Shown: positions 1-64,000 of the stretch, piece by piece | How the letters are laid out: each line of letters starts with the position of its first letter | Numbering within the stretch: position 1 is the first letter of the stretch | Assembly (NCBI GenBank): GCA_958009085.1 | Contig: OY253668.1 | Coordinates: 1,550,001 to 1,614,000, forward strand | Origin: Protoeuglena noctilucae | Taxonomy: Eukaryota | Length of the DNA: 64,000 bases | Reading direction: 5' to 3' | Notes under the pieces: generated by a model | Told to the model about the DNA's origin: nothing | The model's input: only the letters and a program-made list of their open reading frames with translations | Database searches by the model: none | Program-made: the position numbers and the translations under genes

Positions 1-3000
1 CCGGGAAGGCAGACAGGCCAGCGCCGGCCGGTGGATCCGCGCAGGTGCAGCCCTAGGCGTCCCTTGTGCCCCGCTGATCGCGTGCCGGCCTCGCCCTGCC
101 CTCCCTGACGACTCTTCCATCCTGGCCGCGTCCCCCACTCTCCGCAGAGCCAGGGTGGCGAGTCGCGCCTCAGGCGCAAGCGCGTCTCGCCTGCTGGCAG
201 TCGGGGTGGGTCTGCCTTGGTGCGTGGTGGGGACGCTGGGGCTGCTGAAATGGGTGGCGACGCGGTGACGGAGCCAGGAGATGAGGGTCTTGATGACGGC
301 CTTCTCGCCGACCGGGTTCCGGGGGAGGATAGGGCCCCCGGGGCCCGTGGGGTGGGCGGCGCGAGTGGGGTGGCTGAATATGGGGCGGTCGAGGGCGCGG
401 AGATGGCTCCGCGTGGCTTGGCGGGGGAGGGTCTGGGCTTTCGCCGTCGAGAGGGGGCCTGGGTTGCGGAGGGCGGCAAGGGAATGGGTGGCATGGAGGC
501 CCAGGGGCCCTACGAGGGGTCGCCCCAGTCCGCGGTGGCGACGATGCAGTCTGGGGTCACGGAGGAGCTTGGGGGGTGCGTGGGGGTGGCGTGTGCGGAG
601 CCGGGCGAGTGCGAGGCGAACGAGGATGGGTCGGGTGTGTCGGTGCACGGGGCGGGCGTGGGGCCTCGCCACATTCCGGGGTCGGGGGACGGGAGGGGCG
701 AGGAGGGTGCGGGGGCGTTGGAGCTGGGCGGTAAGGGGGACGGCAAGGCGGGGACAGGCGCCCGCAGGGCGGCGGGGACGAGCGAGGCGACCGCGGACGA
801 GGGCACTGGGGTTCTGCCGGTGAGTGCGTCTGTGAGGGTCGGATGAGAGGATCGCTGTCAGGATGCTGTCGCTACGAGCAGTGCGTTGCACATCGCGTAG
901 GATGCGCCACCTGCAACCGATTCTTGCCAGCCCACCGCTTGTGGCGGGTCCCGCTGGCCCGCTGCGGGCTCCATCGTTTTGCCACCCTACCCTGGCCGTC
1001 GTCCCCGGTTCCCGCAGCGCCAGCGCAAGAACCGCAGCACCCGGCGCGACATGGCCAACATGACCAACGCGCACGTGGTGAAGCAGAAGTGGACGGAGGA
1101 GGAGGTGCGGGCACTCAAGATGGGCGTGAAGCGTTTCGGGGTGGGGCGCTGGCGGCACATCCAGAACGACCCGGTGCTCGGGGAGATCCTGGCGTGCCGC
1201 AGGTGAGCGGCGGGTTTCGATTGTGCGGCCGGGGTCGCGCCGGACAGGCTCAGCACGAGCGTCTTGTTTAAGACGCTTGTTTAAGACGCCATGAGAACCC
1301 AGGCCGCTCTCGCTTCGCCGCAGCAACGTGGATTTAAAGGACAAGTGGCGCAACCTCACGAGCGTCCCACAAGTGAAGCGGAGGCGCCAGTGGGCGGCGT
1401 CCGCGGAGGCCGGGGGCAGCGTCGGCGTCCCACCGACGCCGGGGCCGCTCCCGCTCTTGACGGGGTTTCGGCCCCCGCTCCCGCCCTGCTCGCTGCCGCC
1501 GCTCCCGCCGGGTCTCCTCGGCTCGCAACTGCTCAAGGGCATCGAGCTGCCCGCACTGGACCTGTCGGCGCTCACGATCCCCCCGGAGCTCTCTGCGGGA
1601 GGGCTCCCGAGCGGCCCGGCGTCTGCCGAGTGGCCCATGGCCGTGCTGCCGCCCGCGCCCGCCGACCCCTCGCCCGTCGACTCGACGCCGCACAGTGCGG
1701 GGAGAGGCGCGGGGCGCGGCGGGCGCTCCCGCGGGCGCGGGCGTGGGGCGGGCGTGCGCCGCGCCTCCCGTGCCGCCTCTGCGCCCTCGACGGCGGGCCG
1801 CACCGCCCGGAGTAGTGACGGCGCCGGGGCTGGCAGCGACCGGGACGACCTCTCGGAGGGCCTCGTCCTCGCGGCCATGATGGAGCTGGGCCGGGGGGGC
1901 TCGGAGGCGTGCGGGGACGCGCCCGTGTCTGGGCTGGGCCCCTCACGCCCGAGCAAGGCGGACACCGAGGTGCGCGGCGCGTCCGTCAGCGTCCACGGCG
2001 CGGCGTCAGCTGGGGTGGACGCCTCGGGCGCAGCCCTGGGGGACGCCGACGCTGCGGGAGGGGCCGAGGTGTGGAGCTCTCCGAACCCCAAGCGGGCCCG
2101 GACGGACGCCAAGCCCGGTGAGTCGCGAGTCTGAGAAACCGCGGAGCGTGGGCGCACTCTTTGTGATGCCGTTCGACCACAGCTGCCCGATGTGCACTTA
2201 GGGTGACCCCACCGGCGTGTTCTTGAATCGCAGGGACGGCTGCCGCGCCGTCGCTGGCCCGCATGCCCTTCCCGGCGCCGCTCTCCGTCCCACCGGTGGA
2301 TGTGCAGTGGGGTGGCAGGGCGGACGATGACCCGATGCTCACTGCGACGGGGCCCACGCCCGCTGCGGAAGTTGGCGACTGGTCCCGCCCGCTGACCCCC
2401 CTCGGCGACGGCCCTGCCGCGGGCGCTCACGCGGGGGAGCTGGCGGGTGTGGGCTTCCTGCCCGGCCGTGCGCTTCCCGGGGCGCTGCGGGCGGAGGCCG
2501 TCTGCCTGTCGAGGTGCGCTGGGTGGGCCGTATGGGCTAGTTAGTAGCTTCGGACCATGCACCCGGACGTCGGCAGCGACGGGCGTGTATGTCGGCCTGA
2601 CGCGCCCCGCCCTCCGCCCCACGCAGGGCCGAGACGCCCCGTCCGCCGTCGCCGTCGCCTGGCGACCCCATCGTCGAGCTGCGGGCCGCGCTGGGCGACG
2701 TGCTGGTGGCGGCCGCGCTGCCGACGCTGCGGGGCGAGGACCTGGCCGTCGCGCTCCCGCACCTCCGCACGGCGGCGCAGGCGCTGCGTGCGCGGGCGGG
2801 CGCCTTGACCCCTCTCCCCGGGAGGGACGGCGAGGTGGCGCCGGCCTCGGCCGAGAGTCCGCGGCAGGGGAGCACGCGCGCGGGGCGTGGCATGGGCGGC
2901 CGCCGCAGCAGCGTGGGTATGAGCAGCCAGTGCGAGGCGTCGGGGCGGCCGATGCAGATGCAGCAGGGGCCCGTCGCCTGGGCCCCGGGGTCCTGGAGTG

Positions 3001-3137
3001 GTGCGGGGGCCCGGACGAGTGACCGGGCAGAGGGCGGCGGCGAGGCGGAGTTCGAGGACCGCCGGGAGGCGCCCGGGCCCATCGCTCTCTTCACCCCGGT
3101 GCTGGCGTCGTGCGGGGGCCAAGAGGCGTGGCATTGA
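1..3137 (+). CDS. Telobox-type single MYB domain protein (TRF-like/TRB-related telomere-repeat-binding family); 5' end lies outside the window
   Basis: Frame-consistent exons <1-44, 148-819, 1018-1202, 1324-2117, 2234-2513, 2627-3137, all joined by GT-AG introns. Splicing 1202^1324 rebuilds KQKWTEEEVRALKMGVKRFGVGRWRHI...RSNVDLKDKWRNL, the telobox signature. The rest is low-complexity. Confidence 0.85.
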
Positions 3138-3765
3138 GCGCGAGAGCGAGCGCGAGTGGTTTGGCATCTGTCTCACCATGGGAGAGCGCATGCAGAGTGT
3201 TGTGCGTGAGGCTTTGACGCTGAGAGATGTGATGGTCCGTGCATCCGTGCTTTCCCGGTGCTTTCCCGCTTTCCCTGAGAGATTCGCTTGCTGCGGTTTG
3301 GCGCTGCCGTGACGACTCTGTCGATTTGATCGTGGCCATTTTTCAAACACATCGCACGTCGATCGGCATGTGCGTGTCACACACGCACTGCTAGTGTCAC
3401 AAATCGCAACAACCCATCGCAGCTCGCCGTCCGTGGCGTGCTCGCCTCCGCAGATACCAGCACCCATAGCTAAGCCACAGCAGAAAGGACAAGGAGACAA
3501 TGGCAGGTGAGAAAGGACAAAAAAACGAAACGATGCTGTCAAAACACTCTCCTATGTGCAGTAAGTGAGTGGTCATGTCGCTGCTAGGCTGAACATGATC
3601 GCCACAACTACGATGCTACGCCTACCTGTCACATGAGGAGCATGCTGCTCCCTGCGCACACATGGCCATGCTGCCATGGTGCGACGCTCTCCTACAACTG
3701 AGCATGCTTACGATCCACACATGTTGCACCGCCATTCATGCTGCAGGCGTGCGTCTGTAAGCACC

Positions 3766-6372
3766 TCAGCACGACTGGTTGTACGTCAGCGAGATGGCAT
3801 CCAGCAGATTGCCTAGCGTAGATGTCGTGGGGTCGCCCATAAACCGCAGCGTGTACAGTCCCGGGGTGATGTCTGCGAGGGCAAGGTGGCGAGGGAGTGA
3901 GTTCGACGTCCCCATGCCCCTGGCTGTGACGGTGTCACAGCAGCCGCTCGACGCGCGTGGCCGCTCACTCTCCAAGACGAGGCAGTACTGGGTGAAATCC
4001 GTGGACGACGGCGTGTAGCCGCCCCCGATCGTCGCGATGATGTTGGAGTTGAGGGAGACGTTGCCCTGGGTCGCCAGGAAGGTCGAGGTGGCGGCCGAGA
4101 TGGTGGGGAAGTCGCTGCCCGTCCCGGGCTGCGTGACTGCCAGGTTGGCCACCTCGGGGCCGAAGAGGACGTCCATCCGCTCGCTGTCCGGGCTGACCCG
4201 GGCGCGGTAGAAGAAGGTCAGCTTGTACTTGCCCGAATAAGGCAGCACGACGTCCTGCATGACGTCCCACGGCGTGTAATGACTGCGGGGTGTGCGGGGT
4301 GCGAGTGAGGCGTGAGATGTGTCCCTTGTATGCCACATACGAGCAGCATCCAGGCTGATGGAGCAGGAGAGGCCAGTGGCCACCCATATGCCACCCACCC
4401 ATCGGAGTTGAGCTCCACCAGCTGCTTGCCGTCGGGGGCAACGGCACCGTTGAACCCAGTGTACCAGACCTCCAAGGCATTGTACGACGTCATCGTGCCG
4501 TCGCACGTGGAGCAGCTGGGAGCACGAAAGGGATCGAGCTGTGAAACACCCTGGGTGCTTTGCAGTGTTGGGCACGCACGCATCACAACCACCGGCAGGT
4601 GCTCATCTCACCTGACGGGGAGGTTCGGGGCGCTGGTGTACCAGTAGTTGATTAACGTCGTCCAAACATAGCCGCTGGTGACCACGGACGCCTCCTCAAA
4701 GCTCCAGTTCCTGACCAAGTTCACCGGGTAGCTCTGGCACAACGGCACGGTGGCGGACTCCAGCACGTCCTCGATCTCGCACATGTGCGCGCGGGAGATG
4801 ACCTGCTTGCCCGTGTCCGAGCCCTCGTCCCGCAGCTGCCTCATGGCGTCCTTGACGCACTCCTTGAAGTCGCTGCGGCCGCAGGGACAGCCATAGACAC
4901 TCGGACTCCCATGGTGCAACAGCGCGATGCAAGAGACGAGACGTGCCATGCCTCCCAAAGACACGGCTGGAACTCCCAACCGATTGCACCTCGCAACTCC
5001 ACCGCCCGTGCTTCACTGCACCCGGCACGCGGTGTACCGCCAGCGTTGCTCGCTTGCTCACCTGACGTTGTCCGACTGGGACGCCTGGCAGCAGACCTGG
5101 GAGACGGAGCACCCTGCGTTCGAGCCTGACTGGAACACTGCGTTCTTGCGGCCACTCAGGGCTATCTGCAGGCGCAGAGAGGCAGAAACGGCTGTTTACG
5201 TGTGCACCGAGCACGAGCACTGAAAGCGACTGTGATGATGCGCTGTCGCCCTCACCTCATCGTAAGCAAAGGTGTCCGGGCACTGATCAATCGCGTCCGG
5301 CACGCCATCTCCGTCGGTGTCGGGAGAAGGAGGGCCCGGGAAGGGGACGGACGTCTGGACGATGAACTTGCCCGTGCTGGGAACTGTCTCCCAGAAGAAG
5401 CCACGGATGCGCATGTAGAGCGTGCCCTGCTGGCTCGCGTCTGCGTACGTGACCTGGGCCTTGAACCCTGCATCCCACCACGTGTAGCCCGTGCCAAAGA
5501 TGTTGCCGTACGTGGCGCCCGCGTTGTCGTCGATATCGTCCACGCAGCCGAACGTCGTCCCGGCCGCGTCTGTCAGAGACCAGTAGACCTGCACCACCAT
5601 GTCGGCCGTCATGTCGAAGACGACCTGAACGTCGATGGGCGTCCCGGGGGACGTGTTGGGGACCGGCAGCGCGTAGACGTACTCCTGCGCAGGAATAGGT
5701 GCAGGCGAGCGTGAGACGCACAGCCGCAACACCGTCCCACCCGCCCGCCCTTGTTGCCACGTGCCACTCATATCCTCACATCACACCACCCCCCGACATC
5801 ACACCCCCCCCCCCCCATACATAGCACACTCACGTCCTCGCCATCAAAGATGCCGCAGGCCAGGGACGCCGCGCCGTTCTGAGCCACGCATGCCCCGTAG
5901 TCGTAGACCTGTTTCACGTTGGCAGGGACCCCTGGGAGGACGTCACGGTTCGCACCGCACCCCGTCACCGTCGCGTCCGTCGTGGGGAAGTCGCTCTGGG
6001 TGTCGTACATGAGCGTCAGGACGGAGTCGTAAGGGATGGGCGGGTTGGCCAGCATGCGACGGGCTGCCCCAGTTGCAGAGAGGGCCGGGCAATCGCACGT
6101 GCCGGTCTCTTCGCAGCCCAGGGGAGGAATCCAGTTCGCACATGCGACCTGCCTCTTGTAGTCCTCATAGCAGGCCCCGCCGTCGCTGAACACGCTGGGG
6201 AACGCACACACAGACTGGGTTTGGGCGAAGGATCCTGCGATCGGCACGCAGGTGGTCATCGCGTCAAGCAGTGCTGGGGGCCCCATTCGAAGTGGTTTAT
6301 CCGCGCGAAGTGTCGCTCACCCGTGGCGATCGCGAGGGATGCCGTCGCTGCGAGAAGGAAAGTCGATGCCAT
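3766..6372 (-). CDS. Secreted Cys-rich multidomain protein: signal peptide, PPC-like beta domain, thrombospondin type-3-like Ca-binding motif, C-terminal DUF642/galactose-binding-like domain
   Basis: Spliced N-terminus MASTFLLAATASLAIATG|SFA-QTQ reads as a signal peptide. Motif DTDGDGVPDAIDQCPDT. C-terminal NLVRNWSFEE...LEVW...APDGKQLVELNSD...YKLTFFYRAR...LRFMG...GNLLDAISL. Multiple GT-AG introns. Domain names are by resemblance only. Confidence 0.7.
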
Positions 6373-6645
6373 CGCCGGTTTAAGGCCCCCCGGCGGGTTG
6401 GATGCGGCGGATTTCGCGAGTGTGCGGGGTTAATTGCCGCTCTCTGCCGCTGTCGGCCTAACCGCCTCCTTGACCGGGCCCCCGCGTTGTGCGCAGCCTT
6501 GTGCCCAGCAGCGCAACACAGAGGCCGCGGGGAGCTTGCAGGCCCACGATTCAATTGTCATCGTCAGAAAAGCTTCGCCAGTTCAAGATTCTCCTCGAAT
6601 CCTTTGCCTGCCCTGCGCTGTCGACCCGCTGTCCAAGGAGAGCAT

Positions 6646-8232
6646 TCACGTGTCCACGCGCTTCGCCTTACTCCGCGGCATGACGCCCACCATCCGCATG
6701 TACCACGCCTTGACCTCCTCGCCCTGCGTGGGTCGGGGCCCCTGAGCTCGCTGAAGCTGCGCCAGGCGCAAGAGAACGGCACTGTTGTGCAATGGTTCGT
6801 CCCCTCACCTCCATCAGCTCCACGAACGTGTCGGTCCCCCGCACGGCCTGCAGCACGCCAAACACCGACAGGTCCGCGATGTTGGGCCGGTCGCCGCCCA
6901 TGAAGGGCTTGCCCTCGAGGCCCGCCACCCACTCGTCCGACAGCCTGCGGGCGCCGCTCGCCTGCCGTGGGCACCCGAGACGCCGCGCATCGTCCCCGCC
7001 GCAAGTGCCCCAGGGTACCCCAGGGTATCACGCAGACCAGTCCTCACCGGAACAGCTGACCCCGCACATCCGCGTCGAGCTGGTACTTCCCAATCATGCG
7101 CTTCGCGATGAAGTACATCATGACCGCCCCCACGTACTGGACCGTCCACGCCTCCCAGGCGCCCCAGTGGCACTCCCGCGATATGTAGTCGAAGGTCTGC
7201 AACGACTCGGCCCACGTCCGGTAGATGTTGACCGTGATGACCCTCACGAACTTCTCGTCGCTCCACTTGCGCCACTCCAGCGCCCGAGCCCTCTCCTCCG
7301 CGCTGGGCGGGCGCTCCTTCCTGCCCTGCCCTCTCCCGAACCACGAGCCCCCTTCCCCCGCCTTCCGCTCTGCCTTCCCTCCCTGCACCCCCTGCTCCCT
7401 CGCCGCCTCCACCACCCGGTCCATGATGACGTTCGACTCGTTAATCACCTCCCCATCCCCCACCAGCACCGGCACCTTCCTGTACTCACTGCCCAAACTT
7501 TTCAGCTGTCGCTTGGTCACGGGGTTGACCTCCACGACCTGCAGTGGAAGCGGAAGAAGCTGCTACATCGGTCGGCTGGCGATCTGCGCCTAGAAAAAGG
7601 CCAGTGCGCACACAAACCGGTGGCGAACCATGCCTAGCATGGACCTTGTAGGGGACTCCGTAGTAATCCAGGGCCGCCTTGGCCTTGCAGCAGAAGGGAC
7701 AGACCTCGTACTGGTACAGCGTCACATCCCCGCTGAGCCCGGACCAGCGGGGCGCGGTGCTTGGTGCAGAAGGCGTGTCAGCCAGCGAGGAGTGGCCCAC
7801 CGCCGCGGCAGCGCCGGTCAGCGCCAGGGCCCCGGAGGCAAATCCCCAGCGGCTACTGCTATTGCCGTCGCCGCCGCTGCTTGTCCCGGCGCTGGCGGCA
7901 GTGCCCGAGGCGAGTGGCCGCGACAATGCCTGCAGCGCCGCTCCGCGCTGGGCGGACGCCGACGCCCACGAGCTCGACGCCGCGCGCGCGAGCGCAGATG
8001 TTGCGTACCTGCAACCGGGGAATCGCGGATTTTCCATCGCGCCCCACGCTGCCACAGGCTGTTCGCGCAATGGCTTGGCAAGCCGTTTCCGCCCCAGAAA
8101 AGGCGCCTCCTCGGGCGCCATGAACCCCTGATACAGCGTCGATCATACAACCATGCAGTGGCTTGCAGGCGACCCCCACATGCTCCTCGCATTGTATTGC
8201 GCGGGCAACGCGGGCAACGCGCACCTCAGCAT
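6646..8232 (-). CDS. PTGES2: Prostaglandin E synthase 2-like glutaredoxin/GST-fold protein with a mitochondrial-type presequence
   Basis: LYQYEVCPFCCKAKAALDYYGVPYK|VVEVNPV...YRKVPVL...FMGGDRPNIADLSVFGVL. First mini-exon MLR| joins YATSALARAASSSW. Stop at 6646-6648. Confidence 0.9.
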
Positions 8233-8574
8233 CCGCCTCCGTGGCGCCAAATCCACGCCAAGCCTATATATGCGGTGAAGATGTGAGCTATGTGCGTCCG
8301 CCGCGGCGGTACTTAAGATCGGCGTGAAGACGCGGCGCTGAGAGAGGCCGGGGGGGCTGGGACAGGAACGTGCCGTCTTGGCTACTGAACCAAGCTTCAG
8401 CGCATCCCACGCGCGACATTGCAGCGATAAAGGGTTTGGATGCGTGCACGCCGCCCGCATCAGGCATCAACACCCCACCTTTGGCGCCAGAGCAGGAAAC
8501 GGCGACGAGATCAAGACCTCCGCGACAGAGCAGGATCCCAGATTGGTTCATCTGCAAGTCCATGAGTCAGCCAG

Positions 8575-10472
8575 ATGACCGGTCTGTGCCTGCACCGCCA
8601 CCATGCGTGCGTTGCTTCCGTTTTCATCCATCGCACCGTGCGCCCTCTGACGCGGCCAAACCTGGGTGTCCGCGCGCGTATCCTCGCGCGCTGCAAGCAA
8701 GATAATGACGATGGGGAGGCGGACAAGCCTGACATTGAGGAGCTCGCGCGGAGGCTGTCGCGGGAGGTGCCCAGCACTGCGCAATGGATATTTGGGGACG
8801 GCCTAAGAATGTGTGGGGGCCCGCCCCTCGCACATATGAATCCCGACGTGTTCGCAGGCCAAGAGGCGTCGGATGGAAGGCAGGGAGGCGGAAGGGGAGC
8901 CGGACAGGGGGCAGGAGAGCAGCCTGGACAGCCTGGGGCGCATCCTCGGCGACTCTTCCACCGATGACGCCGATCTGTACGCACCGGAGCGACCAGAGGA
9001 CGCGTTACGAGCGCGTGCCGAGCTTGGCGACGGCGGCTTCATCATGCAGGACTTTGAGCTCGTGAAGAGGCTGAGCATCTGGTCCGCCCAGGGCATGACG
9101 GCCGGCCCTCTTCGTCTATCAGAGGGCGGGGGCATCACGCAGCGATCCGTCGCTGGGCGGACCGTGGGCATCGTGACGTATGCCGCCAACTACGTGTCGG
9201 GTGAGTAGGGACCGGGGCAGCGCAAACGCCCTTAGCTGCCAGACGGGGACCCTCTGGTCACCCACCCACTGCGTCCTACCTCGTGCGCAGGGAGGCCGTT
9301 TGAGGGCCCAGTGCTGACGTTGCTGAAGGAGTACCCCCCAGGAACGAGGCGCGTTGGGTGGAACGAGATACGCGTCGCTTCTAGGCTTCAGGACGGCCTC
9401 CCGAAACGCGACGAGAAGTGGAAGTGCGCGGCGTCCGATCCCGAGGTGCCACGGCGAGCTGGAGCCACCTGCCACCGCAGGGGATCGGCGAGGCGATGCG
9501 ATGTTAACCCAATGACATCCCGGCCATCTGCTGCGCCCGCAGCGTTCCCCGGACGCGGCAACGTCGCCCATCCTCGGCTTCTTCAGTGGACCGTCCTCGC
9601 GCGATGCCATGTTCTTTGCGTCAGCTGAGGGTGGCGCTGCGTTAGAGCCAGAGAGCCTGTACGTGGTGCAGAAGTGGGAGGGTCTTCAGCCTCTCAGCCT
9701 GGTCCTGTCTGGGATGGGGCCTTTCACGCCGGCAACAGGTCGGGCAGCGGGGGGCAGCGATTCGGAAGAAGCAGGGACGCCGTGGAGCTTCATGCGGGGC
9801 TTGATGGCGGGTGGGGCGGGCAGCGGGGCAAACGGGGGTGTGGCGCCCCGGGAGCGGTGGCTTGCTGCCGTCGTGGCTAAGGCATTCCGGAGCGTCACAT
9901 CCATGCACGCCCGCGGGGTGTACCACGGGTCGCTGTGCAGCGAGGTGGTGTTCGTGTCGGGCGGCGAGGCGCTCGTGCGGAGGTCCGCGTCAGACCTGCT
10001 GGTCCGCGTGCACAACCTGGGCTTCGCTCAAATGAGCGAGGATGGGCAGGTGGGTGCGCGCCGCTCCCCACCACATAGGCGGGGCCAGGCTACGAGTTTC
10101 CGGCAGCGAGTCACGGCTCGGCGCCGTGATCCGCAGGGGACGGACGCGGATCTAGCACAGCGGGACTGGCAGGACGTGGCGCTCCTGGTGCTCGAGGCCT
10201 CGCTGTCGGCGCTCTCGACGGACGAGGGGGTCCGCGGTGGGGGCAAGCAGTCCCTGTCACTGCTGCTCGACACGATGCGGGGGAACGTGGCTGACCTCCG
10301 CGAGTACCTGGAGCAGGAGCCCGCGTGGGAGCATGCGGTGGCGTTCCTGTCGCGGAGAGATGGCGCGGGGTGGGCGCTGCTGGAAGACTTGGTTGCGGGA
10401 GGGGCGCAGGTTGCGAAAGAGGACAGCAGCGGGGGTGCGGTGGACCAGTGGCTAGGAGACTTGCTGGCGTAG
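8575..10472 (+). CDS. Plastid-targeted protein-kinase-fold protein, STN7/STN8-like, probably a pseudokinase
   Basis: Transit-like N-terminus. LLKEY...NEI; HARGVYHGSL in place of HRD; VHNLGFA in place of DFG/DLG. C-terminal AVAFLSRRDGAGWALLEDLV resembles the STN7/8 LDxxxGxGW segment. Four introns. Confidence 0.65.
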
Positions 10473-10570
10473 GGGCGCAAGAGGAGTTTGCTGTTGAGGT
10501 GGAGGATACGCTTCATGGGAAGGGCATACGAGTTCAGCAAGGCCTGGCACACTCTGAACCTGCAGGCGCG

Positions 10571-11189
10571 TCACGCCTTGTTGGCAATCAGTTTCTCCAG
10601 CTCTGCGGTGACCTGCTCCTTGTTCAGTCCCGACACTCCGACCGCCCTCTCCTGGCCCATCGCTGCGAGCGCGGGCGGCGAAAGCATTGGCCCTGCGCGC
10701 CTGGCCGCCGACATGCAGAGATTCCGTAATGCCTTGTGCATCTCACCGTATCTTGCGATCAACCGCGGGGCCACGCCTTCCGCCTCCCGCACGAGGATGG
10801 GGAACCCGGGATTCGCCTTCTTGAGGTCCACTGCGGGACGGGGCAGGCCGCTTTCGGCTCGCACACGCCACGATACGATAGCGTGTTACCCACAAAAACC
10901 GCGCAGCGCAGGTTACGGGGCATCTGCGGCCCAGGAGACCACAGGGTCCCGGGCTTTGCAAGGCCGCCAGGGGACCCAGCGGGACGCACCGTACATGGTC
11001 TTCACGAAGTCCCTGACGCCCTCAGATGCAGGTGAGGATTGGCACAAGTGAATCCTGCAGTCGCAACGGGGCTTCAATCGGGGACCGTCGCGCACGTGTT
11101 TATGCACGGCGAATTCCACCCGCCCTTCGCGCGCAGACGCACCTCAGCTCATGCAGGCTCTTGCTCAACCCTGCCAGCCGCGAGGCCAT
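10571..11189 (-). CDS. NDUFA2: Mitochondrial complex I subunit B8 (NDUFA2)
   Basis: Spliced MASRLAGLSKSLHELR|IHLCQSSPASEGVRDFV...LKKANPGFPILVREAEGVAPRLIARY...GQERAVGVSGL. Confidence 0.95.
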
Positions 11190-11528
11190 GGCGCGGCGGC
11201 CGTCAAGCCTCTCCGCCGGAAGCGCTTTGGCGAGTGAGAAGTGCGGAGGGACTATGGTTCGCCAGCAGCCAGCGGGACCGCGTTGTTGGACAAGTCCAGT
11301 GTTCAGTGACAATCTGATGGGCTGGACCGAGCGATAGTGCCCGAAATGTGACGCATCGGACAAGCCTGACAGCCTGTCTGACGAGGCACACACTTCACAC
11401 TGCGTCCGGCCTTTTCAACGATTCCATGCCTTCAGAGACAGACCACAAGCGTATGGCGACTGTGCACAGCTGCTGAGATGTAGTGTCGGAACACATCCAG
11501 CCCTGCATTTGGTGCGCGCTTTCATGGT

Positions 11529-13475
11529 TCAAACGATGCCCTCGGCCACCTTGACGACCGGCATCCCCCGCATGTTCGACACCAGATACAGGTAGCTGAA
11601 GTCCGCCAGGATGGCCGTCTGCACCACCTCCCCGAACAGGACCAGGTACGCCCACATGCCCTGGCTCAGCGAGTTCCACACCTCGCTGTGGGACTCGACG
11701 AGCTGCAGGATCCAGTGCGCCAGGCACAGGTACCGGGACAGCGCCAGGCAGAAGAAGTAGTGGCCCGTGAAGCGCTCCACGATCTTGGCGTTCTGCGCGG
11801 CAGACGCGACGGGTCGTCAAGGTCGCCGACGCGAGCGTGCGCGGGGTCTCGTCCGGCACTCCATTCCGCCCAGCACTCCACCCTGACAGTGGTGAGCCCT
11901 TCCTCGCCTGGAACATGTACAGCTGCGGCAGGTTGGACACCGCTTCCAAGTAAAGCGCCATGGCCCAAAAGACCGAGTCCACCAGGCGCACGGTCGCGCT
12001 GCGGTCCTTGGTGATGTGCGGGTGGACGACGAGGGCGAGGACCGCGCAGGGCACCGCCAGGTAGTACCAGTGCAGCCCGTCCAAGTCGCGGTTGGCCTTG
12101 TAGGTGGCCGAGAGGGGCACTAACATCATGAAGATGACCCAGAGCGTCAGGGTGAGCGCCGAGAAGTCCAGGAGGGCGTGCATGTTCTGTGGGTCTGCGG
12201 CCGGGGCGGGAGCGGCGAGCTTGTGTGGGGCCGGCGCAGGCCGGGATTGGACCAAGACGCGCCATCGCCAGGCCACTGACTCACCGAAGGGGCCGTGGGC
12301 GCGGCTCCAGACGACCTCGACGCGCAGGGAGACGAAGAGACGGAGGGAGAGGAAGAGCGCCGTGACGATCTGCATGTGCAGCGACAGGCCCGCGACGGAG
12401 CGCTTGGTCGAGATGCGCCAGATGAGCAGGGCGAGGCCGAAGAAGTGCGCGACCTCCGCGGCGATGTAGAGATGGTCAGTGCGGGTGCCCTTGGGCCCCC
12501 GGACGAGCGCCCGCACGACGAAGATGCCGAGGACGAGCGCGACGACCACCAGCAGCAGCTTGACCATCGTGCTCAGGCCGTCCCAGAAGCGGATGAGCCG
12601 GCCCAATGGCGTGTTGGGCGCGACCTTGGAGCTCCGAAGGGGGGGCGCCGCCCATGAAGACGCCTCGGAGGTCATGCCCAGCTCCAGCGACCGCGGCTGG
12701 CCCAGGGAGGGCCCCATCACGCCCCCCAGCGCCGGCGTCGGGGGCGCCGCTGCCGGGAGGCTGGGCGCCAAGGGCCCCGTGAAGGCAGCCGCCCGGCTGT
12801 AGGCCGCGGGGGTCGGGGACGCCCGGCTGTGGATGGGCGAATCCATTGGGTGCGGATCGGGGTGCGCGTGCCTCTGGCCGACGTGGCGCTGATACAGCGG
12901 GCTCGCGGGCGCGTCCGAGGCGTCATGGAGGGAGCGCTGGCTCGGGTAGCGCTGCGACGCTCCCAGGGGGCTGGGCATGGCTGGGTTCGGGCTGTGCGGG
13001 CCCGGGACGGGCGAGGGTATGTAGCCCGTCGACAGCGTCGGCTGCCTCCGGACGACCAGGGGCGGCCCCGTGGGGCCCCCTGCAACCCCGGTCCCCGAGC
13101 CTGCGGGCATGGCAGGACAGTCGGGTCGAGCGTGTGGATCGCTGGCGCGGCGCCGTCGGCGAGGCGCGGCCGGCTCCTGCGCACCTACACTGCCTCCATG
13201 ATCTACAGAAACCTGCCGCGGGCGCGACGCGGCGTTGGGAGCCCCGGAATTGACGGCGGGACCTGCAAAGGTCGCAGGCCGGGTGCGAGACGCGTGAGCG
13301 CTGCTTCTCAGGGCAGCCCTGAGCGGCTTCCCGTCCTTCCTACATAGCACTGTTCACCTGAGTAGCCGCCTGAGGATCTGACGTCCTGGTATGCGGGACG
13401 GAACGCCTGCTGCGCGGGCCAGGCTCCCGGGCCCTGGTGCGCGTTCTGAGAAGGCCCCGCGTCGCCACCCGGCAT
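11529..13475 (-). CDS. ER lumen protein-retaining receptor family (plant-type ERD2-related protein) with a long Pro/Ser-rich N-terminal extension
   Basis: AEVAHFFGLALLIWRI...SVAGLSLHMQ...YLEAVSNLPQLYMFQ|NAKIVERFTGHYFFCL...EVVQTAILADFSYLY. Start codon less certain. One GC-AG intron at 11793-11907. Confidence 0.88.
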
Positions 13476-14396
13476 CCCCTGCAGCAGCACGAAAATCAAA
13501 CAATGAAGCGGTAAAGTCCGACAGCGAAGGACGGCCCTGGGCGGCCTCCCTGGGCGCAGGCGTGAGCAGCACACAGCAAGGCCGTTGGGCAGCAGCGACA
13601 GCCCCCTACGGTCGCAGTCGAGATTGCTGCACTTCGGGGACATGATAAAGAAGCGTGTGCATGCCTGGAAAACCCCATCGGCAATCGTGGTGCGCAATGC
13701 AACCCTGCCTCGGGAAAATCGATCAGCGCCACACGGCAAATCACGTTCAGAGATCTTGAATCTGTTTCTGCATCAATCCGCCGCGCGAAAAGGCTAGCGC
13801 ACCCACCTGTCCCCCCGGCTGAGCGTTTTGCCGCTGGCGATCCGCGTTCATCGTCCCCCCAGTCCACCCCTGCGCAACGCCACACGATTTTCAAGTGGCT
13901 GATTGCAGGAATTGGGATCGCGCCTCGCTGGAGGACGGAGCAACCGTGCACTCTGGCGCCAGAGCCCCGAAGCCCAGCTCACGCGCTGCCCCATGCAGCC
14001 CTACTTGCCTGGCAGCGATTGTGAGCACCTATATGGCGCGCTTGAGCCGGTGCGGGCCCAGCGAGCGGGCAGCGTTGCGCCCGGCAGTTTAAACATCCGC
14101 GGTGACAGCCGGGAGCGCCGCGTAGGCTCCCGCAGCCCGCGGTCGCGTCGGTGCTGCTCTCACTTGCATGTATGTATCAAGACTAGGCAGCTGAACGAGA
14201 CGCCGGCCAGCACGCGCTGCGTAGGGCCCCTGCAGAGGTGCGTAGGGCTTCGCCCCCCAGCACCGCGCGAGTTCGCCCGGGGACGGCGCGGAAGAGAGCG
14301 CAAACACTGCCGTAATGTGCCAGGAGCATTAAATATCGAGCATGCAGTGCGCTAGCCCGACGGGAACCCTCGCCAGGCTCGCAGGGATCCCGGACG

Positions 14397-17300
14397 ATGG
14401 GCGTGCCGGGGGCTCTAGCCACGACGCGCGCGGCTCTCGCCATGGGCAAAAGCGAGCTGGAGGCTCTGGAGAGTAGCATGTCCATGGGCAGGCAGGTGCA
14501 GCGGCCCAAGGGAGCGTCGGGCGCGGAGGCGTCGCCCCCCACGGTGGCGCACGTCGCCGCCGGTCCCTCCCCACCGTCGGTGTTGCAGCCTGCCCGGTCC
14601 TGCGCTGAGAGCGGCGACATGGCCAATGCATTGCCTCTGGACGCCATGAGCGTCTCATCGTCCACAGAATTCAGCAGCCTGGCAGAGGTGACGCCGCGCA
14701 TCCGCCTGGTTCTGGTCTCAAACCAGTCTCCTGCGTTGGGTGCTAGCTCTGGACCTTTGACCGCCTCCACTACCGCGCAGATCGTGAATCGTGGAACCCG
14801 GCGGTCTGGGGCCTCGCGTGCGCGCAGCAAGCCGCACGGGGCCCGCCGCGACGCCGATGCCGACGCTGCCCTGGCGGCAGCGATGGAGGTCTACGCAGGA
14901 GCGGGGGGCCAGAAGCGCGGCCTTGTGTCCAGTTGGGCAGAGCGCGACGCCCACCTCGCCGCAGCCTCGAAGCGCGGAGCGCCGGCAGTGGCCGTCGGTG
15001 AGCGGGGTTGCCGTGCCTGCATGCAGAAGTGCATGGAGGGCTGGCGTCGTGTCCCAGACTCTCATCTACGCCAGTGCAACCCGTCGCTGCAGACCCGGCT
15101 GTGCGGGCCGTCATTGAGCTGGAGGCTGAGGTGGTGCGGTCTCAGCTTGTGGAGGCGCGGAGGGGCGAGAAGGAGGCTGCCCGGGCCCTGTTAGAGCGGA
15201 CCGAGGAGGCCGCCCGGCTCAGGGCACGCGTGGCCGACCTTGAGGCCAAGCTGCAGGAGCAGGCAAGCACTGGGCAGTGCACCGAGTGGACTGAACTGCC
15301 CTCCTCTCTCCCTGGGGCTGTCTTGGCTTTCCGCTTACACAGCATGACCTCTTGCGCGTCGCCGGCGCCAAGCATTGTGACGCCGTGCAGTCGGAAAACG
15401 AAATGCGGCCTCCGTCCTTGCACCTCAGGCGGCCCAGTCGGCGTCGGCATTGTCTGAAGCACAAAGGGCCCACGAGGACGCGACCAAGCAGGAGCGGGAG
15501 CGCGCCGCATCGGCTCTGGCCCGTGAGCAAGAGCGGTGGCGGAACGCCCAGGCGCAGGCTTTGGCGGAGGCGGAGGCGGTGCGGCAGGCGCAGAGCAGAG
15601 AAGGCGTGGAGCACCGAAGGGAAATGGAGCGCGTGCGGGCGCAGGTGGCCTCTCTCAGGTGCGCGGAGGGGGGGTGCAAGAGGGAACGTTCGGGTGTCAG
15701 CACTTGGGTCACGTGCGCGACGGACGTCTGCTTTGATGCCTCTCAGGGCGCGGCTGGCGGAGGCGCAGGAGGCGCGGAAGTCGTCACAGGAGGCGGAGGG
15801 CCGCGCGAGCAAAGCGGAGGCGGCCCTGTGCGAGGCGCGTGCGGCGCTGGCGGCGGCCCGCACCCAGGCGCAGAGTCTGGTGGAAGCCGAGCGGGCGCGG
15901 GCGTCGCGTCTCGAGGCGGAGCGCTCACGGCAGCTGGCGGAGCTTCAGGCGAGAGCGACGTGCATGGAAACAGAGGGCGCCTACGGTGGCCTGCGCGGTA
16001 TCTACGCGAGCGTTGTTTGCTGGGGCGCATCCGTCACTGTGGCCCTGCCTTCGCCACATGCAGACGCAAGTAGACGAGGCAGCCAAGGCCGCAGTGCAAG
16101 CCAAGAAGGACGCTGCGTTGGTGGAGCGTGTCAGCGCGGAGAGGGAGTCGGCCGCGCAGGCGCTGTCGGAGCGTGCGCAAGGTGACGGCAACACGCATGT
16201 GCTGCATCCAGGAGGAGGAGGCTTGAAAGGCGGCCTCACGTTCTAGTACTCGTGAGAACATCACTGACATACCTATGACGTCCCCGCGCGTGGCTGCAGA
16301 GCTCGAGGATGCCCTACAGGCCGCGAGGGGTGAGTTGGAGGCGGCGCGTGAGGAGGCGTCGGTGCTGCGGGCGCGGCTGTCCACGCAGGAGGCGGGCGGC
16401 ACTGTGGCGCGGATCAACCGACACCTCGAGGAGCAAGTGCAGGTGCGTCGCCTTGCAGGGGCAAGGCAGCGGTAGACGCGCGTTCTGCGACAGGGGTGGT
16501 GTGGACGCTCCTGCCGCTGAACACTTGCAACCGGACCCCAGGACGCCGTGCTGGGTCTTGCCAAAGTCACTATGGAGTATGCCAACTTATAAGGCTTTCC
16601 TGGCCTGCCGCAGGAGCTGCAGCGGGAGGTGGCGACGCTGGCAGAGGCGAGGGCGTCTGCCAAGGCCCGGGCAAACGAGCTGCAGCGAAGTTTGGAGGAC
16701 CTTCACCGTCGTCTGCGGGACGCGGAGGGGCGCGCGTCCGGCCTGCAGGGCGCGGCAAAGCGGGCAGAGGAGGGCAGGGTGGCTGCGGAGGAGGGCAGGG
16801 TGGCCGCAGAGGAGAGGGCGGAGGGCCTGGCGCATGCTCTGTCGAAATCCTCCCGCAAGGTCGCAGGTGCGTCCTTGCCAGGGCTCTCCCCTCAGGCTCA
16901 ACTGCGCACATGTGATACCAGCACCGGCCTCTGCGGCAGGTGCCAACGCACCCTGCCCCTTGCCTTCTTGTCGCTGCAGACCTGGAGACCGAGGTCTCGG
17001 CGCTCCGTGCCCGCGCGTCGGAGGCCCAGTCGACAGCCGAGGCCGCTGCAGAGGAGCTGCGGGCCGAGCGGGAGCGGCATGGGGAGCTGCAAGCGCAGAT
17101 GGCCGCGATGAAGGGTGACGGTATGGCCCAGGCAGCACGGGCGGATGCGGCAGAGCAAAGGGTCGCGGTGAGGGCCGGCGTGGCGGGGTGTTTGTAATGC
17201 ATCACCTCTGACACGGTGCAAGCTCGACTATTCCCAGTGTCATGGCACGCCGAGGGTCACTCCCATTGCCTCGCAGGAGCTCGAAGCGGCGCTGCATACG

Positions 17301-20300
17301 GCTCGCTCTGAAGCGGCCGTCCGCGAGGATCGTCTGGCGGAGATGCGGGCGGCGTTGAACGCGGCGGTGGAGGGCGCCCGGCAGCAAACGGCGATGGCGG
17401 CGGTGGAGGCGACGCAAGAGGCGGGGCTCAGGTGTGGCACTGCGGGCAGAGGAGCAGCGGGGATGAGACGGGACGCCGCCTGCGCCGGTGGTCGGCAGAG
17501 GGGCTGTCGTGTTTGCCGTGAGCCACGGTGCGTCACCAATCCTGGCGCGTTCCATGCAAACCTGCTCTGCGCTTGCCGATGAAGCATTGCCACTGTTTTC
17601 GAGGCACATCTCACGTGGTTACCCCCCACCTCGCGTCAACCCAGGGCTGCCGACCTCTCTGCGCGTCTGGAGGAGGCGAGGGCGTCGCTGGATGAGGCAA
17701 TGCAGGACCGGGACGCATTGGCCAAGGAGCTGGCATCCGCACGGTGAGTCCGCTGGAATGAACCATTCTTGTCGGTGGCTGACTGATCGCTGATGACGAC
17801 GCCTGCGCCGCACCCACCACTGAACTGGGCGGCACGCCGTGACGGGAAATGCTGGGCACAGGGCCCAGCGCCTCGGTTGTGCGGCTGCGTCACCCACTCT
17901 TCCAAACCACTGGGCTGCCGATCCTTCACTCAGGATGCTCCAAGCGGAGTCCCAAGTCGCCCTCACACGCGCGACCCGGGCGGCTGCGACGGCGGCCGAG
18001 CAAAAGTCTGCGATGGAGACGCAGGTGTCGCGCCTGGCGGACGAGCTCGCCGAGGCCCGGGCGCGGAAGGAAGGTGACAGCGCTGCCCGAGGGACGGACT
18101 GAGAGGGAGCAGGCTGAGGGCAAGGCCGCTGCTGGCCTTTGCAGCACAAATGGTCGCGACATGTCCCTGCATGTCTAATGTAATCAAAGCACGTCCCATG
18201 CAGTCGGCGTCTCGTCTTGTGACACAGATCTCGAGGCAGCCTTGAGGCACGCCGCCAAGGAGTGCACGGCATGGCAAGCCCAAGCGCACGAAGCACAGGC
18301 GAGGGCCGACGCGGCGGCTGTGGAGGCGAGGGATGTCCGGCAGAGCCTGCACCGCACTGAGGAGGCCAAGGGGGTCCTGGAGCGTCGCTTGCAAGCGGTG
18401 GAGGTGCGGGAGGATAGGGTGATTGATACCCCTCCAGCCACCAACTTGCCGCCCTGCCCCTTGCTGCTGGGGTCTGCGACAACATGGCTGCGCCATCGCC
18501 CATGCATCGACGCCTTTCGCGACCGCAGAGCCGCGCCGCGTCGGCGACGGCGGCTGAGGCACAGACGGACCTGACATCAGGGCGGCTCTCTGGGCTGGAA
18601 GTCACAGTGTCTGACCAGCAGCGCGCGCTGGCCGCGCTCCAGGACAGCCTGCAGGCGGCTGAGGGCGCCCGTCTGGCGGCAGAGACAGCGAGCCAGGCGG
18701 AGGCCCGCGGGGCTGCGGCGGTGGCGGCAGAGCGGGACACGGTGGTCGAGGAGGCGGCGGCGTTGCGTGCGGAGCGGGATGCGGCCGTCGCTCGGCTCGC
18801 CGCCGTCGAGGGCGAGCTGCGGGACGCCTCGGAGTGCCTGGTCCGCATGGAGGCGGCGAGGGCGGACGCCGAGGCGGCCGCGAGCGCTGCGGCAGGAGAG
18901 CTGGCCGACTGCTGCGCGGCGCTGGCGGACCGGGACGGGGCGCTGGCGGAGCAATCGGAGGCACGGGCGGAGCTGGAACGCCGGCTGGCGGCGGCAGAGG
19001 CCTCGGCGGCAGAGGCGTGCGCAGTGCGTGAGGCAGCCGAGGTTGCGGTGGGCGTGGCTCGGCAGGCCAGGGAGGAGGCGGAGCGGCGGGCGAGGGACTG
19101 GGAGGACGGGAACCGGGACGCCGCGGCGTACGCGCAGCGGCTGCGGGAGCGGGCGGAGGTTGCGGAGAGGGAGCTGGGCCAGGCAAGGGACACGGGGTGG
19201 CAAGCTGGGCGACGCGGCCGGTGCAAACACAGTGCCTGCGTGTGCTGGCGCGGTGGCAATAGCGATGGCTGGTAGGTGCGCTGTACGTTTGCTATGGCGA
19301 GGACTATGCGTGCCACCTCTCATCGTTCGTTCGCAGGCTAAGGCACGGGTGGCAGAGCTGGGGGCATCTCTGAAAGAGGTGGTCGGGGCCGCAACGGAAG
19401 AGCGGGAGCGGGCCCAGGGGCTGGAGGCGGCGCTTCAGGACACGACAGGGAAACTGGCGTTGGCAGAGGGCGCGCTGCTACAGCTCCGCAAGGTGCGCCG
19501 GGGCACTGAGCATTGGCGAGAGCCCACGGCGGTGCGAGCCGGGCAATGGGTGCGCACTTGGGTGGTGGTGCAGTGGCCAATGTCGGACGCCCTCCCTCGG
19601 CGCACCGCAGGAGTGGTGGGACCGCATATGCCGCGCGCGCTATGCGCATGCGAGGGCGGAGAGGGCGACGACCCGGGCGCGACCCCTGGCCGTGCGGGAG
19701 CGGGGCCTGGCGCGGGGCCTGCGGGCCGCCCTCGCCGCCAACCGGGAGCTGGAAGAGGCGGTGGCGGCAGCGCGCGGCGCGTCGCGTGATGCCGAGGCGA
19801 GGGCGCGTGTGGCCGAGGGCGAGGCCCGTGCCCGGGGACAGCAGCTGGCGGCCTCGGAGGCAGCCATCGCCGAGTGCGAGGAGCGGCTGCGGGCGCGGTC
19901 CCAGCAGGCGTCCGAGGCGTCCACGGCGCTGGCGAAGTTGCGGCAGGACCATGCCATGGTGCAGCGCGCACTGCGGGAGCTGCGGGGCGTGCAGGAGGCG
20001 GCGGAGAGCCAGCGGGAAGAGGCGAGAGTGCGGGAGGTGCAGCTGCGAGATGCGCAAGCACGGGAGGTGCAATTGCGGGAGGCCCTTGCCAAGGAACGTG
20101 CTGCGACGGTGGAGGCTGCGGAGCAAAGGGACTTGGCCGCAAGGCGGCTCCGTGACGCGCTCGCGAGCGCCGAGGAGCTCGCGTGCCGCGCCAGGGCCCT
20201 CGAGGCGCAGCTGTCGGAGCGGCGCGCGGCGCAGGAGCTCGCCACCCTGCCAGGGCTGGCAGTGGCCCCGGTGGATCCAAACCCGGTGGCCGACCAAGGC

Positions 20301-23300
20301 ACTTCATCCGCACCACTGGACGGCATAGCTGAGCGGCACGCCAGGGGCGAGCTCGAAGCCGAGGCCAACGCAGCAAAGGTGAACAGCAGGCGTGCAGCTG
20401 TGCTTGCGGGCATCAGTGTTGCCGCATCCTTTGCCCACCTTCCGTGTGCACGCCGTGGCTGCTCGTGACCCTGACTTCGGCATGGCACCCGCAGGCAAGC
20501 GCTGAGAGCGCGCGTGCGCGGGCAGCCATGCTTGAGCATCGTGTGGAGGACCTCTGCGCGGCGTTGGAGGCGAAGGACCGCCGCCTGCATGAGATGCGAA
20601 TGGCGCTGGCACAGGCCATGGACGCCAGCGCCATCAATAGTAGCAGAGCCACTGCCGCCAGCTCCAAGGCGACGGCGGAACGGGCGTGCCAGTGCGATGC
20701 GGCGGTCGTGACAGACCGGGCAAACCAGTGCGATGCCGCAGTATTGGCAGAGCGGGCGTGCCAGGCGGGGGGCGGCGAGGTGACAGTCAGCGCGGACGGG
20801 CGAGCGTGGACGGCGCGAGAGCTTTGGGAGGCGCTGGGAGAGGCCAAGCGGCACTACGCGGCGGCGCGGAACGAGCTGGCGCGGCTGCGGCAGGCCACGC
20901 CGGCGCAGGGCGACTGCGAAGGGCAGGCCCAGCGCTGTGGGTGGAGGGCGGCGATCGAGCCAGCCACAACGAGGGTCGCGACGCTGATGGACAAGCTGGG
21001 GCTCAGTTCCGACGTCGACGGCGGCTCGATGGATGCGGCCGGGGACGTGGCTGGTCATCTGGAGGCCCTGGTTGACTGGGCCGAAAGGGCGGCACAGCGA
21101 CTGGCGGCCGCGGAAGGAGCGGCGCAGGAGGCGGCAGAGGTCTGGGCGGATCGCGAGGTGGTCATGCGCAGAGCGGAGGAGCTGGAGAGGGCGCTGCGGG
21201 AAGCGCAGACGGCGCGGGAGGCGGCCGTCTCGGCAGCGCAAGAGGCAGAGCGGCGAGCGCGGCGGTGCGTGATGGAGCGAGACAGCGCGGCTGCGGAGGC
21301 GAGGGCGGCGCGAGATCAGGCGAGAGAGGCGGGCAGGGTCGCGGAGCAAGCGGCGCGGCAGGCGGAGTCCGGAGGACCGCTTGGGCCCGGCCTGACGGCA
21401 CCGTCACCCGAAGTGCCCCAGGTGGGGACCCATGGCGCTGAGGCGGTCGTGAGGCGGGCGAGGGCATCGGGGCGGGAGCCGGAAGGGCCGCGGGAGGAGG
21501 CGGGGGTGCAGTGCGCGCCGCGGGTGGTCGACAGGGGCGTGCAAGCGGGGAGCTCAGGTGCCGCTGACGACGACGTTGCCGCGGTGGGGTCGGAGGGCGG
21601 GAGTCGCAGCGAGCCTGAGAGCGCGGTGTTGCGTGAGGACCTGGCAGGGGCGCTGGCTCGGCTGGCGGACGTGGCGGGGGCGTTGGAGGACGCGCGGGGA
21701 CAGTGGAGCGAGGCGGAGGCGAGGGTGCGGGACCTGGAGGGGGCGCTGAGCCGCGCTGAGAGTGGGGAGAGGGCGGCCCGGGAAGCGGCAGCAGAGGCGG
21801 AGGCGCGTTTGGAAGAGGTGGCCAGGCAGGGAGCAGAGGTGGAGGCACGATTGGAAGAGGCAGTGAGGCTGCGGGCGGACTTTGAGGCGCAGTGTGGCGC
21901 GGCTGGCCTGGAGGTGGCGCGGCTGCGGGGTGAGCTGACGCGGGCCGAGGCCGGGATGGCTGCGGCCGAAGAGGAGGCGGCGCAGCTGAGGGGCGACTGC
22001 GAGGTTGGAACGGCGGAGGCGGCGCGGGTGGCGAGAGCAGCCAAGGAGGCCGTGGCGGATGCGGAGAGGGCGCGAGACGCCGCCGTCGAGCGTGTGCGGG
22101 CCGCGGAGGCCGAGAGAGCTGCGGCGGAGCGCGCGAGGGAGGCTGCAGAGGCGCAGCTGCGGGAGGCGGAAGCGGAGGTGGCGGGGCTGAGAAGTGACGT
22201 GGCGAGGCTGGAGGAGGCGGCGAGGGACGGGCAGCGCGCGGCTGGAGAGCTTGCGGCTGCGAGGGAGGACCTGGCCAAGGCGAGGGAGGAGGTGGCGGTG
22301 CTGTCAGCAGAGGCGAGGGTCGCGGTGGGCGAGCTGGAGAGGGCGCGTGGGGAAGCTGAGAAGGCGCATGCGGAAGTCGAGAGGGCGCGTGGAGAGGCAG
22401 AGGAGCTGCGGGTTGAGGTGGAGGGCCTACGTGGGGAGCGTGACCGAGCGATGAGAGAGGCCCAGGAGGCTGGCAGGCGCGCAGAGGCGGCTCAGGCAGA
22501 GGCTGAGCGAGCGCGGAGAGAGGCCGCGGGGGCGGCGGCGGGGCACGGGGAGCGCGTGTCTGCGCTGGAGGCGGCGGTTGCGGCAGCAGAGGCACGCGCG
22601 CGGCGTGCGGTGACGGACGCGGATGCGTGGAGGACGAGGGCGGAGGAGGAGGGAGAGGCGGCGCGGGCGGCGGAAGAGAGGGCCGTAGAGCAGCGGTGAG
22701 GGTTTATAGGGCTGGGACAGTGCGGGGTCGCCAGCAATGGCGTTGCGAGCAAGCTTTGGTTTGCGCGGCCAGGGTTGGGAATGTGAAGGCAAGAGAGCGC
22801 TGAAATCTCCGCCGTGTGAGTCGATGCAGGTCGGTGGCTGCTGAGCTCTTGTCGCGGTGTGCGGACCTGGAGGCGCGCCTGGCTGCGGCGGAGGAGGCGG
22901 CGGTGCGGACGGACCGGGCAGCGAGCGAGGTCGCGGGGCAGCAGGCGGCGAGCGCCTGCAAGGCGCTCGGCGACGCGACGCAGCGCCTGAGGGAGGTGCG
23001 GCACGGCTTTGGTCATGGGCGAGCTTCGGTGCTGGTCCCCTGGGATGCCGTGCGTCAACCCAGAAACCACAGTTCACGCGCGAAAGGTTTACGTCGTTGC
23101 TTAGATCACCCATGTATGCTGCAACCCCGCCCCTGTCTGGGTCTTGGGCCTGCACCGCCGCTGCGGTGCCGTTTCCGTCGCAGGCGGTGGCGTCGCTCAA
23201 CGCCAAGGAGCAGGAGTTAGAGGACGCGAGGGTGGCCAAAGCGAAGGCAGAGGAGGAGGCGGGGCGACTGAGGCGATTGCTGGCCCAGAGTCAGCGCCGA

Positions 23301-25386
23301 GCGGAGGCTTTGGAGGCGGCAGTGGGCAAGGCCACCAAGGTCGAAGCAGCGGAGGGCGCGGGCGCGCGTGTGGGGGCTGAGGGCGGGCGTGAGGGGTGGG
23401 AGGAGGTGCGGGCGATGGCGGCGCGAATGGCGGAGCGTCAGGGGGGGTCGGGTGAGGGGGGCGATGCAGGGGGCCGCGTGGCAGAGGGTCTGGCGGCACT
23501 GAGGCAGAAGATGGAGGAGCTGTTGAGAGAGGAGGGGCGGGCGGGGAGGGACGCCCGTCGGATGGAGCTGGCGCTGGTGGCTTGCGAGGCGGAGCGGGAC
23601 ACCCTGCGGGCGGCGGTGCGGGAGGCGGAGGCGGCGGCAGCGGCAGCGACAGCGGCGGCGGAGGGGGCGCGCGGGGAGCTGGCGGTGGCGAGGCACGAAT
23701 CGAAGGAGGCGGCGCGGGCGCAGCAGGAGCTGGGACAGGCGAGAGGACGGTAGATTCGAGCCTAGCATGCATGCATGTCGCATCACGTTGTGTGCCTGAG
23801 ACAGACACCTGCCCGGCCGCCCCCGCAGCGCATCGCCACGTGGCACTCCCCGGAGGGCTGCGAGGCGCGGATGGAAGAGGCGAAGGCCGCGACGGCAGTG
23901 GCTCGCCAGGCGGCGGCGCGAGCAGAGGCGGGGCGCGTGGCAGCGGAGGACCGGGCCCGGCAGGCGGTGAAGGAGGTGAGGGCGCCGGGAGAGCGGGCAT
24001 CTGTGGTCAAAATGTAGCTTGCAACTCTGTCGTCGTCACGCGAGATCGCACTGGCCCCTGCAGACGCTGGCAGCGGAGGCGGCGGCGGCGGCGGCTGCGG
24101 TGGAGCTTCGGAGGGCCAGGGCCGAGGTCTCGAGGCTGGAAGGCGCAGTGGCGGACCTGGAGTCGGAATTGGCGTCCGTCAAAGCCCGGGCGGCGGCGGC
24201 GGTGGACCGGGGGACGGCCGCAGGTGTGGCCGATGGGGTGGAGCGCGTCGACGTGCCCAGCGTCGTGCACGCGTGGAGAGCGGCTGTGGCGGAGGCAGAG
24301 GGGGGAAGGGAGGAGGCGCGTGCGGAGGCGGAGAGGTGGCGCGCCGTTGCAGAGGAGCGTGGCAGCGTGGCAGCCCTTGCCAAGGACGCCGAAGGGAAGC
24401 AGGCAAGCAGTACCCTCGCCATGCTGTGCTGCCCACCCGCTGCCATCGCTCACACTTGCCGCCGCTCTCGGCCGATGCGCGATGCCGCCTGCCTGCCTTG
24501 CACCCAGATGCGGCAGCTGGAGGAGCTTAGGGACCGGTGCCGCCGAGCAGAGGACGCCAGGAGCGCGCTTGAGGCGGAGCTGCGCGGGGCGCTGGCGAAA
24601 GCGGCGGAGGCAGAGGCGGCGCGGGCGGCGCTGGAGCAGCGGGTGGCGGAGGCGGAGCGGGCGGGCGCGGGGTCGGCGGAGCTCCGCGCCGAGCTCGAGT
24701 CTGCGAGGCAGGAGACGGCGTCGTTGCGGGTGCGGGTGGCCGACAAGGCCCAGCGCCTGGAGACGGCGCTGGAGGAGGTGGCCGCGCGGCAGCGGCGCGT
24801 GGCGCGGCTGACGGACGACCTGACGGCTGCGCGGGAGCGGGAGCGGCGGCTGGCGGGGCAGGCGGAGAAGCGGGGCAAGGAGGTAGCCGAGCTGACGACC
24901 CTGGTGAGGGGCGCTGGGATCGAAGGGACAGGAATCTCTGTTTCTGACTCGGCTGCCCCGCCGCTGCTGCTTGTTTGCTCACGTATATTTGTCGTCCACC
25001 GCCTGAGCGATGTTGTTTCTGTTCTCCCGCAGCTGTCGGCGTGGGAGCGTATGCGAAGGTCCAAGGACCACCACTTGGACAGCTTGATCCAGAGGCAGGC
25101 GGGCGGTGGCGTGGCTGCCCTGTCGGAGCCTGGGGAGGCCCGGGGGCAGGTAGAAGGGTCGAGCGCGGTGGCGGCGAAGCGGCCTCCACGTGCGTTCATG
25201 GCTCTGGGGACAGAGGGGCCAGGCGTGGGCAAGGAGAACCTGGGAGAGGCGAGGGGGTCTGGGGATGCAGGGAAAGAGCCCAGGGCGTCGTTGATGGGGC
25301 TGAGGAGTCCCCTTGCCCCTAGGGACGGCAATGCGAACGCCGCACAGGGCGGCCTGAGTCAGGCGTGCGAGGGGGGGCAGTCGTGA
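14397..25386 (+). CDS. Giant multi-exon Ala/Glu/Arg-rich coiled-coil protein of unknown function (centrosomal or cytoskeletal scaffold-like)
   Basis: About 11 kb of successive + strand exons with heptad-like AEARAR/LEEA composition, joined by frame-consistent GT-AG and GC-AG introns. Final exon LSAWERMRRSKD...GKENL...RSPLAPRDGN. The span could hide two genes. Confidence 0.75.
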
Positions 25387-25660
25387 TCTCACCCACCGCG
25401 CGATCGTGTGGCTAGCAGTTAATCACTAGCAGATGACTAGCAGATGGCATGGAGTGTCTGCGGGATCCTGGCATGTCTCGCTTAGTCGTTAGACGCCACA
25501 TCGACCGTGACCGTTTGAAAAGCTTCAGCCTCTGCCCGAGGGCGCTAAGCACTGTCAAGGCGCCAGGCACCCAAGGCAGCACCCGTCTGCAGCGCGTCTA
25601 CTAAAAGCAGAGACCCGGCAGCGGTGGGACCGGAAAGCAGCAAACATCAGGCTGCGCCGG

Positions 25661-28411
25661 TCACTTGCGGCCCGCAGCCTCGGCCTGGCTGAGGACCCAC
25701 CGCGCGAGGGTGCGCACGCCCCACCCCGTGGCGCCGCCCGCGCCCTCGTCCCACACCGGGCCCGCCATGTCGATGTGCGCCCACTCGACCTTGTCAGTCG
25801 ACACAAACTCCTTCAGGAAGAGCGCCGCCGTGATGGACCCACCCCAGCGGGACCCGGTGTTCTTCATGTCGGCGACGTGGGACTTGAGCGTGTCGGCATA
25901 CGACTCCTCCAAAGGCAGCCGCCAAATCTTCTCGCCAGCCGCCCGGGCCGCGCTGGTGAGGTCGTGGGCAATGTCGTCACGGTACGTGAACATCCCCGCG
26001 ATGCCGGTACCCAGGCCGACCATGCACGCGCCCGTCAGCGTGGCCACGTCCACGATCGCCTGCACCCCGCACGTCTGCAGTCAAAGAGGCCAGATGCGTT
26101 GCGCTCGAGCACTACGGTCTCATCGTACAGAATGAATGAGACAGAACACAAATGCGGATCCGTCTAGATAACCCCTGGCCTCAGCACTCCAGATTCACGG
26201 AATTCGCCCACAGCGGCCGCCGCCCGGGCCGAGCCCACGCCGCCGCCGCCGCAGCCCCCCCCGAGCGTCGGCCGGCGCGACATCACACGGCCGCGCCGAC
26301 CTCAGCCGCCGCCATCGGCTGGGAAGCGGGACAGCAGACGGGCAGGCCCGGACCAGGCGCGCGCATTAACCCCACCCGGGGAGCGAGGGGCGGGCACCCA
26401 AGCGACCCCCGCACAGCCCAGCCCTTGGACAGATCGGGAAGCTTACTCCCGAGGGCGTCGGGCGGGAAGCTGTCACTCGGGCGCCCGCATCCCCGCCGCG
26501 CATGACGGCCCGGGCGTCGCGTCAGTTGTCATCACAGGCCACAACTGCGACCACCGCCACCCCTGCGCCACCCTCCAGCTACACCAGCGCAGTGTCTTGC
26601 CTTCTCGGCGTAGTAGAGGGCATCCGCCAGTGTGAGGCGCCCCTCGGCGTCGGTGTTGTTGATTTCGATGGACTTGCCATTGGAAGCGACCAGGACGTCC
26701 CCGGGCCGCATGCCCTTGCCGTCAATCATGTTCTCGCAGGAAGCCACGATCACGTGCACCTCCACGTTCGCCGGCTGCGGGAAGAGACGCGGCCATGCTT
26801 GGCGTATGGTATGGTTGCCTCGCGACGAACCGAGGTCGCATGCGACGACGCCCGTCGTCTCACACGCCCCACGTTCCCGCGGCCGGGCCCATCCGCCCTC
26901 CGTGCACCTCTCTTGTGTGTAATACTGCATAGCGCAGTTTCAATCAGCCGTCGCCGCGTGGGCCACTCGCCTTGAGCTCCGAGATGATCTTGGCGGCGCC
27001 AAACACGGCCCCGGCCCCGCCCATGTCGAACTTCATCATCTCAATCATGGACCCGGCGACCTTGAGGTTGTACCCGCCAGAGTCGAAGGTGAGGCCCTTG
27101 CCGATGAGCGCGATGCGCTTCTTCACCTCCCCCTGGGGCTTGTACGTCAGGTGGATGAACTTCGGGGGCTCCTCCGAGCACGCCGCCACGCCCAGGTAAG
27201 AACCCATGTTGAGCTTCTGGCTGCGTGGATGTGAAACTGTTCCGGAGCTCAATGACGGCGAGAAGAGTGCGAGGGCGGAGCAGCGCCTCAGGTGGCAAGG
27301 GCAGGCGGTGCGCTCCTCATCACTACCACGCATGTGGCGCCGCCTCACCAGTCCTCCTTCTCGAGGACCTTGAGGGTGACGCAGCCCCCGGACTGGTCGG
27401 CGATCATCTTGGCCGCCTCCGCCAGGTGCGTGGGCGTGCACACGTTCGGGGGCGCCTCGACCAAGTAGCGCGTCAGGAAGGTTCCCGTGGCGTAGACACC
27501 GGCGCGGTCGATGGCGGCCGCGGCCCCGGCGACGGCGTCCAGCACCGCCACCGTCTCCAGCTTGCTCTCGTTGGGCTTGGACTTGAACCGCGTGGACTCG
27601 TACGCCCCCAGGTGCACCCCGGTGGCCACGCTCTCCGCGGCCGCCTCGGTCATGGGGCCGGAGACGAGCATGACCGCAGCCGTCTGCGAAGTGGAGGGCG
27701 GGCGGAGACGCGTCTCGCCGAAGGCGCGGGTGCAACCAGGGCTGTGTGGATGCGTCGCTTCCACGTGCCGCGGCCTCGCCTTGCACTTGTTGGCCTTCGC
27801 CTGCGTGGCCAGAGCAGCGCCGAGGTTGTAGTAGGCGTTCGGGCCGCCCTGCGCGCCGGGCGGGTCGGCAGCCTTGGCACGGTCGCCCAGGCCCACGACG
27901 GCGAGGAACTTGGCGTCGGCGCCGACGCGCGCGGCGATCGTCGAGCCGGCCTTGCCCGCGAACTCGTTCTCCGCGATCAGCTCGGCGAGCACGCCGTTGA
28001 ACTGCGGGCCGGGGCGGGACGCGGTAGGTCGGACCACGAGCGAGCGATGACCCTCCGCTAACCGCGCGCGAGGCCGCGGCGGGCGCTCGCCTTGGCGTCC
28101 ATGGCCTTGAGCGCGTCGATCTCGTCCTCATGGCAGCCGATGACGAGGAGGTCGCCCTTGAAGGGGCCCGCGGAGGGGGAGACCTTGACCATGCGCGCGG
28201 GGAGGAGCGGGACCTCCTTGGTGTTCATCGAGGGGATGGCGGTCAGCATCTTGACCTCTTTCTCCTTGTCGCTCCCGGCGGCGGCGGCGATGGCGCGGCG
28301 GGGCGCGGGGCAGGACGCGGGGCCCCAACGGATGGGTCGCGTAGCAAGGTGCGCAACCGTCCGGCAGCGCCCGAAGGATGGAAGACGCAGGGCCCTCGCA
28401 AGAAGGGACAT
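25661..28411 (-). CDS. LAP: M17 leucyl aminopeptidase with an organellar transit peptide
   Basis: [57 protein letters not shown]. Introns at 28002-28090, 27684-27779, 27221-27348, 26775-26970, 26075-26600. Confidence 0.96.
26176..26541 (-). ncRNA. Long (~366 nt) intronic box C/D sno/scaRNA candidate; putative guide for tRNA-Trp Cm34
   Basis: Minus strand reads TGGCC-T-GTGATGA (box C, 26535-26529) ... CTGA (box D, 26184-26181)-GGCCA, giving a 5-bp terminal stem in canonical K-turn register. It lies inside a 526-nt intron, ~100 nt from the 3' splice site. The interior is rich in GC hairpins. Confidence 0.7.
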
Positions 28412-28740
28412 GTGTTCTGTGGCCGCCTGCGGTGCGAACACGCGGATGGGCGGCGATCGTGAGCCGGGGCAGGCGCGGGTGAGCTGATATGTTGGGCCCC
28501 GAGATCCCGCGTCCGGCGTCACACCTGGAGGCTCCCGTCTCGCCCTTCTCGCGTGCAGCTCGGAACTGGCGTGGAGCTGTGGTGGGGCCGAGCAAAGGTG
28601 GGAGTGGGTCAGGTTGTATCTATTTCTTGCGGGTAGGGTGTTCGTTTTGATCCGTTTGACGAGAGCAGCTGGCTTACATGCAATCAAATTTCGTGTGCCT
28701 TGTAGCGTCCCGACCTTTGAAGTTCGTTTTGGGGGGTGCG

Positions 28741-30629
28741 ATGGGTGTGGGGACCATTTCTTTGGGGGCCGGCCCTCTCCCATCAACAAGCAGTCGTCTT
28801 TGGGCGCGTTATGCGCATCATGGTGCGTGCGTCACGCCCGCCGCGGACAATGTGGATTTCCGCAGCGTGTGCGCGCCCGTGACCAACGAGTCATTGCGGG
28901 CCCCGATTCCTGCCCAGACATACTAGATTTCGCAAAGCCAGTGCCAAAATCTCGATCTTTTCAGCACGTACCATTCGCCCCCGCAGTCTGGGCGCGCCAG
29001 GCCTTGCGGGCGCGCCACAAAGTGCTGGCGCATGGGGGCCAAGCACGCGGCGGTCAAGCGCGCGTGCGCGCGGCAGCGGCAGAGGGCTCCACCTCGCGCT
29101 CCCGAGGGACCGCAACTATTGTCGAGGACGAGACCCGTCCGCGGGATTCGGCGGTTGCTGGGGAGGAGGCTTCGACTCTGCCTAGCACGAATGGCCGCCT
29201 GGCCGGCATCGTCCTCCCAAGACTCGCATCCGCGGGGCTGCTGGTTACGCCGTTCTTCTTCTGGGGCACCTCGATGGTGGGACTCAAGTTTCTGGCCCCC
29301 CACACCTCGCCTCTGTTCGTCGCGGCGTGTCGTCTCATCCCTGCCGGGGCGCTGGTGCTCGCCTGGGCGCGCTCCCAGGGTCGCCCTCACCCCACCGGCC
29401 CCGCGGCGTGGCTGGCGGTGGTGGCCTTTGCCGCGGTGGACGCCACGATGTTTCAGGGGTGCTTGGTCGAGGGCCTGAAGACCACGAGCGCGGGCCTGGG
29501 CAGCGTGATCATCGACAGTCAGCCGCTCTCGGTGGCGATCCTGTCGGCGGTCTTCGCCGGCGAGGCCATCACGGCCACCACCTCCGCGGGTATCGCTGTC
29601 GGGCTTGCCGGGCTCCTGCTCCTCAATTTCACGGACATGCCGCAGCTGCCACAGGTGACGAGGGCAGCTGCAGGCGCAGGCTGTGGCATGACGTGGTCTC
29701 TCTGGGTATCCGAGTCTCAGAGCCGGCCTGGTGCTCCTGTGCCAGCAGATGCGCCCCGATGTCCCGCCGCCGCCTCGGCTGCAACAAGCGGGCATCTCGC
29801 GGGATGGCGATGCGATTCCACAGGTTCTCGTGGCGCCGGCCTTGGCTGTGGAGTCGACGGAGAGGATAGAGCGGGCGGCAACGGGCCTAACTGCCTCCGC
29901 GTCGTCTTCCTCCGTGTGGGGTCAGGAGGCCGTCGCCTTGCTCAGCCGTGCCAAAAGCGTTGCTGGCGGTCTGGCGAGCAGCGGGGAGTTCTGGATGCTG
30001 CTGAGCGCGCAGTGCATGGCCGTGGGCACCGTCATGCTCCCGTGGGTGGCGAGGTGTGCGGCGAAGCTAGTGGGATGCCAGTGCGCCTGCGTGTCACTGA
30101 TGCAATGCGCCGCTGCTCAGACCAGTCAACCCCCAGCATCTTCGCTGTTGGGCTGCAGATACGTGGACCCAGTGATCGCCACGGGCTGGCACATGGTCCT
30201 GGGAGGGATACCCCTGCTGGCGGCATCAGCCTTGCGGGAGGGCGATGCAGTGTTGGCCAACCTGGCCCAGCTGACACCCCTGGACGCGGCTGTACTCGCG
30301 TATGTGTCTATTTTTGGAGGCGCTGTCGGCTACGGCGTCTACTTTTACAACGCCTCCAAGGGCAACTTGACGGCCCTGGTGAGTGGCAGTGGTCGCGAAT
30401 GACCATGTGCCGGCCCTCGCTTGCCTGCGCTGGTGTGATCTGACGTCGTCTTGCGAGACCCTGCCTTTGTCTTGTGCTGCAGTCGTCGCTGACGTTTCTG
30501 ACGCCCGTCTTTGCGGCCACGTCGGGCTACCTGGTCCTGGGGGAGAGCCTCGCGCCGGTGCAGCTGCTGGGGGCAGGTGTGACGCTCGGGGCGGTCCTGC
30601 TGATCAACAGGCGGCCAGCGTCGGACTAG
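28741..30629 (+). CDS. EamA/DMT (WAT1-related, cyanobacterial-like) transporter, probably plastid
   Basis: PFFFWGTSMV...FVAACRLIPAGAL...FQGCLVEGL...AGLGSVIIDSQPL; second repeat DPVIATGWHMVLGG...GYGVYFYNASKGNLTAL|SSLTFLTPVFA. Start codon uncertain because an upstream exon is needed. Confidence 0.88.
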
Positions 30630-31701
30630 TCATAATACTAGCAGCGTCGTGCACTTCCCACTTGACATGCATGCTCTGCCCATCCTTGCGCATGGGACGT
30701 CCATGTTGTCCCGTCGCAGCAGCTTCAAGTGCGCAGACTTGCTGGGAATGGCAAAGGGTAGCAAGGCATAACATTCGCAAACGCGAGGCCCGTGTCTCTG
30801 TGTGCCATGTTGAGACGGGGCGGGGAGAAACGGCAGAGTCCCGTGAGCCACACACGTGGCGGGGTAGTTGAACTAGCGAGGGCTCACGTGCGCCCAGCGT
30901 AAGTATTGGTCCTACCACAAGCGTCATGGAGTGCTTGCGGCAGGCAACCCGCACCGACTGGCGCAGCGTAACGGGGAAGGGTCCCCGGCGATTCGAAAGG
31001 GGAACGGTTCTAGCTCGGGCGCTCCTCACATGTGCTATGCGGAAGCGCCTGCGGGGCAGGTGGAGAAGCAACGCCCGCCCTTGGCGTGACTGGGCCGACC
31101 ACCCGCGTGCTATTGTCAACTGTCCTTGAGAGCGGGGCAGCGAACATGTCCAGTGCATGGCGAGTGCCAGCGGGAGCGGGGACCGTACATGTGCGGTGAC
31201 CTCGCTCCCCCAGGTCTGGCATCGCCAAGGGTCCGTGCTATCCTGGGCGGGCTGTGGTGGTCGGGGCCCAATCGGCCAAGAAACGGGGCCGGGACTGGAA
31301 AACGTCCCGCTAAAGGCAGCTAGGGGTCCGTTTGGGGAAACGAGCCTGTGTGGCCAGCCGAGCTGGCTGCCTAAGACGCCTCGGGGTGCTCCAGAGGGCG
31401 TCGAAAGATCAGATCAGAGGTCCGGATGTTGGAGGTAGGAAGGGCTTAGGAAGGCTAAGGCTGGCAGGGACCAGGGGAGTGTCGCTGCTTGGCAGGTGGG
31501 AAGTGGGTGGAGGGCCTGCCAGACACGCAAGGAGGCAAAGTGGGTGCTTGTAGGAAGGGGCAGAGGCATCGAGGCCTGCTGCTGGATGCATGGAAGTGAA
31601 AGGACGGGGAAAGGTGTAGGAGGCACGGGTCCATCGCTGCTGGGTCGGACACGGGCATGCAGTGTGCACGTGCCGGGTCGACCCCATACACCACACGGGC
31701 G

Positions 31702-34700
31702 TCAGCGCCGGAGCTGGCGTTCCCGGAAGCCCATGAGGTCCACGAAGGAGGCCTCCTTGGCGACCGCGTCCATGCGCACGCACGACTCTGCGGGCACGCA
31801 ACAGCGGAGTCGGTGCTCGTTGGGCCTCTCACCCGCGTCAGGGTCTCCTTGCATCCATCTGCACGCTCGCATGTTGCGGGGGCTCACCGGGAATCGGAGC
31901 CCCCATGCCCCGCAGGGACTGGAGGATGGGCCCGAGGGCGTCGTGCTCGGCGCGCGTGTCGGCAAACGCCTCCACGGGCATGCAAGCCAGGGACCGCCCG
32001 AGCATCTGCGCCCGGAGCGCCGTCCCGGGCCCGACGGGGCCGCCGCGGCGGCTCCCCAGGATGAAGCTGACCCCGTCGGGGAGCTCCCGGCCCTTGGGGC
32101 TGTCGCCGTTCTCGCCGGGGGAGTGCGGCCCCTTGCGCTCGGGCCCGCGCTTGGGGGTGCCGGGGCCGTCGTTCGGCGCCATGTCGGGGGCCGAGAGCCG
32201 CGGCAACTCCGGCCTTCGCCGACGCCGCCCCTTCGAGCCCCCGGGCGTGGCCTCGGGCCGACCCTGGCTGCCCAGCGAGTCGTGCCGCACCGCGCGGAAG
32301 GCCGGGAGGTGCTCCAGGGGCAAGGGCGCCTCCTGAAGGGCCATCCTGCGCGCGGGCGACGGGATGGGGCGCGGTCATGGGCACGGGAGGCGCAGAGCTG
32401 AGGCGGAAGTGCTGGGTCGGTATCGCAGTGCTCGAGACGTGGACTGTTTGCTCACCTGCCGTCCTCGACGACCATGCTGAGCCAGAAGGAGTAGTTGCGT
32501 GCCACGGCCTGCCGCAGGTCTCGCATCTCGGGCATGAGGTCGCAGAGGGCCGTGAGGAGCGGCCGGCACACGAACTCGATGTAATCCATCTGTAGGAAAG
32601 AGGAACGCGAGACATGGTCGGAAGGAAGAAACAAGGACCAGCAGGCCAGTGAGAGATTGCATACTCGCAGATGACAGGTGACGCGTGGCGCTTCGCGGCT
32701 CGCCTGCGACTTGGGCACGTAGCACTGCAGGGCGTCCATCAGCGCGGGCGGCGTCATCCCCAGCTCCCTCTGCAATTTTCCTTCGAAGAAGAACTCCTGG
32801 GTGATTAAGCTGCTCCACTTGGCGTGCAGGGTGGGGCACTTGAGGATGCTGCCCAGGTCGGCCAGGTGCACCAGCGCACGCATCAGCACGCTGCGGGGGT
32901 TGCGTTGGGAGGGTTGGACTCAATCGTCGTCCCCGTGGACCCTCGACGGCAGCTGCCAGCTCCGGGTCGGCGTGGCGAGAGGGCAGGGCACGCGACACAC
33001 GTCAGGCAGCACCCGGTCCTCGTCGCTCACCGGACGTCGGGCGTCTCGTACACGTCGCTGCGTGCGCCAACCTCGGAGTCGGACGGCACGCTGGGGAGGC
33101 GGGCGTCGCCCTCTGCCCCCGAGTCGACGCCCTGGGTGCCGTCCTGGCGGCGGGAGTGGGCCTTGAGGCGCAGCTCCTCGAGCTCTCCCACGATGCGGAA
33201 GTGTTGGGACATGTCCGTATCCAGGATGAGCTGCGGGGAGGGTGCCGGGGTCCTTGGAGCAGAGGATTCCATGCGCCGCTCGCCATGCAGCCAGCACCAT
33301 GTGTGTAGCACCAACCAGGGGAGAGGACCGAGCAGGCAGATGCGATTGGCAGTCCCAAGAGATACTATCATTCGTCATTGCGCCCGTTCGCGCCCCTCAC
33401 GTCGATGATGAGCTCCCGGCAGTAGCGGAAGTCCTCGCGGGTGAGCCGCGCGAAGATGTTGGCCTCTGGGGTGCGGTGGCACAGTTGGAACAGAGCCGAG
33501 GCGTGCATGTTCTCCTGAGGCGACTGGTCGTTGTACGTCAGGGCCTGCGGGGGTGGGCATGACGGCGCGCGGTTGAGAGGGGGTGGTGGAGGTGCGTGGT
33601 CACCTAGGCAAGCGCCGCCGCGGGTGCCGCGGCTCACCAGGATGTCGCCCGTGTTGACGAGGTGCGTGTTGGACACTCCGCGGTGCCCCACGTCGTGGGC
33701 GATGCTGGCGACGAGCATGCAGAACATGTCGCGGCGGGAGAGGTACTTGCGACGGAAGAAGTGGAGCTTCTTGAGTAGCAGGAAGGTCGTGTGCGTGACG
33801 TCCACGGCGTGCTCCCACCTGCAAAGGGGCGGGCTCCACTGATTGGCTGAGACGTCCATGTCCATGTCACGCCAATTGTAGTGGCGTCAGTCGCAGCGCC
33901 GCGCGTTTCCTGCTCTGTTTCTAACCTTCCCTCGCGATGCTCTAAGCCCCCAGTGCGACTCACCGATGGTATGGGTTGTCCAGGTAATTGCTCTGGATCT
34001 CCTGGAGGAATCTGCGCAGGACTGACACATGCACCGGGCCACGCTGGGCCGGGGCCGCGCCTGCTGCCGGAACGGTGCCTGCTGCCGGGGCCGTGCCTGC
34101 TGCCGGGCCATCGCAGTACGACTGGGGCTGCGGAGGAGAGCCAAGGTGACAGGCCATGGTGAGCAAGGTGAGCTGGTTAGCCGGCGCTCCCCCCCCTGGG
34201 TAGCGTGTCTTGCATCGTGCACACCCCGGCGTCTCTTCCTTACGTCTCTGCTCACCATGAGGAGGTCCTGGAAGGAAGACACGTCCTGATCGTCAGACAC
34301 ATCCTCAACTGACTCGTCCAGGAGACTGCAAGCGACAGCGTGGGTGCATGTTTCAGCTAGCTGCAGCTTAGAGAGGGAGCCACGGCACGGCAGGCGTCAC
34401 TCGCACGATGCGGCCACGAGCTGCGGCCAGCGCTCACCCGGCGACGCGGAACATGTGGACGACGCACTCGGACAGGTGCTCCTTGGGCACCGACAGAGCG
34501 TCCCACGCGAGGGTGCCAAAGTCCTGAAGGGCCTCCCGCTCCTGTTCGCTCTCTAGCGGGAGCTGGGGCGGGGACACTGCGCGCGAGGCAGCAAGGCAAT
34601 CGTCAACTCAACCAAACTGGTCGGGTCAACGCCGCACGTTGCGTCAGCGGTGCATGTGCCCCCGCAGACGTGCCCCACGTCGTCTCCAGGCTGAATGCGT

Positions 34701-37340
34701 CGTCGCCTTTGCCGAAGATCCGAGAGGGGTGGTAGCTCCTGCGGATAGAACAGGGCAGGGTGCGCCGATGGGATGAGCCCACTGCCGCAGTCGATGCAGA
34801 GGGTGGGGCTGCGCAACAGGGGCATGCACACGCGCTGGCCGGGCCGCGTGCCGCACCCGAACAGCCTCCGCCGGCCCCGACGCGAGGTCACACGCTGGAC
34901 GCTCAGGCTGTTCTGCTCGAAATTGCTCGCCGCGCGGGACACCTGGACCCTGCGTTGCAGGACAAGCGCCAGCGCCGTTGTTACACAGCTCCCGCGACAG
35001 ACGACAGTCGACAGACAGCACACAGCACCGCGTCGGCATGCACTCGCCTCTTGCCGACCTCGGTGGCGGACTGGCCGCCCTCGCGGGGCCGGAAGGGCTC
35101 TGTGGCGCGGCGGTCCCCGGGAGGGACGCGCCAATCCGACGCCGACCGGTGGCGGCCGCGCCACCAGTCCTTCGAGACGACGCGGCCGGCCGCGGGGCCG
35201 TTGCTGGCGGCGTTGCCACCGGGCGGCGCTCGGGACGGCACCTCGCTGGGCTCCTTGGACCGCCCCGCCCAGGCGATGCCGCGCACCGGGGGCATGGCTG
35301 GGCTCCCGAAGAGCTCCATGAGGCCGTCCTCGTGGGCCCCCCGCGCCTTGGCGTCCTGGAGCAGCTTGCGCACCACGTTGCGGCCCTGGAAGGCCGCCCG
35401 CAGCATCAGCCTCGCTGCAGGCAAGCGACGGGACAAGCGATGGGTCAGTCGTACGTTTTTTCTCTATCGGTGCATGCGGCTCGTCTCCCGTCAAGCACCG
35501 CGGCGCGTGCAGTCAGGAGGCGCTCGCGTGGACAGAGGGGACGCGGCATGCGAGACACCAGGGCCCCCCCCTAATGTAAAGGCACTCACTCGACTTGGTG
35601 ATGCGCTTGGCGGCGTCAGCCAGAGTCAGCCCCTCCGTCCCGTCCACCTGCGCATGCTCTATGATGACGCCCGTGCTATCCAGGTGCGACCCTGCCCAGG
35701 TGAGGCTCCTGCGGGGCTCAGGTGGGAGCGCAGTGAGAGACGGCGGGTAGACGAGGGCGCGAATGTCAAGCGAGAGAGCCGACACCAGGTAACGCCCTCG
35801 CCTGAGGATCCTGGGCATGGGCCCCAGGAGCACCCACAGGGCTCCCAGGTCGATGAGGGTCATTAGGACGAGCGCCAGGGCGACGAGGGCCAGCTTGACG
35901 TACAGCATCAGCAGGGCCTCGCTCCGCGCGCAGCCGTCACGAAACACCCCGGCGACCACCCCGTCGTCCGACACCACGGCGAGCAAGCCGTGCGCGGAGG
36001 ACGCAGCCGCCGTGGGCGTGTCCAAGTTCTCCACGCCCCACACGCCACCCTCAGTGTTGAGGAGCCGACGTGCAGACACGCCCTGCCCTGAGGTGAGGGA
36101 CCCCACCCACAGAGCCTCCATGCAGCTGCCACTCTGCGGGAGGAGGAAAACGACGTGACGCGGAGTGAAAACAGCTGGACGCGCCCGCTAGTCCCAGTCG
36201 ATGGCCGACAGGCGGGTCACTGAGCTGTGCTGCGCCTTCAAGAGCCCACCTCGTTGACTCGTGTCAGGGCATCCGAGAAGGTGGTCATTGCGGACTGCGA
36301 GCTCCGGGCTGCGTCCGCGGCGGCCCATTCCACCGCGAGGGGCGCGGCGAGGTCAGCGCGGCCAGCCCCGTTCACGAAGAACACGCTCTGCATCTGGGCC
36401 GCTGCGACGATGAGCAGGACGACGACGCACTGCGCTGCCACCGCCGTGCGCCGCAGTTGCCGCATCGGGTGAGCCTCCTGCACCTCCCCGCCTTCGGCTG
36501 CCAGTGCCCAGCACCGCCGCCGGTGGAGGCAGGCGGGCACGCGCAGGAGAGGGGCGAGGAGAAGGCCGAGCGTGGCTGCCACGCAGAGAGCATCGCGGTG
36601 ACCCGCATCGTCGGCATAGTCTGACGCAGAGACGGTGTACGAGACGTGCCGCCCGGAGGCGCCAGATGCGGCGTCTGCCAGGGCGTGGGAGTGGGTCGGG
36701 ACGCGGTGCGCGAGGATCTGGCCTAGGAGGGCGGTGCCGGAAACGAATCCCACGGCGCCCAGGAGGTCCAGGGCCTCCACCCACGAAGGCCTGCGAGGGC
36801 GTGTCGGGCAGGTGTGGTGGTAGGGCGAGACGGGAGCGTTGGGCGCTGGTGGGGGGATCGGGGGGCACAAGTCGGGAATGTGAGCTCACCCGAGGAGGGA
36901 CAGGTACCCCAGGGCGTGGGCCACGCGCGCAGCCACCGTCTCCAGCAGCGACACCGATCCGGTGATTGCTATCCAGACGATGATGCCGGGTGAGAGGGCG
37001 GAGAAGCCGCTGTTCGGCGTGTCCACGGCCGCGACTTCCGGAAGGATGGCAAGGCTGGCTGCAGCAGCCACTGCCATGAATGCCCACCACCGCGATCCCA
37101 GCACCGCTGCGGCGCCGAGCGCCAAGGTCTCCGTGGTGCACCCTTGGTACGAGGCGTCTGCGCGGAGATGGAGGAATTTGGCGTGAAAGAGCAACGCATC
37201 GCGAGCCCGTTCGTGTCAAAGCGTGGCCGGGTCCCACCTTCCTCGAGGTCGTATATAGCTGCCGCAGCTGTCGTGACGTCCTCACTAATGACCCTCCTTG
37301 ACGGCATCAGCCGCGACGACAACTTGCGGATGGCCTTCAT
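31702..37340 (-). CDS. Class I 3',5'-cyclic nucleotide phosphodiesterase with a multi-transmembrane N-terminal region
   Basis: NPYH|..WEHAVDV, IAHDVGHRGVSN (HDxxHxGxxN signature), YNDQSPQENMHAS, LILDTDMSQH, LVHLADLGS, EFFFEG. Several hydrophobic segments in the 5' exons (35800-37150). Confidence 0.9.
34055..34109 (-). repeat. Three copies of an ~18-bp coding repeat (PAAGTA/PAAGTV/PAAGAA) in the PDE gene
   Basis: The core gcctgctgccgg recurs three times at 18-bp spacing. Confidence 0.8.
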
Positions 37341-38386
37341 TGGACCGTCCGCACGACACCCTGCGCATGCAGTTGGCAGTTGCCGTGCAGGCGCAAATTG
37401 CGCCGCGCGTTGCCACTAAACGCGGCCATAGTAAAGCGTCCGCAAAACGCGGAGGGCGCCGAGCCGCGGCTCCCGGCAAGTGTGCCGGATCCGACGCGTG
37501 GCTTGCCACAACGGGAGCCCACGTTCAGGATCCGACAGCGGCAGCAGCTAATTTGAATCAACTTTGCGCAGAGGACAGCGGCTCAGGCCTCACCTGGGCC
37601 CCGGCTGGCGGCAGACCCGGACTTTGCCACCTCGTCCATGGGTAACGGGGCGTTCACCCCGTTGCGCGTTATCTTTGCCCTTGCCTTGTTCGCTCACAGC
37701 TCTGTCTGGGCCCGCCTATGGTCTGCGCGCGTCCCCCGGGGCGTCGTCATCTCGGGGTCGTGGCGGGAAGCGGATAGTTCAGCGCATGGAGCTTGCCGCA
37801 TGTCCAGCCGCAGTGACGGCATCTGCATTGCCTGCCGGCGTCTCCAAGGACATGTAGATACATGCGGGCGAGATATCTTGCAAGTAGCGCGCCGCACCTC
37901 GTTATATCATCCACGACCGGTCCTGCGGTGCTTGCTAGTTTTGAAGCAAGACATGCGACAAGACATCCCGCCGGGTGAGGCCGCGTGGGGCTGCAAAAGC
38001 TCGATGAAAGGCCCGGGTCGGGCGCGAGGACTCAAATATGCTTCTTCAGGAACAGCCATAAGAAAGAGTAAGAGCACGGGGAACTGATGGACTGGAGACT
38101 CGGGGTGGGCTGCAGATGAAGGGGCCAGACTTAGTAGGGGCCAGACTTGCCGCCAGTGACCTCGCGTGCTTGACGTGGAGCTCGTCGTAACCACTCTGGC
38201 CATGGCCCTGGGTCCCATTCATCTTCACGCAGTTTAGCGCGGCGACACGCCAAAAGCTCACGCCAGCCGCGCTCACATCTCCGGCGCGCACGAGCTGCCG
38301 CCCCGGGTGTTGGGGGGCGCGCGGCATCGCATGATGCTCGCAATGACATGTGCTTGGTGACTGGCTGATTTCTGTAGCCCGTAGCC

Positions 38387-41357
38387 ATGCCGGCGACCTC
38401 GGAGCCCACCGTTGTGTACGACCGGCTCCTCCAGGTAAGTTTTGCCCGCCAAATCGGTCGCTCTGACCGTTCCCGCATACGTCATGCCCGCGAATGCCCA
38501 TGCGTGACGCATTGTTGGCCGGCCCGGTCGCTCCCTGCAGGAGGTGGAGCGCATCGAGCGTGACAGCCTGGACCGCGTCCGCTACAACAGCCATCCCCTG
38601 CGGGCGAATGCCGAGGAAGCGGTTGCCTCCGTCATGGAGGGTCTAGGTGAGCCGTGTCCCGCGCGAGGCTGGGCTTTCTGGGCCCCGACATGCCCACCGC
38701 AGCGGCGGGCCACGTGGCGGGCCCGCGTGGCGCGAGGGAGCCGCCGCCACTCGCCCGTGCGCCGGCACGCATTCTTTGTCTCTCTCCGCAGCGATCGAGG
38801 AGCCAAGCGACCTCGTCGACCTCATCAAGATGCTGGGACGGTCGTCGCATGGCGCGTTGGCCATGGCCGTGTATCGCAAGTTCGTCCAGCGCCGCGACCA
38901 CCCTTACCCTGACATGCGGGTCTACGACGCCACAGGTGCGCGCACGTGTGCCTGAGCGCGACGCCCGGCCACGGCGCAGGCCGCCATCGCCATCCGACCT
39001 CCCGAGCCCCGCAGTGACGGCCAACTGCATCAACATGCGCCACAAGGAATGCGTGGAAGTTTTGCTCGATATGTCCCGTTGGAAGGTCGCGGGGAGCACC
39101 TACACGTACAACATGATCATCCAGGCGTGCGGGCAGCGAGGGGACCTGACCAACGCGCTCCGCGCTTACAACGGCATGCGGGAGGCGGGGGTCGAGCCAA
39201 ACACGTTCACGTTTGCCGCCATTCTCTCCGCCTGCAACTACCGAGGCCGGCCGCATCTCGTCGAGGCGCTGCGGGTGACACTTGCTGCATGTCCCCCCAT
39301 GCTCGCCCGCCTGCCTCGCTGCCCGCCGCGGACGCCCGGCCACCAGTTTGATTCCGGTCATTCGTGTGATCGCAGCTGTGGTCCGAGATGAAAGCTCACG
39401 GGCGCGTGGAGGAGGAGCTCTCCGAAGTGCTGGTGGGCGTGGTGGCATCGGCGTTGCGCCACGCGGAGGATTCCAAAACGCTGTGCGACAGTTTCACGAA
39501 GATCGAGGAGGCCTGTTGCTTGGAGGACATTCCGCTCTCGCAGCAGCAGACGGGTGAGGCGCAGGGAGGCGTGCCGAGGGCGCGGCATGCAGGCTGTCCG
39601 TCCCCGCACTCCCATCGTGGCAGCGCTTTCGTCCCCGCAGTCTTCGAGGCGGCCGTCGGACGCCTGGCGGAGCTCCGGGACTTCGCGTGCGCCACGGCCT
39701 TCTTCACGCGGGGCATGGAGCGCGGCATCCCCGCCAGCACGCGCCTGTACAACGGCTTCATCCGCTCTGCGCTCCGGAGCGGCCAGATCCAGACGGCCCT
39801 GGACCTGTTCGAGTGGATGGTCGAGGGCCGGGGCAACGGCGGCGACCCGCTCGTGGCGGATACGGAGACGTACGAGCTTTTGCTGCAGGCGTGCCACCGG
39901 CGCGGCCTGCTGGAGAAAGCCCTCGAGATCCTGGCGTGGATGGAGGGCGCGGGCGTGAAGGCCTCGGACCGGTGCTTGGAAGAGCTCTTCATGACATCGG
40001 ACATCGCCTTGCTCTGGGATGCCAAGGCGCTGGAGCTCGCCACCGAGCAGTACCGGCCCGCGGCGCAAGACGACCCCGCGGCCAGCGCCGGGGCGGTGCC
40101 CGCGGGGGAGAGCGGCGCCTTGACACGCGGGGGCGCGTCCCGGCCCCTCGCCTCGCTGCCAACCCTGTGCCACCCGGACTACCTGCGCCCGTCGCCCTAC
40201 GATGGCATGCGGCACATTTACCTGGACGACGCCGTGGGGCGCACGGAGGAGGCCATGCTCGCCGCGCGCAAGCTGGGCATCCCGGGGTGGGCGCCGCCAG
40301 AGATGCGGCCGGCGGCACCCCCGGAGGCGTCCGCGCGCGGCCAGCCCGGCGGCGACTTCGCGGCACGGGCCAGGTCCGCCGCCGAGGCTCCGGCTCCACA
40401 TCCGGGGACGTCGGCCGCGTCCTCCCCGCGCGCCCAGCGGTCCGCAGAGTCGGTCGCGTCGCCACGGGGTGCGTCGGCGCCCAGGACTCGCCCAAAGAGC
40501 GTGGCTGGGGCTTCGGGGCGGGCGTCGCCGACCATGGGAATGCGGGAACTGAAGCCCGTGCGGGAGGTGAGCAACGCCCGGCGCGCAGCACGGGTCGAGC
40601 GTGTGCGAGGGCGCTACCCTGCGCCGCTCCACCGCTGACAAGTCCTGGACCTGCCGCTCCCTCAGGCGCTTCGAAGAGCCGTGGTGGGGCCGAGCCGCTC
40701 GGTGCCTGCCGTGACACAGCAGGAGCTGTCCGCCAGCTTCAACGCCGAGGGGCATCATGGGGCACGGCCCTTGCTTGACGGTGCCAAGCTGACACGCCAG
40801 GTGTGACCGGAGTACGGGCAAGGGGCCCGAGGCGGGGTCTCGGACTGCGTGCTGGAGCACACGTGCTGTGTCGTATGTGCTGCTTTGTCGCAAGGGCCGA
40901 CCGGCTTGGACTCCCCACCGGCCGCAGCAAATGCGCTCATGGTTGCCGAGCCTCAACCGCTTCCTGGAAGAGGCCGCCAGCCCGAGGAAGAGCCCAGGGG
41001 CCCCGGGGAGGTCGCGATGGATGGAGGCAGATATGGACCTGCCCGACCTGCCCCTGTCATCTCGACTGACGCTGACGGGAGGAGGTGAGGGTGGGGTGCA
41101 TGCCCGGGATGCGGCACCGGGGGTGTCCCGTGGGCAGGCAGAGGCGCGTGGCTGACAACACGACGATGCATTTGTGTGACTGTAAAGGGCTACGTGTGCT
41201 CTTTCCCACAGGCAAGCCCCGGTTCACGCTGGCGACCATCACACGCGGAGGGTCGAAGCTCCCAGGGACCCTATCCCGCACAGCGCCGTCAGGCAGCCTC
41301 GCAGGGGACCTGTCTGCCGGTCAACTGCACTCTGCCGCAGCTACCTTGCTGGATTGA
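38387..41357 (+). CDS. Pentatricopeptide repeat (PPR) protein with a disordered C-terminal tail
   Basis: TYTYNMIIQACGQRGDLTNALRAYNGMREAGVEPNTFTFAAILSAC; RLYNGFIRSALRSGQIQTALDLFEWM; TYELLLQACHRRGLLEKALEILAWMEGAGV. The start may lie further upstream. Confidence 0.88.
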
Positions 41358-41710
41358 CCGTGGCAGCCTACTTGCTTGCGTTAGTTCGTCCTTCTAGCAA
41401 AAAGCCGCGGACCAAGTGTCAGGTTCCACAGAAAGGTTCAAACAAACGGAACGAGACCCGTCGGAGGGCTGGGAGCATGACTCCCATAGGATAGACAGTA
41501 GGTGTCTGCTGTGGCTGGTGGCTGTGCTAGGATAGACATGATGGGGTACAAGCGGACCCCCTCTGCGGGACGCTGCAGGGATTCTCAAGTGCAGGACACG
41601 AAGTCTGCCTGGCGGCAGGTAGGGACTGGGTGCGTGTGACCATAGGTGTGCCTCCCGGCACATAGTCTCGGGGCATTGCTCAGCCTCTGTTCGCCCCGAG
41701 CCCAGTTTTG

Positions 41711-42737
41711 TCACAGCTTGGAGGCCGTGATGACGACGACCGGAGTGTTGTGCCCGTGCGCTGCCAGTGAGTGCGTGCCGGCGACGCGAACGCCCTGGAA
41801 CCCTTGGCTGGACAACAGGCTCTCGGCATGCGCAGCGGTGAAGCCCCTCTTGCGGAACGCCGCCTGCGAGGGCCGGGAGGGCTGTGATCGGAGACCAGGT
41901 GCGACTTGGCTTGACAAACCGAGCAGGTGCGTTTGGCTGGCTAGGAACGGGCCGGTCGTTGGCCACTCACCCACGGCGGGGAGGGGTCCTGGACCCCAAA
42001 CTCTGCGACGAACAGGGTGCCGCCAGGACGCATCGCGCGGTGGATATCGGACAGGATGGTCTCCCGCTGAGATGCTTCAGCGTGAGACAGGACCAGGGAC
42101 ACCTGCAGATGGTGTGAGCGAGCGGGCGATGAATGACACCTCTTGGCAAGGACCTGCACGGTTCACGAGGTGCTCCGACTGCGCACTGCCCCACGCATCT
42201 CTTGCTACTGAGCTCCGGCTCAAGCGCCTGCCCTCACTGCGCCCCCAAGACTCACCACGACAATATCGAAGGCCTCCGCCTCCGCCTCCGCCTCCAAAGT
42301 CCCTGAGAGGTGGCCCCACTGCACGCGGGCACCCTTTTCGACGCCCATCTCGGCCGCCTTCTGATCCAGCACCTCGATCATAGCCGGCGATGGGTCGAGC
42401 CCCACCAATCGCAACGAGCGCGCCCCCTGCAGGCGAGGCGGGGCTCGCCGTTGGATGCGGCTGCGCGGACATGGCGGCATCGAGCGGTCCGTGAACCCAC
42501 GCGCACCTCGTTCTTCGCCATGGAGAGCAGGAAGACGCCGGGCCCGCAGCCATAGTCCAGCAAGGTCCCCTCTGGGCCCTGGGCTACATGGGGAGCCCCC
42601 TGCAGGACCAGCTCGGCGAGGGCCCTGCCCCACTCCTGCACAGCGGCCGATGCCCAGTATTCATGCCCCCACGCTGCGGTCCACGGACTCTCCGCCCCGG
42701 GGGCTCCAGACGGCGTGGCGTCGCAGGCAGCCGCCAT
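41711..42737 (-). CDS. Class I SAM-dependent methyltransferase
   Basis: LLDYGCGPG (motif I), LVGLDPSPAMI, FDIVV|VSLVLSH, IHRAMRPGGTLFVAEF. Confidence 0.88.
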
Positions 42738-43209
42738 CGATGCGCCGGCGGGGCGCACCGCCGTGGCAGTTCCCCCGCCCAGCTCGATGCCTGTGCTTGG
42801 ACTGTGCTCATCGCAGACGCTGATGTTCGGGCTGCGGGCGCTGGGGCGATAGTATCTTCAATGACTGACCTTTTCGACCCTTGCCGCGTCCCCGCCGCGC
42901 ATCAGGGCACCTATTGCTCTCATCCATGTGCTCCATCGCTCAAATAGCTGTTTTCCTAGCCCCCTCGCGTGGCCGGGGGTCCCGGCGGGGGCCACACAGC
43001 GCGCGGGCCGGGGCGATCGTTTGTGGCCACAGCTCGGGGCAGGCTGACGCAGGCGGGACAAGTGGATCGGCGAGCTGGCGGCGTGGATAAGAATGCACAG
43101 AACGTTCAAACAGGCCGCGCCGGAAGCGGTCGTCACGCGATCGTCACGTCCCCCGGTGTCGGCTGCAGCGGAAGAACTTTCCAGAAAAGTGTCTGACAGC
43201 TGAATCAAA

Positions 43210-45235
43210 TCAAGGCGAGCCGCTCGCCCCGCGGCCCCCCTCTGCGTTTTCGTCACGTTTCCCAGCTGCCTCGAGCGCCGCCGCCTGCTCCGCCAGGACC
43301 TCCTGGCGCACCAGCTCGCCCTTGGCGATCAGCCCATCGACGTCCGGCCCCGAGGCTCGCGGCACGGCTCGCCGGGTCATGGACGCAAAGGCTTTGGACC
43401 GCTGCTGCTCGTCCATGCGGCGGGCGAAGGCGTAGCCCTTCGCGTACAACGCCAGGACCTCCTCGAACGAGCGGAGCTGCGGGGGGTGCACAAGGAGCAG
43501 TGGTGGGGCCCACTTCCAGCTCCCCCGCCACTGCTAAGGCACGCCTGTGACGCCAGCCAAGGGAGCGGTCGGCTGCGGCAGAACGGAGCCATGGCATGCA
43601 GCTCGCCTTGAGGAAGTCGGCTCGGGTCCACTGGAGCTCCTCGTCCCGGAAGTAATCCAGGTCGAAACCGACCTGCCGCCTCCCATCAAAGAAGGGCTCG
43701 TAGCTGGCCACCGCCCCGTTGGACAAGAACTCGATCAGCGAGCCGTCCATGCAGGCCACGCCACGGTAGTCGACCCATGCCTTGTAATCCAGGAAGAAGG
43801 GCACGTGCACTGCGTGCACAGGCCAGCATGTTGCAGCTTGAAGTCGCGCCACGGATACCCGCCAACAGTTCCGCGTGCGGGGGTGGTCGTATGGCGCTCA
43901 TGGGTTCACATGCCTCCACAGGCGGCCCAGGGAGGCCCCACCCCATCGATGGGTCGTGGCTCACCCGAGGCCATGACCGCGTCCACGAGGTCCGCCTTGC
44001 TGCGGAATGTGTCGTACCCCTCCACCTCCAGCCCAGGAAGCTTCGTCACGATGATGGCCACGCGGCCCTGGCACCGCTCGGCAATGTTGTCCGGGAGGAG
44101 GTCCATCAGCCACTGCCGTACGAGCGAGCCCCAGACGCCCAGTAGGCCCAGAGGCCGCTCCCAGATCCCGAAACGCAGGCCCAACCTGTGGAGAAGACGG
44201 GGCCGGGCACCATCGTGGTGTGCGGCACATGCGGGGCACAGCAAGATGTTGGGAGTCCGCTCCGACGTGCAATGCCCCACCTGTACGCTTCGAGGATCAT
44301 GGTCTCCGGGAAAACTCCGCCGGCCACGAGGGCAGCCACCAAAGCGCCTGCCGATGCCCCCGTCATGCGCATCTTGTCGACCCCCTCGTAGTTATCAATC
44401 AAATACTGCACGGCGCCAACCTGCCAGAAGAAAAAGATACCTGCGGAAACGCAACGTCGGGGCGCAAGGTGCGGCACACCAGAACAAAGGGGGGTTGGTC
44501 TCCGCTGCCGCTCCCATGACCCAGTCCACGCACCTGCGCCGGGGCAGAGCAGCACCGGCTCTTTGCCCGTCTGCTGCGCCTGCTTCTCCGCGGCCTTCTT
44601 CTGCTCCCGGTCCAGGAGGAGCTCCAGGAACGACGCCCGGCCGATGGCGTCGGCAGGGAGGTCGGAGCAGACCGTCTCTTCTGCCAAGCCCGGGGGCGCG
44701 TCGGGGGCGAGGTTCAACGTAGAGGACCGGTCCTCGGCGACTTGCGACTCGCCGGCCCGCGAATTGCTGCGGCCCTTGCCCGAGACGCCCTGCCGCGTCT
44801 TCTCGGGGGCGTCGGGGGGCGACGCGATGGCCTGCACCAGGGTGCGCCAGGGCGCCACCTGCGTCGGCAAGAGAGGCGGCGTCGCGGTCGGCATATTTCG
44901 GCGCTGCGCGTCGCCACTGCGGCTTGGGAACGGCGGCCGCAAGTTGGGAGGCCCCCCGTGCGCCGCGCTCGCAGAATCTTGGGCCACCGAACGCCTCCCA
45001 CGTATCTTCCACACACCTGAGACTTGTGTTTGTGCGCGTGCACGAGCACGCGCCCGCCCCGTGCGCGAGCGCGGGCGTCGAGATGCCCTGCCCCCACATC
45101 GGAGGCTCCCTGAGCCGTGGACAGCGCGTAGCGCAGTCTTGGGCGAACGAGAGAAGCGACACTTCTCTCAGCGTAGCTGCAGGAAAGCTCTTGATGCTCG
45201 CCACGCCCTGCTCGAGCCCGTGCGAGCACAGACAT
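43210..45235 (-). CDS. Patatin-like phospholipase with a transit-like N-terminus
   Basis: GIFFFWQVGA, nucleophile elbow GASAG, DLVDAVMAS|VHVPFFLD, catalytic CMDGS. Confidence 0.9.
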
Positions 45236-45339
45236 CGTGTGCCGTGCCCTCCGCTCCTCCGCGCCGCCGGCGCTTGAGTCTGCCCTGAGGGGTGTCACAG
45301 GGAGAGCTTAACATTGCTGACGACGACGCCAGATTTCGA

Positions 45340-47994
45340 ATGAAGCGGCGGTTGGTCGAGGCTGCGGGCTCGAGCACCCGCGCACCCCATCGACAGCGCT
45401 CGCACACAGAACGATGTCACTTACGCACGTCCTGCTCACCTTCCGTTGACGAGCACGCGCGTCGCAGTTGTGGGGCCGGCGTCTGGTGGCTGCAAGACAC
45501 TGCGACGAGTCCTTCGAGGCCTGATGCTGCACAAGTGTTCCATTTTGATGGTCGCGACGTCGACGAGGAGCAACGATTCAATTTCGCGCGGTGGAGGGCA
45601 AACTCGTTTCAGGCACCATCAGCACAGCTTGAATCCGCCGGCCCAATGCATGCGACAGAAGCAGGTGTGGGGAGAGAAGCGCAGGGCTGGCGTTTGGGAC
45701 GCGGGGGGTGGGACATGGGCACTGCTTTGCCCACGAAGAGGGCCGTGGGGCTGGCCGTCAGGGACACCGCGCGTTTCCTGGTCGCCAGCGGTCACTTGCC
45801 CGATTGCCATGGTCCTAGAGGGAGCGATGCCTCACCAAGCGGGGTCGAGCAAGCGAGTTTCTGCGCGGTGAGCAACGCCGTGGTTCCTGTTACACGTCAA
45901 ACTCGCGTTCCTCGATCTGCCCACGTCCCTCTTGCTACCTAAATGCACCTGAGATGACTGAAGAGCGCGCAGGTGGCGCGTGTCGCGGCCTTGAGCTCGG
46001 CCTTGGACGCGGGCGCCATCCCAGCTGCCAAGGCCTTGCGCTCCACCTGCCCCAAGTCGGCCCAAGCTGCTCAGCGGATTCTCATGAGCATCGCGGACGA
46101 CGCGCGCGTGGTCCTCCCGGCCCTCGCCCTCTGCTGCGCCATCCGCGACTGGGACGCCGATGCGTGCCAGGTGACGCGCGCGCCAAGGCACAGATTCCAC
46201 GACTTCGATAGCAGAACGTGCCTGTCCTTGCCCCGGTGGCGTCTCGGTCGCCTCCGGCATCGCGCCACTTGCCCAGGCGCCGCACCGTGGCGGGCCCTCC
46301 TCGCAGGAAATCACGCAGGGGCTGCAGGTCGCATGGACATGCGCATCGGACGCCGTGTCGGCCGCCAGCATCGCAGTGCTGGCCGCGCAGTGGGCGCTTA
46401 TCAACGCGGACGCGTCCCTCCTCGGCACGCTCGGCCCCACGCCCGCCCTCGAGACGGCCCCTCCCTCTGCGGCCTGCGGAGGCGCGCTCTCACCCACAGA
46501 CAACGCCCTCTGCCTCGCCTGGGTCGTCCTCGCCCGCACCTCCACCGATGCCGCCCGCTCCCTCCTGGCGGAGGTGCGGAACCTCCCCCGCAGGGCCCCT
46601 CGCATCCGCGCAGCTGTCGACTCGCGCGACAGCGAGCCTCTCACCGCCGCGCGGAAGAGGCTCTTGAGGGCGCTGCAGCTGGCCGAAGCGCGCTGGCAGG
46701 GGATCCGAGGGGCGGGGGACGAGACGGCTCACGACAGCTGCCGGGGTCCGAGGGCCACCCCAGACCTGCCGCCCTTGAAGGCGCTCGCGCGCTCGGTGTT
46801 CACGCGCTGTCGCTGTGGCCAACCCACCGCGTCTGCATTGGAGGCGCGCTTGGCAGGGGAGGCTTGGAGCATGGGTGTGGCCAGCACAGGTGTCGCAGAT
46901 GGGAGCAACCCGTGGGATTGGACCGAGGGCGTGACCGAGCGGCACTGGCGCTTGTGTCCAGCGGACTCGCGCTTGGGGGCGTGTCGCGCCGACGCCCGGG
47001 CCCGTCCTGCCGAGGGCGGAACGGCGCGCGATGGGGTGCCTGTCCGGCCACGCAAGCGGCCTCGGGGTGTGGGGCATGAGGCGAAGGACGCCCTGCGGAG
47101 GCTTGCTGATTGCTGGAACGTGCGCTCCCCGTCAAAGCTGCCGAGAGCCGAGGACACCTTTACGCGGACGGGGATCGCCGACCAAGGGCGTGCGGTGGAC
47201 TTGCTCCGGGCGGCGGTGGCTGAGGGCGACGGCGATGGAGAGCTAGGTACGCGCGACGGACTGCAAGGCACTGTCAATTGCACGGCGGAGTGCTTTGCGC
47301 CGGACGTGCCCTCGATGTGATGGGGGTATTGTGCAGAGCCCCTTTTACTCTGCTTGCCCTCGCAGTCTACCTCGCGAGGAGGGTCCTGCGCGCAGCCTCC
47401 TCCGCGCACGTCGAGCTGCCCCCCCCCGCCATGCGGACGCTGCGGGCGGTCGCGTGCGAGCCGTCCAGTCGCGCCCCGCCAGCCATGCACGGAATGGGCC
47501 AGGGCAGGGTGCCAAAGGAGCAGGCACCGGCGTCGGTCGCTAGCCGAGTCGAGGCGCAGTCGCATATGCGAGCGGACGCGCCGCACTCCGCCGGGCCGGT
47601 CGGCGACGAGGTCGTGCTTCGTACTTTGGGCGGGATGTTGGAGGAATCTGGGTCTCTTGGGCGGGCCCTGGCGAGCGCTGGGCCCGTGGCGCTGTCGGAC
47701 GTGCGCGCCGTCCTCCAGCGGTGCATGGTGCGGACGGACTTCCCTGGCGAGGGGGGCACTGGGGAACAGCTGCGGGCGGGCACCGTCAACAGCCCTTATC
47801 GCAAGGACCCTGGCGAGGTCCCTGGCGACCCAGGGCTGCCGAGCAAAGACGAGTTGCTTCGAGATATTTTGATGAATCTGGAGCCAAACTACAAGGTCGG
47901 GCTCTTTGGCGCGTCTGTGAGCGACGAAGAGGACGGCTCCGATGCGGGCGGCAGCAGCGACGGCGGGGAGTTCCTGTTGAAGCCTGGGATGTAG
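45340..47994 (+). CDS. Hypothetical multi-exon protein, predicted mostly helical
   Basis: Consecutive + strand ORFs (45292-45942, 45973-, 46355-47320, 47278-47994) bounded by GT/AG sites, with a TGTAA just after the stop. No family recognised. Confidence 0.55.
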
Positions 47995-48004
47995 ATGGGC
48001 CAGT

Positions 48005-48009
48005 TGTAA
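48005..48009 (+). promoter_or_regulatory. Possible chlorophyte-type polyadenylation signal TGTAA
   Basis: TGTAA 10 nt after the stop at 47994. A 5-mer, so it may be chance. Confidence 0.3.
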
Positions 48010-48175
48010 GGATATGTCATTGGGCAGACTGGAGCAGAGAAGCGCAAGCCGGTTTGTCTGCTCGTCTGCCGCCCCTCATACGTTCGCTTCAATTGAGTGG
48101 TGAATGCACGCTCGGGCAGGTCCTAGCCCTGCGCTGGCCAGCGCGACTCGACCGCGGCTGGCCCGGCAATTTATC

Positions 48176-50525
48176 TCAGATCTCGCGCAGCCGGTTGAGG
48201 GCGTCCGTCTCGCCCATGACCTCCCGGCCCTGGTATGGCTCGTGCCCCTCGATGGCTGCCGCCATCTCCTTCACCAGCTGAGCCTGCGCAGATGGAAGCG
48301 ATGACGCTCGCGACGCAGGCATCGGACGCCACCAAATCCCAAATAAGCACGGCGAACTTCACGACACCACGGGAGCAACCACAGCAGCTTGTGCCAGCCC
48401 TCTCGCAAAACAGCTTCCTGGCTGTCCAGCAGTCGCACCTCAAGGACGTGGTCCGATTTCCACGTGATGACGTGGCCCTTGGGGAGACCAGAGCCCCCCA
48501 TGGTCGCCAGCATGGACAGAGACCCGAGCACGTCCACCACCTTGTGCCGTGCCGGCTCGTCCTCGAAGAACGTCACCGACGTGTTGTTCGTCCACCGATC
48601 CTTGGCACCCACGACCATCTGGTGCTCGGAGGCGTAGCGGTAGTACCCCTCCTTACGTGCAGCCCTGCAAGCGGGTCCCACGACGAGCGTTTGAGGATGG
48701 CCACCCGCCGCCGCCTGTCGGGCGCAGGTCACCGCACAGCCCAGCCATCTCATTTGCACACACACAAGGCACTCACTTGTACACATCCATGGACGGCATG
48801 GCCGTCTTGGCAGCGGACAGCTCGAATCGGAAGTGCTCGCTTCTGTCCGCGCTCCACGAGGCCCACCGCTTGCCCACGACATTCATGCCCTCGTCCCAGT
48901 CGACCCCGCACGACACCACGCACTCGTCGCCGCCGGGCACGAAGGACGCGAAGGCGCCGTGCGCCCCAAACACGGTCACCTGCGGGGGTCGCGTCAGGGA
49001 GCGTCACTTGCTCTGCGCAAATGATGCCCCAGGCTGCAACGAGAACACGCGAGATAATGCGCGCAAGAGCGGAGCAGAAAGCCTCACCGGCTTGCGGATG
49101 ACGGGCCGCATGCGTGGCATGGTCGACCCAGCCGCGTCCTCGCACTGACGGAGCCCTGCCGTGTGGATCAGGTCCACCCACCCGAGGGCCGCGCCGTCCA
49201 GCATGGGCAGCTCCTCCGCCCCATCCACCTCGATCCGCGCGTTGTCCACGCCGCACGCCTCCAGCGCGGCCAGCAAGTGCTCAGCGCCAATCACCCGGAT
49301 GCCGCGGTACTCCAGTGTGGTGTAGTGCGGGCATGCCGCGGCGTTGGAGACGAGGGCCTTGGTCCCCGCCGGGACCGGGTTGTCGGCCGGCAGCGGCCCG
49401 GGCGTCTCGTCCTGCACAACCGGAGAGCGGCGATGGGTAAAAGACGACAAGCCTGCAACTACTCTGTCGCGGCCGTCACGAAGACGGGCTCGTCATCTGG
49501 TCATTCCACGGGTGTCTATTCATCACCACCGCTCGCTCGCCTTCTCGGTGCGGAACTTCTGGTGCAGCGCCTTGATGTTGTTCGCCAGGGCCGTCATGCC
49601 TTGCTCCATGGCATAGTCCTGGAACTCGCCCTTGTAACCCATCACCTCGACCACGTTGAGGTACTCAAAGTAAAGCTCCAGGTTGGCCCTGCGAGGCAGC
49701 CGGGAGTACAGCGCGGGGTCACGAGGCAACATGGCCAACCGTCTGCAGGGTACCTCAATTAGGGTAGTTGCAGCGCCCCTCGCCTGCCCGCTTCCCGGTC
49801 ATCCCCACTTTGCATGAGGTCCATGACGGCCTCCGTCTCCTCCGCCGAGCCATGCTCCTCCAAGATGGCTTTCAGGGCGCCGTCCGCGACGCGAACGAAG
49901 TAGCGGCCCTCGCCCGCCAGCGCCGGCATGATGCGCACCGCGCAGTAATCACCCGTGTGCATGCCAACGCCGCCCACTCCGAACCTGCGCAGTCAAGCGC
50001 AGAAGCGTCAGAGGGGGCGGCAGTGGACACAACGTCAATCTTTCATGCCCCCCTGCGGCTGCTCACCCCTTCACGACCGTCTGCTGCATCTCCCGCGGGA
50101 TGGGCAAGGAAAAGTCGATCTTCCAGTCGTTATCGCGCGCCATGTCCGCCATGGAGCGGCCGACACGCGCTACCACGGAGCAACGCGCCTGGGAAGGGCC
50201 GGCGCCCCTCCCGCTGCATCGCTGACCCGGGGCGGCTGCGGCGGCCTGCGCCCGAGCCGGAGCAGCAAGGAGCGCACGCGACGTGCCGGGCGCCGGGGAC
50301 TGCGGCCGCGGGGGGCGAGACGACAGGGTCGACGGCCGCGCGCAAGAGCCCCTCTCCCGGCGCCTTTGACCGCCATAAAGTCTTGCAGTGCATGTCAGCT
50401 GTTAGATGTGCAAGTAATTGCGCTGGATAAGGCAGCCGTTGACCGCGGCGCGGCCTCTGGCGCCCCCCCACCTGCGAACGCCCGGGTGCCCGTATGCCGC
50501 AGCCGTGCCCGAGGACTGCGGCCAT
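48176..50525 (-). CDS. lpxC: UDP-3-O-acyl-GlcNAc deacetylase (LpxC) homolog, organelle-targeted, with an internal insertion
   Basis: QQTVVKG|FGVGGVGMHTG, GAEHLLAALEACGVDNARIE...ELPMLDG, EPARHKVVDVLGSL (HKxxD), KSDH. Confidence 0.88.
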
Positions 50526-50948
50526 GGTTGGGGCCCTGGAGCGACAGATGCGGTTCGATACTTTGTATCAACCAATCGCGTCCGTCAGGCGCCAATTATA
50601 TGCTCAGCTGGGGCAGGAAGGGACACGGTGCACGAGTCAAGAAGGCCTGAGGCAGGGCGGCGCGCCAGATGTTCTCTAAGAAAGCACCGCGAGGGACGTG
50701 ATATCGCCAAAGCAGTGCCCGGCGCCGAGTGTGACGTGTGCGAGAAACGCGCCGCTGGCGGAGGGCAATTCGCGGTGGCACAATGATCCGCCCCCGGGCG
50801 GAGGTCCTCGAAGTTTTCATGCGGTCGATTACCTAGCCTGGGCGAGTTCAGCTGAGCTCATCGGGTGACCCATCGGGAGAATCGCCACGCCCGCCCTTTG
50901 AACTCATCACTGCGCGACAGGAGCGCGGGGCAGCTGGGCGGGCGAGCC

Positions 50949-53341
50949 ATGACGGAAGAGCTGCCGAGTAAGCGCTCGTCGGATGGCGCCGCCGTGTCTG
51001 GATCCAGGTGACGCGGCCCCGCTGGACCCCTGCATGGAGAGGCGGGGTTGCGCGAATCCGGTGTTCTGCTGAAAGAGGCCGTGCATCCCGCATCCATACC
51101 CCGAGCTGGCTCTTGTCCTTGCGCACCTTGCGGGATGTCCGCCAGGCCGCACGTCCGTGGAGGCCGACGCTGCTGCCGGTCTGCCCAAGCCACCCCCTGC
51201 CAAGCGATTGCGCGCAGACCGGACGCCACCAACGCCATCAAGCGCTCCAAGAAGAATCGCGTGATTGTGAAGGCGGAGGACGAGGAGAAAGTCTCGGTGG
51301 TTCCCTTCACGAAGAAAGACCAGGCGAGCGGCGTGGCGTCGCTCCGTTTTTCGGAAATGGCTGCATGGCTGAACACCCGAGGCGCGGATCGCGACGAGTG
51401 GACGAGCATTATGTCCAGCTGTCGTGTCCAAGCTGCGCTGATTCAAACGACCTGTCTGCCTCGCCGCGTCGACAGGAGTGGTCACCGCAGCGGCTAGACC
51501 CTGCGAGCATGGCGCCGGGCATGCGCATATTCGAGGACGGGACCACAGTCGCGTCCCACAAGGGATACCGCACAGTGCGTGCCATGCACGGGTGAGCCCT
51601 TTTTTGGAGGCGATCGAGGATGCCACCTTGCCCACCGGCTGCACTTCAGTGCTCCTCCTCCTTGATTGGCATCTGCAGGGCGCACGAGGGGGTGTGGTAC
51701 TTCGAGGTCGACATCCAGCACCTCGGGGAGACGGGGCGGTGCCGTGTCGGCTGGCAGCAGCGTGGCGGAGAGCTGCAAGCGCCCGTGGGGTATGACAAGG
51801 TCAGGGGCGCCTAGGCGTCGAGGAAGGAGCGCATGTGCATGAACACGTGCTGCATAGTGTCGTTGACTGCCTTGCAGCCTTCTTGCCCCTGGAGGACGTA
51901 ACGTGACGCTCTGTCCGCACCTGTGCTCGCCAGTTTGGGGTGGCTTACAACAGCGAGCAGGGTCACAAGTACCACAAGGCGTTGCGGGAGCCGTACGGCA
52001 AGGCGTACGGCGAGGGCGACGTGGTCGGGTGCCTGCTGTGCTTGCCCAAGGTGAGGGGAGGCGGACGGGACCGTAAGCCACGCACCTGTCTCATTCACGG
52101 GAGATCTCCGCCCTGTTTCCGGTCTTTTGATCGCCCCCTGCGTTCACATGGCCGTCTTCTATCTCGGTGCCATCGCCCAGGCCATTCGACTCGCACGCTC
52201 TCATTCATCCGCTGGGAGTCGATTCGCAGGGTGGGCGCGAGATGGGCCCGGAGTTGGTGCGGTACCAGGACGTGACGTACGCCGTGCAGTCGGGAGGCAA
52301 GCAGGCGCCCGCGAGAAGCCTGCTGGGGAGCTTCTGCGTGTTCACGGTCAACGGAGAGAGCGCAGGGGTGGCCTTCGTCGACCTCCTGGAGGCGAGCCTT
52401 GCAAAGCACGCTGTGCACACAGCAAAGCACATCACGCACGCTACTGCGAATATTCGGAGGACGGCGTGCGCGGTTTGCCGTGACTAGCGCAACTGACGCT
52501 CGGTGCTGTGCTCGAACGCCCCGCAGGGCACGTGGCACCCGGCGGTGTCCATTTTCACCAAGCCGCTCACGGTGACACCCGCGGAGGACGGCGCGGAGAT
52601 ACGGGACCCGCACAAGTGGGCTCTCAGGCGAGTTTCAGTCACACTCATGCAGGTGTCTCATGTCGCATGCCTCTGCATGGCGACTATTGTCTAGAAAAGC
52701 GGGCGCTGTCAGCAGAGAGTTTTGGGGGTGACAGCTCGTGTCTCTTCTGAGCGAACCGCAGCGGCGATCGGCAGTGCATGCAAAGCCAGGAGGCGCGGCT
52801 GCACGTCCGCTTCGACGCGTTCCGGTACCCTCCCCCGGCACTGGGGCCGCTCATCGGGCAGGCGGCGGAGATGGCGGCGGAGTCCCGGCGAGTTCGATCG
52901 GAGGAGCTGGCGAGGAGCAGGCGCGAGGCCAGGGAGCGGCGGGAACAGAATGGCACAGGGGCGGGGGCGGGGGCTGAGAGGTCTGGGCCTGGAGAGGCAT
53001 CCGGCGCGCAGGGCCACTTGGCAAGGCCCAGCGAGGGTGGCGACGTGTCGATGGCGGAGGGGCATGGCATGGCGAACGGCGCTGTGCCGGCGGGGGCTGG
53101 TGCACATGGCATGCCGGGCACGGGAGACGGTGGGACGGGAGGGGCGGCGGGGGATGCTGCGCCGGTGGGGGCGCTCCAGCAAGAGGATCCGATTCGATTG
53201 GAGGACCTCGGTGTGGTGGGGGAGGCCCTGGGAGAGTCGTGCGAGGTGCGGGCGTGCGCCAAGATGGCGGGGCCTGCGCCCGCCGGCCATGTGGGTGGCG
53301 AAGAGGGCGGGGCCGCGGCTGCGGGTTCGTCAAAGGAGTGA
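50949..53341 (+). CDS. ASH2L: COMPASS subunit ASH2/BRE2/TRAUCO (SPRY domain)
   Basis: [23 protein letters not shown]...RVGW...[11 protein letters not shown]...[18 protein letters not shown]...[15 protein letters not shown]. Confidence 0.92.
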
Positions 53342-53505
53342 CTACTTTAGTAAAAGCTTGTTGGTTGCAAACACTGGGGTTGAGTGCTGCATGCATTGCC
53401 GAGCGCGCGATGTTTCCACGCATTGTGAGTGCGGCAGGGTTTGAATGGTGGCCTCCAAAAGATGCGCTCTAATGGAAAGCCGCTTTCACTGGCCCACAGC
53501 GCGTC

Positions 53506-55594
53506 TCATGCTCCCGCGCCCGCGGCCCCATTCGTCCCCGCCTGCGCGCCTCCGCTCTCCCCGCCCCGCGCCCCGGGCCTGAAGTATCCCAGCGGACGCT
53601 TGCACCGCATGTTGGGCTGCATGCCCTCCACAATGGCAACCACGCTCGTCGCCTGCGGCAGTGCCTCGGCCGCTGCCGTCCCGTTCATCGCAAGGGTCGT
53701 GGAGGCAGCAGGGGCGTCCTGGCCGGTGGCAGCCCTGCTCGGGGCGTTCAAAACCACCACTCCCTCGGGGACGTCCTCCTTGGCCGTTCCCGTCCTCCGC
53801 GCCGTGCCCACTTTGCTCTGCGGCCGTGCCCCAAGTTCATTGCTTACGTGTGAGTGCACCGCGCATGGCATGGGGAGAGGCGCATGTCAAACGTGTTAGC
53901 CCTTTTGGGCTGATCTCCTCATGACATGTGGTTCTGACACGTCACGTGTTTCTGTCACCTCTGGGGCGTTGATCTCGACCTTGGTGCCGCCCAGGTTCTT
54001 GAGCCAGTACTGGATGCCGATGGTGGCGGACGTGTTGACGACGTAGTAGAGGGCCAGTCCGCTGGGCACGTTCAGCGAGAACCAGAAGAGCATGAGAGGG
54101 AGGAGCTGGGGGCGGGGAATGGGGACGGCGTTGTAAGCGAAGGGAGCTGTCATAATGCCAACGCGGGTGCCTGCATGCTTGCGAGGTCAGGCAGCGCGAG
54201 AGCGAGAGCGGGCAAGGCAGGCAAGCCACCGTCTTTGGCCTTTCTCAAGCCCCCCTGATCGTCGTACAGGCGCAGCCGTCGTGCTCACCTGTACCAGCCA
54301 CTGCGACTGCTTGGCCGACTCGTCGTTGGGGTCCACCGGGCTGAGCACTAACTGGCTCCAGTATTGCACCACGATGAGGGCGATGGGCAGGGACAGGTAC
54401 GCTGCGGCGTCCTCCCACCCAATCGGAGGGACACCGTCGACGAATGGGAAGAGCCACGCCGTGCCGGACCCCGCTCGCTGTGCGGCGAGGGACGTGGGTC
54501 CGGACAGGGACGGGATCCAGTAGAAGCCCTCTGAGAAGGGCCAAAGGGACGGGTGGGGGTTTGGCGTGAGGTCGTGCGACGGTGCGGGCGGTGCGTGGAG
54601 GGTGATGCTGTGCGTGGCCCATGCGAACGTCGCACCTGTGAGTGCGCCCTCGTCGGCGACGGTGCTGAGGGAACGGTATAGGCCCCAGAAGATTGGGAGG
54701 GTGGCCAGCGTGGGGAGGCAGCCCGCCTGCGAGGTGGGACAGACAGCGGCACGTTGTCACAGTGTGGCTGCAACAGGCAAAGATGCTCTCTTGCATGTTC
54801 CTGACAACGCAAGTCGACCGAGGCCGACTGAGGCAATGTGCTGTGCCAAGTCACCAGGGGATCGACCCCCGCCTCCTCGTAGAGAATGGCAGTCTCCTTC
54901 TGCACGCGGTCCTTGTCCTCTCCGTACCGCGCCTTGATCGCGTCGATCTGCAAGCGCGGCCGGCAGGGTGCGGGGTCACGGGTGCAGGCCCAGGGAGTGA
55001 CCGCACGATGCCCGCCTGCTGCAGCGACCCCTCGCCTGCGGCTTGAGCTCCTGCATCGCCAGCGAGGACTGAACCTGCTTGATGGTCACGGGGAGCAGCG
55101 CCACTTTGACGAGCATGGTCAGGACGATGATGGACCAGCCGTACGAGTAGGGCACGCCGAGCTGCGGGGTGGAGAGACGGGCGATGAGTCGCCCCAGGGC
55201 GTCGACGAACAACGACGGAAGCAAGGTGTCACACCAGCACGGCACTCGCCTGAATGAGCTGTCCCTGGATGAGCTTGAGCGTGCCCTCGAGCACGTCGGC
55301 AACCGGCTTGAGGACGTCGAAGTTGAAGCCCGACTGCTCCGCGTCCGCCGCGGCGTCGGCGAGAACTGCCATTCCCTGGAGCAGCGCGTCCGCGCTCAGC
55401 AGCGGGGCGACGCTCGCCGCGGCCAACGCGGGCACAGGATCGAGCAAGGCCGCGTGCTCCGGGAGCAGCGCCTGGGGCACGTGGCGCGCCCGGGGCAGTG
55501 CGTGTCGACCACGGATAACATCGCCGCCATGCCTTCCCACCGCGGACCCGGAGGTCGTCGCAGGGAGGGCCCGCGCGCACGCTGCAGCGTTCAT
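53506..55594 (-). CDS. ALB3: Chloroplast YidC/Oxa1/ALB3 membrane insertase
   Basis: LGVPYSYGWSIIVLTMLVKV...QVQSSLAMQELKPQ|IDAIKARYG...GVDPL|AGCLPTLATLP...EGFYWIPSLSGP...VPSGLALYY. Confidence 0.94.
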
Positions 55595-56178
55595 CCAGTG
55601 CGCGCGTCGAGATCGGGTCGAGACGGCGGGGAAACAGGCGCCGAGAGAAAGCTTGGATCAGGCTGATGGCGCGACAGGCGATGCAGCGCTGGATAGCTGC
55701 CCCGGCGCTGGATAGCTTTGCGTTTGCGGGATAGCACGAGGTGCGAGAGCGCAGAAGCCTCTCGTCAAGCCGCCAGTCCGCGAGGTCTCCAGGAACAACC
55801 GGCAGAAGTCGTCTACCGCAACTGAGGAATGGAGCCGGACGGGACGCACAGCTAGCCTGGCGAGCCTTTGTGTCAGAATGATCTTGTGGGCTGGCAGGGG
55901 GGAAAAGACGACGGCTCTGGAGTCGACGAGCATTCTCCATTCCATACGAGGTAGAGGTGAGCTCAGGTGAGGTGACGCGGCTGCCCATCGCGTCCCAGCC
56001 TCCGGTCATCATCGGGGGGACGAAGTGGGCGCAAAAGCCCCCTTGGCGCGCCATTCTGTCATCTCGACTTATCAATGGCACGTCTATTGTCTCGAAATGG
56101 CCATCGGATGCTCGACCCATTCAAAGACGTCCCCCACAGGTCAACGAGTGGAACACGCTTGCGGAACACGCACCAAAG

Positions 56179-57415
56179 ATGCCAGACCTCTTCGTCGTCA
56201 TCGGCGCGTCAGGCCGCACCGGGCGGCTGGCAGTCAAGGAGCTGATCCGCCGCTCCGAGTCCAGCGACGACCCACTGCACGGCTGCCGGGTGGGTCGAGG
56301 GCTGGTCGTGCTGCTCGTGCTGCTGCCTCTGGTCGTGAGCGCTGGGCAGGCCGCTCGGCGGGCCTTATGCTCGCTTTGTCCGCTCGCAGGTCCGAGCCAC
56401 GTGCCGTTCTCCGAAGGACCTCGAATTCGAGAAGCACGCGTGCCTGGAGACGATGGCGGTGGATGTGACGGACAAGGACTCGGTGCGCGCCGCGGTGCGG
56501 GGGAGCAAGGGGGTTATCTTCGCGGCGCAGGGCAGGGGCTGGTGGTCGGCGCACTCGGTGGACTACGCTGGGGCCAGGAGGGTCGCCAAGGCTTGCAAGG
56601 CGAGGGCAGAGATGGCGGGGATGGCATGATGATGGATGGCACGGACGCACCGACACCTGTTGGACCCATCATTGCGGCCCTGCGTCCATGTTCGACCCCG
56701 CAAACAGTTTTCTTGTGTGCTGCGGCTTGCAGGACGCCAATGCCCGCCTGGTGCTCATCTCCTCGGCGCTCGTCTCGTGGAAGAACTACCTGCACCCGAT
56801 TCGACTCATCACCAACACCTTCATCCGGTTCCGGGTCATGGATTGCAAGCGCATGGCTGAGGGAGCCATCAGGGACATGGGTGAGCCGCTGTCGGAGTTG
56901 GGCCACCCACTTGGGTCCTCCACTGCAGTGCCTGCGAGGCAGAGCTGGGTCATGGAATGGAAGCATGCGCATGATGGCCATTGAGGATAGGGAGCAGGCT
57001 TGCATTCATGGTAGCCACGCTTGATCGCCAGGCGTCGAGTACGTCATTGTCCGGCCGGGTGGGCTCAACAGCAAGGAGGCGGGCCACCTGCTCAACTTCT
57101 ACCAGGGCGACTCGCCGTGGCACTCGGGCGTCATGCCCCGGTCGGGTGAGACATCGATGCGCTCGCACGAGGGCCGGTTGGGGCAGGAGACTATGTGTGG
57201 GACTCTTGAACAAGTCAGGGCCTTTCACACCCTCAGACCTGGCCAAGGTGTGCGTGGAGGCGCTCGTGAACCCCAACGCAGCCAACGCGACGTTCGAGGT
57301 CTTTGCGTCGGACTCGCAAACCATGGCGCCTGAGGGGCACATCGAGCAGCAGTTCCGGCGCCTGCACCCGGACGAGGCCAACGCAGACGAGCAGGAGCAG
57401 GAGCAGGAGAGCTGA
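56179..57415 (+). CDS. NAD(P)-binding Rossmann-fold protein (atypical SDR, NAD_binding_10/TIC62-like)
   Basis: VVIGASGRTG, VDYAG, LVLISSALV, K..AEGAIR..GVEYVIVRPGGL, DLAKVCVEAL..P.A.N.TFEV. Confidence 0.88.
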
Positions 57416-57711
57416 GGCCGCGAACGGGGTGCGAGGCGCGCACGATGCCGCCTTGCTCGCTGCCCCTGCGCCTGTCTTGAGCTGACGAGGGCTGGCAGAT
57501 TGCCAGCCGCGCCAATCAATTGGGCTCTGTTGCCATGTTTCCTATTGCGCTTCGCACCGTTGCTGATTGGGGCCTCTGCGCGGGCTGCTCTCTCCTCTGT
57601 TCCCTATCGCATAGAGAATTTCCGGACATCGCGGCATCCATTCTCGTCGAGCACTCGGCTCTGCTTCAGCCTCATGCAAGCTCCACGCATGGTTTCAAGA
57701 CGGACGCCCGT

Positions 57712-59371
57712 TCACTGCGGTGCAACGCCCACTGGCTTGCTTGCCCCACTGGCCCCAGACCCCCACGCACGCAGCGCGCCCCGCATCACCGCGCAAGCCG
57801 CCAGGCGCGCTCGCAGGTCTGTGACGTCAATGTCATGGCCGCCCTCCACGAGTCCCCACTCCTCGATCTGCAATGGATGGCATCGTCGCAATCAGTACCA
57901 ACTGCAGCGACGGACACCCCATCAGGGGCACAGAGTACAAAAGGGCTACCGTGGGTCGGCAACAGCTCCCACATGCATCGTTGCCTCACCTGAGCATCCT
58001 CCTCGACCCTGGCCGCCGTCAGCGCCTCCTCGATGCCCACGTTGCCCTCCCACAAGTTGTGGGCAAGGACGAAGCTCTGCGGCCATCCCAAAAGGCAGAA
58101 GTCAGCACAACCATCTTGCTAAAGCTCTCAAGTTCTCCAACACCGTACCAAACGGGTGGGACAGCCCCCACGATTGGTCATCAGTGACGATGCATCGTAC
58201 CGGGCGAGCCGCACAGCGCCACTCGCCTTGGTGGCCCGCGCGGCCTCCTCAAAGACGGTCAGCTCCGCGTCCGACAGGGCTGCCAGAAACTCCACGGAGC
58301 GCCGCACGTACCCCACCGTGTGGTCAACGCCCGTGATGGCGTCGCTCACGCTCGGCCTCGCTCCTAGCCGAGACGCCGTGAAGGCCACCAGCGGGTCGTG
58401 CAGCGCGTCCTGGCGGGACCTGCGGCGCTCAGCACGTCTCAGTGAACGACTGCTGGCTCGCTTGTCTGCACTGGCGTGCAGCGCTGCACAGACTGCAGCG
58501 CTCTGTCCTACCTGATGGCAGGGCTCTGATGCCGGTGGCAGACGACGTCCGTGGGCAGGTGGCGGATGAGGTTTTCCAGCACGTCAGGCCGGTTGCGCGA
58601 GGTGAGGTCCAGAGCTGTGACGGCCTGCAGGCAAGTCACGAGCGGTCGTCGCTGCTTGGTAACGGACACGGACGAGCCGGCCCCGCAGCGTCGTCCCTCC
58701 TGACACACTGCCTCACCATGGAGAAGAGCGGCATGGTGAAGGGTCGCACGTGCTTTTTGTCCTGATACTCCCACTGCGAAAGGATCAGACGGAAAGTCGA
58801 CTGAGTTCCCCACCGTGCATGGGCCTGCAGACGGCCGAGACATCCGAGAAAGCCCTGCCAGAGCATGCGTCCGCTTCACACGCCCCCATCACCTCCGCGG
58901 CGACGGCCAGGGCGAGGCCGTGGGGAAGGAGGAGCTTGTTGCGGGCCGGCGTGCGCAGCACGCGGCCGTCCAGAGTGACGTGGAAGAGCCCAGAAGCCCC
59001 GGCCTTGATGCCGGCTCGCTGGTAGAAGCGCTTACGCAGCCCGTCCCCGCCCGTCGGAGCCGCCATCATGCCGCCGTCGGCCGTCGTGGCACTCGCAGAG
59101 GCCTCCTGCGTGCGTAGGGCGCCGCGGCCCATCAACGCCTCGTGCAGACCATGCCAGCCAGCAGCGACGCAGCGTTCCTACGAAGCGGGGGGTTGAGGCG
59201 GGCGAGATCCCGCACCCGTCGTTGCTGGGCTGGGGTGTCGTTCGTTGGCATCAAGCTGGCTCCAGATCCCGCGCTCCCCGCGCTTCCCGCCCGGAAGGTG
59301 GCCAACTGGATCGTTGCTGCCTCATGCGCAGCACGCAGCGCCGGCAGAGCGCGCCTGGCCTGTCGGCTCAT
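57712..59371 (-). CDS. ATP12: Mitochondrial F1-ATPase assembly factor ATP12/ATPAF2
   Basis: KRFY...VTLDGRVLRTP...LALAVAAE|WEYQ...RPFTMPL...AARVEEDAQ|IEEWGLVEGGHDID. First-intron boundaries uncertain. Confidence 0.93.
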
Positions 59372-59456
59372 GCTCCCGCAATGGGGGGCACCTGCGAGGG
59401 CAGCGATGCTGATCAACAGCGACGTCGGGCGAGTCGCTTCGCCTCGCAAGTGCTTG

Positions 59457-59561
59457 TCCTCCCTCAGATTGAAAACTATAAGGCAGTCAGCAAGGGCCAA
59501 CTAGAGCCCTTGGGCAAGCCAGCCTGCGTTATGCTATCCGTTCGCCTCATCATCGAGAGGA
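59457..59561 (-). ncRNA. Box C/D sno/scaRNA (~105 nt); putative guide for 2'-O-methylation of the U4 snRNA A65-equivalent
   Basis: TCCTCTC-G-ATGATGA (box C, 59553-59547) ... ATAGTTTTCAAT-CTGA (box D, 59467-59464)-GGGAGGA. The 7-bp terminal stem is in K-turn register. The guide is antisense to the conserved U4 segment AUUGAAAACU. Confidence 0.82.
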
Positions 59562-59961
59562 GATGCCGCAGCCGCAGCGGCAGCTGCTGCGATGGCATGA
59601 TTGACCTTCGCGACGCAGCAACCGGCCTTGCCTGCGCGAGGATCGCCTCCCACCGCCTCTGAGACACGATCGAACCCACGACGGAGCAATTTTGGAGAAG
59701 CAGACTAGATGCCTTGGTCGCCCGACTCAACACGATGGCGACGAGTGGATGAGAATCGCTCGTTCAAGTTCGTTCTCTTCCAACGGGCATGGGCGCGCCA
59801 GAGCAAGCCGGAACACATCACGTGGACATCGAAATGAATGTTACTCAGGACCAAGCACGTACAATTGGAAGCGTGGTCTATCTCCGCTATCCTCACTCAC
59901 AAGTTACCCAGCCGGAACGGGCCAGGCCCGTCGCTGGTGCGGCCCGACCTGGGCTCCCTGC

Positions 59962-61656
59962 CTACGCCACCTGCTGCTCGACAAACCACGTGCATGTCGC
60001 CCCAACCAACTCCCTCCTGCCCTCGAGGCTGACCTCGGCGCGCCAGTCCCCGGGCACCCCCACGGAGATCCCTCCCTGCAGGGCCGACACGCTCTCCTCC
60101 AGCAGCGTCCTCCCCGTCTCGTATGACTTGAACATGTCAGCCCCGAAGCGCGTCGGCGTGGCGGCGGCCTCGGGCAGGTATCGCACGATGCGGCGCGCGT
60201 AGCCGCGGGTGGCGAGGCGCCCCGAGAGGAGCACCTCCGGGGCGTTGCGGTAGGGCCAGGCGCCCACCAGCCAGTCGACGAGGTCGTCGCCAAGCCACTC
60301 CTTCCGAAACACGACGCCCGCGCGCGTCGCCAGCACCTGCACCGCCGCCCACGCCTCCGACACGGGCCCCGCCTGGCCCAGCGCAAGCGCCTCCGTCCAC
60401 GCCTCCGAGCAGTCCTGCCAGCCAGAGAAGGACACCGCGACGCGGCCCCAGTGCCGCGCATAGGCCATCGCGTGCGCGACCGTATGCGCGGGGTAGTAGA
60501 CGTCCTCGTCCAGCGCAGCGATCCACGCCCGCGGCGGAATGGTGGCGTCCAGCGCCGGTGCCAGCCACCTGCGAGCGCGGGCGGCGGCCGGAGAATCGCG
60601 AAGGCTCACGAAAGCCCGTCGTGGTCCCGGGCAGGCCCAGCACCGTGCGCCGGCTCGGACAGCAACTCACTTGGTCAGGGGCCCCACGTATCCGACCTGC
60701 TTGACCTCCCACTCCTTTAGCGTCTCGTAGGAGACGTAGTCGTTCACAGGCCCCTCTGTCCAGAGAATGCGCCGGACGGTCCAGCCGTCGAGGCCGTCGA
60801 CGGAGAGGAACTGGATGCGCTGCAGGGCCTGGTCCAGATAGGCGTACCGGGCAGGGGACGCCGCGACACTCACGACGAGCGTGGTCTCGGGATCGGGACC
60901 GTCCCAGCCCCACCCCGTCACGCCGCTGAGCACCCACCGCATGCGCGGGCTCATCGAGGACGATCCCGAATGGCACAGCCGGAACGGGCCGTCCTTGGCC
61001 GTCATGTACACGGTCGGGCGGAGCTGCGGCTCGTTGCCCTCGCTGCCCCACACGCGCGTGGCCTGGGCCGGCGACCCGAACAGGGGAATCCACCCGTCCG
61101 TGTCCTCCATATACTGCCGGACTTCGAACTGGTTGGCGCTCAGGTCGAAAAAGAACTCGTCCGTGGGCAGGACGACCAGCCCCCGCGCGCCGGACGGCAG
61201 CAGGGACGGCACGTCCAGCGCCCCGCCGTCGGGGAGCATCTCCCAGCGCGTGACCCATGGGAACCACTTCAAAGGCCGGTCATCGTAATCCGCCCGCCAT
61301 CCTACCCATCGAGGGGTCTCTCCAGGGACCTGCGGGCAGGTGACGGGCATCACAAATCAAGACATAACTCGGCATGCCTCACCACCGTCCTCAGCTGCCG
61401 GAAGCGGAAGATGACGCCGGGCCAGCACGACGCGATATCGTGCAGGCAGCTGATACCGTCAGCGGTGGCGGGCGCCGCCTGCCGCGCCTGAAAGACCTCA
61501 TGCGCAGCAGGTCGCCACCAGTCGCCACCTCACCTCAAAGACAAAGCTTTGGACCACGCCAGCCGCATGGACAGCGCCAAGTGACAGGAGCACGGCGAAG
61601 AGGACGCAGGTCCGCAGCCGCGCTACCACGCTGGTGCTCGCTGATGGCACTGCCAT
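59962..61656 (-). CDS. Secretory-pathway GT-A-fold glycosyltransferase-like protein
   Basis: Hydrophobic N-terminus (TCVLFAVLLSLGAVHAA). C-terminal domain VVSVAASPARY...GPLTK|WL...IAALDEDVYYP (DxD)...AGVVFRKEW...VLLSGRLATRG. The 3' end may be spliced further. Confidence 0.6.
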
Positions 61657-61914
61657 CACACTCTCCCATACGATCCCCAGCGAGGCAGATTGCCGGTTCG
61701 ACGAGACAAATTCAGGTGAGGGGATCAAAGGACGATTTAAGCGGTTTAACGAGGAGCTAGTGGCTCAGGCCCCCTCCGTGAGGATCAGGGGGGCAAACTG
61801 CCGAGCAGCCACTCGGCAACTATTTTGAATTGACAGGGCCATGAGCCAGCACCTGGGGATTCAACCGCTGCGAGGAGAAAGCCCTCGTCGCTGGCAGATC
61901 TTACGTGACGCATG

Positions 61915-64000
61915 CTAGAAATCGTCGAAGATGGCGATCTGGGTGTCAAGCAGGATCAGACAGGACTCCAGCACTTCGCATATCCTGAAGACGCGATCGA
62001 TCCGCGCCTTCATGCTCGCAGTGACCGTGAAGGAAGACGTGTTGACCGCCTTGAACACGTCGCTCTCCGCTCTCTTCTCGAATTCCAGCCGCTCTCTGCA
62101 TGCAGTCACGAGGTGGGTCACAGGAATGCGCGTGCTGACAGCGCCGTTGCCATCAAGCCCAAATCCATATCGTGCTTGCCTGAGGTTGAAGGCCGCGTGG
62201 AGGACGTCGGCACCGAGCCGCTTGGCCAGCTTGGGCATATCCACCTCAAAGAGGAAGAAGCAGCGGTTTGCAGCGTGGTCGGACGTCCGCGGCAGCGTAA
62301 ACAACTGGACGTAGCCGCCGGCCATCATCCGGTAGAGTACCTCCCTCGCCTCCTTGAGAGGAATCATGGCTGAGTCAGCCACAGTTTTCTGCTCTGCACG
62401 AGATCGAGGTCAAGATGCCGGTCGATATGCTCGCAATGACGCTCTGTCCCCACAGCGCCGGGGACCGGGGACAGTCCCCCCCACGTCGCATGACGCTGCC
62501 TCACCGAGGGCGCCCCGGTAGTTGAGGATGCGGAAGATGCGCAGTCCGGCCTGGCCGAACCGCCGCAGAATGGTGCCATCCAGCTCGTACATCCGAACCC
62601 AGTCCACCAGCCGTGAGATGTTGGCGTAGTACGTCGTGCCCCCCGCCCTGGTTGCACAACAGCATAAGACCGACATCGGCACAAACACCGTCTCATACCT
62701 GGTGATGCCGCCGGGCGCAAGCAACAGCGAGCGGCAGAGACAGGCGTCCGCATGCCCCGGGTCCGGCACTCACACATCGCCCCCCCGCCCCACGTGGTCC
62801 CGCATGTCCATCGTCATCTTGTTGAGCTCTTCCCCGACCGTCTCGGCCGTCCCCTCGGGCGCCTCGCCCCTTCTCTCCATGCTCCGGCACGCCTCCCTGC
62901 ATGGGAGGCCACAGGATGAGAGGCCGCTGAGCGAGGGCTGCACGATCGAGCAGGAACGACGACGTCCTCGCGGGCGTGGGGATGAATGCCACGCGACGCA
63001 CCGTATGACAGTCAGCGGCAGGTTCGCCGTCGTGTGCTTGCGCAGGTTGTCCTCTCGATTGCTGAAGCGGTCCACGGTCAGCAGGGCGGCCACCGCGTTG
63101 GCCTCCGCGTCCCCGATATGCTGCCGCGCGGCGGCAACCAGCGTCTCGTCGCGCATGATCCTGCGCACCGGGGCGGACCCCAACATCTGAGCCCTGGGTG
63201 CCGTGCACCTGCCCAGCCCGCCGCGGACCATGCCACCCTCCCCAGCCGCCGCTCCGCGCCGCGTCCGAGGTCCCATGCACCTCACCGGTTGAACTCGTCG
63301 ACATTGACACGCCAATGCACCACTTGCGGGCGCACGTCCGGGCTCTGTCCCACCGCCACGACCGCCTCCAAGCTGTCCCCCGCCGGCCTCTTGGAACCGG
63401 CCATTCGAGCGCCCTTGTCCGCGACCCCGTCCGCACCGTCCACGGACGCAAACCTCTCTCGCTCGTAGTCGACCAGTGCCTTGCGGTGGCCCGCCTCCAT
63501 CGGGTCCGCGATGACGTTGACGGTGCGCGAGCGCTTGGTGGGCACCGAGGCCGGGTGGGGCGGGATGGCGACGTCCGGCAACGTGCAGGGCGGGACGCGC
63601 TCCACCAAGCGGCTCGCCAACAGGCTCTGGAAGGCATCCAGGCACATGCGACGGCGCGCATCGGTGCGGGACCGCAGCAGCGAGGGGTCCGCGGCCTCCT
63701 CCTCCTCCTCCTGCGCCGTCCTGATGGCGTTCGCGACCGTCGCGATGAGGGTGCCGTGCGGGAGGCGCCCGTTCATCATCAGCGCCTCCACGAGGGCCTC
63801 CGCGGCTGGGCCGAACCGCTCCAGGGCGATGAGGAGGAACCTGGGCCACCGGATGGTCAGTCGAAGCCGGTCCCCCAAGCCGCGATACACGAACCATTGC
63901 TGGACGCCCTTGGAAGTCTCCTCGGAGTGCTGGAGCGCCTCCACGAAGTTGTGATGGATCAGCACGGCGAGGGAAAGCTTGCACTGCTGTCCGGTGAGCC
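61915..64000 (-). CDS. POLR3C: RNA polymerase III subunit RPC3 (RPC82/RPC62); 5' part lies outside the window
   Basis: LAVLIHHNFV, WRVNVDEFNR, RRFGQAGLRIFRIL, QKTVADSAMIPLKEAREVLYRM...YVQL..LPRT.DHA..R.FFLF.VD. Confidence 0.92.

Follow-up and report, generated by a model that had tools for sequence, protein, structure and literature searches.

A box C/D motif in the last intron of an aminopeptidase gene

Does the last intron of a leucyl aminopeptidase gene in the alga Protoeuglena noctilucae encode a stable box C/D RNA and, if so, which nucleotide might that RNA guide to methylation? The question was raised by an earlier note on the window, by which we mean the whole stretch of 64,000 nucleotides that was analyzed. 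Our analyses indicated that the intron is likely to encode a genuine box C/D RNA, which at approximately 366 nt is unusually long. The complementarity of its guide pointed to the wobble cytidine (C34) of cytosolic tRNA-Trp as the best single candidate for its target, a tentative one.

The exons on either side of the intron encode M17 aminopeptidase protein sequence (PF00883 and PF02789 in homologues), and the intron is the last of this gene. The earlier note had described it as a GC-AG intron several times longer than its neighbors, and the spliced RNA contigs agreed: the remaining four introns measured 196, 128, 96, and 89 nt, so that the last intron, at 526 nt, is 2.7 to 6 times longer than they are. 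Once the box C/D RNA is subtracted, 160 nt of intron are left, a length that falls inside the 89–196 nt spanned by the neighboring introns. No tRNA genes were found within the window.

The features of the locus are collected in Table 1. The predicted RNA has the layout of a eukaryotic box C/D snoRNA, with box C near the 5′ end, box D near the 3′ end and a 5-bp kink-turn stem. As a single spacer nucleotide precedes box C, there is a 3-nt bulge before the GA pairs, which is kink-turn geometry. The perfect boxes C and D, closed by TGGCC/GGCCA about 100 nt before the acceptor, were all where the earlier note had placed them, with 106 nt separating box D from the intron acceptor.

Table 1. Features of the host intron and of the predicted box C/D RNA (positions in the window).
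Feature	Positions	Strand	Basis
Host intron, 526 nt, GC-AG	26075–26600	minus	RNA contigs of X9 and X11 that join 26074 to 26601
Predicted mature box C/D RNA, ~366 nt	26176–26541	minus	RNA contigs of X9 and X10 and terminal motifs
5′ terminal stem strand UGGCC	26537–26541	minus	sequence; pairs with 26176–26180 in minimum-free-energy fold
1-nt spacer, 5′ stem strand to box C	26536	minus	sequence
Box C GUGAUGA	26529–26535	minus	sequence; fits RUGAUGA
GC-rich structured interior, closing helix and two long hairpin domains	26208–26520	minus	fold, pairing map, GC profile
Internal D′-like box CUGA	26302–26305	minus	read from sequence
Internal C′-like box GUGAUGU, 15 nt after D′	26280–26286	minus	read from sequence
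D guide AAUCUGGAGUG	26185–26195	minus	sequence and pairing computation
Box D CUGA	26181–26184	minus	sequence
3′ terminal stem strand GGCCA	26176–26180	minus	sequence; stem closed in predicted fold

The C/D motif by itself is within reach of chance. In 100 Markov simulations, a box C and a box D lying 60–450 nt apart and closed by a stem of at least 5 bp occurred on average 0.15 times per simulated window, and 14% of the 100 simulated windows contained at least one such motif. A second C/D-like match in the window, on the plus strand (33405–33850), overlaps an apparent minus-strand coding sequence and was taken as chance. The motif in the aminopeptidase intron is raised above this level because RNA contigs from two studies start and stop at its boxes.

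Intronic RNA contigs in two metatranscriptome runs

The RNA data consisted of assembled metatranscriptome contigs, among which the runs X9 and X10 came from the two studies. X9 contained a contig of 382 nt (26164–26545; depth 11.3) and X10 a contig of 347 nt (26182–26528; depth 28.5). Both were wholly intronic, showed 0 differences to the window and were distinct from the spliced mRNA contig. In X9, the mRNA depth was 239.9, versus 11.3 for the intronic RNA; in X10, the mRNA depth was 6.2–6.7, the intronic RNA thus being about four times as deep as the mRNA. In the remaining part of the same intron, bin 26082–26178 had a depth of 1.74 in X9 and 0 in X10, and past the two ends of the X9 contig the intron was essentially without depth in both runs. 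Bins fully inside two other introns (26858–26954 and 27246–27342) had a depth of 0 in both runs, and all four other introns were skipped by every listed contig piece of X9 and X10.

Based on the whole intronic contigs, the near-empty remainder of the intron and the other introns, we concluded that a discrete RNA of approximately 366 nt, ending at the terminal stem, accumulates. The earlier note had predicted such an RNA, and the two runs bear it out at the level of contigs, which carry no strand, no exact ends and no molecule length. As contigs are the sole form of these RNA data, shorter products might be derived from the 366-nt form. The depth pattern in X9 and X10 is also not what carried-over DNA, intron retention or a lariat would be expected to give.

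The strandless contigs and the lack of significance of the motif alone would suit a locus that encodes no C/D RNA at all, the contigs then deriving from a nuclease-resistant intron fragment, from DNA carry-over or from a plus-strand transcript, with box-like ends by chance. We consider this highly improbable. The empty bins and skipped introns described above speak against it, as does the position of the contig ends, which lie around the boxes and stem and not around the GC-rich core. From the word frequencies in the simulations, we roughly estimated that a given fragment would have box C, box D and a stem of 5 bp at its two ends by chance with a probability below 1e-5. In addition, the plus strand has no comparable C/D motif at the intron site.

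Two further runs did not alter this assessment. X11 showed depth (74.7) in bin 26179–26275 only, at a likeness threshold of 85%, and just one of its 17 matched records, namely the mRNA, was at least 99% alike. Because of this threshold and a GCG repeat in the stretch, the X11 signal probably represents unrelated low-complexity matches and counts neither way. The contigs of run X15 cover other parts of the aminopeptidase gene only and have no bearing on the RNA.

By analogy with the general biogenesis of intronic snoRNAs, the aminopeptidase pre-mRNA would be spliced and the intron then debranched and trimmed by exonucleases. Trimming would halt at a particle assembled on the box C/D kink-turn and the 5-bp stem, leaving a stable RNA. 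The particle would be expected to contain a Snu13/L7Ae-type protein, Nop56, Nop58, and fibrillarin.

Size, structured interior and internal boxes

Box C/D guide RNAs usually measure 60–150 nt and are mostly directed at rRNA. At approximately 366 nt, the alga RNA is three to four times the usual C/D size, and it has no Rfam family: the search of the window returned nothing at gathering score and, at E values up to 10, chance-level matches only, so that the Rfam check proposed for the RNA region in the earlier note yielded no family match. A metagenome scan queried with the last exon returned at least 80 loci, all with at most 63% identity and without intron context, and thus yielded no comparative data. 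Viral contigs contained no copy of the 3′ end of the RNA.

The length of the RNA is largely due to its interior, which spans roughly 310 nt (about 85% of the RNA), close to the 320 nt of structured interior that had been suggested previously. The RNA as a whole is 75% GC, and its predicted fold (−223.3 kcal/mol, z = −2.75) was more stable than those of 100 of 100 shuffled sequences, in support of a structured interior. Long inserted domains are known from composite or extended animal box C/D RNAs, for example, scaRNAs of approximately 270–330 nt with an inserted H/ACA domain. The alga RNA resembles these in having terminal C and D boxes that close a long insert; however, inspection of its interior by eye did not reveal an H box (ANANNA) and ACA arrangement, and an H/ACA-type insert was rejected.

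The passages of a study of Ostreococcus tauri on which we draw (PMC7671301) describe C/D snoRNAs that share several properties with the alga RNA, including flanking inverted repeats, boxes C and D, release from introns (72 of the 131 O. tauri snoRNAs are intronic) and a marine alga of the green lineage as their source. Long and nested forms occur there, and lineage-specific orphans are common. Ot-CDsno24, for instance, is a C/D RNA of 208 nt with a nested product of approximately 75 nt, and stable multi-unit C/D forms exceed 200 nt (PMC7671301). The alga RNA differs in being clearly longer, in its GC-rich interior of approximately 310 nt and in its antisense, which is absent from the O. tauri supplement.

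A shorter form might be hidden within the RNA. The D′-like and C′-like boxes of the interior would allow the locus to be read as two tandem units or as a nested shorter RNA, with the 366-nt species as a precursor or stable dimer. The first unit would extend between box C and D′ (approximately 245 nt; 26541–26297), and the second, which would have a canonical snoRNA size, between C′ and box D (approximately 116 nt; 26292–26177). Each internal box has possible stem pairing nearby: GGUCG after the D′-like box could pair with the 5′ UGGCC using two G-U pairs, and GGCC (26292–26289) ahead of the C′-like box is complementary to the GGCC that follows box D. The nested and multi-unit forms of O. tauri (PMC7671301) provide a parallel, in the passages referred to above. 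We nevertheless regard this arrangement as possible but doubtful. Single contigs in both runs span the D′/C′ junction, the inner stem would produce a 4-nt kink-turn bulge rather than a 3-nt one, both internal boxes lie inside a predicted hairpin, C′ among them, and the units would be merely about 4 nt apart. A two-unit arrangement would fit either of the target assignments discussed below.

The size of the interior and the stability of the RNA as a whole also raise the prospect that the RNA is an orphan with no methylation target, in which case the particle would only stabilize the molecule and any function would reside in the interior (as a chaperone, scaffold or regulator). Orphans account for 10 of 22 species-specific snoRNAs in O. 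tauri, according to the parts of that report drawn on here (PMC7671301). Even so, we find this unlikely for the alga RNA, whose guide patch has retained a lower GC content and pairs only in part in the predicted fold, and whose guide fits a known methylation site exactly in stand-in tRNAs.

Candidate targets of the guide

The 11 nt beside box D would act as an antisense guide, with fibrillarin 2′-O-methylating the nucleotide opposite the fifth guide position. This guide has a 9-bp core at positions 2–10 upstream of box D (26186–26194), position 5 being 26189, and it sits in a patch of 48% GC (26206–26186). Stand-in tRNAs were obtained by scanning for the 17-nt anticodon arm of tRNA-Trp given in the earlier note. 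This gave 67 loci, a set thus preselected on the motif that was to be tested, and at six of them ARAGORN called a tRNA-Trp(CCA) gene with this arm. In the full-text literature, the anticodon arm had no match, and the 9-mers of guide and target had unrelated primer and siRNA matches only, among the matches listed.

The stand-in tRNA-Trp(CCA) genes, which are from other sources, form nine Watson-Crick pairs with the guide across tRNA positions 31–39. The duplex comprises the seven anticodon-loop nucleotides and the closing 31–39 pair (core −13.9 kcal/mol), and guide position 5 (D+5) falls opposite the first anticodon base. The earlier note had claimed a 9-nt pairing from A31 to U39 with D+5 on C34, and this holds on stand-in tRNA-Trp genes only. 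Its further claim of an extension to C40–A41 past a bulge gained no support, as such pairing was no better than that of shuffled sequence. A seemingly extensive accessory duplex of the tRNA-Trp body with the 21 nt that precede the guide (approximately −27 kcal/mol) was rejected because it equaled the shuffled controls, with a fraction of 0.33–0.98 of 1000 shuffles being at least as good.

When all 396 CTGA-adjacent 12-mers of the window were compared with eight stand-in tRNAs, this guide gave the sole run of at least nine pairs that included position 5, while 8-bp runs at CTGA-adjacent sites numbered zero to three per stand-in tRNA. The chance of the guide 9-mer at a fixed place is 1.5e-6 under the base composition of the window. 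A search of the window for a second copy of guide plus box D, allowing up to three mismatches, found none (1.31 expected by chance).

These results lend tentative support to the view that the D guide may direct the in-trans 2′-O-methylation of wobble C34 of cytosolic tRNA-Trp(CCA). Further support comes from the antisense itself, of which no 7- or 8-mer is D-adjacent in O. tauri snoRNAs or in the land-plant snoRNA-family entries listed; the guide therefore has no evident orthologue among conserved rRNA guides. There is also a precedent in human SNORD97 and SCARNA97 (SNORD133), which guide Cm34 of elongator tRNA-Met, and the portions of these reports on which we rely describe a conserved duplex in Arabidopsis and archaea (PMC6601510; PMC10576143). 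Like the alga RNA, SNORD97 and SCARNA97 are intronic box C/D RNAs whose guide acts in trans on the anticodon loop and positions the wobble cytidine for methylation. They differ in having tRNA-Met as their target, a duplex of at least 11 bp, an ordinary size and experimental validation (PMC6601510; PMC10576143). The alga RNA, in contrast, is matched to its candidate target by complementarity to a stand-in tRNA-Trp alone, and its nine contiguous pairs do not reach the length of the tRNA-Met duplexes, at least 11 bp in the parts of the report concerned (PMC10576143).

Several other considerations weigh against tRNA-Trp as the target. The stand-in tRNAs came from sources other than the alga and were chosen by the tested motif. 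The accessory pairing upstream was at shuffle level, and the lower-GC patch of approximately 21 nt may signify a longer antisense for another target. Many windows were covered in the initial screening, which makes a rare chance match possible. The usual makers of this wobble modification in eukaryotes are Trm7 and Trm734, and m1G37 would block one of the guide pairs.

About as likely a target is a lineage-specific site in rRNA or snRNA, to which the D guide (perhaps extending to approximately 21 nt; 26185–26206), a D′ guide upstream of 26305, or both would be directed, making the fit to tRNA-Trp coincidental. rRNA is the usual target of C/D snoRNAs and is predicted for 111 of the 131 snoRNAs in O. 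tauri, in the passages used here (PMC7671301). The low-GC patch reaches past the 9-bp core, and the internal D′/C′ pair suggests a second guide. On the other hand, the target core CUCCAGA is absent from Arabidopsis U1, U2, U4, U5, U6, 5.8S, and 5S, from the first 400 nt of Arabidopsis 18S and 25S, and from the O. tauri snRNAs. No C/D guide with such an antisense was present among the listed plant or O. tauri entries, and a 9-bp match would seldom land right on a tRNA wobble position by chance. In sense orientation, the sequence immediately 5′ of the guide agrees with Arabidopsis 5.8S at 12 of 14 positions, a resemblance that we rejected as within chance by our estimate. Viral contigs scanned with 20-nt rRNA motifs gave no match.

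In archaea, a box C/D guide within the pre-tRNA-Trp intron and stand-alone C/D sRNAs are directed at C34 of tRNA-Trp. Methylation of tRNA-Trp C34 by a C/D particle in the alga would resemble that system; however, the classic archaeal guide is part of the intron of the tRNA that it modifies, and so works in cis, is also directed at position 39 and is about 60–100 nt long, whereas the alga RNA resides in the intron of a protein gene in a eukaryote and is approximately 366 nt. We can put forward only with reserve the proposal that the alga installs tRNA-Trp Cm34 through a trans-acting, intron-derived C/D RNA, an archaeal strategy retained or reinvented beside or instead of Trm7/Trm734, to which the interior may add a function. 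For an RNA-guided wobble-methylation route, as the earlier note had framed it, the fit on stand-in tRNAs is favorable, but its novelty is not upheld. RNA-guided methylation of a tRNA wobble position in eukaryotes, plants included, has already been described for tRNA-Met in the parts of the two reports referred to above (PMC6601510; PMC10576143), and the concept is therefore a variant and no new route.

In the collections searched, the marine alga from which the RNA comes has no close relative with a known sequence; the RNA itself has direct RNA evidence and no curated family. If the fit to tRNA-Trp is not functional, the RNA would be a well-supported example of the expansion of C/D RNAs by GC-rich insertions. 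If the fit is functional, eukaryotic RNA-guided wobble methylation would extend from tRNA-Met to tRNA-Trp and would be connected with the tRNA-Trp system of archaea, and the locus would offer a concrete case for how guide RNAs and Trm7 share or exchange tRNA sites.

Host gene and its introns

Translation of its exons identified the minus-strand host gene as an M17 leucyl aminopeptidase, and the homologues found with its last exon carry PF00883 and PF02789. The best named matches of that exon were to green algae and land plants at 60–68% identity, with none closer in the collection searched; the organism is thus a green-lineage alga to which that collection offers no close relative. The GC content of the window is 64–73%. 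The 526-nt GC-AG intron proposed in the earlier note was proven by spliced contigs from two public RNA runs, X9 and X11, in which 26074 is joined to 26601 (intron 26075–26600). Without the predicted 366-nt box C/D RNA this intron would measure 160 nt, close to the size of its neighbours.

Four of the five RNA-proven introns of the gene (26075–28090, minus strand) were GC-AG, with the donors GCAAGA, GCGAGT, GCGAGG and GCGAGC, and a GT start was seen only in 27221–27348. Since GC-AG introns are normally a rare class, the alga may use them routinely. Just downstream of the gene, very long Ala/Glu/Arg-rich, coiled-coil-like frames on the plus strand (20333–25386) face Pro- and Ala-rich frames on the other strand; they may simply reflect base composition or belong to a genuine coiled-coil gene.

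Positions of the box C/D elements and of the other introns of the host gene
Feature	Position	Strand	Remark
5' stem strand UGGCC	26541–26537	-	read from sequence
Spacer U	26536	-	read from sequence
Box C GUGAUGA	26535–26529	-	read from sequence
Guide AAUCUGGAGUG	26195–26185	-	read from sequence
Box D CUGA	26184–26181	-	read from sequence
3' stem strand GGCCA	26180–26176	-	read from sequence
Other intron, host gene	26775–26970	-	196 nt, GC-AG
Other intron, host gene	27221–27348	-	128 nt, GT-AG
Other intron, host gene	27684–27779	-	96 nt, GC-AG
Other intron, host gene	28002–28090	-	89 nt, GC-AG

An intronic RNA and its box C/D motif

The boxes C and D and the UGGCC/GGCCA stem described in the earlier note are present on the minus strand, and a 3-nt bulge ahead of the GA pairs gives the standard kink-turn layout. 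The motif by itself is not more than chance: both strands of the window contain 18 RTGATGA and 396 CTGA words, and in 100 Markov simulations C and D pairs 60–450 nt apart with a stem of at least 5 bp occurred at a mean of 0.15 per window (one or more in 14% of simulations), compared with two in the real window. The second perfect pair, with boxes 446 nt apart and a 5-bp stem (33405–33850, plus strand), was taken as chance because it overlaps what reads as minus-strand coding sequence.

A search of public runs recovered this stretch from marine metagenomes, from runs of one organism (coded A) and from six RNA runs, and 25500–28400 was compared at 85% likeness with three RNA runs plus a further, small-share one. 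X9 (study P3) had a 382-nt contig (26164–26545, depth 11.3; mRNA contig 239.9), and the contig of X10 (study P4, random-primed) measured 347 nt (26182–26528, depth 28.5; mRNA contigs 6.2–6.7); both were wholly intronic, without differences and distinct from the mRNA contigs. The two runs come from different studies, and their contig ends bracket the predicted 26541–26176 within 4–13 nt, at a contig level of evidence that carries no strand, exact ends or molecule length. Depth in 26082–26178 was 1.74 in X9 and 0 in X10, and the first 55 nt of the host intron lay outside the intronic contigs. All four other introns were skipped by every listed X9 and X10 contig piece, and depth was 0 in the bins fully within two of them (26858–26954 and 27246–27342). 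Based on this depth pattern, DNA carry-over, intron retention and a lariat do not fit, whereas an RNA trimmed to a particle on the C/D motif does. The depth of 74.7 in X11, confined to 26179–26275, was treated as unusable because the stretch has a GCG repeat and only one of 17 records, the mRNA, was at least 99% alike. Overall, it is very probable that the intron gives rise to a stable and unusually long box C/D RNA.

The predicted fold of the 366-nt RNA (-223.3 kcal/mol) was lower than that of all 100 dinucleotide shuffles (z = -2.75) and has a closed terminal stem, with a closing helix and two long hairpin domains in the interior. Overall GC is 75%, with three patches of 48–52%: the box C end, 26445–26425, and a 21-nt stretch (26206–26186) that ends in the guide. 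The patch at 26425–26445 (48% GC) has AUCUG in common with the D guide and no box after it. A GUGAUGU (26286–26280) lies 15 nt beyond an internal CUGA (26305–26302), and as their flanks permit alternative stems, the locus could instead encode two units in tandem or, from C' to D, a nested RNA of ~116 nt; against this, single contigs span the D'/C' junction in two runs. In the snoRNA catalogue of the marine green alga Ostreococcus tauri (PMC7671301), intronic C/D snoRNAs are the norm (72 of 131 snoRNAs intronic); it presents, as a first for the green lineage, a 208-nt C/D RNA that contains a nested product, together with stable forms of several units above 200 nt. The Rfam family search, suggested in the earlier note, returned no match for the C/D RNA. 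The 14 nt 5' of the guide core (26194–26207, minus strand) resemble, in sense, a conserved 5.8S rRNA stretch (12 of 14 positions identical in Arabidopsis, paper supplement), which is within chance by estimate.

Candidate targets of the D guide

The RNA presumably acts as a guide. The window contains no tRNA genes, and stand-ins for the alga's own tRNA-Trp came from prokaryote genome contigs scanned for the 17-nt tRNA-Trp anticodon arm given in the earlier note. The scan gave 67 loci, roughly the chance expectation, six of which were ARAGORN tRNA-Trp(CCA) genes with that arm, several on short contigs with other eukaryotic-looking tRNA genes adjoining. Two loci, L089 and L119, lie on short contigs assigned to bacterial MAGs that carry eukaryotic-looking tRNA gene clusters (Ala, Trp, Ala, Pro; Asp, Trp, Asn), which suggests host or eukaryote contamination of the bins.

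The perfect 9-nt pairing with A31–U39 claimed in the earlier note was recovered on these stand-ins, which had been selected by the motif itself: guide positions 2–10 form Watson-Crick pairs with the whole anticodon loop and its closing pair (-13.9 kcal/mol), and position 5 lies opposite the first base of the anticodon, as had been proposed for C34. When each of the 396 12-mers next to a CTGA in the window was compared with eight stand-in tRNAs, the D guide gave the sole run of at least 9 including position 5 (8-bp runs, 0–3 per tRNA), and the chance of this 9-mer at a fixed place is 1.5e-6 at window composition. However, the lower-GC patch extends past the 9-bp core, and the seemingly extensive additional pairing with the tRNA body was rejected as it equalled shuffled controls. 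We consider tRNA-Trp C34 the best single candidate, though a tentative one.

About as likely is a lineage-specific rRNA or snRNA site, against which the 7-nt target core was absent from Arabidopsis U1, U2, U4, U5, U6, 5.8S and 5S and the first 400 nt of 18S and 25S (PMC8053127 supplement), and from O. tauri snRNAs (PMC7671301 supplement). An orphan role with no methylation target is unlikely; in O. tauri, 17 of 131 snoRNAs are orphans (PMC7671301). No C/D snoRNA in the O. tauri file or the plant snoRNA-family entries listed had the guide's antisense word, which matched solely H/ACA sequences and O. tauri U4 snRNA.

To our knowledge, RNA-guided Cm34 (2'-O-methylation of wobble C34) of tRNA-Trp is known only from archaea, and a limited search of partly accessible literature found no eukaryotic report of it. 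In human cells, SNORD97/SCARNA97-guided Cm34 of tRNA-Met is established (PMC6601510). Many snoRNA-tRNA contacts are also reported, and the tRNA-Met duplex, conserved in Arabidopsis and archaea, has at least 11 bp (PMC10576143), against which the 9 bp of the alga's guide on the stand-ins is short. If the tRNA-Trp target were confirmed, the C/D RNA would become notable.
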